Source: Catajapyx aquilonaris (Eukaryota). Taken from it: DNA of 55,241 nucleotides. The stretch spans positions 1 to 55,241 of the forward strand of contig KZ538672.1 in assembly GCA_000934665.2 (NCBI GenBank). The letters run 5' to 3'. The notes under the pieces were generated by a model, which was given only the letters and a program-made list of their open reading frames with translations, ran no database searches and was not told where the DNA came from. Made by a program: the position numbers and the translations under genes. Positions 1 through 55,241 of the stretch are shown one piece after another (within the stretch, counting starts at the first letter, position 1; each line of letters opens with the position of its first letter).

Positions 1-678
1 CCCCCCCCCCCCCTTCACTTGTCCGCGCGGATTATGGACGGCCCCTATAGATATCTATAAAATAGAAGCGATCTGGAAGGGATAAATTCCTTATTGAATA
101 TATTTTAGCATTTAACTATACTCTACAATTTATCGTGCCATAATATGATTTGTTTTCTACTTGCTAAAATTTACAGACGTCTCCAATAACTGAAACCCAC
201 GGTCATACATACTTAAACAGACCACAACCAAGCCACAACCCATGGTGGACCACAACTGACATCAGCATGTGTCCCTAAAACACATCTAACGCCATCTCTG
301 AACAGAAATTGAAATGGCATTACGCACTGTCAAAAAACCCCGCAAGAGGTCCTCTTGTCAGGCCTTTCCGCTCGGAACGTTCGTCATTTGTCAAGAGATC
401 AGTGCGGCCAAAAAAAGGTAAATTTTTTAAGTTTACTCGCATCACCTAAACGACCTAAACAATCCATCCACCTTGGTTGTGTTCAGTTCAAGATGGCGTC
501 AGGGTGTTTGCTGTTGCTCAAAGATAATATATGGGCTGCGCTGGGCTATGCTGTGTGCTCTGGATAACACTGCTGGTAACAATACAGGCAAGTGCTTCAA
601 ATGGTTTGGCAGAGTACGCTAGGTGGCCGACATTATTGTTGGGCGTTATTTACAGTACTGTATTCATCACATTGATAG

Positions 679-1043
679 TGTTTCTACTGTTTCATTGGCA
701 TTGAAGATTCACAAGAAAGGGTGTCACTTCAGGACTATTACAGAGCTAAAGCATTGAGTTGCGGAACTACACTTTACAAATCAACAATATTCACACCTTT
801 TTCTCTCAACCTGGGTGCAGCAATGCCCAGCAATGCGCTTGGAATTAGTGACTTGTATGGTGCCAGTGGAAATAAAGTTAATGATGGTTTTAACGGTTGC
901 AGGAAAGTGAATTGTGGGCATTTGTGCTGCCGCATGAAGCATGACCTGCAACAACCTCCAGTACTCCGTCCTAGTACACCTATCAAAAGCAGTCCAGAGA
1001 ACTACGTGCATCCTGGTGGGAGACGATTATATTACATAGGCTG
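679..1043 (+). other. Unidentified exon-like open frame
   Basis: About 121 open codons after ...gatag, ending at TG|gtaagt. Contains CRKVNCGHLCCR and YVHPGGRRLYYIGW. No family recognised. Confidence 0.3.
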
Positions 1044-1316
1044 GTAAGTACCGTCCACTCTCTTGTATGGTCAGCAGCAAAATATAGGTAGGTGTGAAAA
1101 AAACTATGGCAGTGCAAATGAACTGAAAATACAATATTTATATAAGAAGTATGGATGCCACAAGCTTTTGAGCAAGGCCTTGGTTAGGGTGTGCTAAATT
1201 ATGATCCCTGCCAGGATTTTTTTTCCCCTCTGACTGACACAATTTTTAGCACTGGAGTTATTCATATTCATTATAAGAATAGATGAAGAAGTGAAACGTA
1301 AGTTTTACCCTATCTG

Positions 1317-1962
1317 CGAGGGGCAGTCAGAAAGTAAGTTTCACGATGCTACAATTTTGATGCCATGCGATGGACCGGATAAAAACGAGCGTGGGCAGAT
1401 ACATTGATCCTTCCTCTACTTTATAGGACGGGTAGGTGCCTTCTTGCACCTTTTGCGCAGGCATGGCAGCCATCGGACGAGACCGAGTGGCAAGCATAGC
1501 GTACCTGCCCATATGCCTCCAGGAGAAGTCATACCAGACAGAGAGTGTTGGTCACATGGACTAAGACAAAAGCGAGGGCAGATTTCCGCTACCAGTGGTC
1601 AACATTTGACATATGACATATGACATTCATCGCCGGATAGTGGAGGTGTATGGTTTGGAGATGTCATGGTTGAGCAAACGGTGCGGCAATGTGGTGCCAG
1701 CAATTCCGGATAAGCTCGTGAGTGTGACGGACAACCAGAGACCTGGACTACCAGCCAGGGCAATTACTGACACTGTCCTCAAGTGACCTAACTTCTGCTT
1801 AGTCTGTGTGACCAACACTGTCTCTCTGCCATGACTTCTCCTGGCAACATATGGTTGGGCACGCTTGGCTCCCATGCTCTCTGCCCATGCTTGTCTTTAT
1901 CCGGTCCGTTGCATGGCGTCAAAACTGTAGCATCGTGAAACTTACTTTCCGACTGACCATCG
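1317..1962. mobile_element. Mariner-type MITE with long imperfect TIRs
   Basis: CGAGGGGCAGTCAGAAAGTAAGTTTCACGATGCTACA... is mirrored by ...TGTAGCATCGTGAAACTTACTTTCCGACTGACCATCG, followed by TA on the right. Confidence 0.8.
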
Positions 1963-2757
1963 TATTTGAGTATTTCAAAAGTCTGCATTTGAAATACCAA
2001 TTTTTGTGATTTTTTCCATATGAAAATCATGACACAAGGTGCTAGAAACATGGCATTTGGAAAAAAAAAAAGCAATGTTAGGAGGTACTCTATATTTAGA
2101 GTCACATTTTGTTCACTAAAACAGATATTTAATGAAATAAATGAATTTGCATCATTGGTTACACAGGTTTACACAAGGTAATGCAATGGGAGGATATTAT
2201 TTTGGACACATTGATATCATCACTTCCAGCTTTAATGAACAATTGGCATCACAAAAAATCAGTCACAATCTATCATTTCTTGACAAATTATAATAAATGT
2301 TTTGTAACATTCCTGGCTTCTGCCATCTTTCAAAAGTGAGAATTTGAAATGCAGCTTTTCGCAAAACCAGAATAGATGCAACAAACCTGAGTTTTGTTTT
2401 TCATGTATTATTTTTACAAAAAATAAAAATAAAAATTGAGGCTCTCTGAGGAAGAACGGCATATCCCAACCTGAGTTCGTTTTGAGAAAAGAGGCTTTTT
2501 GTGTTTTGCTTTACCATGCAGCTAAAACTACGGACAAATTTTACAAGTGGAATATGTGAGCTTTGACATGTCCCAATTCACTTGGTACTTCAGCACATGA
2601 AAGGTAGATGGAAGGAGAGTACAACAGGACTACAAACTCAAAATTGGAGGTCGATTGGGATATGCCGTTCTTCCTCTGAGCGCCTCAATTGTGGTAGATG
2701 GAGGAAAAAAGATTTCCAGGAGGCATCCTTTAAGCAAAGGAAAACGTTTGTATACTG

Positions 2758-3113
2758 CAGCGGTTTTCAAACTGGGGTACGCGTACCCCTGGGGGTACGC
2801 GAACACAATTTTGGGGGTACCCGATTTCGTGCAATGGCGTCCGTTGTCTGCATTTGTGGGGAAAAAATGGAAAAAAAATATGGGAAAAACAAACCTATCG
2901 ACTGCTTGAGACTCAAATTGACGTCACTTGTAGAGTACCAAACATTGACCACTTGTGCGCAAGCAAGCAACCAGACCCATCACACTAACTGGTAATTAGT
3001 GCTCACAATTACTACGTATTATAAATATTATATGGTAGGATGAAAATGGGGGTACAAACTGTCTTGACAAATTTAAAAAGGGGTACGCGGCGAAAAAAGT
3101 TTGGGAAACCCTG
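2758..3113. mobile_element. hAT-type MITE
   Basis: CAGCGGTTTTCAAACT / AGTTTGGGAAACCCTG termini with perfect 8-bp TSD GTATACTG. A partial relative lies near 25243-25330. Confidence 0.88.
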
Positions 3114-4766
3114 GTATACTGGATCCCTACAAGTGCAATGTCCATTATACTCTGAAAAATAAATATCTGGGAAAATCAACCTACACAAATGTGTCTCGGA
3201 TTGAATTTGATTTGTTCTTTTCATGACTGCTGTTACTCCCCATTGTCTTGACTTATGCCAGTCCACAATTACATTGTTTACCCAATGTGTAGTGTTTTCA
3301 AGTATTCAAGATCCATTTCCTTTATTGTGCTATTGTCAGGCACTTAAATTGCAGTTACACCAAGTTAACAATTGTGACACGTGGGATGTGTGTGACAGGG
3401 ATATTTGCCACTGAACAGGTTACAAGTGTTTATTTAGCTCGAGTACAGTTTTCTGAATCATCTTACATTGACTTGACTTGTATTGTTGGTCTTGGAAACA
3501 TTTTTGCCACTTCAAGGATGGATGACTACGCAGTTTCTTTTTAAATCAAAACTTGGAAAATACAAGGATAGACATGTCCAGCACTGTGACCAAAGCATCA
3601 ACTTCCCCATTATAAAATTTCGAACTTAATCCCAACCGAGGTGGTTGGATTGTTTACGTGATGAGTTAACTTGATAAGTGATACATTTTTCGAATTATCT
3701 AATCCCGTGGCAAGATGACAAAAAGAAAAGAAAATAGGAACTTCTAGCCCAGAGATCATTCAGAAACTTGAGAGTAGATAGAGTACAGCGTTATGTCAGA
3801 GTGTAGTGAATGCTGTCTTGCAGAATAGGTTGCTGAGTGATATGCATCTTTTAGAGAAAGTCACAGGTATGCATAACGTAACGTGACAATCTTTGGGGCA
3901 CGCAAGTGAAAATTCAGTAAATTCCACTATACAGGGTGAAGGGAAACTCACACCCAATCACCAGGTAGACTGATAGTACTCGCAAAACTAATATCTAGGG
4001 ATGTGCAATTAGTTTTGGGGACCATATAATATAATATCTTACCCCGTTATCAGCCATTTTTGGCTCTTTAGGGGGGATTTTTGTTTTGTCTGGAACTCTT
4101 GCTACATTTGCGCACCATTTGGCATCCTACATCCCCTCAATTTTACCATGCATTCACTTGGGGACACAGTGGTTAGGTTGTCATGTAACTCATAAGTAAT
4201 GTTTCACAAATGTGCTTGAATCAGTGTGCAGTCACAATGCGGTATAAATTATAGCAAGAGTGATGACATCATCATTGCCCAACACCTCCTTTCATGTCAT
4301 CTTTTGTTGTCAAGTCTCTACACACCCACTAAGTGGTGACATGTGCATTATGCCACTATGTTGATCAGTTAATTATGGTATTGTTTGTTTGATTAGGAAG
4401 GGACCAAAGCAACTATAGCTATCTGCTATATTTGCACACATCAGCCACTCTGTCCTATGGTATTGTTGATACAAGCTTTTCCTGTTACATATCAGATAAA
4501 CATCTGAAGGCATAATAATTGAATTGGGTTTAAATTACTTCTAACTATATCGAGCACAGCCAGTATTGCTCAGGGGAAAAAAGGCTGGGTATGAAGTGAT
4601 TGAAAGCCTTGCATTCAGTGGTCACAAACCACAAATTGTGTAATATACACCATAGTAAATATTGATGCTTCATATGCCCTGCTTTACCTTCCCTTGACCC
4701 TCTGGAACACAGATCACAAAATCTAACCTAACCTAACCTTTCTCAGTTACACTTCAATCACAACTA

Positions 4767-4977
4767 CGGGGTGTTTCAACTTTTTTGTCCGAACAGTTAT
4801 CGGAAATATTGCACTATAAGCTGCTACTTTGTAAGCAGTGACTTGCAACCGGTTTGGCGGAGGAATGGGAAATATTCCCTGTGAATCTTAGGTTGAAGTG
4901 GCATACACTGCTTACAAAGTAGCAGCTTAGTGCAATATTTCCGATAACTGTTCGGACAAAAAAGTTGAAACACCCTG
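4767..4977. mobile_element. Tc1/mariner-type MITE
   Basis: About 70-bp near-perfect TIRs C(A/G)GGGTGTTTCAAC..., flanked by TA. Confidence 0.88.
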
Positions 4978-5411
4978 TATATATGCACACCAATGTAAGG
5001 ATATTGTAGGAATGCCATTACACCACAATCCTCCCTCTGCCCCATTTGTGCTCACTTCTATAGTGTCCATCCATAACCCTTACATCACCCTCTCCCCCAC
5101 TGCTATGCAAAACAAAAGTATCATTGCTAGATGACAATAAATAGGGCTTTTAAGGCTATGGGTGTGAAGTGTTATTAGATAAAAGTAGACTAATTCATTA
5201 ATAACCCTCATGATCAAAATATTATAGTGTTAGCTTCAGCATGTTGAAATGTGGTCTAACAGGAACAATTTTTATTCAGCATAAGCCCTTCTTTTATGTG
5301 GGAGTGACCACGACTGATGAATCAATTAAATGTGCTATGGTAAAATTATTCAAATAAGAGCAAAGTAAAAGTAGGTACTGCAATTTTCTTGTTCTACCTT
5401 AAAATAGTGCC

Positions 5412-5434
5412 ATAATAATAATAATAATAATAAT

Positions 5435-5487
<53 letters not shown>

Positions 5488-6277
5488 CCATCACCATCAT
5501 CACCATCACGACATTTCCCTATAAGGGGTAGTCAGCGATGACGGGAGCCACAAGCTAACCCAAAATATGAACCAAATTAAAGCTTGTAAAAATCAACCTA
5601 TAAACCACCCATCCGGCCCCCACCCCTGCCCATCTCAGACGACAAACTNNNNNNNNNNNNNNNNNNNNNNNNNNNNNNNNNNNNNNNNNNNNNNNNNNNN
5701 NNNNNNNNNNNNNNNNNNNNNNNNNNNNNNNNNNNNCCCCCCCCCCCTGGAAGAGGAATCAGGAACTGTTAAATTCCTCCCAAGTTACTAGAATATTCTC
5801 CTCTAAACGACCAGAACACCCACAGGCCAGCGAGAAGAACCAGCATACAGAAATCCACACTCGAACTCCAAACGTGCTGTGCAGGACAGAAAGAGAGGCA
5901 GATACCCTTGCAAGCATGACTACTGGTGCCTACCTATGCATTACTGTGCAAGAGATATTAAAGTCAAACTTGTAGTTCTGCACAGCACCCAGAGCCCAAG
6001 TATGAACTTCCAGACGCCGACTCCTCCCACCAACCTGCAAACATTCTAGCCATTCGGAAGAATTCAATGGACACTGCCATTCCTCACAAACCCGCGAATA
6101 TTCTACCCATTAATTAACCTATGCCATTTACACCTATCCAAACAAACAACCTTAGCCTCAGCCACATCCATGGTCCTATTGACACATGAACGTCTCGACA
6201 CTAGCAACACCCTTAAGACACTGACCCACCTGGTCCAACCATGTCTTCCTAGGCCTACCCTTGCCCCTCTTACCAAA
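5412..6277 (-). mobile_element. RTE-type LINE 3' end (RT tail, 3' UTR, (GAT/TTA)n tail), spans an N gap
   Basis: Reverse complement of the 33822-34670 copy. Encodes [16 protein letters not shown]...CLDRCKWHRLING. Confidence 0.85.
5649..5736. other. Assembly gap (88 N)
   Basis: Run of N. Confidence 0.99.
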
Positions 6278-6322
<45 letters not shown>

Positions 6323-6360
6323 TGATGATGATGATCATGATGATGATGATGATGATAATG

Positions 6361-6415
<55 letters not shown>

Positions 6416-6453
6416 TGATGATGATGATCATGATGATGATGATGATGATAATG

Positions 6454-6505
<52 letters not shown>
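6278..6505. repeat. Compound (AAT)n/(GAT)n microsatellite with a 93-bp internal duplication
   Basis: Identical GAT/CAT-interrupted blocks start at 6321 and 6414. Confidence 0.95.
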
Positions 6506-6510
<5 letters not shown>

Positions 6511-6545
6511 AGAGCAATTGACATTGCACTGGTGGAGGGGTAGGG

Positions 6546-6769
6546 CAGTGGTTTCCAACTGGTGGGTCGCAGGGGGTCGCAAGCCTTGGTTCAGCTTTTT
6601 TTTGCAATTTCTGTGCCAATTGAACCATTTTTGCGGCCGTACAGAGTATATGTTTTCTGGAAAGGGGGCAGTTGTGGGAGGGGCCAGGGGAGGGGAGGAA
6701 GNGGGGGGGTCGCACATATATGGAAACATGTTTAGGGGGCCGCAGTTGGTAAAAGGTTGGAAACCACTG
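6546..6769. mobile_element. hAT-type MITE
   Basis: TIR CAGTGGTTTCCAAC. TSD GGGTAGGG/GGTTAGGG (7/8). Confidence 0.85.
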
Positions 6770-8152
6770 GGTTAGGGAAAAATATTAAATGTGAGTGACA
6801 CAATAAATGATGAATATACTTGTAGAATCATATGAATTAAATATTTAAAATTGAGCATTAAAATTGTGAAATTTTGCATTCACCTTTTGCAGTCTTTTTA
6901 GGCACATGTAACTATCAAAATATCAATGGGCTACCAGTTGAACATCAGGAATTTGAACTGTACAGGCGTGTGCAATTATTATTTGTGCGAAAGGTCCTAT
7001 TCATTGGACGCCCCAATGAATTGTATACCAAAATAATAAACGCTACAAGCCATTATGCTTTTCTTTGTGAATGCTTCACGAGTGACGAAACTGTTTTTCT
7101 TTTTTTCCGTGGCGTCTCCAGGAGAAGAAAGTCAATACCAGAGGGGAAACTTATGATTGAGTGGTCTCCAGAAATGTGCTGCATGCAGTTTTACATATGG
7201 CTTCCATTGAGTTGACACCACTCATTTTGCATTGAAGAAAGACTTTGGAAACTTTATGGAATCGATTTTTAAATATGGATATATGAAGTTTTCTTCCACG
7301 TCTTTGAAGTTATTCTTCATCTTTGATGGCGAGGGGAATGAATGTTTCGATAGTTCATTGCATGGTGAGGTGCCCCATGCCATGGTAATTTTTTATGTCA
7401 TGTGTGAACAAAAACATGACTAAATCAGTGAATTACTCCACTAATGTCAAAATCTGTGAACTTGATACCTTAGCGAAAGTCGGCCCAATGAAAGTTTATA
7501 CATCTTGCTGGGTGTTTTCAGAGGTATGGAGGGCAGGACTTGATGAATCCAGAAAGCCAGGTGACATCAGCTTGGGTTGACTCTAGTATAGCTCTTTGTG
7601 GTTGAGTGGTGTCAGCAGGGAGTGAGAGAGGGGCAGTTAATAGGGATTACGGATTACTTGGGTGGGATGGGTTAGTCAAAGCCTTTGACTTGGGCCTTGG
7701 ATCTGTTGGACCCGACCCTGGGGATACTGAAGTGCCTGCGCCCAACTCTGGGTGAGAGGTTAGCCCTCAGCACCCCGCCCATGCTCAAAAATCTGTGAAA
7801 TATTTGTCCCCCAGGCTGGACACAGGAATGCATTGGTCATTTAAAAAGGCCGTCCAGGAAAAGGCTGCATGGGTTTTCTGGGGTTTTGAAGTAGAGTTGC
7901 CAGACGCAAAAGGAACTGGGAATACCCCACAACCACGTTGAAAGAAAAATTCCCCACCTGGCTGCTTTACTTATCTTCATAGTAAACATCACGGCCGCTT
8001 GAACATAGGGACTGGGGAGGTGGGGAGGGGGCTGAAAGTTGGAAAACCCCACATAATCCCCGCAGTCTTTCCTTGGTTCCCCTTTACAATATGCTTTCTG
8101 TGGGAACCGAAATCACCAAAAACCAACTTTGTCTTGGAGTATCTGAAGGAAG

Positions 8153-8263
8153 CAGGGATGGAAAAAGAACCGCTTCTTTGGGCGGTAAGCGGTTCTTTTT
8201 CTATCCCTGCACATGGAAAAAAGAAGCGCTTCTTGGAAGGAAGCGGTACTTTTTCCATCCCTG
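8153..8263. mobile_element. 111-bp hAT-type MITE
   Basis: TIR CAGGGATGGAAAAAG with perfect 8-bp TSD GAAGGAAG. A related end lies near 48660-48687. Confidence 0.85.
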
Positions 8264-10271
8264 GAAGGAAGGTATATATCCGCGAGGAAGTGCGCACCTT
8301 TTGCATCAGTCTGGGCATTATTGTCATCACTTCGAAGTTGTGGTCCATTTGGAAAGGGCTTCCTTCTCTGACGTATTGCTGAATTTTATTTGATCCTATT
8401 TTGAGACCCGGTGTCAGTGCTGATGTATATCAGGCTTCTAGGATGTGAAGGAATAGATGCATGTACAAGTATTACAGTATCACCATGGAGGACATCAGTA
8501 CAGAAGCGTTACCATAGTAACTCTGCTTTTGATCCTTGTGCACAGTGCGTTCTTCATACGAAATCAAACGTTCCACATACTTTGACATTTAGACTTTCGC
8601 AATTAGCATGGAAAGACTATTAGAACGGGTTAATATCTCGATATGCGCATTAGAGCTTACGTCCTGGACCGCACAGCGACGGATACGCTGAGCTTGATTA
8701 CAAACAGCAAAGGTCGAGGATGTATGTCCCAATGGGCCATGACGTTCACAGGAACTGGAAACGGCCCACGTTGCGAAAGTTTTGTTGGTGATTTGGCTGC
8801 TTTTTACTCAGAGAAGTGGGCGTCGTTGGGTAGGCGGCGTAGTTAAAAATCTTTTGACGCAGGTGACTGCTCATGGCGCGATTTACCTGCACAGGGTAGG
8901 GTGAAGTATGCCAGTGTAACTGTATATTTGATTTTCAACCACGAGGGCCTTCAGAACATCTATGGAGTAAAAGGACATATGTGATTTCACCAAGGAAGTC
9001 ATCTTTTTGTCATTCTGTTGGTGGTTGGCGTCATCCGCAGGATGACCCCTCCATTACTTACCTGTGTAACATGCCATTATCTCCGTAATCGCTATAATAT
9101 CAACAGCGGTAATTTCGTCTTAGAATGTCTCAAGAAACCTAGGTCAGAGAGGAAGTGCGTACCTTTCCCACCACCCTGTACATACTGTAGAGATGCAGAT
9201 GTGTGAAGGACATGCTGATGTGTGATGTCCCATATTCCCGAAATAGGAACCTTTATAACGAAGTTGTGAAACCTGCATATATCGGAGTCCCTCCGTTATG
9301 CAAAAAATTCCGCAGTTGATAGGTCACAGGTGTTTGCTGTATTTGGCATTGGCAATACTAAACTATAGGTAAAATAATTTAAGGCGCATTACTGCATTAG
9401 CACGCATCCGTCATATTGGGTTCCACGTCCGTACGGTTTTCGAGTGACGAATTTGTGTTAGCCGCCGCCACCTTTCGACCGCGAGGGTGATTTTTCTCGC
9501 CCCCGTGCCGTATCCGCCCATTTTATGCCCTACTTCCGGTTAGCCGAATTTGTGAAGCCGCCTGAAATGCCTTAAATCCGTTATACCCCAAGATTTCTTT
9601 TAGGAGACCCTAAATTCCTGTCCATTTCCTCGGGAGACATGTCCCGCTATAACCGACAAATATATCTGGAAAGTACTATTTTGCTGGCAAGATTGGTTCC
9701 GCGGCCTTCTGCGGATAAGGAGAGCCTGTGATACTTTTGCAATACTTGCCATCCGCTTTGAGGTGGACTCCTCTACTTATCACAATTATTTTTATTTTGA
9801 AAGCGCACTTTTGCCCTTTTGCTCACATGGTCTACATAATTATGCCCTTTGAGGTGACTGCAGCATCCCATTCCAGCCACATGATCTGCAGTCAGCCACT
9901 AGGATCAGATCACGTGACCAAGCAAGGTGCCGCAGTTTACCCTAAGAGTTTACCTGGCAACATCTTTTCACCCTTAACGGAATAATCAGGGCCAAAGTCA
10001 CTTAAGCCAAAAATGGACACAACTTTTGCCGCAACCGTTGTTGTGTCCAAATCCTTTTGAGCAACTGCATCACATCGGCTTAATCTCGGTGACCATCGGC
10101 CACCTTTGAGCAGACCGTGTTTTGTAGGGATCTCCGGTGTCTCGGGACCTTGGATTGCCGGAGAGAGAGAGGGGGAGAGAGAGCGCTCTTTGGAGAGATA
10201 GCAAAAGGCCGTCTCTCCCTTTCTCCCCCCCTCCCCCCTATCCCGGTCCACAGACAAAGAGGCATTTTGGG

Positions 10272-10330
10272 CGGCGGCATGGGCTTTGATCAGGAGGCGC
10301 GGCGGCGGCGGTGGCGGCGGCGGCGGCGGC
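10272..10330. promoter_or_regulatory. Putative TCF/LEF Wnt-response element (HMG site plus helper-like sites)
   Basis: GCTTTGATC at 10283-10291, flanked by CGGCGGC (GCCGCCG on the - strand) at 10272-10278 and from 10300 onward. Confidence 0.45.
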
Positions 10331-10550
10331 GGGGAGGGCCGACATGGGATGGCAATGATCGCCGCCTACAGCACTTATTAAAAGTTGGACACACTTTGGA
10401 CCGGTCGGGTCACTGCCACATCGGTCACCCTGTATGTATGCTTTCGACATGGATGTAAACAATGCAGCTCTTTTTTTTGTTTGGTTTTTTTGATGGTACG
10501 GTGCTGGTGGTCAGCTGATTCGGACAGTTCACCTGTCAACTATTGGCACT

Positions 10551-10671
10551 ATGGCACAAAATAGCGAAAACGGTCAAAATGATGGTGTTGGCCACATGGG
10601 GGCGAACGGACACCGACCGCCCTACAAGAGTGGGCGAGCAGGCGGCGACGGGCCTGGTGGAGGAGGCGGGG
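10551..10671 (+). CDS. Candidate alternative first coding exon of Axin (MAQNSENGQNDG...RAGGDGPGGGGG)
   Basis: Strong Kozak context (cactATGG) in the CpG-rich region. Donor G|gtacgg is in phase 1, compatible with 24702 or 28956. Confidence 0.3.
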
Positions 10672-12984
10672 GTACGGGAAACTGCCCCGGGCAAGGTGCC
10701 AGGGAATTTGCACCGTTGCCTTTCTTCCCCCCCGTGCCGCTCTCGATGCCATGCTGGCCGCCCCTGAGTCGGGCAATGTTGACCCCGACCCTCTCCAGAG
10801 GGGGCGGTTGACAAACGTAGAGAGATGCATGCGCCGACACACCGATAGGCGACGGTGTCCTTTGACTGGGTCCTTCCGAGTTGATATGGCAGCTGGTGCT
10901 GGGAGGCGGGGCAGTGTGGAGAGGAACGGGCTGGGGGAGGGAGGGGAGAGGGGGGTAGAGCAGGCAGAGTTGGTTCGTAACTGTGCCATGTGTGTTGTTG
11001 ACAGTGTGACTTGTTGCAGCTGGTGCGGAGGTTTCGGTTCAATGTGCTGGTGCGTGCTTGCCTGGACTGCATATTCGCAAGTGAGGCATGTCCAGGTGGG
11101 GGTGACCGACCGACCGGTACGGTAGTGTACGGTGCACCTGTGACTACACACTTTCCGGCGCTGCAGATTATTAGAACGAGTGTAAACACGGTGGATATTT
11201 CGGCGGCGCTGGAGATTCGACCGGCCAGCGTGAGTACAGTAATGTCTGGACACATGTTAGTAATTCTGGGAACGTTGACATCGGGAGATTCCATTTTATT
11301 GTCATACGGTATCAATATTGGCTTGTTACAAGCAATATTCTTCAATGTAATAATTGAGGAGGGTGCGCGTAGTGTCACGAGCCCGTCCAATATTCGCGAA
11401 GATTGCCAAAATAATTGGAAGAGCGCTGGTGGACGTTCATCAGGAAATTATGGCCATTACTGAAGGGTCGAGGACCCAACAAGCCTATCATGTCATTAAG
11501 ATTATGTAAGAAGTGGGTCGGGAGTAATCCGCCATCTAATAAACTGCGAGGAAAAGGTGGTGATGCTGATGACAATGTGATGCCAAGTAATCAATATTAT
11601 TCAGATGGCTACGGTTATAACAATAATTTTGGAAATTAGTGACACGTGTTGGCTCGACAGCCGCAGTGAGATTTTTGATCACTTGGAAAATGTTTGTTCA
11701 TCTCGTAGACAGTCAGAAAAATCCATCCCATACGTACTGCTCCAAACGTGAAAACTTCTTGAGGGAAACCCATGCAGCACTCACTTGTGTGACATTTGGA
11801 CCAGGCATTTTAGTGTAAATCATGCTCATTGGACCTCTTCGAATGCTTTGAAGGTTGGGTATGCAGACGCGTAGGTATTCTGCCTGGCATCCAGTAATAT
11901 TTTGTAAGAAAGAACAGGTTTCGGTTACGTTCCAAAGGAGTATTTGGCAACGTTCGGCCTTCCCGTCTGTTTTCTTCCTCAGCCACATGGATGGAATGCA
12001 TGGCAGTTGGAGGTGGCCAGCCTGTCAGAGCCTGGACCGGGCTACTATGCTGGCCGATCCATCCATTGATGCCGCGATTCTACCTGAAACCTACGCTTAG
12101 GTTGCCGACAAAGGGGATGGATCGAGGTTACCCGGGCCACCTGCATTGTGTCGACACTGCATGGATGGAAAGCCGGATTCATTCAGCTATTGTGGGCTCG
12201 GGTTTCATCAGGCGGTGTCTACCACTCTTACATTGTACTCGAATTTGGTGGATTCCAGGATGAATGTCACGGGGAAACAGCTTCATTTTGCGACATTGAG
12301 TACCGATGATATTAGCCGAAATCGGAAATTCAATATGTGAGTGTTCCAAGTTGACAAAGATTACTCCCTGTGAACTTGTCCATGATTTCTTCTTGCACAT
12401 ATAGATTAAAGCTATTATTTTAATAAAATCTTCATTATGATTTCACTGCCGACCGTGGCATGGCCGTATCATATCCTGGGGAACACGCAGTATAATTAAG
12501 TGGGAAATGCTATTGAAATAGCGCTGTAGAGGCGCTGCATTGTAGCTAATTTAAAGGAAACTATCATCTGGGCTAATAAGGAAGTGATTGTAAAGGGTGC
12601 TGCAAAATTTTTTGTCTGGCGGTAAACATGCTGACAGAATGGTTCTCTCAATTTTCTGATTGGCAAGATTAAATGCCGAACTGATTTGGAGCCTGTTCAT
12701 TGACCAGTCATGCCCCATTCATTACTGCAACAGTGGCTTCATTCAAGTTTTTTTTTCGGTTGATCTCCATACGTTTTCAAGTGTTTTAATTGGTCAATTT
12801 TCTTCCTGTTTTCCATTATCAATTGAATTTTTCTGGAATATATTCCTCTGTAAAGTTCTTAATTACCATTCGGAATTGAATGGTGTCTGTCGCGTCTTTT
12901 TTATATAAATATGATTACATTGAGGCCTTGCATTTAGAAAAAATATCACTTGCGCAGAGTAAAAGGGGCGAATAAATTATTTAA

Positions 12985-13475
12985 AGGATTGGTTCCAGGA
13001 TCCTTATCGGACCGTATTGCGATAATTTTAGTAATATTGTTCCTAATAATAATAATATATGGGAAAATGAAGCTCCGTTTTTCCTAATTAGTTCCCCAAC
13101 TGAGAAATCTGCTGGATTTGAAAATCACGATTTTTCTAATTTTTTCCACTTCGTATGGCCCCAGAAAGCATTGGAGATTTAGGTTATTTTTCTTGCAATG
13201 TCAGAAAGTATTGATTGTTTAAGAGTTTCATACTGATCGCTGAAACTGGCAGCAATTTAGTTAATGCATTTGTGAATTACTGATCTTCCATTCGCCATTG
13301 TATTGACCCATTTTGGGGATTCTCACATAGTGCGCCCAGGGTTTCACAATCATTTATTTTGTTAAATATTAATTTTTGTGAGCAATAAGCAACTCGAAAA
13401 ATTAATCATTCTATAATATAGCCAGAATATATTTAAAAAATTGCCGCGATCCGTGCCGACCTATCCCTTCTTTCA
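12985..13475. mobile_element. Degenerate TIR element; related inverted fragment at about 18440-18680
   Basis: TCGGACCGTATTGCGATAATTTT pairs imperfectly with AAAATTGCCGCGATCCGTGCCGA. Similar sequence appears on the opposite strand at 18.5 kb. Confidence 0.45.
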
Positions 13476-13841
13476 CATACCCTTGGTACATGACAATGAT
13501 AGGTGAAGCTGACATGCGCATGTTTTTACGTGAACAACAAATTATAGAAATATTTCGACGAATCCATCTTCGCCGAGCTTTTCGTGAACCAAATTTTTTG
13601 TCACTGAAATGATGTGAGGTTCGTTGCAAAGGCGAAGAAAGAGAAGGTCATGTCGCGCACCCTGTTATAGGAGTGCTTGAAGCTGGCTGCAAGACTGTTT
13701 ACGCACACTTTGCCAGCGGTAGGTAATGAGAAAAAGTAGGGTCATCCTCGGGGTCATCGCCAAGAATGCGAGTGTTGCGTCGAGGAGAACTGATAAGCAG
13801 CTAAGTAAGAGTCAAAACAGTATTTGTCGAAGCACATAACC

Positions 13842-14059
13842 CAGCGGTTCTCAACCTTTGCTACATCGGGGCCCTCTGGAAAGTAATTTCTGATATCCTC
13901 CCCCAAACCCAAGAAGCCCGCCTCAGGCGGAAATCTTTTGGGGGTTGGAGGTCACACAAGCTTAGGTGAATGTAATATTGACAAAGTACAATGGAATCCT
14001 CCTACTGTAAGCACGATCCCCCCCCCCCCCCCCCCNCCCCCACCAGTTGAGAACCGCTG
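13842..14059. mobile_element. hAT-type MITE (short member of the 51076-51551 family)
   Basis: TIR CAGCGGTTCTCAAC, TSD ACATAACC/ATATAACC, internal similarity to 51076-51551. Confidence 0.85.
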
Positions 14060-17000
14060 ATATAACCTAAGTATAAGAAACTAGATACAGTACACTAGTA
14101 CAGTACATAAAGTACTAGAGGAAAGTTTATATCTACAGCCTTGCAAAGATGGGCATTAGGTATTAGTACCGGTACTTAAGGATGAACTCGTGAATATACA
14201 GGTAGTTCTGCACAAAATTTTAGTTTAAAAAACTACTCTGGCACCTCTCTGTCAACCAATTAAAAATAAGGAGAGGGGGAAATCGGAAAAGGTATAATTT
14301 TTCCTCGTCTTGGGTTTCCGGGCTTGGAGACTGGACATTATGAGGACATCCCATCCTTTTTTGCAGAAAACACGAGCTGCCTTTTGGTCCCTTTTAAGCA
14401 ACGAAACGGAAGCCACAGGGCAATATACTGATCTAATTTGGATGGGTCGTCGGCTCACATACAGTACATCAGAGCCCTATATACATAATGCTCGGTGTGG
14501 AAATCGCAATTATAGTACCCGGATGTTTCGAATGATCAAGAAGCAGCTGTAGCCACCTGTCTTCCTTCAAAATATTACGAGGTATTTAAACAGGTAGATG
14601 CTCACCACTTCCGTGTGTCCAATTAGTCTCCATTATGAATTAGTCGCTATTGTTTTCTTCCGGTGGTTCCAAGAAGCTGTGCGATTATTACGTGGCTGTA
14701 AACACAGCGGGCCGTAAAGCGAGGCACAAATCATATTACAAATATGCAGATTCGACAGACCGTGTGCGAGGGAGGAAATTATTCTGTATAGTTTACACAT
14801 AACCGAGATTTTCTGGTGTGAAATATTTTTCCGCACGGAATATTTTTTTCAACTCATTTTTGGGACGGTTTTTCGGAATGAAATTAAAGTTCACCCAAGT
14901 GAATTGGAATTTGCCACTCTTGGCTGGAAGATTTGGATCCCCTGGACCATATATTCAGCTTCGGAACGATATCATTTTTTTTCTTTTTCCTATACCATAT
15001 TTCGGAAACGTTTCATAACTGGGGTGGGGTATAAAGAATGCAGCTGGTATACTGGTCTTGACTTTTGCTGGAGGGGGTTTTACCCTCGCTATTTCGTTTT
15101 TTTTTCCCTCTCTCCTTCATATTTTTGTTCGTTGGGCGCATTTGGGCCCATTCAGGCGAATTTCTGTAAATCTCGAAAACGGTTGAAGGGATCGATGACA
15201 CATTGTTTGATTGATTGCTACGAAGTTGGATAGAGCCTGACGGAAGTGGCCAGATGAAGAAGGAGTGCTGCTGGTTTTGATGACATTGACTTCGGGGAAT
15301 TCGAGTTGGAAGCTTGTGATTGGGTGGTTGAGAACTCTGGGGTTCTCCGTATTGATGCAGGTTCACCAGAAAATATACGGGATAAGCGGGTGGATTTGGA
15401 GATTGAGGTAAATGCCTGGTCTATTTTCAGGCAGATTTTTATTTATTCTTTTGTTATGTTGCAATGTCGAGGATATAGGTATTACCAGGATGCACTAATG
15501 ATTGGGGAACTCTGAGGTTTTGTAAACCCACGCAAATACTGTAGATGCTTGTCAATGAACGGACTCATTCGACAAAGTTGGCAAGGCCCACAGTACTATT
15601 GCATGATCTGTCACTATGCCAGATCGTATAATATGATATTTTGACCTTTGAACGAACTCTTTTGGGTGGTCCCTTTCACACCTGGGAGGAGAGGATGAGC
15701 ATACTTAATCATGTACCGTACTGGATAATATGACGTAGTGGTTTCCTTACTACTATCAGACTAGGCTAAGAAATATTTATTTTTCCAGAGGACAAGTATA
15801 CTATATAAAATGAGCCAACCGTCACTTACGTTTTGCAACCCCCATCCTCAAATTTCGACTTTCTGATAGTGCGCACAACACTGCTGATATCGATAGCCGA
15901 TAAATCGGAAACCCATACACTCCTCGAAAAAAAGTTATTCAGGTGGGTATGGCTATGGGATAATGGGCACTTCCTAGAACGACAGTGACTGTTTTGCAAA
16001 TTGTCCATCATTTCTTACCGATATACCGGCTGATGCATATCCTAAGCCTCCAGCACCGGCAGGAGAGTGTATATGGGGGAAGCTATGGATTGTTTACTCC
16101 AGCAGCACCCAGTTCAAAGAGAAGCAGCAATCACGACAAGTGAATCTGATTATTGCATCCAATTGGTTGCTGGGGTAAGCAGGACTTTTTCACTTACCCT
16201 CCTCATGAAATGAGGACTTTGGCAGAGCACAGCATGGCATATAGAACTGCAACTACTGCATAAACAGATCGTCAGGGAGGGCTCCTCGTGCCTCAGATTT
16301 CTCGGAATCGTCACTAGTTATATCCATCAGCGAGCGGGATCTAATCAGTAATAAACTAATCAGTAATCACCAACATTAGTTATGGTGTGTATCAAGAAAC
16401 GCAAAAAAAAAAACACAACTGCCACTTCTCCTTTTGAACATAATAAGCACATAGTATGGCATAGTGACAGTAAAATACCGTGTGTCAAAAAAAAAAAAGT
16501 TTGGTATCCAGGCGCAATACTACCATTATCACTAACTTTTTCCCCCTTTTCTTTACTTTGGGCCAGAGTTGATGGCTGGAGAAAGATGAGCTTGTCCGAA
16601 ACTTTTTATTTTTAAATTACAGTACATAATTATGGCGTGACCATTGTCACATATTGCACTACTGACGCATTCATTCGAGACAAAAAATAATAAATAAATA
16701 TCTGGTTACATTTACGAGTTGTGTTTAGGTGACTGGATTTGAGGAGTCAGGCCACGTATTTTGACTATTGAACGTTTGAAATCAAGAATGCCGCCATAGT
16801 TACATACATCAGAGGGCCATGGTTTTTTAACAGGGATGTAAGGAATATGAATGTTTTTCTCAGGCGAGACAGCAACACAAGTCAAAACAATTGAAGGGTG
16901 TGAAGAGATTGGTGCTGCAACGAACTTTATTATGTTGTCTGGTAGGGGTTGGTGGGTATTTTGTCTGTGTTTAGGGTTGGTTTGAGGTGTGGGGGGATTT

Positions 17001-20000
17001 TGTGTGTGTGTGAGGGAGGGGGAGAGAGAAGGGATTGGGAGAAGGGAGTGAAGGAGGCGCAATGGCGGGCGGCAAAACCTGTTCGGTAATTACTACGGTT
17101 GGAGACAAGAAGGAAAATTTATGGGTTGGAAGCCCCACCTCACCTGAATGCACTGCGGGTCTGAGAGGCAATGAAGGGGGTGGGGTGGGGTGGGGGGTGG
17201 GGGGCCTCTGACGGAGATGAAGATAGAGAAAGAATAAGAACAGAGAGGCACAGCAACACCTTTTGGACATGTAACATGCGGTTATGTCACGAGATGACAA
17301 CATGGATCGCTTCTCCACAGTTGCCAGCAGTTGTATTCCCACTGTAAAGGTGGCGCAAATTGTTTCAATGCGAGCGAAGGTTGTGGTCTGCACCATTTTC
17401 AAATGAAACAACGGCAACCACTGATTTGAGTAAATCTTACGACATGCGAATTATGACGTGATACCTGAAATTGTGTTAGATGTGTACGGTACAGTACTCT
17501 TATCGTGAAAAACAGACTAATGGCAGGAAATATCTTGCTGGTTAGATCTCGAGGCTACTGCGAATGAGAGATTGTCTAATGAGAAAGATATTCCGTAATA
17601 TTAACATGAGAGGACCAACAATTAATTGCCGCCGCACATCGTTGCGATTCGATACCACCTCCAGCTAAAAATTATGAACCGGTAGAGCGTTTTGGCCTTG
17701 GAAAAGGTCAAGGCATCGCCTATATGCCCATTGCGCACGTACCCACCACCCGGTGTATTGTAGTTCGAAAGCATGGAGAGATTCACTGACTCATCCTATA
17801 GTAGCCTATAGTGTAAGACACGAAGGCGGGTTCTCTGGAGACGACAGTGTATAGGGTAGTGATGACAATATGGAATTATAGAGATATTGCCATCGATTTC
17901 AGATCTGAATCAATCCAGCCCTCAAGAATAAGATTACTGCTATATGTTGCTTGTCGGGGGGGGGGGGAGGGGGGGTGCGTACGCTTTGCCAGCCCCGGTC
18001 TACTCGCATATACTATACGTCGGCATGGGCCCTTCCCAAAGCCGAGGTTGGCACTCTGTGAGTGACTACTATTTAGCATAAATTGACATCAGTGTAATTT
18101 CCCATGTAAGAAATGGTTACTTCCAAACATGACCGTCGCTTTTTTTTATATAAAAAAAGGCAGTAAATCTCCTATGTGTGTCATGTACTGTCCAATACTG
18201 TACATTCGATTGACCCATGCCTGTTCAAACCCCCCCCAGTCCTGAGGTGTTTTTTTTCTTCTTCTTCTTCCCACGTTCGAAGAACTTGCGGATTGTTTAC
18301 TCCAGCCACCAGTTTCAAGAGAAGCAACCTGTTGGAAGAAACCGATATTTTCGGGAGGAACACACGCAAACTCAATTAATATCAATTTTAGTGAACAGTA
18401 TGTCAACTCTGAAAATTGAGCATTTTACTACAATACCAGAAAAAGGATATGAAAGTTCTAAAGTGTTCCTAGCGCTTTCTGTGGGCATTTGAAGTTACAT
18501 AAAAAAACGTAATTTTCAAATCACGATTTCTCAGGTGGGGATCTAATGGGGGGGGGGGGGGNTGCTTTTACGCAAATATGCAAAGGGGCTGTTTTTTTCT
18601 GCTTCATGTAATGTTATTAGGAACAACCGCACTAAAAATTATCGCAATCCGTGCCGACACCGATCATGCAACACATCCTTTTCCATGCTAACCAGGTTTC
18701 CGATATTCCGTTATAGTGTGTTCCAATGAACGATTTTTTTTTCCCACACTAAAGCGTTTGTGATTAAGCAGTTACTCTCAGGAGTTATCAAATATTAGCT
18801 GCCGAATCCAGGTTTCGTAATAGACTGCAATTTCACTGTGTATGTCAAAAGAACATTTAGGATTTTTGAGACATGATAACGTTGGTCTATTAACACTTTG
18901 GGCGAGGGCACCGCAGGTAATGTAACAGTTTAGCCCCCCGTACTGTTTCCGTCAACATGATCGTGTGACAGACCGGATAGGAAGTCCGAGCAGCGTGCTC
19001 GTGGCAACACCGACCGGGTAGGGAGAGGGGTGAGAGAGCGGGAGGTTTTTTGGGGGGAGGTGGAGGTTCCTTCAACTCCGAAGTGGCATGGCGGCAGGGA
19101 GCGCGGCAGGGAGCGCGGCAAGGGCGGGGGAGGAGGGTGTGGGGTCGGAGTGAGGTGAGGTGGAGTAGGGGGGGGGGGGGGAGTGGGCCGCCTGCCTACC
19201 GCAAAGATGGCGAGGAGACGGAAGAAAGGGCAGGATGAAGAGGCCACTACCAAGCGGGGAGCTGCCCGACATTAGGAGAGCCGCTTGGCGGCCCACTCCA
19301 GCCCGGATCGCATTTCCTGATGAACAGCTGGCCGACAGGTACAAGCGGGGATGCTTGAATACCCAACATGTTAATTTCAAAACATGACCCCAGGCCTAGC
19401 TGGGAAAGGGGGTACTTCAGGTTGTAATGGACCACAGGTAGCACGGTAGTACATGGAAGCAACGCATGGAGTAACACTGGTCTGTGTAGTACAGAGAAAG
19501 AGGTGTTAATATTACGGTTTATAATAAGGGCTGCGTTGGGTCAATGCGCTGGTCCTTTCCACACCAACCGGAGGGATCATTCAGAGCAGGAGCTACTATG
19601 CTTCTTGGCCGTGTTGACACAGTAGCCAGGTGTTTGTGAGGAAGATTAGAGAAAATGGTATTACATTACGTATTAAATTATGGAGAAACAAGATTATGAA
19701 ACAATTGGGTAATGTGAGCAGGGCTGGTTGTTTTAGGCTTGATTTTCATGCATTAAGCAGGTGCACACATAGCAAGCCAGTAACTCCCCCGAGCATCAGG
19801 AGAGTAACCTACTGCTCATGCTCACTCGCCTCCCGAATGGGTTTCACATTATGGGGCAGACCTTTTGTTATTTGACAAGTTCTTGTGTTGAAACCAAGTG
19901 GTGTCAATCAAAAATGGATCACCATTCTTCCATTTTTCTGAGAATAAATTCGAGTCATGAATGGGCAAGGAACACAAACTCCAATAAGCTCTTTTAAAAT

Positions 20001-21351
20001 AAACCTACTGGAACTGGCAGGTGGGCTTTCAGACAGAAATGCAGAAGTCCCAGAAGTGCAACTGAACCAAAGATTTACATGGTATAAAAGCATTTGGTAA
20101 TTTTTAAGCTCCAGGATCCTGTTGAATGCCTCGCTCCGAAACTTTTCCCCCCCCTTTCACCCCGACATAACATTATTGAGAATGAGGCGATGAAAGTGCC
20201 CGAGACGAAGCGAAGCCAGCTGCCAATAGGGAGCTGAGCTTGTGCACGCACCCTGCTGGGATTGGCTCTTCGACACCAGTCGATAATGTTGGGGGCAGAC
20301 GGTCGATTTCGAGTTACTGCACATCTTGGCATTGTCATAGTCGGTGGCGTGGGAAAGACCAGTTCTGCAACATAATTTGTAGAGGCAAAGCTGTTGGCAG
20401 TGCATCATTATTTATCCAGGGTTACCTTGCTGTGCTAAAATGGGAACGGAATGGGTAAGTTCCATTGTGCCGTGAAAGAGGATCTTGGCCAGATGCTTCG
20501 TATTTGAAAACGGGTGTGACTTGTTATAAAAGACCTCAATTTTATGCCTGATAGGTTATGACAGGATCTTATGAAGCTTGGGGATAGGTTGGGTCTGTTG
20601 ACCCTCCCCCTCCCCACTTCCATACTGGCTGAGTGTATACCTGTCAAAAAGATGAAACCTCAATTATGAGGAACTTGAATAGACAATCTTCCTCTTCATT
20701 GGTTTTGGGATGGGAGGTTGGCATGCCATTCAACTAGTACCTTTATTTTTGTGCCTTTCCTCCCCTCGGTCATATTTTTTGTGCAGGCGCTCTTTTGGAA
20801 TTTGCAAAATAGTGATGAAATTTCAATGTGAAAATTCATCCACACCCAAGTATTCGGAAGGGCTACACAAAGGCATCATGGCGTCAGGAAGAAGGTACGC
20901 TTATCGATCGGCGTGCCCTGGGGGTTGCAGAGACTCCATCTTGTGTGAGGCACTCCTTGCCTGACTCGACCTTTGTTGGAGCAACTCCTTATTGCTAATC
21001 TAACTCACAGAAAGAAATACTCTCTTAGATTGTAATATATGAGAACAGGAGGATAAAACATGGGATATGCTTGTTAATTTTTGCTTTACGGTCACACATG
21101 ATTTTAGACCAGTATTCTGCAATATGTAATTGAAATATTTTTGTATGTAATGAAATTGTGTGCAACTCAGAAATTGAATATGATTTGCAAGCCTAGTTCT
21201 GCAAATTACTGATAATACTGTATCGGCTACAAACTTTTCCGGGTTTTCCATTTTCGATCTTGGTTTGGGGTAATGAATTGTGAATAAGGGACAATACACG
21301 CACATGAAGGATTGCAGCCTGTTGTTCAAATAATATGGATAGTAATACCTA

Positions 21352-21692
21352 CACTGTAAACCCCAAAACATTAAGGTATATAGTCTGGTGACCCGGGGTA
21401 GCTTGCCCCCTGCGGTAACTGGTTGTTTACTGCTATCCTTTTACATATGCTGCTATGGTGATTGCCCCCGGGCAAGCTTACCCTGGGTCACTAGACTAGG
21501 GGCCTAAAAGAGCATCACTGGTGAGTGTCTCATGGAACATCAATTTTTAATGCTCTTCTAATGCTCTTGTGATGATTCTGTGATGCTTTTTTGTTGCTAA
21601 AAAGCATTAGCAGAGCATTAGAAGCGTTTTAAAAATGGATGTTCCATGAGACTCACCAGTGATGCTCTTTTAATGTTTTGTGGTTTACAGTG
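21352..21692. mobile_element. CACTG-terminal palindromic MITE with a nested small TIR element (21381-21498)
   Basis: TA-CACTGTAAACC...GGTTTACAGTG-TA. Inner element TAGTCTGGTGACCC...GGGTCACTAGACTA. Confidence 0.75.
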
Positions 21693-22381
21693 TATTGAAA
21701 ATACATAATTTTTATAATTCAAATTAAGTTAATTTTGTGGCAAACTTATTTTGGAGGAATCATGGATTTTCATCTCCCTGCATCTGAATTATGTGATTTC
21801 TTAATAATTCTTCATGCCTGCCTCAGAAAATTACACATGCCTGAAAAGGGGGGGGAAAATGGTTTTTTACAAGAATAATTCTAACAGAGACCTAAGTAGT
21901 TTGCATTTTAACCAGGAGTTGGAAGTCCACTGCAGGAGCGATGCCATGATCTACCTCTTCTGTGACCTTTAGGATGACTCTGGGATGTGTGATTTTTAAA
22001 TGCTGTAAGGGCCTTGGTGGCTGGAAACAATTTTGATGCATGGCCAGTGTACAAGATCCAAGGAAATAGCACCCTGCTTAGGTATTTTACTTATAAGAGG
22101 AGTGTAAGTGGTAATTTCGAAATGCTACAAGTTACTTAATACTGATTGCTAGTGGGGAAAAAAGTAGCGAATTTTTGAATCAGTATCCTTTCCAAGAGAC
22201 CAACCTGTATAATCTAGCTTTTACTAATTATTATCATTGGATTTGACGTCACTGCTTCTTCACAAGTTTATAGAGGGCTGGCACAATTTTGCACCTGAAG
22301 AAGGAGAGACTGATACGTGTACTAACTTTGTCCACAGTGATAACTTTGCTGTAAAATTATTTTAAATCTAATAAAATTGAA

Positions 22382-22735
22382 GGGGGGGAGGCGTGGTGGT
22401 CAAGATGGTAACATCTCTGCTTGCTGTACAAAAGGTCCAGGGTTCGAACCCCACCTGGGAATTCCCTTTCGCCTGCGTCAGGAGGGTCTCTGACACTCGC
22501 CTTGGAGGCGTCTGGCAACCTAACCTCCAGGGAGACTGCACATGGCCCAACGTTTAAGACATTGCACCTGCACCCTTGTCTCCTCCCCAGAAATCCCCAT
22601 CCCTACCTCATGTCCTTTCTTCCCTGCACTGGTGATGAAAATTCAGAAAAATCGATTGGAAAAAAAAGGCGCTATCCCACCCCCCCCCCCCCCCCCAAAA
22701 NGGGCCCCTGTGTCACGGGGTATTAAATGAATGAA
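22382..22735 (+). mobile_element. tRNA-derived SINE (family A)
   Basis: A box GGTGGTCAAGATGG, B box GGTTCGAACCC, body similar to the 53069 copy, AT-rich tail. Confidence 0.85.
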
Positions 22736-23402
22736 TAATAAAAGTAAAGGTGGTGTCATGTTTCATTGTGTTACATTTTACATTCCTGATGAGATTTATG
22801 CAAATTGAAAAGCACAATATTGGTATGGGACATTAGCCAAAGTCTTGAGCAAGTGACAGGACTTCTTATGTCCTTCAATTAAGAGATTCATTTTCCCCTT
22901 CTTTATTGTAATAATTAATGCAGGAGCAAAAGAGAGAACTAAATTATATGCACATACAGGAAGTGCTCTTTTCTACTTGAGGGTTACCATATTTTTGCAC
23001 AGTCATAGTGCAGCATGTCAATACACAGTGGGTACACTAAAGATAGCGATTGGGGCAGAGATGAATTCCACCCAGCTTCTCCACGACTTCCACCCCACCA
23101 TTACGTGTACACTTATGTGATCTTGCCTATCCCCACTAACTTCTTCCAATATGAAAAAAATATACAGGCAGTGGTAAAACTATGCTGAACTAGACTTTTC
23201 ATGGCTATCCTTACAGTGTGCCGACTGTAAATTAGGGGTGATCAGTTAGTTGGTATACCTAAGAGGAGCTGGCCAGCTAGTGTAAAGTGGAGTAACATTG
23301 TGATTTCCTCCATCCTTGTAGTTAAATATTTTAAGCCGCCCATAGCCAGAATGAGTTGCTTCACTTAGCCGCAACATTTTGCAAGTTTTTAAAGGAATTG
23401 GA

Positions 23403-23505
23403 TGGAATTTTTGTCATACTACTAGTTACTTTTAACTTATCAGTACCAGTGTAATGCAATGGTACTGCTAAGTTAAAAGTAACTAGTAGTATGACGAAAA
23501 TTCCA
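23403..23505. mobile_element. About 100-bp palindromic MITE
   Basis: About 45-bp near-perfect arms. Partial relatives at about 49189-49248 and 45032-45087. Confidence 0.75.
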
Positions 23506-23545
23506 CCCATTGTTTCAAAATTATTGCTGACACTTCCAGGAAGAA

Positions 23546-24391
23546 TATAATAATAAATAAATAAATAAGGAAATCCCGGTAGTGCTTGGACCCCTCTTGG
23601 GGTATTGCACGGACCTTTATTTACTAGAACTTGTACAACATACACAATTGGAACCTTTGACGAAGCGCCCGGGCCCATGGGAAGGATGACAGATTGACTG
23701 GAGGGGACGTGCAAGGTGCAGTGCAATGTCTTAACCCTTAACTACGTAGGTGGGTGAAACACCTTTAACTACGTAGGTGGAGCCTGAGAGGCTCCAACGG
23801 TATATTTAAATTTCTGCTTATCAACTAAATTGTTATATTGGACTTTTCACATACTGAAAGTGCAGTTCAGATCATTAGGCTTCCGAAAACGTAAAAATCA
23901 CACGCTGAGTCAGCATATTCCGACTGGTAAAATTTTTTAATTAAAAGGTTACATCATGTGTTTGAGCCGCTCAGGATTCACCTGAGATATAGAGCCTGAG
24001 CGGTTCCAGGAGGGACCTGTTCCTCGTTACGAATTTTTTAAAACCAAACAATAGGGACTAAAAAAATTTTCTTTCCTATTCATGCTTAGGAAGATTTTTC
24101 TGACAAAGTCACGGAAGGATAGGGGAAAATAAAATTCAATGAAAAAGTTACATGTGTTTAAATAGTGCTTGGAGCCTCTCAGGCTCCACCTACGTAGTTA
24201 AGGGTTAAACGTGGCCATTTTTAGTGAACTCCCCCGGGTGGGTTAGCCTGTTGGAAATACCACCCGAGACGAAGCCAGAGGTGACCCTGAACTCTGCACG
24301 AGATGAAGGGGGTGTCCCCGGACTGGGATCGAACCTGGGACCTTAACATCCTTGGGCGCATACGTTACTGCAGCACCACTCTGCCTCCCTT
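23546..24391 (-). mobile_element. tRNA-derived SINE (family B) interrupted by a MITE
   Basis: B box GGTTCGATCCC on the - strand, homologous to 33465-33809, 14-bp TSD ACTTCCAGGAAGAA (23532-23545 and 24392-24405). Confidence 0.88.
23735..24204. mobile_element. piggyBac-like MITE
   Basis: TTAA-CCCTTAACTACGTAGGTGG ... CCACCTACGTAGTTAAGGG-TTAA. Confidence 0.9.
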
Positions 24392-24595
24392 ACTTCCAGG
24401 AAGAAAAAAACATTGAGCATCAATTTTATTTTGCAGTCTGGTTTTCTCACACCACTTTTAGCAACATACACTACATGCTCTTATGTATTGTTTCTATTGT
24501 AGGACCGTTCCCATCATGACTGGTAGTTGGTCGGCGTCTCCCACAGCATTTCTGGCACCAACGTCTGAAAGGCAAACTAGTGCGTGGTGCAGGAG

Positions 24596-24629
24596 ATGAC
24601 GGAGCCTCATGCACAACCTTACGTTGTTG
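24596..24629 (+). CDS. Axn: Candidate start-bearing segment MTEPHAQPYVV (exon from acceptor at 24503)
   Basis: Acceptor tttctattgtag at 24502, in-frame ATG at 24596, donor G|gtgagc (phase 1) to 24702. The full model would be about 1006 aa. Confidence 0.4.
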
Positions 24630-24701
24630 GTGAGCTTAGCTTTCTGGTTGTTAAGCCTACAGGAATATCGGAAGGCACAATTGTTCATGGCATTTTTCCA
24701 G

Positions 24702-25139
24702 CTGGTGAGGATGTGCAGCAGCCTGCAGTGTCAGTTGCCGCAAGTGACGAACACATGGTGGCCCCAGCTTGGGAAGGACCAAGCAGTGGCTGCCACCAAG
24801 TTACACAGGGTGGCAAGGACATGCAGGGTAACTGCGAATTATCACTCAGCAGTGCCAATATGCTGCCTGCTGGAGATGGTGGACCTGAGAGCAAAGGTGC
24901 TGAATGCACTGGCACCAGTGCCACCACCAACCCCACCACTACCACAGCTTTGCATGTGATGGAGGAGAAGCCCTCAGTGAACCATCCCTGTCCTATTCCT
25001 CCAGCCAGTAGTCCAGAACCAGGGCAACAGAGAGAGCCACAAATTGAAGGAGAAGGTAGCCTCTCTTCCAACATGGCTCCATCTCCCCAGCGCTGTGAAA
25101 ATCCGTCCGACAAAAGTTTCTGCGATCAGTTGGGAGGAG
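24702..25139 (+). CDS. Axn: Candidate Axin N-terminal low-complexity exon (146 codons, phase 1-1)
   Basis: Open frame rich in S/P/E/G. Acceptor catttttccag. The strong donor GAG|gtaagt is in phase 1, matching the RGS-exon acceptor. No homology recognised. Confidence 0.6.
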
Positions 25140-25444
25140 GTAAGTGGAAGGAAAATTAAGAAGCCTTCGTATCATGATTTGGTTTGTTCTGCAATATTAA
25201 TAGTCAGTTGGCTGGATGTTTTATTATCTTGATTGCCATAGAGCAGTGGTTTTCAAACGGGGGTACGTGAACACGATTTTGGGGGTACGTGAAAGATATT
25301 GTGCAATGGCGTCCAGTCTCTACATTTTTGTGGGAACCATGTTATTCTGCTTCAACAAGAATGAACCAACTTGTGAGAAAAGCACTTAAAAATGGTCCTG
25401 CTCATTCTCATCTTTCCCATTGCTATTATTACGTACTATTATTA

Positions 25445-25560
25445 TTTTGGGTTATATTTTGGGTTAGCTTGTGGCTCCTGTCATCGCTGACTACCCCTTG
25501 TAGGGAAATGTCATGATGGTGGTGGTGGTGGTGGTGATGATGATGATGATGATTATTATT
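25445..25560 (+). mobile_element. RTE LINE extreme 3' tail fragment
   Basis: TTGGGTTAGCTTGTGGCTCCTGTCATCGCTGACTACCCC...(GGT/GAT)n, as at 34600-34670. Confidence 0.75.
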
Positions 25561-25989
25561 ATGTATTTCTACGGCGGGAATATCGACTTCGACACACTTC
25601 CATTCCTTAGCCATTGCCTGCTACACCTAATGGGATTGCAGGGTAACACCTAAAACATAAATGAAAAGAGGGTCAGGACACTTGGAGGGACGCATACCTG
25701 CAAGGATATTTCATTCGTCGTGTTTGAATCCCATTAGTCGGCAACTACGTTGCTTAGACCCACCATACCTACGATATAATAAATTATAAGCTTATTTAAA
25801 ATTTGAAATAATTTTGTAAAATTTTAATTTTGAAGATAATAATTTAATTAAAATTATTAAAATTTAGAATGCGTCTACCATCCTCCATAGTAACGTCACG
25901 TTTTTCAGCGCTCTGTATATTCATACATAAAGCCTTTAAACGGCCATTTTCTCGCATTTTGGTTAGGTTATGTCATCAACTCCTCATCA

Positions 25990-26170
25990 ACACCACCACC
26001 ATCATCATCATCATCACCACCACATTTCCCTGCGAGGGGTAGTCAGCAATGAAGGGAGATGCAAGCTAACCCAACATATGAACTAAATTAAAACTTGTGA
26101 AAATAAACCTATAAACAACCCGTCCCACCACCCCTGCCCATCTCAGATGACAGACACTGAATATTAAATT
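25990..26170 (-). mobile_element. RTE LINE 3' tail fragment
   Basis: Similar to 5480-5645. Confidence 0.75.
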
Positions 26171-26229
26171 TAAATATTACTGAGTTGAAAGTGATAGGTG
26201 CCACAAGTAAATTTTCTAGAAATAAGGAC

Positions 26230-26575
26230 TTCTGCCTGTAGGTTGTCTGTCTATTCTCACGTTATTGTTCCTTCACTTATGTATGGTAGTGAAGCATGGG
26301 TTTGGTCAGATAGGCATAAGGGTAGGGTGTTGGCTACAGAGATGCGTTATCTCCTGGCTGTTTGTGGGGTTATCAAGTTCGATAGGATTAGGAATGAGGA
26401 GATTTTGGAGAGGTGTAATGTTAAGGAGACTGTTAAAGATAAGGTGTGTAGGTCTACTCTAAGGTGGTTTGGCCATGTGGAGAGGATGGAGGAGGAGATT
26501 GTGAAGAAGGTTTATTTGGGTGGAGTCGTTGGTAAGAGGGGCAAGGGTAGGCCTAGGAAGACATGGTTGGACCAA
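26230..26575 (+). mobile_element. RTE LINE reverse-transcriptase C-terminal fragment
   Basis: LMYGSEAW...EMRYL...DRIRNEEI...[10 protein letters not shown]...[15 protein letters not shown] is typical of RTE-clade ORF ends. Confidence 0.9.
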
Positions 26576-28116
26576 AATTAAATTTTTCTCAGCCTCACTA
26601 AAATTTGCTGCATGTTTTGGCTTGTTCAGGCTCCTTGCTTTGGCCCGCCTTGGCCCAAAACCTGCCTGCCGGGATGGCGTCATGCACGACTACGTGCATG
26701 ACTAAATAAGCTAATTTATGTTTTTAAGCGTATAAAACATATTCTCCAGCTGTGTAATATTATTTTAATGCATGTAAGAACAGTTATTTTAACCAGTTCA
26801 TTAAGACCGGTGTGGAAGCCTGGCGCGACTGCCCGATAACAAGGAAAGGAAGGCCTGTACATAGGATGCCTCCTAGTAGGGTTGGTGCAACCCTCGGCCA
26901 CCTAGGAGCGCTCTTACCTGTAGGGGGCCCCTACGTAGGAGCGGGTTCGTGCAACCGGCCCTTAGCATCACTTTTGTGATTCGAATTTGCCCCCTTCTAC
27001 AGTCCCTGCAACACACATTATTGGCGGTTCGTGTGGCAGCAGTAGCGAATGCGCCCTCCCAAAAAATCAATACGTCCCGACCCGACTCCGTTCCAGACGC
27101 AGCCAGTGCCCCCAGTCACCACTCACCCTTCCGCCCCGATCAACCCTACTCCTTCCAAGTATTCTCCTTGGGGGTTAAGGATCGAAGAGCGTTTTTTTGT
27201 GTGTGTACCAACTGGTGGCACTTGTTGGGCTTGCCATGAAAACTGCACTTCGTCATGTTTCGGAAGTAGTGCAGGGTATTTGCCTAGTACTGGGACTGGA
27301 CCAAATCCCACGCTCACAGTTGGCAACAATGTATTTCACAACACACACACTCGAACCACCCAGGATTAATATACAGAACTGCACCACATCACTGTTCAGG
27401 TCCCAGTCTTTTCTGCAACTGGCAAAATGACTCCCTCAGATACCAGCTAAGCTCAATATATTTTTCTGGCTACAATGTACACCTGAGCAGCACATGTGCT
27501 GCACAATAGTCCTTGCCTTTTCCTCCATTTATCAGTCGGCAGAACTCCCATTAACAGCATGGTGGGAAAGATCGCACATGGTCTTAATTTAACACAGGCT
27601 TTTGTCTGGCGGAGAGATGAGCTACCCACAGGTGGTCATGTTGCTGCATGAGGTTACAATGGGATGGTTGGATTTTTAAAATCGGAAACATGAAAAAATG
27701 GTCATGTAAAATTTTGTCAGGCATTAGACATACGTATAACCTGTATTTGAATGAATTGTGTCATTTAAAAAAAAAATACACGCACACATTTTGAGAAACA
27801 AAAAATCTTTACCTTTGACCTGTCATAGAAATTCACTCTGGCTTGCAGGCATGCTTAGGGAGTCTTTGAGGATGCAATCCACTTATTTGGCTCCACGTCG
27901 TGAAAGAATGGAAAAAATGTAGTGGTGGGCTTTATAAAGATGTAGTTGCTAAGATATCATTCGTCAAGTGCATCATGCTAACCTCTAGGTTTTCTTGTCT
28001 CACGTAGTTGCTCTGGGCCAGACCAATGTACTTTTTGCTGTTGTGGGTAAACAGTTGTTGTGGTTTTCACTCTTAAAAAATGACCTGTAGGCGGGAGATG
28101 AAGGGTATGTACAGTA

Positions 28117-28384
28117 CACTGCTGGACATTAATTTTGTAGTACTGCTAGCGACATTTTCCAGCGACATTTTCCAATGTGGCAGAAGTGCACATGGAATTG
28201 ATGGAGTGCGAACCGTGTGAGCAAGAAATGGTAGGGCTTGGGTGACGTCACCGGCTGGGAACCTAGATGGTGACTTCAACCAAGGCCTACCATTTCTTAC
28301 TCACACAGTGCTCACACTGTTCGCACTCCATCAATTCTATGTGCACTTCTGCCTCATTGGAAAAGGTTGTAATGTCCAGCACTG
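28117..28384. mobile_element. Palindromic Tc1-like MITE
   Basis: CA(C/G)TGCTGGACATT termini flanked by TA, with long inverted arms. Same terminus as 38705-38988. Confidence 0.75.
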
Positions 28385-28600
28385 TATATGTTAGTCTAAA
28401 TAAGTATGTAGAAACTTGGTGAAAATTAGGATGACATCTTTACTTCAAGAGTGTGTAGTAGTTTAGTCTGTGGCACATTAACAATAATTATTGTTAATGT
28501 GCCACAGAGAGTTGTTAGGCTAGCTAGTTATCAAATTGAAAGTAAGAAACCACCCTGCAGATTTTTTGACAAATTGTCAAGATTTCTTTATACCTACCTC

Positions 28601-28822
28601 TGGGTCGAATTTTAAAATTTCGGTCCAGATGCAAAGTTTGCACTCCAGACTTTAATCTGGAGTGCAAATGGCTTGGAGTGCTTAATTTTTAATTGACTTA
28701 CTGGGTATAGCCATGTTTAAAAGCAGAGCCAATTGGAGTGCAAATTTTGCACTCCAAGGCTCAGTTTGGTGTGCAGATGACAATTTTGGAGTGCACCTTT
28801 TCATCCCAATATTTCGACCCTT
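28601..28822. mobile_element. Small TIR element with internal TGGAGTGCA repeats
   Basis: GGGTCGAA...TTCGACCC termini and repeated GGAGTGCA/TGCACTCC. Confidence 0.5.
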
Positions 28823-28955
28823 GCTATCCATTATGCTCATGCAGTGCTCATGCAACCTGGTGTTTCTGTTCTGAAGATGCTTGTACCCACAATTTTGAAG
28901 TTTTTAGTGTTGCCTAATGAAAATGGCAGTCTTACACATGCCTTTTGCCTTCCAG

Positions 28956-29664
28956 GAGGTTTGGTTGGAAAGGAGATGGGGGCAGAGGGCGATGAGATGG
29001 AAGGAGGAAGAGAATGGACACCACCTTCTGAATCTCCAACCCCTCCTTACCTGAGGTGGGCGAAGAGCTTGGGCATCTTACTAGATGATATGGACGGGGT
29101 GAAGTTGTTTCAGACGTTTCATGAAAAGGAGAATTTTGGACAAATACCACTGAATTTCTTATTTGCGTGCAAGGGTCTGAAAAAAACACCACCTGACAAT
29201 GTGACCAGCACAGTGCGACTAATCTACAAGAGATTGATGATGCATCTCCCACCAAATAGCTTGAAAGAAAGCACACGCAAAGAAATATGCGCAAAGGTTG
29301 CTGCACAGGAGATGTTGACTGCAGACATCTTTGACGAAGCTGAAAAGGAAATAAATATTCTCATCAACAACGCAATTTATCCTAATTTTCTACGTTCGGA
29401 AGTATACTTGGGCCACATCCAGAGCTGTCAAAATGGGTCAGAACCATCAAAATCCAGTGACTCAAGCCATAACAGCAGTGACCTAGAGCTTCCTACTGGT
29501 GGTGGTCGGTTGCCAACCCTTCATGAAGATGCAGAATTAACGTCATTGTCTGCACCGCAGTCAGTGGCATTGACTCTTACCAGGGACACCCTGCTAGCTA
29601 CTCAAGAAAGGCGAGCGTATCCTTGGTCAGGCGATGGCAGGCCTAGGGTGGATGCCTATGCTGG
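28956..29664 (+). CDS. Axn: Axin exon, RGS (APC-binding) domain
   Basis: [24 protein letters not shown]...FLFACKGLK...IFDEAEKEI...[11 protein letters not shown], then LPTLHED and [14 protein letters not shown]. Acceptor ttgccttccag (phase 1), donor GG|gtacgt. Confidence 0.96.
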
Positions 29665-32600
29665 GTACGTGTCTTGTTTAGGAGTGTAAGGAAGCTTGGA
29701 ATTTTTGTCAGAAAGCGAGGAGGGGAGGGGGGAATCCCTTCTGGGAAAATGGATTTTCCATGCAAATAGTGAAGAGACTTCTTGGCTTTTTATTGCTATT
29801 GTCAATATATGATTAACTTCTGTTTAATTCATTCTTAAAAATCTTATTGGGCACTATTCAGAGTCAGCAATGACAATTTTGTGCCGTGCACTGAACCACA
29901 CGACTGCTGTTAGTGCAGTACACTGCGAAAATATGATGTGGGGTCGTCTGTTCAGTCTAGCATGGACTCAACATAAAAGTGAAATTTTACATTCACACTG
30001 CAGAGTACAAAGCTAGTTCATTTCACCTGGTCTGCCAATTAAGCAGATTTTAAAGACGTGTTACAGGTGAAAACAGATGAGGGACTTTCTTTGGGTAAAG
30101 CCAAACTTTCAATCAAATGAAAAAGTTGTTTTATGTAGTCGTACAAATTCAGGTTTCCCAAGAAATCCGTCATTTGCAATTTTTGTCACCTCGGAAAACC
30201 AGGGAAAAATCTTTTCGCCTTCTGGAACTAGTTTTATCAAAGGACAGATGCATTGTTATATGTGGTTATGGATTGAAAGGTCAGGATTTCATGATTAAGA
30301 GACATTACGCAGGAAAGGGTTACATTACGAAGGGGTTGTGTTCAAGGTGTATAGTTTTGCACCCCTTCTAGGTCAGTCGTTCTCCAGTTCTGTTGACTAT
30401 GGCTCACTTGGAATGGCAAAGATCTTTGCTCCAGAACTTGCCTTTATAGATCTGCAAAATCAGCAAAGGATCCCCTTGTTGTCAAAACCTTGCTAATTTA
30501 TGCTCCAGGTGATGGATTCATGATAGCAGGCATGGGTTAAAATTGCACCCCAGCTACAACAGAAAACTCATTATACTGGATTCGATGTAGCAGTTGTACT
30601 ATGTGTGCTCCACATGCAGTAATTTACCTGATGGAAGGACTTTCATATATCACGGCTTATCAGACCATGAGAACCATTATTCTAGGTTACTTGCTCATCT
30701 GGAGAACATACCATTTAAACCTCTGTTAACAGGGAATGCAAGTCTTTTCTCGAACATTAGAACAGGAAATTATGTGTACTCCAGTAATGCTGCTCAGTGA
30801 TTCTAGTTGCAAGTTGTCCAGGATGCCTACCTTTGCACTTTTGCAGAGATATAAAATAATATGTCAATCAAGTTAACAGCGCAAGTGGGACTCGATGATT
30901 CAAGGGAGGTGTATTTAGCATATCATGACTGTGATTGATATTTTCATGGAAGGAGCTGCTTATGAAGCTGAATTGAGCGTAGTGTTTCAATTGAAGTGTC
31001 CATTTCAGTTTGGGACATTTTTGGGACACTAAGTTGCATATTATGTAGCTGTTTTTTCTTGGTTACTTTTTGGGGCTATTGAATATGTTAGCTATTAATA
31101 ACTGTTGAAAGGAAGAGCCTATTCAAGCCCTAGATTACAATAACTCTCCTAATTAAAGACAGTGACTTGTTTGGATTCCATTGGCATCTGAGATGAATAG
31201 TTGAACCCATTTTATCCAGACAGGCACGCCTTCAGTGGTTAAAAGTGATATGGTCATTGCACTTAATATCAGCAGCTTGCGTACAGGTAGCCAGCCCCCT
31301 GACACTTCTACCCCTCTTATGGAGACCCATGAGCTTATCAGCACACTCCCGTAGTGGGTGTTGCTGATTTGGTGCTCATGCCTCATCCTCTCACTAACGG
31401 GGATGGTGGTGGTCCTGGCAGACAATTACTGAAGTTGCGTCTAAAAGCACTTGCATGATATATCTTTTGCAAGAAGGTGAAGCATGAGCGCCATATGGGA
31501 AACACCCCCTGCAAGGGGTTGCACTGATAAGGGCACGCAATAAGAAGGGGAGTTTCCAGACCGGAGTATTCTAAGACCATGCAAGTAGTTCCCACTTTAT
31601 GACGTTTCACATTAACAACTTTTTCAGAATTGCCTTTAAAAAGTGAAAAGGGAATACACAAATTCCAAGTAAAAAAGTCAAAAGTCATACATCGCTAAAA
31701 TGCCTGAGTCCAAATGTGCAATAAGGGCTTCCTTTGGTTTTCCTGGTGCATTATAAATTAGTCTAATTTTACGACCCTGTTTTGCTGGAACTTCACCCCG
31801 TCGTAAAAAGGGGGCTACCTGTATTTGATAAGCCCTAAATGTAACAAAGTAACCGATTTACAATGAGCTGCTTAGTACAAAATAATTACTGACAGAAAAA
31901 TACATTTTAAAATGGATCACATAGTATGTTAATCACACCTTACTGGAATCCCAGAGTGTTTTAAATGTGCTGTTTCCTTGAGAGAGAGAGAGATGGGCAG
32001 GTAGCAGGAGTTGAGCACTCAGCCCTGCTTTACAGTTTTATTCAATTACCCTGTGTCTTGCCTTTCTCATTTTAAATGGTTGTGTTAAGTTGTAGAAAAT
32101 TTTTCTACTGGCATGCACCCTCCCCAACTTGCATGTGAAGAATATGTGGACATTGGCATTTTGTGTCTGGAGAGTAGTGTTTAGCAATAGTTTACATTTT
32201 ATATTCATGTCCACCTTGGTCTCAAAATGCTTGTGTTGTATGAAACGCTACACTTAAGTTTCATTCACTTGTATTTCTTGATGGCCCAAGTTGTATGCCT
32301 TGTCGAGATTAATGGACTCTTTAAGTTGCCAATTGAGAAGTATAGTATAGTTATTTCTGCACCACTTATTATCACTTGTGTTTACTGGCTGTATCATTTG
32401 AGCTTTTGCCTGCTTTGTTTTGCATTCAGGCACTACTTGCATCATGGACGCCCTCCCAACCCCTATCACATGACTTACGCCCCCTATAACCCTGTTTCAC
32501 GGCAAGATAGTGAGCTCCAGAGTTTGAGTTCGGAGGCACCAACAGAAGATGGGTCTCTGTAAGTACATGTTCCTTTTTTATCAAAGTGCATGTCCAGGGG

Positions 32601-35600
32601 TCAACTTGAAACAGTCTTGCCTCAGGCAATGCTTTGAATCAGCCCCCGGACACTCCTATACCTCATACATGGCTCCCCCTGTGACCTTAGCTCTACTCTC
32701 CCATCGAGGGGGTTTGCCACGGCCGGCACTGGGATCAGGAGCCAAGATAGGTGCGCCACCACTCCCGGGAATTATGAAGCACTAAGCTCGACTCCGATTG
32801 GCTGGGGTAGTATAGGAGGCCTTAACTGCTCCAGCCTATTGGTGTCGACCCATATGGTTCACAATTTCCCACTAGTGGTGGCGCCCCGAACTTGGCTCCT
32901 GATCCCATGGCCGCCCGTGGCAAACCCCTTCAGTGGGGGAGCATAGCTAAGCTCGTACAAAATAGCGGGAGGTGTCGGGGTGGCTGCTTTGAATATTCTT
33001 GATGTAAGCACGTTCTGTTTTGTTTTTGAGTCATGCTGGTCATGTAGTCTGGGTTGATTTGTAATTTCGCCAATGTTTCGTGTTAATTTAGATATGCTTG
33101 TGGGAAGTTACGCACGATGAGAAGGTTAAAAATCAACTTGTCGCCATTTCCCCCCACATGTATCACGGCTGCCATCTTGGGAAAATGACGGCCAAAAAAC
33201 GGTTTTCAATAGTATCTTTTTAACCATTCATTTTATGGAACGATATTTTGAATGAAACTTAAGGAGAATTAAAAACCACATCGAAAAGTACCTAATCAAT
33301 AATTTGATAACTAAACATTGAGCCACAAATGAGCGGACAATGTCCATTACTACCTTCGTTTGAATTAGCGTGGTAAGAATTGTTCAAAAATTGCGTGCTG
33401 CTGTAATTTTAACTATACTTTTGATCTGTTTGTGGGAAGTTGTTAAGGATGATAGGAACTTACAGGGGAGGAGAAGTGGCGCTGCGGTAACGTACGCGCC
33501 CACGGATGTAGGGGTCCCGGGTTCGATACCAAGCCCGGGCATCCCCCCCTTCATCTCGTGCAGAGTTGGGTCGTCTCTGGCTTCGTCTCGGGTGGGATTC
33601 CTTGAGACTAACCACCCGGGGGAGTGCACAAAATATACCAAGTGTAGACATTGCACATCCCCTCCTACTCTTCCCCCCTTCGCTCGCGGTACCCGGGCGT
33701 TACGGGAAAGGACTACTTGTAAAGCTTGTACATCTGAAGCATAATAAAGGTACCGTGCCAGATGCCCAAGAAGGGTGGTGCACTAACCCAATTATTATTA
33801 TATATTATTATAGGAACTTACAGGGTGTGTAGGTCTACTCTAAGGTGGTTTGGCCATGTGGAGAGGATGAAGGAGGAGGAGATTGTGAAGAAGGTTTATT
33901 TGGGTGGAGTAGTTGGTAAGAGGGGCAAGGGTAGGCCTAGGAAGACATGGTTGGACCAGGTGGGTCAGTGTCTTAAGGGTGTTGCTAGTGTTAAGCCGAG
34001 ACGTTCTTGTGTCAATAAGACCATGGACGTGGCTGAGGCTAGGGTTGTTTGTTTGGATAGGTGTAAATGGTGTAGGTTAATTAATGGGTAGAATATTCAC
34101 GGGTTTGTGAGGAATGGCAGTGTCCATTGAATTTTTCCGAATGGCTATAGAATGTTTGCAGGTTGGTGGGAGGAGTTGGCGTCGGGAGGTTCATGCTTGG
34201 GCTCTGGGTGCTGTGCAGAACTACAAGTTTGGCGAATATCTCTTGCACAGTAATGCATAGGTTGACACCGGTAGTCATGCTTGCAAGGGTGTCTGCCTCT
34301 CTCTCTGTCCTGTACAGCGCTTGGAGTTCGGGTGTGGATTTCCGTATGCTGGTTCTTCTCGCTGTCCTGTGGGTGTTCTGGTCGTTTGGAGGAGAATATT
34401 ATAGTCACTTGGAGGAATTTAACAGTTACTGATTCCTCTTCCGGGGGGGGGGTTTCTCAAGTACCGCGTTGCATAGTCATGTAATATTTATATTTAAAAT
34501 ATAATATTGAGAGTTTGTTGTCTGAGATGGGCAGGGGAGGGGGGGTTATATGGGTGGTTTATAGGGTGATTTTTACCATTTTTAATTTAGTTCATATTTT
34601 GGGTTAGCTTGTGGTTCCCGTCATCGCTGACTACCCCTTTATAGGGAAATGTGGTGGTGGTGGTGGTGTTATAGGAACTTACGAAATCAACTAGTCGCCA
34701 TGATTTTCGCTACCTATTGCAGCCGCCATCTTGGAAATATGGCTGCAAAAACCGGCATTTTTTGGCTTTACTTTTTGAACAGTTAATAATATCATAAGAT
34801 GACTCAAACATTGATAATGCAGTTTTCGATGCGGAATTCAATTCTCTTTTAAGTTTCATTCGAAATAGCTTTCCATAATATGAACAGTTAAAAAGGTAAA
34901 ATTGAAAAGCCGTTTTTTGCTGCCATTTTCCCATGATTCCGTCCGTAATACGTGAGGGGGAAAATGGCAACAAGTTGATTTTTAACCTTCTCATCATGAT
35001 TAACTTCCCACAAACAGATCAAAATTAACGGGAAATGTTAGCGAAGCGGATTTTTTGAACAAATCCGGCCGGACTAATGAGTGTGCTAGCTTAGTCTAGT
35101 GTAAGAATTATGTACAGACAGTGAAACACGACTTTGCTTGGCATGGGATGCCCGCCATTTGTCAATTCTTGAAGTCACTGGAAATACTGATTCAAAATTA
35201 TTTTAAATTTCATCCCAAGGGAAGGAATGAAAGTTGCACAGCACTAGAAATTCACATGCAGCTCACATACAAGAAAGAAATGTTGCAATGCATTAATGCA
35301 TAGCAAATGTTAGTTTATATATGGGAATTGCCTCATGTGTTCATATTTTCAGCAATGGAACATCAGGTAAACGTCATTGTAACAAAGGGCCGTGCAGGTT
35401 AGGACAGAAGGCATCTAAGACAAAGGGACCCCTAATTGCTGACCCAATGGCATCAGGCCCGTTCATTCCAAGAACGAGCAGGCTACCTGAGCAGCAGGTT
35501 GGTTGTTAAGCATTAGCGAAGCCTCTTCCTTCAGAATGTAACTGAATGTTGCATTTGCAGAAACGTCAGATGGAACCTGCAGAGTTTGTGAAAGAAGTGA

Positions 35601-38600
35601 CTGAAAAACTATTAGCAGTGCAGCGAGATCGGGAGAGAAGTGAGAAGATAAACAGCGTTCTTGGGGTCTGTAAAATTGTCTGGAAGACTGCCATTTTACT
35701 TGTCCAAATTGGAGTTAAATGATATTGTCTTGCAGCCTGATGAAGAATCTGCTGTGGGAGAGTCATGTCCCATGTCAGTGCCCATGTCATTGCCCATGTC
35801 ATTGCCCATGTCAGTGCCTCATAGTCAGCATTCTACAGAAGGGATGACTCGTCGTGTGTTGGCTGCAGTAATTAAGGACAAGTTACCTCAGGGTATCGTG
35901 GAAGATGACCAGGCAATATTAGGTGAGTCTCAAGTGAGAAGCCGGTAGGGCATCGTGGGAATGTCTCAACTCATCTAACATTTCTCTTATTAGACAAGCA
36001 CGTGTCTCGGGTCTGGTCAGAAACACCTTCATGGTCTTCAGGGGGGCTCTCTCCGCGTCCACATTCGCCAGAGGGCATGCGGCGGCGATCACGTTGTCCC
36101 GCTGTATCCATACCGATGGGAAAGGTAGGTGTTTGTTATAGTAGGGAGCAAGAAACAGTGACAACAGAATTCTGGAATAAACTCTTTGACTTTTCCTTTA
36201 TGACAGGGTGGCGGCGTATTTGGACCTGCCCACGCGCCACATGCCACCTCCTGCCATCCCATGGATACAGTTGGAGTATTCAATCCATATCAAGCTCGTA
36301 CAGCTTACTCGCACCATCGGAGAAAAGAGAAGGTACAAAAGGTGATTCAAGTTATTTCCTGGTCTTAGGCCAATTGTTTAATGCAAATTGGAACTATTGT
36401 GAAGACAAATTTTTTTCAGGATGTGTATTCCATCTTTTCCTCCGATTCTGGGAATGTGCGCGACTTCCAGGATGGATCAGAGCAGTATTTCCACATCCCT
36501 AAATCAAAATCCATGCCTGACTATGGTGAAGTGCAGAATCAGGAGTTGTTTCCAAACTGTGCTGGTCAGTGGAGATTCTGAAATTTATCCTCATAATATA
36601 TACAGTAGATGCCACATTCATTCCTGTTGTATGAATTAGGTTTTGATCCAAGTCGTCGGGTTGGAAGGGATGCAATGCGCAAGTCTGTGGCTAAGAAGGT
36701 TTGCAATGATCTCACGGACAGCGGAGTGAGTGTCATATCAGACACCCCACCCTCCGTCCCTTTTGCTGCCGATCAAAAGTATGTGTTTGTCTGTTAAATT
36801 TCTTGTGGGTGGATTCTCAAAGTATAACTCAATTCTTCTTTCTCAGGGTGCGCTCTTGGGTGATGGATGCCAAAAAATACAAACCTCAGCAGTACGTGGA
36901 TATGGAGAAAGAGTCCTCAAAGCACCGTACTCGTTCAAGCAATGCAACATCACCTAGTACCTCCAGGTCAGTTGGAATTTGGACAAGACTTCAGATATTT
37001 TGTATTGTAATAGACCTCATGAAGCAAATTATAAAGTGTCATAATTAGAAAAGGAGCTGGTGGTGCAAGAGTCATGTAAAAATGCCATTTTTAGTAGTCA
37101 TTGCTAACACCACTCATCATGTTGTAGGTCAAGTCGGAAACAAACATCTGCTTATTCTGCCAACTCACGTTCTAATTCTTTGGAAAGATGCAGCCTGGGA
37201 ATGATAGGAGTTGTTGGAGATGGAGTTCCCAACCAACCAATGGCCACAGACATACTCATGCCTCGATTGCCCCAGCCCAACACTGAAACACAACTATTGG
37301 AAACACGTAGGAGGCTGGAAGAAGACGTGCTGGGGAAAGTTGTCAAGCCAAGGTACTTGGACTTAACTCTTTCGCCGCCGCTACTCCCCCCGCTTAACTC
37401 ATGCATGACTTAATCGTATTTTAAAAATTCAATATCTCACCAAGGTGATGTGTTAGCCCCATGCCGCGTATATCATTCGAACCGCACTGAATCGCTGCTC
37501 CCGCCAGATTTACTGTGCCGCCCCCACAGTCTAGGCCGCTCATATCATAACAGCTATAACTACTAATACGCATCTACTCTGGGGTCGGAAAAAACGTAGT
37601 GTGAATTATACAGGATAAAAAAACCAATCTATGCAACATATTGCTTAGAACCCCATCTAACTAATTACTGAATTCCCAGAATTGTGCTAGACTTCATACA
37701 ATCTCTCTCATTGCACGTATAACCTTTTCCAATATGGCCGCCAGAAGATGACGTCATACTAAAAAGTCCCACAAAGCACTTGAGCATGTGATTTTTCTGT
37801 TGAAATCTGCGTTTTTTTGCATGTGAATGTGCCGAAAACCGCGTTAATATATAATTAATAGATTTTTTTGCAAATGATTCTCAAAATGTTTGTCCGTGGA
37901 GCACGGACACGGCAATGAAAGAGATAACCAGTTGGTTAGCTAATTTGATAAACCAGATTCCAGTAGCATATAAATGCTTTCAAGGCATGGACGAGACATT
38001 GACACTCATGACCACTTGTTGCAGGACCTCCAGTTCAGTAAAGCCGCAGCACTTGGAAACTTCAAATCCCTCCACCTTGAAGAAGAGTCGTTGCAGCAGT
38101 GGTGCTACTTGCTCCCGAAGTTTGGCCCCTCCACACCCATCTTCTGGAGCAGCTGAAGCAGGTGACTGCACGGTGGTCATGTACAGCTTTTGTGATGAGG
38201 AAGTGCCATACCGCAGTCGCTTGCCAGGAAAGCCTGTCACGCTGCGACAATTTAAGGAGCTTCTTCCAAAGAAGGGGAACTATAGGTCAGTGACAAATTG
38301 CACTCAATCATGACCACAAGTTAATACAGTTGACAATCTCTTATCTGAAACCATTGGGGCCAGGCATTTTTCTGAATTCAGAATGATTATAAATTTTGGA
38401 ATGATACAGGTTTATAATCATGAATGGTCCACGATCTTTTGTGATTTAATTAAGAAAAATACACGTCCTCAAACTCACTACGAACCATCAAATGTGATGT
38501 GGTTTCAATAGTTGAAGGACTTGTTTACATCAGTGGAAGAATCTAGCCTTGAAATAATGGAGGTTGAATCCCGGGTTCCCAAATCCTAGATCAGGGGTAT

Positions 38601-39670
38601 TCAACTAGTTTATGACAAGGTCCAGTAATTGGCTTTCCTGGGCCATTGAACGTCGGGACGACAACCCCCCCCCCCAGGTAAAAATATCTAGATTTTATAT
38701 GGTACTGTGCTGGACATATTAGCCGTCGCTGAATGTTTTTTTCCGGCGGTGGCGGGGTTACCTGGCAACCCTGTCCGGCGGGCCAATTCAAACATCAGCC
38801 CATGGAGAGCGCTTCCATTGTTGCCACTGTTTACAAATCGAGTGAGTGACGCGGACGACCCAGCACTCACTCGATTTGTAAACAGTGGCAACAATCGAAG
38901 CACTCTCCATGGGCTGATGTTTGAATTGGCCCGCCGGACGGGGTTGCCGAAAAAAAACATTCAGCGACGGCTAATTTGTCCAGCACTGTACAACAAGGTT
39001 CATATTCGAAAATAGAAACATGTGCAGCAAGGGTAGAAGGGGTGAACAAGCCGTAAAGGGTGGAATACGGCTTTTTTTTAGGGTTCAAGGTCCCACGAGC
39101 TTAGGTGAATGTGGGACATTTGAATGGGTGTGTATTTGATGAAATTGGTCGGCCCTTTTTCCAAAAAATCATGAATTAGTAATTTATCATGCTATTTCAA
39201 ACCGTCCTGTATATTGTCGCGGTCCGGACAAAATTGCGTCGCGGTCCGCCAGTTGAATACTGCCGATAATGCTACACCAAGCTGGCCACAGGCGCTAGCA
39301 TAGGGTGCATATGGGAAGATACACTAGCGCCTATGTGGGAAGGGCACAGCTTTTTCTATTGGGCTGGGATAGAAGTGTCTGGGGGCTGCTGTGGTGAGAG
39401 AATTGTTTACCAGCTGCAACCTGAGGTAGAACATTGAAAACATTTTTCTCATACACGTCAAGAGCAACATGTTTAGCCTTTTTTGGTGGCCCCTCCTCCA
39501 ATAAGTGATTAGCAAAAGAGTTAATTGTGTTCATCCCTTGTAGGTTCTTTTTCAAGACTCCTTGTGATGAAGTGGATGAGAAAGTGATTCAAGAGGAAGT
39601 GCATGAAGACAATGACATTCTTCCTCTTCTGGATGGTAAAGTGTTTGCAGTGGTGAAACCAGCGGAGTGA
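28956..39670 (+). CDS. Axn: Axin, spliced CDS core: join(28956-29664,32430-32558,35353-35497,35561-35665,35736-35922,35994-36124,36207-36332,36420-36564,36640-36778,36847-36966,37128-37352,38025-38285,39544-39670); N-terminal exon(s) upstream
   Basis: All introns are GT-AG and phases join without stops (2549 nt plus 1 nt from a phase-1 upstream exon, about 849 aa). The order RGS, GSK3-binding, beta-catenin-binding, DIX is diagnostic of Axin. Confidence 0.96.
31284..31821. mobile_element. pogo/Tigger-like non-autonomous element
   Basis: TA-CAGGTAGCC ... GGCTACCTG-TA. Confidence 0.5.
32430..32558 (+). CDS. Axn: Axin exon (PNPYH...[16 protein letters not shown])
   Basis: Conserved Axin motif. 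Acceptor gcattcag, donor gtaagt, phase 2-2. Confidence 0.93.
32630..32995. mobile_element. Imperfect palindromic MITE
   Basis: GGGGGTTTGCCACGG...GGGATCAGGAGCCAAG is mirrored by CTTGGCTCCTGATCCC...CCGTGGCAAACCCC. Confidence 0.65.
33465..33809 (+). mobile_element. tRNA-derived SINE (family B)
   Basis: GGTTCGATACC B box, (TTA)n tail, flanked by ATAGGAACTTAC. Confidence 0.88.
33822..34670 (+). mobile_element. 5'-truncated RTE LINE
   Basis: Encodes [10 protein letters not shown]...[11 protein letters not shown]...WCRLING-stop, then a 3' UTR of about 580 bp and a (GGT)n tail. TSD ATAGGAACTTAC. Confidence 0.92.
35353..35497 (+). CDS. Axn: Axin exon (FIPRTSR motif)
   Basis: Acceptor attttcag, donor CAG|gttggt. 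The IPRT motif precedes the GSK3-binding helix in Axins. Confidence 0.85.
35561..35665 (+). CDS. Axn: Axin exon, GSK3-binding helix
   Basis: [22 protein letters not shown] resembles Axin1 VEPQKFAEELIHRLEAVQR. Preceded by a 63-bp intron. Confidence 0.9.
35736..35922 (+). CDS. Axn: Axin exon with PMS(V/L) repeat, start of beta-catenin-binding region
   Basis: Acceptor tcttgcag. Ends EDDQAIL with donor G|gtgagt. Confidence 0.88.
35769..35816 (+). repeat. Coding tandem repeat, 4 x 12 bp CCCATGTCA(G/T)TG = PMS(V/L)
   Basis: Read directly inside Axin exon 35736-35922. Confidence 0.95.
35994..36124 (+). CDS. Axn: Axin exon, beta-catenin-binding motif
   Basis: Splicing rebuilds [18 protein letters not shown]. 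Donor AAG|gtaggt. Confidence 0.92.
36207..36332 (+). CDS. Axn: Axin exon (...HHRRKEK)
   Basis: Phase 0-0. Joins to give [17 protein letters not shown]. Confidence 0.82.
36420..36564 (+). CDS. Axn: Axin exon ([11 protein letters not shown]...KSKSMPDY)
   Basis: Motifs I recall from arthropod Axins. Acceptor ttttttcag, donor G|gtcagt. Confidence 0.88.
36640..36778 (+). CDS. Axn: Axin exon ([12 protein letters not shown])
   Basis: Phase 1-2, donor gtatgt. Arthropod Axin DSGVS motif. Confidence 0.88.
36847..36966 (+). CDS. Axn: Axin exon (KVRSWVMD)
   Basis: Acceptor ctttctcag, donor AG|gtcagt, phase 2-2. Confidence 0.85.
37128..37352 (+). CDS. Axn: Axin exon (PNQPM...[22 protein letters not shown])
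   Basis: Matches the Axin MPPxxxPNxxxQLEEARRRLEE motif. Phase 2-2. Confidence 0.92.
37367..37923. mobile_element. piggyBac-like (TTAA) MITE in an Axin intron
   Basis: TTAA-CTCTTTCGCCGCCG ... CGGCAATGAAAGAG-ATAA. Confidence 0.55.
38025..38285 (+). CDS. Axn: Axin exon, DIX domain N-half
   Basis: [38 protein letters not shown]. Donor AG|gtcagt. Confidence 0.95.
38592..39265. mobile_element. hAT-like MITE hosting a palindromic MITE
   Basis: CAGGGGTATTCAACT ... AGTTGAATACTGCCG with subterminal GCGGTCCG repeats. TSD not evident. Confidence 0.65.
38705..38988. mobile_element. Near-perfect palindromic Tc1-like MITE
   Basis: Arms of about 130 bp around a loop of about 14 nt, flanked by TA. Confidence 0.88.
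39544..39670 (+). CDS. Axn: Axin last coding exon, DIX C-half and stop
   Basis: [41 protein letters not shown] then TGA at 39668-39670. Acceptor cccttgtag. Confidence 0.95.
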
Positions 39671-40380
39671 AGTAAGTACTTCTCAAGGCAGGCGAAGCAG
39701 GGATGTTAGCCGGGTTCTTTGTGCAGTTGTCTACCTCCCTCCCATTCCCCCCACTTGCCCCCCCACCCTTTGCCATTATTTCAAATACACACACACACAT
39801 ACACACACACATGTACTCTCTGACACAAGTTCCGATCCATTTGCACCCAGAGAATCCGGTGAAATGAAACAAGTACCTCAACAGACATGTGTGCCTGTCA
39901 GTGCATGGGTTTCTCGCTTTGTTGTGACTGGTCAAACTGCCAGAGTGATGAACAAGACTGCTAAATTTTAGTGTGGTTTAGTGCCTTTTTGACTCAAGTT
40001 GTTTCCTACGTTGGTGAGAAATGCAAAGCCACTTGTGTAGTTGAACTTTTTAATTTGTACATAATTTGCATATTGATTTTATAAGAGCTGGTGGAGTTCC
40101 AAAAAGACACGACTCATAATTATGACTGATTGTAATCACAGCTTCTGACAGCCTGGTTTCACTGCATGCATACCATGTGGAAAACATGCAGAGTGGAGGA
40201 AGACCAACAGGTGTTTTGTACCCTGAGGTGGGTACTTGTATTTAGAACAGTGCCCACCTTGTGGCCTAAAGGGCAGCTAACAGACCTTCCTAGCCTCTAC
40301 CCTTGTTTCCCTCTTATTTATAGACCTCCCATCGCAGATTTAACCCTCTTTGTTGTTGGTGTTTTTGCTGCTATTATTTT

Positions 40381-40384
<4 letters not shown>

Positions 40385-40436
<52 letters not shown>
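40385..40436. repeat. (TAT)n microsatellite
   Basis: Read directly. Confidence 0.95.
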
Positions 40437-41871
40437 GTCATGGTAATTTGACTTCCAGTTAACTCCCAATGATATTTGACATTGTTGTAAAGCAAATCGA
40501 CAATTCTGGACAAGTCATCGTGCAGTGCATTGCAGCTGTTAGTCTGTTCTTGTGCAGATTATTGAAGGACAGTGTGCCATGTTCTGCTCAAATATTGGGG
40601 AAACACATGATCCCAACCCTAATGGATTGCAGAAGTCAGTGCTATCTTGGTCAGGCTTGTACTCGGCAGGTTCATTCACACAGGAATTGTGGGTATTGGA
40701 AAAGGTGTAAGGTGCATTCACAGATGATTTGATGCTTTTTCAAACTGGAATTCTCAACCGTGTCTGCTACTTCAACACAGTATCAGCAATATTGTTAAGT
40801 AAAATTCTACAGGTCATTTACATAGGGCTTCTGAGAACTACTAGCCATAATTGTTACATATTAGTAACAAGAAAATGATCGCAGGGTGCTGGTTCCACAG
40901 TTATCTGATTATGAGGTAGTAGGTAAGTATTAGTGCAACAGACGTGACAAGAAATATGTACTATTCCAACATTTCAAGGATATACTAGGATATTGGGACA
41001 CTTATTTTGATTTTTGCACTAGCAAGGAGAGGTTAAGTGATTTGTATGAACCTTGCCCAGTAGGTGAAGAAGGTGGCCAGAAATCACTTGTGAAATTGAA
41101 GAGTCATTTTGGGCCAGCTAAGGTTAGAAGGGAGAGCCAGTTGGTGGGTTCTGGTTCATCATCCAAAGGTCTTGAGGTGCACTCACATTCCTCTCTCTCT
41201 CTCTCTCTCTCTCTCNCCCCCCCCCCCCCCATTACACATCTGTTGCTGCAGATAAATTCATCAGATATTTGTGACATTATCTTGTTATCTGATGAAATTA
41301 AATTGTTTCTGATTTCCCAATGTTTTCTGAATGACATTGCAGTTTTCCATAGGCTCATTAATTGAACATAGAGCAATATAGTATTGGGGACTTGGATCTC
41401 TAGATCTTGACTTTGTCAATCAGAATGGACCTTAAACCTTGCTAGTACCCTTTGAGGTGCCATGCTAATGTGAGTTCTTGTAACTTAAAACTGAAGAGAT
41501 TAAGTTGGGGCTCAGATCTGTCAATTCTTCAGTATCTCACCACCACCCTCACAACTAAGCTTTGTGGCCATCCCACGTCACCTCATTCTCAGTCAAATAT
41601 TTGCAGTTATCTGGAATACCCATCTTTTTAGTGTGGTTTGCACATATGATTATTTATGAATTAGAGTGCACGGGCGATGTTTGCATTCCAAGGAAAGTGA
41701 ACGTCACGAACAGGGCCTGGACGTGACCTTTTTCTACACTGATTTTGTAGATAGAGCTTTTTTCCTTGGGATGGCAGATGTGCAAGGGAATATCAACTTG
41801 CTTAAGGCTGGTTGCATTATTGATGGTAATCTAGAACAAGTGTTTATACCATGTTATTCATATAGGATTAA

Positions 41872-42683
41872 CCCTAATAAGACGGGTGGTTTTTTGCGTT
41901 TTTGCAAGTATCTGCAAAAAATTCGCCTGCTTTGGCACTTGGGGGATGAGACTTGAAAACACTAGTGAATAAGATCGTCTAGTGTCCAGGCATGATCCTG
42001 AGGCCATCTATGTGACCCTCCTCTCATGCCATACGGAGGGATAAAGTCTTAAATGCGCAAACAAGGTGGCGCAGGGGTATGTTTTGCACCTACTCCAATT
42101 TTTTGTCACTCTGCCTGCTTGACAAAAAATTATCGGTATGTAGTTTTTGCACCGCTGAACGAAGCAGTACATAAACACATGGCATGAATTATGTCGCAGG
42201 CCTGCGAGGCGAGCTATATTAATCAACACACAACCCCTCACATGTGTAAACAACCTTTGCGCCACAGCTATTCGAAACTCCCGCGGAGCATGCACCCGTA
42301 CATCCACATGGAGGCCGGCGATGAAGTGTGCAGATGCCCGCCAGCCAGTAATTAGCATTTATGAACATTATTTATTTATTTTAAAACTATTGAATCATCT
42401 TTTGCACTAATTTTCGGGTGCAATCTCTTGAGGAGGTTTGGAGGTAACTATGTATGCCAAAAATTTGCCGGTCAAGGTCGGATTTTAAAAAAAAAGGTTT
42501 TTCTCAGCAGCCGCAAAAAGATGGTTTCATTCAAGTTAATCTGGTTAATCCGGTTTATTTATGCACGATTTTGTAGTCCAAAACTCGCGATTTTTCACGC
42601 GAGAGAAAATTTAAAAAGCCACACAGAAACCATGTTACATTAAAGCCACCGTCACAGCATATGTGACGACCATCTTATTAGGG
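41872..42683. mobile_element. piggyBac-like MITE
   Basis: TTAA-CCCTAATAAGACGG ... CCATCTTATTAGGG-TAAA. Confidence 0.75.
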
Positions 42684-43266
42684 TAAATAATAACTTGTTA
42701 TGCATTTACTATCAGTCAGCACAGCCAGGCCTTAGACATGACTGTACACTAATGCAAGAAAGAGCCATTCCAGCAGTGCCTAATGTTATACGTTATGGTA
42801 ACCATAATTGAAGACTTCGGGGGAGGAATGATCATGGTCCACTTTTTGTCAAAAAAAGAGTTACATATCTCAGTTTTACTAGAGTAGAATATGACGGTTT
42901 GTTTGTGGTTGTGAGGTAATGATCATAGGTCACTATGGAAGGCCCTGAAAGTGGGATTTACGATAGAACCTTATGGGCCTTAGAAATTTGAAATTTAAGT
43001 ATCTCAGTTTCACCTGAGGCGGACCTTGATTGTTCTTCCCCCGAGGTCTTCCAATTATATCACAACTGTAAGTGACATGCAACACTGGAGATTCCTTGAT
43101 ACCTCATTTGGTGATGAATTCCTTCTTTTGCTAATAATATAGGTTGAAATGTGATAATAGATAATGAAAGCTAACACAACTGGCTGTCCTTTAAATATTG
43201 GTTTCATATTTAGGTGCACTGGAATTTTCATGACAATAAGGCAGTAGTCAAAACCAGAGGCTTTCA

Positions 43267-43323
<57 letters not shown>
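43267..43323. repeat. (CTA)n microsatellite
   Basis: Read directly. Confidence 0.95.
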
Positions 43324-43341
43324 GTACTACCTTTCATAATA

Positions 43342-43441
43342 CAGTGAAACCTTGATTCATCATTCCGGGATGTACTGTTTTCACTGATCCGTTGTTCAAT
43401 TCCTATGATCCTGACGAAAACCATGAATTGAGGTTTAACTG
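43342..43441. mobile_element. 100-bp Tigger/pogo-like MITE
   Basis: TA-CAGTGAAACCTTGATTCAT ... ATGAATTGAGGTTTAACTG-TA. Confidence 0.7.
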
Positions 43442-43913
43442 TACTATGCTCCTCTAATTACCAAAACGTGGCTTTTTAAATACTGTGAAAGTAGCATATG
43501 ATTCAAAATAAAATATCCTTGCACTTGGGGTTTTCAAGGGAGAAGTGGCTAATAGCGGTGAGAGAGACTGCAATGTGTTTTGAAGAATTGTTGACGTAAC
43601 TGTTTGCCATCTATTATGAAATTTTGGAGCTCACATATGAGTCGAGGTTTTCTTACCCAACTTTAGAATGGAAATAATTGTGGGCAACGTGGAATGTCTG
43701 TCTCTGGCCTGAGTTTATTTCATCAACTCTATTCTTTTCCTCTCCACCATTGCTATGCAGAAAGGCACATTACTAGTGTGCTAGTAGGAAAGGGTGGCCG
43801 TTGATATTTCAATGTTGCCATTTTTTTCAATGAAGTAGTCCATGAGTCATGACACATGACCCATTTACATCAGTACTCCTACTCATGAGCATGTGGTTTG
43901 TAAGGTCATAGTA

Positions 43914-44519
43914 CAGTAAAACTTCTATAAGTCGAATCTCCATGGGACCGGAAAAAAACTTCGAGTTATAGAAGATTCGAGTTAGAGAAGTTTGGATTTT
44001 TTTAAAGCACATAACTCTATAAGGAAGCCTACCTTTATATCCAGCGACGAAAGGTCTTCAAAATTTAAAAATAACTGTCACTATCACAGTAAACAATGTT
44101 CCTCGTTGTTTTGTTGTAAAAAAAAAATCTCCGTTATGGACATTAGCCTATACTCTTAGATTCAAGGATCCAATTGTCACAATCGAGTCAAACACTTCTT
44201 TCGGTACGTCTGGTCGACGGAGATGAGGAAATTGAGCCTTTCTGTACATGTGGCCTACTCTCGACCCTTCTGCTGGGAAATGAGACAATTTTCTGTACTC
44301 GCCAACATGAACTTGGACTTGGGGAGACTGAAAATGCATTGATATCCCATCGTAAGGCCCTGCCTGCACTTCGAGTTATGGAGAACTTCGAGTTATAGAA
44401 ATTCGAGTTAGGGAAGTTTATTTCCTATTCTTTTACATTGGGACCAACCAAGATCATCATTTTCTTCGACTTATAGAGAACTTCCACTTAGGGAAGTTCG
44501 ACTTATAGAAGTTTTACTG
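43914..44519. mobile_element. Tigger/pogo-like MITE
   Basis: TA-CAGTAAAACTTCTATAAGTCGAA ... TTCGACTTATAGAAGTTTTACTG-TA, with subterminal TTCGAGTTA repeats. Confidence 0.9.
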
Positions 44520-45454
44520 TAGCTATTTTATCGTATTATAATGGAAATAATGCAGAACCTTGCCCAGGTTGTGACTGATATTTTTGGTGTAACTTGTGCC
44601 AAATGTCTGAATTTTTCAAAAAGTGCATCAGGGTATTTCCCTAGGAAAACTATTTTTTCATGTTCCAGTTGTCATAGAAGATGATGGCAAAGTAGGATCA
44701 TGATAATGTTAATATGAAGGTATGGCGCCATGCTCACAGCGAGTTTCATAGCACAATTTAGTCAAAACAAGTATGTTGGATTTTTCCTATGATGTTAGAA
44801 AATATGAGTCGTCGAATATTTTTTTTTGTCTGTGAAATGTTGCCATTTTGTCAGGGGAGACGGAACATTTCGCACAAGTTTTTGACTTGTATGTGAGGAA
44901 ATTCAGTACATGCCTACTAGTTGTACCTCATGAAATAATATGAATGTCATTTACAGTCTCATATTTTGAATATGTGTAACTAAGCATTTGATTTATTGGG
45001 AGTTGGTTGTATCAATTCAAATTAAAGAGAGAGGGTCGAATTTTCATCTCACTTAGCAGTAACTAGCAGTGGGACGAAAATTCCACCTAAAGTCTCTTGC
45101 CATGTCCAATACATATTAGGAATACCAATGCATAATTGGAGGTTGTTCCTAATTTGTGTTCATACAGTCAGCCCTGAGAAAATAGCATAAGTGAATTATT
45201 GCTTCAACCAGAGAATTATCCTAACGTTACAGTGAGCAACAATGACTCATGAATGTCAACAATGGAACTACGAAAAGGCTTATGACACTGATACTATTCT
45301 CTGGCTGAATGAACAGTACATTTAAGGCCAAGGGCACCTGCAAGCAGGAAATAGGTAGCCAGTGTATGTTGAACATCCACCTGACTGTCTCTCAATCAGT
45401 TAGTTTTTCAACACAAACTGTCTGGACCAGCCCCCGGACACTTATACTACATTC

Positions 45455-45746
45455 TGCCTGCCGAGGAGTTTTGCAGTGGGTGCTCACCTGAGAGCGCCAT
45501 GAGACATTTCCCGGAGCAGTTATGTGGCGACCCTACCGGACTAGGCTGAACTTGATAGGTACAAAAGGGAAGCGCTACATTGGGGGACCCAACATGGGCG
45601 CCGGCGGCCATGTTGGGCCCACATGTAGCGCTTCCCTTTTGTACCTATAAAGTTCAGCCTAGTCCGGTAGGGTCGCCACGTGATAGCTGCGGGAAATGTC
45701 TCGTGGCGCTCTCAGGTGAGCACCTGCTGCAAAACCCCTCGGCAGG
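45455..45746. repeat. About 290-bp foldback palindrome (MITE-like)
   Basis: CCTGCCGAGG...GTGGCGACCCTACCGGACTAGGCTGAACTT is mirrored around about 45600. Confidence 0.85.
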
Positions 45747-48700
45747 GGGTGGGTGGGAGTGACCTAACCTGAGTCTTCTATAACCATGGTCTGGACCTCA
45801 CTGCTTTGAGATGCCATGTATTCAGGTAATACAGCCATACTGCCTTTTTAATGGGAATTTGTTGGTAGCAGCCAGTTCTAATTCTTAAAAATGAAGAACA
45901 ATACATTATTTTCCAAGTATGCAAAGGATCTCTTGAGGTTGCCATAATTATATGATTTGGAATGCATTTACACTTTTTCTCATTTCCCCACGTGAATGTA
46001 CCTGCAGAGATGATTCAAAGAGCAGCTAAAACAAGCATAATATGCAAGCAATGGTTGTTGCATTTACAAAAATAGTGCAAGGTAATACAATCCTATTAGT
46101 GGATGTCTTTTCGCCTGCCCCTGTTACTCCCTTCACGTATAGGGTGCTCCAAATGTGATGCAGCCTGGTGAAAATTTTTGTATATAGTTTCTCCATTAGC
46201 AGAAGTTTGAAAGTCACGTTTTGACAAAAGGTACTGCCCGAGAGAGAACATAACTTGGGTAATTACTCCAGTATAATTCTGAAGTCACTCCACACATTTG
46301 ACAATAATATATGTAATGGGTGCAACAAGGCACATAATTCACTGTGAGATAGTGCCATGTTCAAGAAAGTTTTAAACGCCATGTGGGCATTGGGTTATTG
46401 AACTGAAAGTAGATTTACTCAAGTACCAACATTACTCTTCAAGTAACTTCCACTTTAAGATACAATGCAAAATTGGTTAGAATGACAATTTACTCCCAAG
46501 TTATTAATTGATAGTAATGAGGGTTTTGTCTGCATGCTGAAAGAAAACTGATAGTCTGTGTGTGGTCTCNCCCCCCCCCCCCCCCCCCCCCTCCTTTTGT
46601 TTCTTTTCCTTTCTTTTTTTTGACCTGAATGATGAATGAATACCATATGAAGGTGATTAAGTAGTCCATGGCTTGCATTTTGTTTGAAATACCCTGAACA
46701 AGGGGTGAGGGCTTCCAGATTGGTAAACCCAAGTTGATGCCCTCCATGTTCCTTTGAGGGTACTAAACTTGTTCTAAGTGCCATCTCCAACATAGTGTGT
46801 TGACAACTAGTGATCACAACTGTCTAGAGGCTTTTGAGCAATGTCATGCCCCCTCCCTGTTCCTGCCACTATTTGAAATCCTATCATCATGCTGGTTTTC
46901 CAATATACTCTGCAGGCATGCCTGTCCTCTGCAGCTGTTGCATTGAAAGATATGAAAACCTTATTTTAAAGATGATCAGAAACGAGCGTCACATTGTGCC
47001 AGAATGGTTGACGTTTGAGAAGCATTTCACTTGGAACACTGCATCAGATGTATGTGGGTGATTTGTCCGCCTGCCAGTCCTTGAGCCCTCACACAAATTC
47101 TGCTTCCTTTTGTAGTCAAATCACACACCAAGTTGAACTTACAATAGATTATCCTGTTTTTAAGGACGTATATCACTGCCATAGTTCAGTAAGAGAGCCA
47201 GGGCAGAAAACTTGTTTGACAGCCGACTTGCTGCGGTGACACTTTCATGTTTTGCAGAAAGGTACAAGAGAAGTACTATCAGCACAATATTATTCCGGTC
47301 ACTTGACGTGCTTTTCTTATGGGAGTGTGTCCGTGATAATATTATGGCCATAGTACGTTGTTTCCCCAGGTATGGAATCACAGTTGATAGTTGCAAGTGA
47401 CATGGTGTGCAGCTGAAGGAGTATGATGGCACTGTCTGGTAGTTGAGTGAAATGAGTGAATCCCCTCCCCCCCTCCCCCCTTTGTCCTTCACCTCCACCC
47501 TTGCTCTTTCTGCTTTCTTTCCCGTGACCATTTGTGGTTAGTGGCTACTGGCGTTGTACAAAAAATAGAACAACATATGGATCTTGTACAGACATTTTCA
47601 CTTGATGCTCTGAGAAATAAAAACTATATTTGCATCTTTTAAAAATGAGAGATGCGCCATTTGCATTGCATACAATTTTCTCACATTGTACAGCTGGTTT
47701 TATGCAGAATCTGCGGCTCAATTGTTCCAGGTGATGAGTGAATTGGAAGCGTCCGGAGGTCCCCCAGCAGCTGAAGGCCTTTGTATTACGGGTTTTATGT
47801 CACTGCCCACCTTGCTCCGTGTCTTTATTGACTTGGCACCAGTGCACAGCAAAAGGAATCGCTCTCAAATGTGATCAGAATTTTTAAATTGACATGTAAC
47901 AATGATATCTTTTGAATACTTAAATAAAAGCCAAACTGTGAGGTTTTTTAAAAAATTTACTGAATTCCTTGTACCTTGCCTTGTAGGAGTCAGCTTGGAT
48001 GGATATCAGTGGAAATCTTGTGAACACACTTTTCCCCCTATTCTCCAGCGTTATTTACAGTTTTACACCATTCGGCCTTTTCAGTGGTGTATGGCTTCTA
48101 CCTACTCATTTGCAATACTGCGTTCCAGAGCCTCACATCCCTGCTTGGAGGGTTAAATCTGAACCTCATGTGCGCTCCCCTATTCACTTTGCTTACACGC
48201 TATGATTTGGTGTATGCATTCTGTGATCATTAAAGTAGTTTTGATGTGACAAGTCTTTAAAATTGGTGTATATATGGGGCCATTTGTAAAGGGGGGCGAA
48301 TAGGCCGAGTCGGACATGGTGTAGGTGCCGCTGAAATCCTATCACCTTTCGGCTAGAGTCGCTAGACCTTGCACTCTGTTATGATGAAGCTGTGCGATAA
48401 GATCTTCCAGGAGCCAGTCTGACCACCATATGTCACTATTTGACCATTTGACTGCTCCAGTGTACAGGACACTTATACAGGCAGTGTCGCAGTGAATACT
48501 CCCCTTGGGCGAAAGAAAACAAGGAACCGGTTAAGACACGAGAACCGCTTTCGCAGAACCTGTAGCATCTTCAAAAAAGGCATATTGTTCCGCTTCTACT
48601 ACCGCTCCCATGTTCGCAAAGCGCTTCCGGTTCCCGGATGCCAAGGGTACCGAGAAATACCGGAAGCGGTTCTTTTTTCCATCCCTGGTTGTGCGGTACT

Positions 48701-49261
48701 GTTTTCACATGCTGTCATGCCCTTCAATGTGTCCAGTTGTAAATTATCAATCTGGTATTGTAGGATACCTGTACAAGTGTACAGGGTGATCCAAAATATT
48801 TGTCCTGGCTGTTTGTTGATGCTAAGCTGGTTATTTAGCAGTTGCTTTGGGCAGTTATCAAAAGTATTAGCTTCTAACATTACACCAGACCGTGCACCAG
48901 ACTGATTCATCCATTCATTAACTGTAAAGTATTTCCAATTAGGCAATTAGTAATGGTCCATCAGAACAATTAGCATCCCATGTCTTCTGGACCTGACGAA
49001 GGTTTACGCATTTGTTTATGCTGGATTGTTACATATCCAATGTGTGTCAATTTCAAGACGGCACAGTGCAAATAATGCCTATGTGCATCATGATTGGCTT
49101 CCCACATACTGGATAAATTCAAAGCAAAAGGATAACAGTTATGGAGAGTGGAGTTGGGCCCAGACTAGTCATGGATTTGCAATTATTGGGTGGAATTTTT
49201 GTGGTACTTCTAAGTTAAAAGTAACTAGTAGTACGATGAAAATTCCACACAGTGACTAATG

Positions 49262-49630
49262 CAAGGGTGGGCAAACCTTTTTCTCCGTGGTCTACGCGTA
49301 GAGATTTTTTTTTAAATGACGGGCCACATCTAACAAAAGAAATTTCAACTTATAAAAACGTTTACAATTATATATCCATCGGTTTAAATGAACGTCCATT
49401 AATTGCATAAATTGTCATTAATTCTCAGAAAATCGATAAAATTAGCTAAATAGATCAATGAAAATGGCCTCTATAAATAAAAAACTCTTTTTGCAAATTT
49501 AAAATAATTAAAAAGAAAGGCACAGGCATACAATTTTGCAATTTTAGTTTTTCAACATTTTCAGGAATATAGACATTTTTGCGCGGGCCTGCACAAATTG
49601 CTTTCGCAGGCCGTAGTTTGCCCACCACTG
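49262..49630. mobile_element. hAT-type MITE
   Basis: CAAGGGTGGGCAAAC ... GTTTGCCCACCACTG. Degenerate TSD GACTAATG/CTCTAATG. Confidence 0.75.
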
Positions 49631-49951
49631 CTCTAATGTCAGTTCCAACATCAGAATGGTCGGTTATAGCAAGTTGGTGATGAAATTACCTGTAAAATAG
49701 TCAGTTCTGCCCATAAGGGTGTCAAAGATCACTTGGAATTATGTCGGTGAAAGTGATGCAAGTACCCCATTTGCTTTGATCACACACATTATTGTGACAG
49801 TGAGACCATCAACTGGAATATCCAAGAGCAACAATATAGGTAAGGGAAACGCATCATGAATCGTGGTGCAGTATCTCCTTTGGATGCTAGACAAAGTCAA
49901 AGGTTCAGTTTTTCACCATACTGCTAGTAAGTATCACTGTCAACAACATGA

Positions 49952-50092
49952 GCCGGCCTTGGTGGACTAGTGGTTAGCGCGCTCTCCTCTGGTCCCAAGG
50001 TTGTGGGTTCGAACCCGGCCGAGGTTGGTGACTTTCCTCCGGGTGGTAGAAAAGTGAGAGTGCGCCTTCCTTCGGAGGGGAAGTAAAGCCTA
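49952..50092 (+). mobile_element. tRNA-derived SINE (family C), 5' part
   Basis: A box GGTGGACTAGTGG, B box GGTTCGAACCC, then CCTTCCTTCGGAGGGGAAGTAAAGCC. Confidence 0.8.
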
Positions 50093-50812
50093 TCGACAGT
50101 ATCTTAAGCAAATGACCAGTGAAGCTTGTGTATGTGTAGTATGATCATGTTAAATGTTGCCCCACATGCTGATCTACACTGGACATAAATATGTCGATTA
50201 CAATTATTGAAGGGTTTGGTGCAAAAACCGGTAGAGGTAGAGGCACAAAATAAAATATGAACAATTATTGTTCATATTTTATTTTGTGCCTCTACCTTTT
50301 AAGCTTGTTTTGTGGTCTGTCATTATTACTTGTCAATTCTATTCTTGTCACTGTGATGTGGTGGCCTCTACCACATGCCAGAAGGTGCCCAAGATGGAAA
50401 AAATGCTTCAAATCGAAATGTGCAAAAAGCAACTTTAGAAATTGACCAACACATATTAACTGCATTACTTGCTTACCAGTATCTTTTATTTGCATTCATG
50501 CATCTTGAATTATAGGAAGGTGTAGGCCTACTCATATATAACTAAGGAACTACCTGTATTTTTCCTCAATTGATGATAAGCTGGGTGTTTCCTTACCTGT
50601 CCTACTCTATGAAATATGACCACCTTAGACTAATTCTGATTGATTCATAGGTCATTTTAATTCTGATATAGCTCAAGTGAATTTAACAGCTTTTATAAAT
50701 ACAGGGTATTTATTACTAATATGGCCAATGGCATATTCCTTGGGCCAAAACAAGTTGAAAATGTAGGGGGGAGAAATGTCGAGGGACCGACTGGTAACAA
50801 GGAATCAACCAG

Positions 50813-50872
50813 CAGTGGCGGAACTTCAAATTCTGGGCCCCCCTGCAAGAAGTTGTTGTGGACCCCCCCCCN

Positions 50873-50904
<32 letters not shown>

Positions 50905-51781
50905 TAATAAATAAGAGAAATCGATGAATTTCAGGACAGTTTCTTTTTAATGGTACGCGTGTACTAGCTAGTAAATGACAGAAGTTCAATGCATTCAATA
51001 TCTTCAATAAGTTCCATACAATTATTTTTCCAACAATACGAAAAAAATATTTAATGCTTCTTTCGTCTTTTAGCACAGCGGTTCTCAAACTGTGGGGCGC
51101 GAAGGGGTGATGGTAGGGGGGCGTGGGGCGAATCAAAAAATTATGTGACTCGAAACATGACAAAAGTCGCACTGCTCAGGGCTTATTGTAGCGTGCAGTT
51201 CTACACAATTCGTGCAGTACTAAAAGCCAAATGTGCAGTTCTGAATAAGGATTTGTGCAGTCAGATAATAGCAGACAAGTCTGTTACATCTGCATTCAAC
51301 TGCACTTGCACATTGGCACTCCTGGAAACATGAAGGGGCCGATCTTTCTACTTGCTTATATCCGATGTGCTTACAGAGTTACAGTATAGGAGGATTCCAC
51401 TGTACTTGTCAGTTATTACATTCACCTAAGATTGTGTGACCTTGAACAAAAAAAAATCGCCTATGGCGGGCTTATTCGTTTGGGGGAGGGGGCGCGAAAT
51501 CAGAAATTACTTTCTCAGGGGGGCCGATGTGGCAAAGTTTGAGAACCGCTGCTTTAGCATTAGCAAAGTCGTTGATAACTTCATCAATGTTCAGTGCCTT
51601 AGCCTGGGCTCTTTCAATGCTAAGTAAAAAATGCAAGCCCACGTAGTCTGTCCTCCTTCATAGAATTGCGAAGGTAAGTTTTTATTATTTTAATTTTTTT
51701 TTCTTCACTCGTGTTTGGGCCCCCCCTTGCTTCGGGCCCCCCTGCGGCTGCAACCACTGCACCCCCCTAGTTCCGCCACTG
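50813..51781. mobile_element. hAT-type MITE (middle level of nest)
   Basis: TIR CAGTGGCGGAACT, perfect TSD TCAACCAG. Confidence 0.9.
51076..51551. mobile_element. hAT-type MITE (inner level of nest)
   Basis: TIR CAGCGGTTCTCAAACT, TSD TTTTAGCA/CTTTAGCA. Confidence 0.88.
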
Positions 51782-51813
51782 TCAACCAGTAACATTGGCC
51801 TACCCCTAGTCAT

Positions 51814-52013
51814 AGGCGGCAACACACATGATGCCTCTTTGTAGGAAGATCTCCTGGCAGATGTACTCGCATGCCTTACGGAGGTTATCTTGCAAAATAC
51901 CATCAGTCATGATTATCATGCTCATATCCTGCTCCCTAGGAAACCACCGTAAGATGCAGGAGTCCATCTGCCAGGCGATCTTCCTACAAAGAGGCATTGC
52001 GTGTGTTGCTGCC
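51814..52013. repeat. Palindromic MITE-like hairpin
   Basis: ATGCCTCTTTGTAGGAAGATCTCCTGGCAGATG is mirrored by CATCTGCCAGGCGATCTTCCTACAAAGAGGCAT. Confidence 0.75.
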
Positions 52014-52685
52014 AGCGCCTGATTTACCCCCCCAGCCTGATGCTTAAAAATGCAAAAGATTTTATTGTGCTCTCTCCTTCATTTAATGTTATTGTATTTT
52101 AAAATAATATATTGAAAGTAATGGCCCCTTCGGCAATTACCTTTTCTGCCTGTAGTGGTAAATCAAGCTCTCAAAAATTCGATTTTCTTTGTGATCTCAC
52201 CTTAATTTCCTATTATTGTATTTGAGAAATATTATTTATTGCAATTCGCGGCCACCCCTAGGCCAGTGCCTACTGTGCCTAATGGGAAATCCTCCGCTGG
52301 TTCCTGCCTGTGTATAGGGGTAGGCCAATATTTCTGGTCGTCTACCTTGTTACTAGTTGGTCCCTCGACATTTCTCCCCCCTACATTTTCGACTTGTTTT
52401 GGCCCAAGGAATATGCTGACAGCCGTTGGCCATACTCGTAAGAAATACCCTGCACAAAGGCTATCATAGCTGATAATGTTAGATACAGGGTGATTGATTA
52501 GGTAGTTGACCCAGGTAATGTGTGTAGTTTTGCAAGTAATATAGTGTACAGAAACAGATTTCACGTCAAATCGTACCTTCAACATTTCCATCACTGGAAT
52601 GTGTTGTGTCACTTGGCTAATGGGTCATCGTTGGTTAATGCACATGGCCATCTCATCACTTGATGTGCCATGCTTCTCTCAGGCA

Positions 52686-53030
52686 GTAGTGCTGTACTCT
52701 TTCCCTGTGAAAGCAATATGACTTACACTGTTTCTGACCAAGTGTTCCTTGTGAAAACATATTGATGACGAAATCACTAAGATCTGCCAATGTCAGTTTG
52801 TTGTGCAATTTGGTGGCTGGCTCCCTAGCAAGCATGGAAATTAGTGAAGAAATTTGAAGCATCACAGATTTGAATTTCACATTTCTTCATGCTAGGGGGC
52901 TGGCTGCCAAACTGCTCAACAAACTCATGATGGCAGATCTTAAATGATTTTGTAGTTCAATGGTGTTTTCACAAGGAACACACACTCAGTAACCATGTAA
53001 GTCATACTTCTGGAAAAGAGTACGGCACTA
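52686..53030. repeat. Old imperfect palindromic element
   Basis: GTAGTGCTGTACTCTTT...GTGTTCCTTGTGAAAACA is mirrored by TGTTTTCACAAGGAACAC...AAAGAGTACGGCACTAC. Confidence 0.7.
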
Positions 53031-53069
53031 CTCAGAACGGATTTCTAGGTTCAATAGTTAAGCATTTAG

Positions 53070-54553
53070 GGGGAGGTGTGGTGGCCGAGATGGTAACGTC
53101 TTGGCTTGCTGAGTGAAAGGTCCCAGGTTCGATCCCCGCCTGGGAGCTACCTTTCGCCTGTGTCGGGAGGGTCTCTGACCTGCACCAAGGAGGTGTCTGG
53201 CAACCTAACATCCTGGGGAACAGCACATGGCCCAAAGGTTTCATGACATTGCACCTGCACAAGTGTCCCCTCCCCAACATTCCCAATCCTTTCCCAATGT
53301 CCCCGTTTCCTTGCACCGGAGATTGAAGATAAAAATATATACAGGGTGTCCCTAAATGATTGTCAACATTTGAAAGTTGCTTAATTTCTATTAGTTGCGG
53401 TGTGCAATGACAAGACACACACAGAACGAAAGAGCACATTTTGAAGTTTTTATTGCACACAGAAAAGTTGGTTCCGCACTTTGCCGCGAGGCTCACAGGG
53501 GCACTCCACAAAATGGTGTCTCCCGAACAGAAAGCGTTCTGTGTCCTGCAGTTTGTTGTTCAGCAGGCCTTCTGGCAACAGTACGGAGTACGTAACGTCC
53601 CTCCCTACAATAATTCAACGGTGGTTCCAGAAGTTTCAGATGACGGGATGCCTTTGCAAGGGCAAGGATCAGTGGATCGGACATGCTGGTCAGCATGATC
53701 TGGTTTTTCTCCAGTGGCCGCCAAGGTCTCCCGACCTCACCCCATGTGACTTTTTCCTCTGGGGGCATATGTAAAGGACCAGGTCTTCGTACCACGGCTA
53801 CCTACCAGCCTCTGAGTTGAAACGCAGGATTGTTGCTGCTGTGGAATCAATCACACCATGCTGACCATGAGAATTGGACTATCATGCCGTGTGACGAAAG
53901 GTGCTCATATTGAGCACTTGTAGTGTGTGCAATAAAAACTTCCAAATGTGCTCTTTCGTTCTATGTCTGTCTTGTCATTGCACACCGCAACTAATAGAAA
54001 TTAAGCAACTTTCAAAAGTTGACAACCATTTAGGAACAACAAAACCCGAGCGATGCACCAATGCCGCAGACGACCGAGTTCCACCAGTCTCTATAACTAG
54101 TGGGCCTCCTGCCCGGGTTGCTTCAATTCTGCAGGACAATAATTAGACAAAATAATAACAACAATAATAACAATAATAAATATAATATACAATGTATATT
54201 ATATAAATATATACAATGTATATTATATAAATACATAAATAAATATTATATATACAGATATGCTGGCCAGGGTGTGCAGAGAATTGGACTATGGTCTTGA
54301 TGTGTGTCGTGTGACGAAAGGTGCTCATATTGAGCACTTGTAGTGTGTGCAATAAAAACTTCAAAATGTGCTCTTTCGTTCTATGTCTGCCTTGTCATTG
54401 CACACCGCAACTAATAGAAATTAAGCAACTTTCAAAAATTGACAATCATTTAGGGACACCCTGTATGTAGAAAACTGATGGTGGTGTGCCACCCCCCTAT
54501 AGATCCCGTAAGGGACATCACAGGGTAAACTTTAAAATAATAATTTAAAAAAG
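53070..54553 (+). mobile_element. tRNA-derived SINE (family A) interrupted by a mariner-like element
   Basis: A and B boxes, homology to 22382, 13-bp TSD GTTAAGCATTTAG (53057-53069 and 54554-54566). Confidence 0.85.
53342..54463 (+). mobile_element. Internally deleted Tc1/mariner-superfamily transposon with transposase remnants
   Basis: About 115-bp TIRs TA-CAGGGTGTCCCTAAATG.... Remnants MVSPEQKAFCVLQF, WPPRSPDLTPCDFFLWG and GAHIEHL-stop. Confidence 0.92.
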
Positions 54554-55241
54554 GTTAAGCATTTAGATCCTGAAAACAGTTCAAAGGTGCTTAAATAGGC
54601 ACTAAAAATCAAGCAGGTGCTAATTTATTTTTAGTCCCATGCAAAAACCATGACAGCCTACTCTTGGCCATGTAATTTTGCAACACAATAACAAATTAGC
54701 AGTTGTTCCATATTTTAGCGTTTTTAACAATTATTTGTCGGCGATGCCTGTGACACAGTACAACTTTATACACTGAAAATGACCTTTCGACGTCAACTGG
54801 ATCATTCTTGAAAAGTTAAATGTCTTGTACAGCCAGTTCATCCGGCATGTCTATAGGCTACAGCTTCTTCACTATTCACAGGTTGAAGCGGGAGGGATGA
54901 CTTGAATGGGAAACACATAAAAACCGCTGAAAATATTACGAAAAGGCGTAAATAGGTGAAAATAGACATAAATAGGTGAAAATGGGCGCTAATAGGCCAT
55001 TTAGGACCCAACGTCCGAAATTGGAAATTTTAGGTTTGATAAAACTACGATTTTTGAGGTCCTTGTGGTATGAAATGGATAGATATTTAGGTTCCAGTGT
55101 TCTGCCTACAAAAGAAAGAGTAGGTAAAAACCTATAAATCCATTCTTTGATAATGAGGCTGCAGACACCAAATGACACTTGTATCATCAGTCCAAAAAGA
55201 ATTGTCCCTCGCGTCGAGCGGGCAGCCACGCGTCAGGATGA

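Follow-up and report, generated by a model that had tools for sequence, protein, structure and literature searches.

The Axin protein of Catajapyx aquilonaris carries a row of eight Ser/Thr residues, spaced four residues apart, in the linker between its docking helices for GSK3 and beta-catenin. This ladder is probably the product of an in-frame coding minisatellite, young and lineage-specific, that arose in the disordered linker and is most likely tolerated as a flexible spacer. The first-pass annotation of the DNA had read the same residues as a phosphorylation ladder that could tune destruction-complex activity; that reading gained no support, as the ladder was absent from the other Axins retrieved, the identity of the repeat units at synonymous positions pointed to youth, and no priming context was found.

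The window analysed here (contig KZ538672.1, positions 1 to 55,241, 55,241 nucleotides in all) contains an arthropod-type Axin gene encoding the RGS domain, the GSK3-binding helix, the beta-catenin-binding motif and the DIX domain, with the following parts.

28976..39670, plus strand: Axin gene, coding model of 13 exons and 829 aa; an upstream 5′ exon is possible
28976..29664, plus strand: Axin exon 1, RGS (APC-binding) domain (PF00615 match)
35561..35665, plus strand: Axin exon 4, GSK3-interaction helix (PDB peptide match and alignment)
35736..35922, plus strand: Axin exon 5, 187 nt, starting in phase 0 and ending in phase 1; carries the repeat, the ladder and a conserved helix
35994..36124, plus strand: Axin exon 6, beta-catenin-binding helix followed by a conserved S/T-Pro cluster (PF08833)
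38025..38285, plus strand: Axin exon 12, first half of the DIX domain (PF00778, E 1.2e-14)
39544..39670, plus strand: Axin exon 13, second half of the DIX domain and stop codon (PF00778, E 4.1e-10)

AG/GT boundaries were present at 13 of 13 exons of the model, the 2490-nt frame was open with a TGA at its end, and tblastn of hemipteran Axins marked the same exons. The Pfam scan placed the RGS domain in the ORF at 28781-29686 (PF00615, E 8.1e-15, score 55.7 bits, cut-off 23.9) and recognised the beta-catenin-binding motif, which straddles exons 5 and 6 (PF08833 Axin_b-cat_bind, E 5.7e-06, score 26.5 bits, cut-off 23). A scan of 150 ORFs gave no match to the N-terminal tankyrase-binding segment (PF16646); the model begins with the earliest Met of the RGS exon and may lack an exon upstream of it. 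A further 112 ORFs of at least 75 aa, besides the plus-strand ORFs already scanned, gave nothing above threshold. The exon 4 helix had a single PDB match, the Axin-1 peptide 8vmg_C (E 0.019), and was aligned with the equivalent helix of other Axins by tblastn and MAFFT. Exon 6 as a query found no match among PDB sequences; in tblastn it showed 50% identity to the Halyomorpha axin, including the SPRP[HK]SP motif. The proposed location of the ladder, between the GSK3- and beta-catenin-binding sites of Axin, was thus borne out by the Pfam, tblastn, MAFFT and PDB matches. Both boundaries of exon 5, which holds the ladder, are strong (acceptor ttgcag|CCT, donor TTAG|gtgagt), and the donor of exon 4 is weak (GGG|GTCTGT). 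Since the exon 5 length of 187 nt equals 3 x 62 + 1, skipping of this exon would frameshift the beta-catenin and DIX parts of the protein; the ladder-bearing exon is constitutive.

Within exon 5, the repeat, the ladder and a predicted helix overlap or follow each other closely.

35761..35828, plus strand: 12-bp tandem array of ~5.6 units TCA-KTG-CCC-ATG with indel-bearing end units (Tandem Repeats Finder, exact match and alignment)
35763..35849, plus strand: eight Ser/Thr at 4-residue spacing, within residues 366-394 (sequence and frame translation, ORF 35652-35948)
35838..35882, plus strand: predicted short helix, conserved in hexapod Axins as ..LADAIRE[KR][LF] (AlphaFold2 on the single sequence; MAFFT)

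The 4 x 12-bp repeat described at the outset was found again as four contiguous exact copies of CCCATGTCAKTG at 35769-35816 and none elsewhere in the window, where 0.71 matches were expected and four matches anywhere arose in 2 of 100 shuffles. Tandem Repeats Finder reported 35769-35828 (period 12, 4.8 copies, 91% matches, 4% indels, score 88), and local alignment to the tandem consensus extended the array to 35761-35828, with ~5.6 units, two indel pairs and a score of 98. Units 2-5 differ at one G/T position only, and the third positions of the TCA and CCC codons are uniform across the units save for one insertion-altered unit. As this invariance reaches synonymous sites, it indicates youth or homogenisation of the array rather than purifying selection on the residues; an interpretation of the invariant Ser, Pro and Met as a trace of purifying selection was rejected, the synonymous third positions being equally invariant. 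With highly identical head-to-tail copies and a unit length divisible by three, the array is an in-frame coding minisatellite.

Sequence and translation confirmed eight Ser/Thr exactly four residues apart, namely S366, S370, S374, S378, S382, S386, T390 and T394 of the Axin model; the TCA at 35763 encodes the first Ser and the ACT at 35847-35849 the last Thr, so that the limits given by the first-pass annotation were exact. One TCA codon of the 12-bp array, repeated with its unit, supplies five of the eight sites; a four-codon unit with a single Ser codon automatically places Ser at every fourth residue, which accounts for these five. S386 is encoded by AGT in a frame-shifted remnant of the repeat, where two 1-nt insertions occurred and the register was kept. 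Only the downstream T390 and T394 lie outside repeat-derived DNA (downstream alignment score 8; mean of the shuffles 8.7). The claim that the register continues beyond the DNA repeat on both sides therefore held downstream, at these two Thr, and failed upstream, where the first unit (S-CPM) is itself repeat-derived and the register ends because residue 362 is Ala. The probability that the next three register positions would all be Ser/Thr by chance was ~0.008 one-sided and 0.026 when either side was allowed to count, calculated from the protein's own Ser/Thr frequency of ~0.20; this calculation was post hoc and the values are weakly significant.

The linker joining the two docking helices measures 75 aa in this protein and 42-79 aa in other Axins. 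The array adds ~22 of these residues, bringing the linker from roughly 52 to 75. AlphaFold2, run on the single exon 5 sequence, predicted coil at exon residues 1-34, which include the ladder, and a helix at residues 35-49; the ladder segment is thus predicted to be accessible. T394 falls inside the predicted conserved helix and T390 directly before its first residue. Ser/Thr are common in relatives at the point where this helix starts, so T390 and T394 need not belong to a kinase motif.

In the MAFFT alignment, the repeat block was placed almost wholly against gaps in every other Axin, with both flanks aligned, and on this alignment the block is an insertion unique to the C. aquilonaris sequence among the Axins retrieved. 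The 4-residue register was then counted in orthologous linkers. A GSK3-helix regular expression failed to match 15 proteins and gave false hits in three rows (P0018, P0022/P0167), and the count was therefore based on fixed 90-residue segments upstream of the beta-catenin motif, leaving out proteins that lacked this motif or had under 90 residues ahead of it, as well as duplicate segments. No period-4 Ser/Thr run exceeded 3 in any of the 50 distinct segments (longest run 1 in 12, 2 in 34 and 3 in 4 segments), and the longest 4-residue identity run was 4 in these segments versus 7 here. Three metagenome Axin transcripts had a period-4 run of 2. The comparison of repeat number and register across orthologues suggested by the first-pass annotation thus went against it at the available distances, with 0 of 50 segments carrying a ladder above 3 or a comparable repeat. 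These distances are large, the closest Axin overall (P0154, Anabrus simplex axin X1) being 42.6% identical over 900 aligned residues. The RGS exon gave three matches at 39-40% identity among 1961 candidates from 90% clusters of longer proteins, and 12 loci at 35-41% identity in a JGI metagenome scan; HMMER against 1.84 billion representatives returned 461 matches at E ≤0.001, with a best identity of 47%. The repeat exon had no match at E ≤10 among 43 candidates from longer proteins and no candidate among proteins of near length. None of the cluster, HMMER, repeat-exon or JGI metagenome searches produced a relative close enough for testing conservation of the repeat. Of 179 Axin-family proteins, 42 held a period-4 Ser/Thr run of at least 5 and 2 held a run of 8. 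Those long runs that were inspected, both runs of 8 included, sit in Ser-rich tracts, indicating that runs of this kind come about easily and need not mark conserved sites.

From the array and the linker comparison, we infer a slippage origin, a young age and near-neutrality of the repeat. The 12-bp unit, encoding Ser-x-Pro-Met, would have been amplified to ~5.6 copies, most likely by replication slippage, in the constitutive exon linking the docking helices for GSK3 and beta-catenin. Because the lengthened linker still falls within the family range, the insertion would most likely act as extra flexible spacer tolerated by the scaffold. Some of the ladder Ser may be phosphorylated by docked GSK3, which would then follow incidentally from the composition rather than represent a proven means of regulation.

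Several observations run against the spacer reading. S386, T390 and T394 stay in register past the five clean units (P ~0.008-0.026), and S386 does so with an AGT codon in shifted repeat DNA, which a neutral model does not predict. GSK3 docks on the same polypeptide, ~20 residues upstream, and Axin is a known GSK3 substrate. The insertion has also been kept in frame within an essential scaffold.

The main alternative, which we consider possible but doubtful, is that the eight residues genuinely serve as a multi-site substrate for the GSK3 bound to the neighbouring helix. Following any C-terminal phosphosite, the kinase would walk N-terminally in 4-residue steps and place up to 8 phosphates between the docking helices, altering the charge or extension of the linker, the affinity for beta-catenin or the availability of GSK3, with the copy number tuning the effect. 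The exact S/T-x-x-x-S/T spacing across all eight sites, a kinase-docking helix 20-50 residues upstream in the same chain, the predicted coil of the segment and the three in-register sites past the clean units, one of them using a different Ser codon, all argue for such a substrate. So does the published phosphorylation of Axin by GSK3, both at S497/S500 and at the 4-spaced S322/S326/S330 (PMC3977945, in excerpt), as do several GSK3-dependent phospho-forms of Drosophila Axin (PMC5800574, in excerpt) and the access of GSK3 to unprimed substrates (PMC4102778, in excerpt). With a tethered kinase and a known GSK3 triplet of the same spacing in rat Axin, the reading is, by analogy, chemically plausible. 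Against it, the residues after T394 are Arg-Arg-Val-Leu, which supply neither a Pro at +1 nor an acidic residue; S/T-Pro context is missing from all eight sites, and no C-terminal priming site (acidic for CK2 or CK1, or S/T-Pro) was recognisable after the last Thr. The positions of T394 within and T390 just before the predicted conserved helix, the absence of the ladder from all 50 linker segments and the three metagenome Axins, and units whose identity at synonymous positions gives no sign of residue-level selection also count against it, and the conserved SPRP[HK]SP cluster after the beta-catenin helix is a likelier counterpart of the known regulated sites. A more elaborate form of this alternative, an evolvable lineage-specific phospho-rheostat, is unlikely. 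Here slippage would have multiplied an S/T-x3-S/T seed, already present beside the GSK3 dock, into an eight-step ladder. Tethered GSK3 would fill this ladder and bring as many as 16 negative charges next to the beta-catenin-binding helix, resulting either in more beta-catenin capture or in GSK3 being occupied as by a tethered pseudo-substrate; individuals or populations with different copy-number alleles would then differ in their Wnt threshold.

It is quite unlikely that the Ser-x-Pro-Met units act without GSK3, as the target of another kinase, as a short linear docking motif or as a Met/Pro-rich spacer that, through its length and stiffness, fixes how far bound GSK3 lies from bound beta-catenin. 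In the units, Pro and Met vary as little as Ser, and the linker is near the top of the family range, so that its length could matter. However, inspection of the units by eye for S/T-Pro, PxxP, DSGxxS and Arg at -3 (14-3-3 type) found none of these motifs, the units occur in no relative searched, and their invariance covers synonymous sites, again pointing to youth. Highly unlikely is a mature protein lacking the ladder, because an internal acceptor removes it or because the copy number is an assembly artefact. An in-frame AG at 35827-35828 (cag|CAT, 35828|35829) does occur 93 nt into exon 5, the donor of the preceding exon (GTCTGT) is weak and tandem repeats are prone to assembly error. Against this stand the strong exon 5 acceptor (ttgcag) and donor (gtgagt), the need for the whole exon to maintain the frame, the poor pyrimidine tract of the internal AG and an out-of-frame AG 4 nt upstream of it; by this sequence context, skipping of the ladder through the acceptor at 35828|35829 is unlikely. 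As for the assembly, the 68-bp array is much shorter than reads of any kind, and variants tell its units apart.

We compared the ladder with known multi-site and repeat-borne phosphorylation systems. Glycogen synthase sites 3a/3b/3c/4 are Ser residues four apart, primed by CK2 and phosphorylated by GSK3 from the C- to the N-terminus. The ladder shares with them the 4-residue Ser spacing, a Pro-containing context and an S-V-P-x-S step, but in glycogen synthase acidic residues come after an evident CK2 priming site, whereas Arg-Arg-Val follows the last ladder site. The PPPSPxS motifs of LRP6 contain S-Pro sites three apart within each motif and are dispersed rather than tandem, with conservation across animals; mouse Axin S497/S500 likewise lie in S-Pro context. 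Five such reiterated phospho-motifs of LRP6 bind Axin and inhibit GSK3, according to titles cited in PMC5800574. Reiterated Pro/Ser motifs of the Wnt pathway are thus common to both proteins, and those of LRP6 engage GSK3 once phosphorylated; they are S-Pro motifs, in contrast to the lineage-specific Ser-x-Pro-Met tandem units described here.

In mouse Axin, the GSK3 sites S497/S500 by the beta-catenin-binding region keep the protein active when phosphorylated and lose this modification on Wnt stimulation (PMC3977945, in excerpt), which agrees with the first-pass statement that vertebrate Axin is phosphorylated by GSK3 near this region. The likeness consists in GSK3 sites, putative in the ladder, near the beta-catenin-binding helix, with regulation of the scaffold shown for mouse Axin; S497/S500 follow that helix, whereas the ladder precedes it and lacks conservation. 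C. aquilonaris Axin has its own conserved S/T-Pro cluster after the helix, where the mouse sites lie. Rat Axin S322/S326/S330, a 4-spaced GSK3 triplet that stabilises Axin (PMC3977945, in excerpt), shares with the ladder the protein family, a kinase docked on its substrate and the S-x-x-x-S spacing. It differs in having three sites instead of eight, no DNA repeat and probably another place in the protein, and phosphorylation of the ladder is putative. The coding VNTR of human PER3, in which an 18-aa unit bearing putative CK1 epsilon sites occurs 4 or 5 times, was proposed as a tuning device, and the expected effect on period was not found (PMC3360144, in excerpt). Both are in-frame coding minisatellites that vary putative kinase sites in the disordered part of a signalling protein; the polymorphism is documented for PER3, whereas length variation of the array is hypothetical, and the kinase and the spacing are different.

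As it stands, the C. aquilonaris array is a clean example of a coding minisatellite that yields a kinase-like pattern of sites for free, and it teaches that regular spacing within a repeat is not by itself evidence of selection. The Axin model, together with the conserved elements flanking the beta-catenin motif (the short helix before it and the S/T-Pro cluster after it), should aid annotation in this poorly sampled arthropod lineage. If the ladder were a working GSK3 target, a core Wnt scaffold would have gained a multi-site phospho-switch in one step, by slippage beside a kinase dock, and the copy number would provide a natural allelic series for the effects of linker charge and length on destruction-complex activity.

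Scanning 150 of the 184 plus-strand stop-to-stop open reading frames (ORFs) of at least 45 aa that start at or beyond 20000, we found Pfam matches in four, and the exons lying between these ORFs were located by tblastn with three hemipteran Axins as queries. The predicted Axin gene (28976..39670, + strand) comprises 13 exons with AG/GT at every boundary and an 829-aa open frame ending in TGA (39668–39670).

Pfam-marked ORFs and the two linker exons of the Axin model
28781–29686, + strand, ORF with RGS match (Pfam, E 8.1e-15)
35561–35665, + strand, GSK3-helix exon, directly before the repeat exon, encoding 35 residues
35736–35922, + strand, repeat exon (exon 5), acceptor ttgcag/CCT, donor TTAG/gtgagt, 62-residue translation
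35927–36499, + strand, ORF with Axin_b-cat_bind match (Pfam, E 5.7e-06, 26.5 bits, cut-off 23)
37855–38310, + strand, ORF with DIX match (Pfam, E 1.2e-14)
39509–39667, + strand, ORF with DIX match (Pfam, E 4.1e-10)

Judged by its sequence, exon 35561–35665 encodes the GSK3-binding helix, the sole match in a PDB search being the Axin-1 peptide 8vmg_C (E 0.019, 29 residues aligned). Its donor (GGG/GTCTGT, 35663–35671) is a weak site and the sole in-frame option for joining this exon to the next. The 10-residue beta-catenin motif straddles the exon 5/exon 6 junction. In model residues, the GSK3 dock (~326–345) is followed by the ladder of eight Ser/Thr spaced four residues apart (S366–T394) and by the beta-catenin dock from 417, bearing out the first-pass annotation, which had placed the ladder between the two binding sites.

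Farther upstream, a GC-rich island (10000–12000, 52% GC vs ~42% elsewhere) carries a GCG microsatellite (10299–10332) and, on both strands, long ORFs in several frames, none with a Pfam match; the island may represent a promoter region or a 5′ exon, ~17 kb upstream of the first Axin coding exon. At 9604–9849, the model for the DDE-transposase helix-turn-helix, HTH_Tnp_4, matched below threshold (E 6.4e-4, 19.7 bits, cut-off 27), perhaps marking a transposon remnant. Long ATA/ATC microsatellites (5412–6505 and 5649–5736, with ATA x75 at 6280–6505) adjoin an 88-N assembly gap.

The ladder runs, exactly as first annotated, from a TCA at 35763 to an ACT ending at 35849, and reads as follows.

Codons of the ladder
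Unit 1: TCA TGT CCC ATG
Unit 2: TCA GTG CCC ATG
Unit 3: TCA TTG CCC ATG
Unit 4: TCA TTG CCC ATG
Unit 5: TCA GTG CCT CAT
Unit 6: AGT CAG CAT TCT
Unit 7: ACA GAA GGG ATG
Last codon: ACT

Tandem Repeats Finder reported a 12-bp period at 35769–35828 (4.8 copies, 91% matches, 4% indels, score 88), and local alignment to the tandem consensus extended the array to 35761–35828 (~5.6 units), with a compensated indel pair in unit 1 and two 1-base insertions at the end, CC[T]CAT[A]GTCAG. The sequence CCCATGTCAKTG stands in four contiguous copies at 35769–35816 and nowhere else in the 55-kb window (0.71 expected; at least four matches anywhere in 2 of 100 shuffles), which holds three period-12 arrays, this one included. 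Because the array alignment covers their units, the five Ser residues 366–382 are copies of one TCA codon, and S386 (AGT) is a frame-shifted reading of repeat-derived DNA. The DNA of T390 and T394 bears no likeness to the unit (score 8 vs a shuffle mean of 8.7, sd 2.1). The register, claimed to run past the DNA repeat on both sides, thus does so only downstream (T390, T394); upstream it ends at Ala362.

The DNA repeat certainly exceeds chance, and the four-residue Ser spacing across the five clean units follows from a repeat unit of four codons. For three more in-register Ser/Thr, P was ~0.008 one-sided and 0.026 with either side counted (Ser/Thr frequency 0.197 in the non-domain part of the model protein), a weak, post hoc figure. 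Period-4 Ser/Thr runs are not rare in the family: of 179 Axin-family proteins and fragments (95,402 residues in all), 42 had a longest run of at least five and 2 had one of eight. The long runs that were inspected, both 8-runs included, lie in other parts of the protein, in tracts rich in Ser. The model protein itself has a second run of 6 steps in a Ser/Thr-rich tract (residues 616–636; exons 10–11, 36847–36966 and 37128–37352). A 4-step run of 13 residues (264–276; exons 2–3, 32430–32558 and 35353–35497) sits after a conserved 12-residue segment, and at that location hemipteran Axin carries a run of 5 steps.

No close relative was found in the protein clusters, representatives and metagenome collections searched. 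The RGS exon retrieved three proteins at 39–40% identity from 1961 word-sharing candidates, and HMMER against 1.84 billion representatives gave 461 matches at E ≤0.001 (168 at 1e-10, 6 at 1e-30) with a top identity of 47%, the named top matches being insect, millipede, spider, crustacean and nemertean Axins. The repeat exon as query gave no match at E ≤10 among 43 candidates, and no candidate in a second search. A metagenome scan yielded 12 loci at 35–41% identity, of which three contain the beta-catenin motif, with a longest period-4 run of 2 in their linkers. In the 90 residues upstream of that motif in other Axins (50 distinct segments, leaving out duplicates, proteins lacking the motif and those with fewer than 90 residues preceding it), the longest period-4 Ser/Thr run was 1 in 12, 2 in 34 and 3 in 4, compared with 8 here; the longest 4-residue periodic identity run was 4, compared with 7 here. 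Comparison with these Axins revealed neither the repeat nor its register, the best Axin over the whole model, Anabrus simplex axin X1, being 42.6% identical over 900 aligned residues.

In the MAFFT alignment, the 23-residue ladder block fell almost wholly opposite gaps and both flanks aligned. Linkers of other Axins measured 42–79 aa, with a single protein (P0145) at 146, where regexes placed both helices correctly (three rows, P0018 and P0022/P0167, were mis-hit). The linker here is 75 aa, or ~52 aa minus the array, so with the array it falls at the high end of the lengths seen across the family. The gapped block and these lengths mark the array as an insertion, specific to this lineage, in a linker that varies among Axins. 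In the five clean units, the codons for Ser, Pro and Met are identical even at third positions, the lone CCT being a product of an insertion, and every substitution falls in the second codon (TGT, GTG, TTG, TTG, GTG). Were the residues under purifying selection, synonymous drift would still be permitted; the synonymous identity thus points to an array that is recent or continually homogenised, making length polymorphism plausible, and says nothing for function.

Given just the exon as a single sequence, AlphaFold2 (mean pLDDT 67.5) predicted coil for exon residues 1–34 and a 15-residue helix for residues 35–49 (35838–35882), in the stretch separating the two docking helices. This helix matches a conserved hexapod element, ..S.RSLADAIRE[KR][LF].. 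(MAFFT), and we know of no function assigned to ..LADAIRE[KR][LF]... Ser/Thr are frequent in relatives within the few residues preceding it, where they would fit a helix N-cap; the nearby helix would thus offer a non-kinase reason for T390 and T394. In a metagenome Axin (P0035), a period-3 Ser run, SLVSQGSNRS, of CK1-like rather than GSK3-like spacing, directly precedes the conserved LADILREKL helix.

The main alternative, and the reading of the first-pass annotation, is that the ladder is a working GSK3 target. The mechanism is chemically reasonable: the kinase would dock 20–50 residues from sites in a predicted coil, and, according to the sources cited, GSK3 favours S/T that has a phospho-residue at +4 and can also phosphorylate unprimed substrates (PMC4102778), Drosophila Axin has several GSK3-dependent phospho-forms altered with Wingless (PMC5800574), and Axin carries GSK3 sites at S497/S500 and, in rat, a 4-spaced triplet, S322/S326/S330, affecting stability (PMC3977945). 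The closest known analogues are this rat triplet and, in humans, the coding VNTR of PER3, which has putative CK1 sites (PMC3360144). However, S/T-Pro is found at none of the eight sites, a priming context of acidic or Pro-directed type is lacking, the C-terminal site T394 lies, before Arg-Arg-Val, inside the conserved helix, and the feature is not conserved in the Axins compared; we regard this reading as rather unlikely. By sequence, the known regulatory sites have their conserved candidate counterpart in an 18-residue S/T-Pro cluster directly after the beta-catenin helix (exon 6, 36018–36070; TPARTPGVASPRPKSPDF in Halyomorpha, containing ..SPRPKSP..), which probably corresponds to the region of vertebrate Axin regulated by GSK3. 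Some other motif or length function of the units is improbable. That the ladder is absent from the mature protein or is an assembly artefact seems more improbable still; skipping the repeat exon (187 nt, phase 0 at its start, phase 1 at its end) frameshifts all downstream sequence, so the exon, taken whole, is constitutive.

The locus is an Axin orthologue carrying a coding minisatellite, both categories already known, and incidental phosphorylation of the array is possible. The explanation we favour as probable is that slippage generated a young coding minisatellite in Axin, which would extend the disordered tether joining its two docking helices, the added length being tolerated as a spacer.
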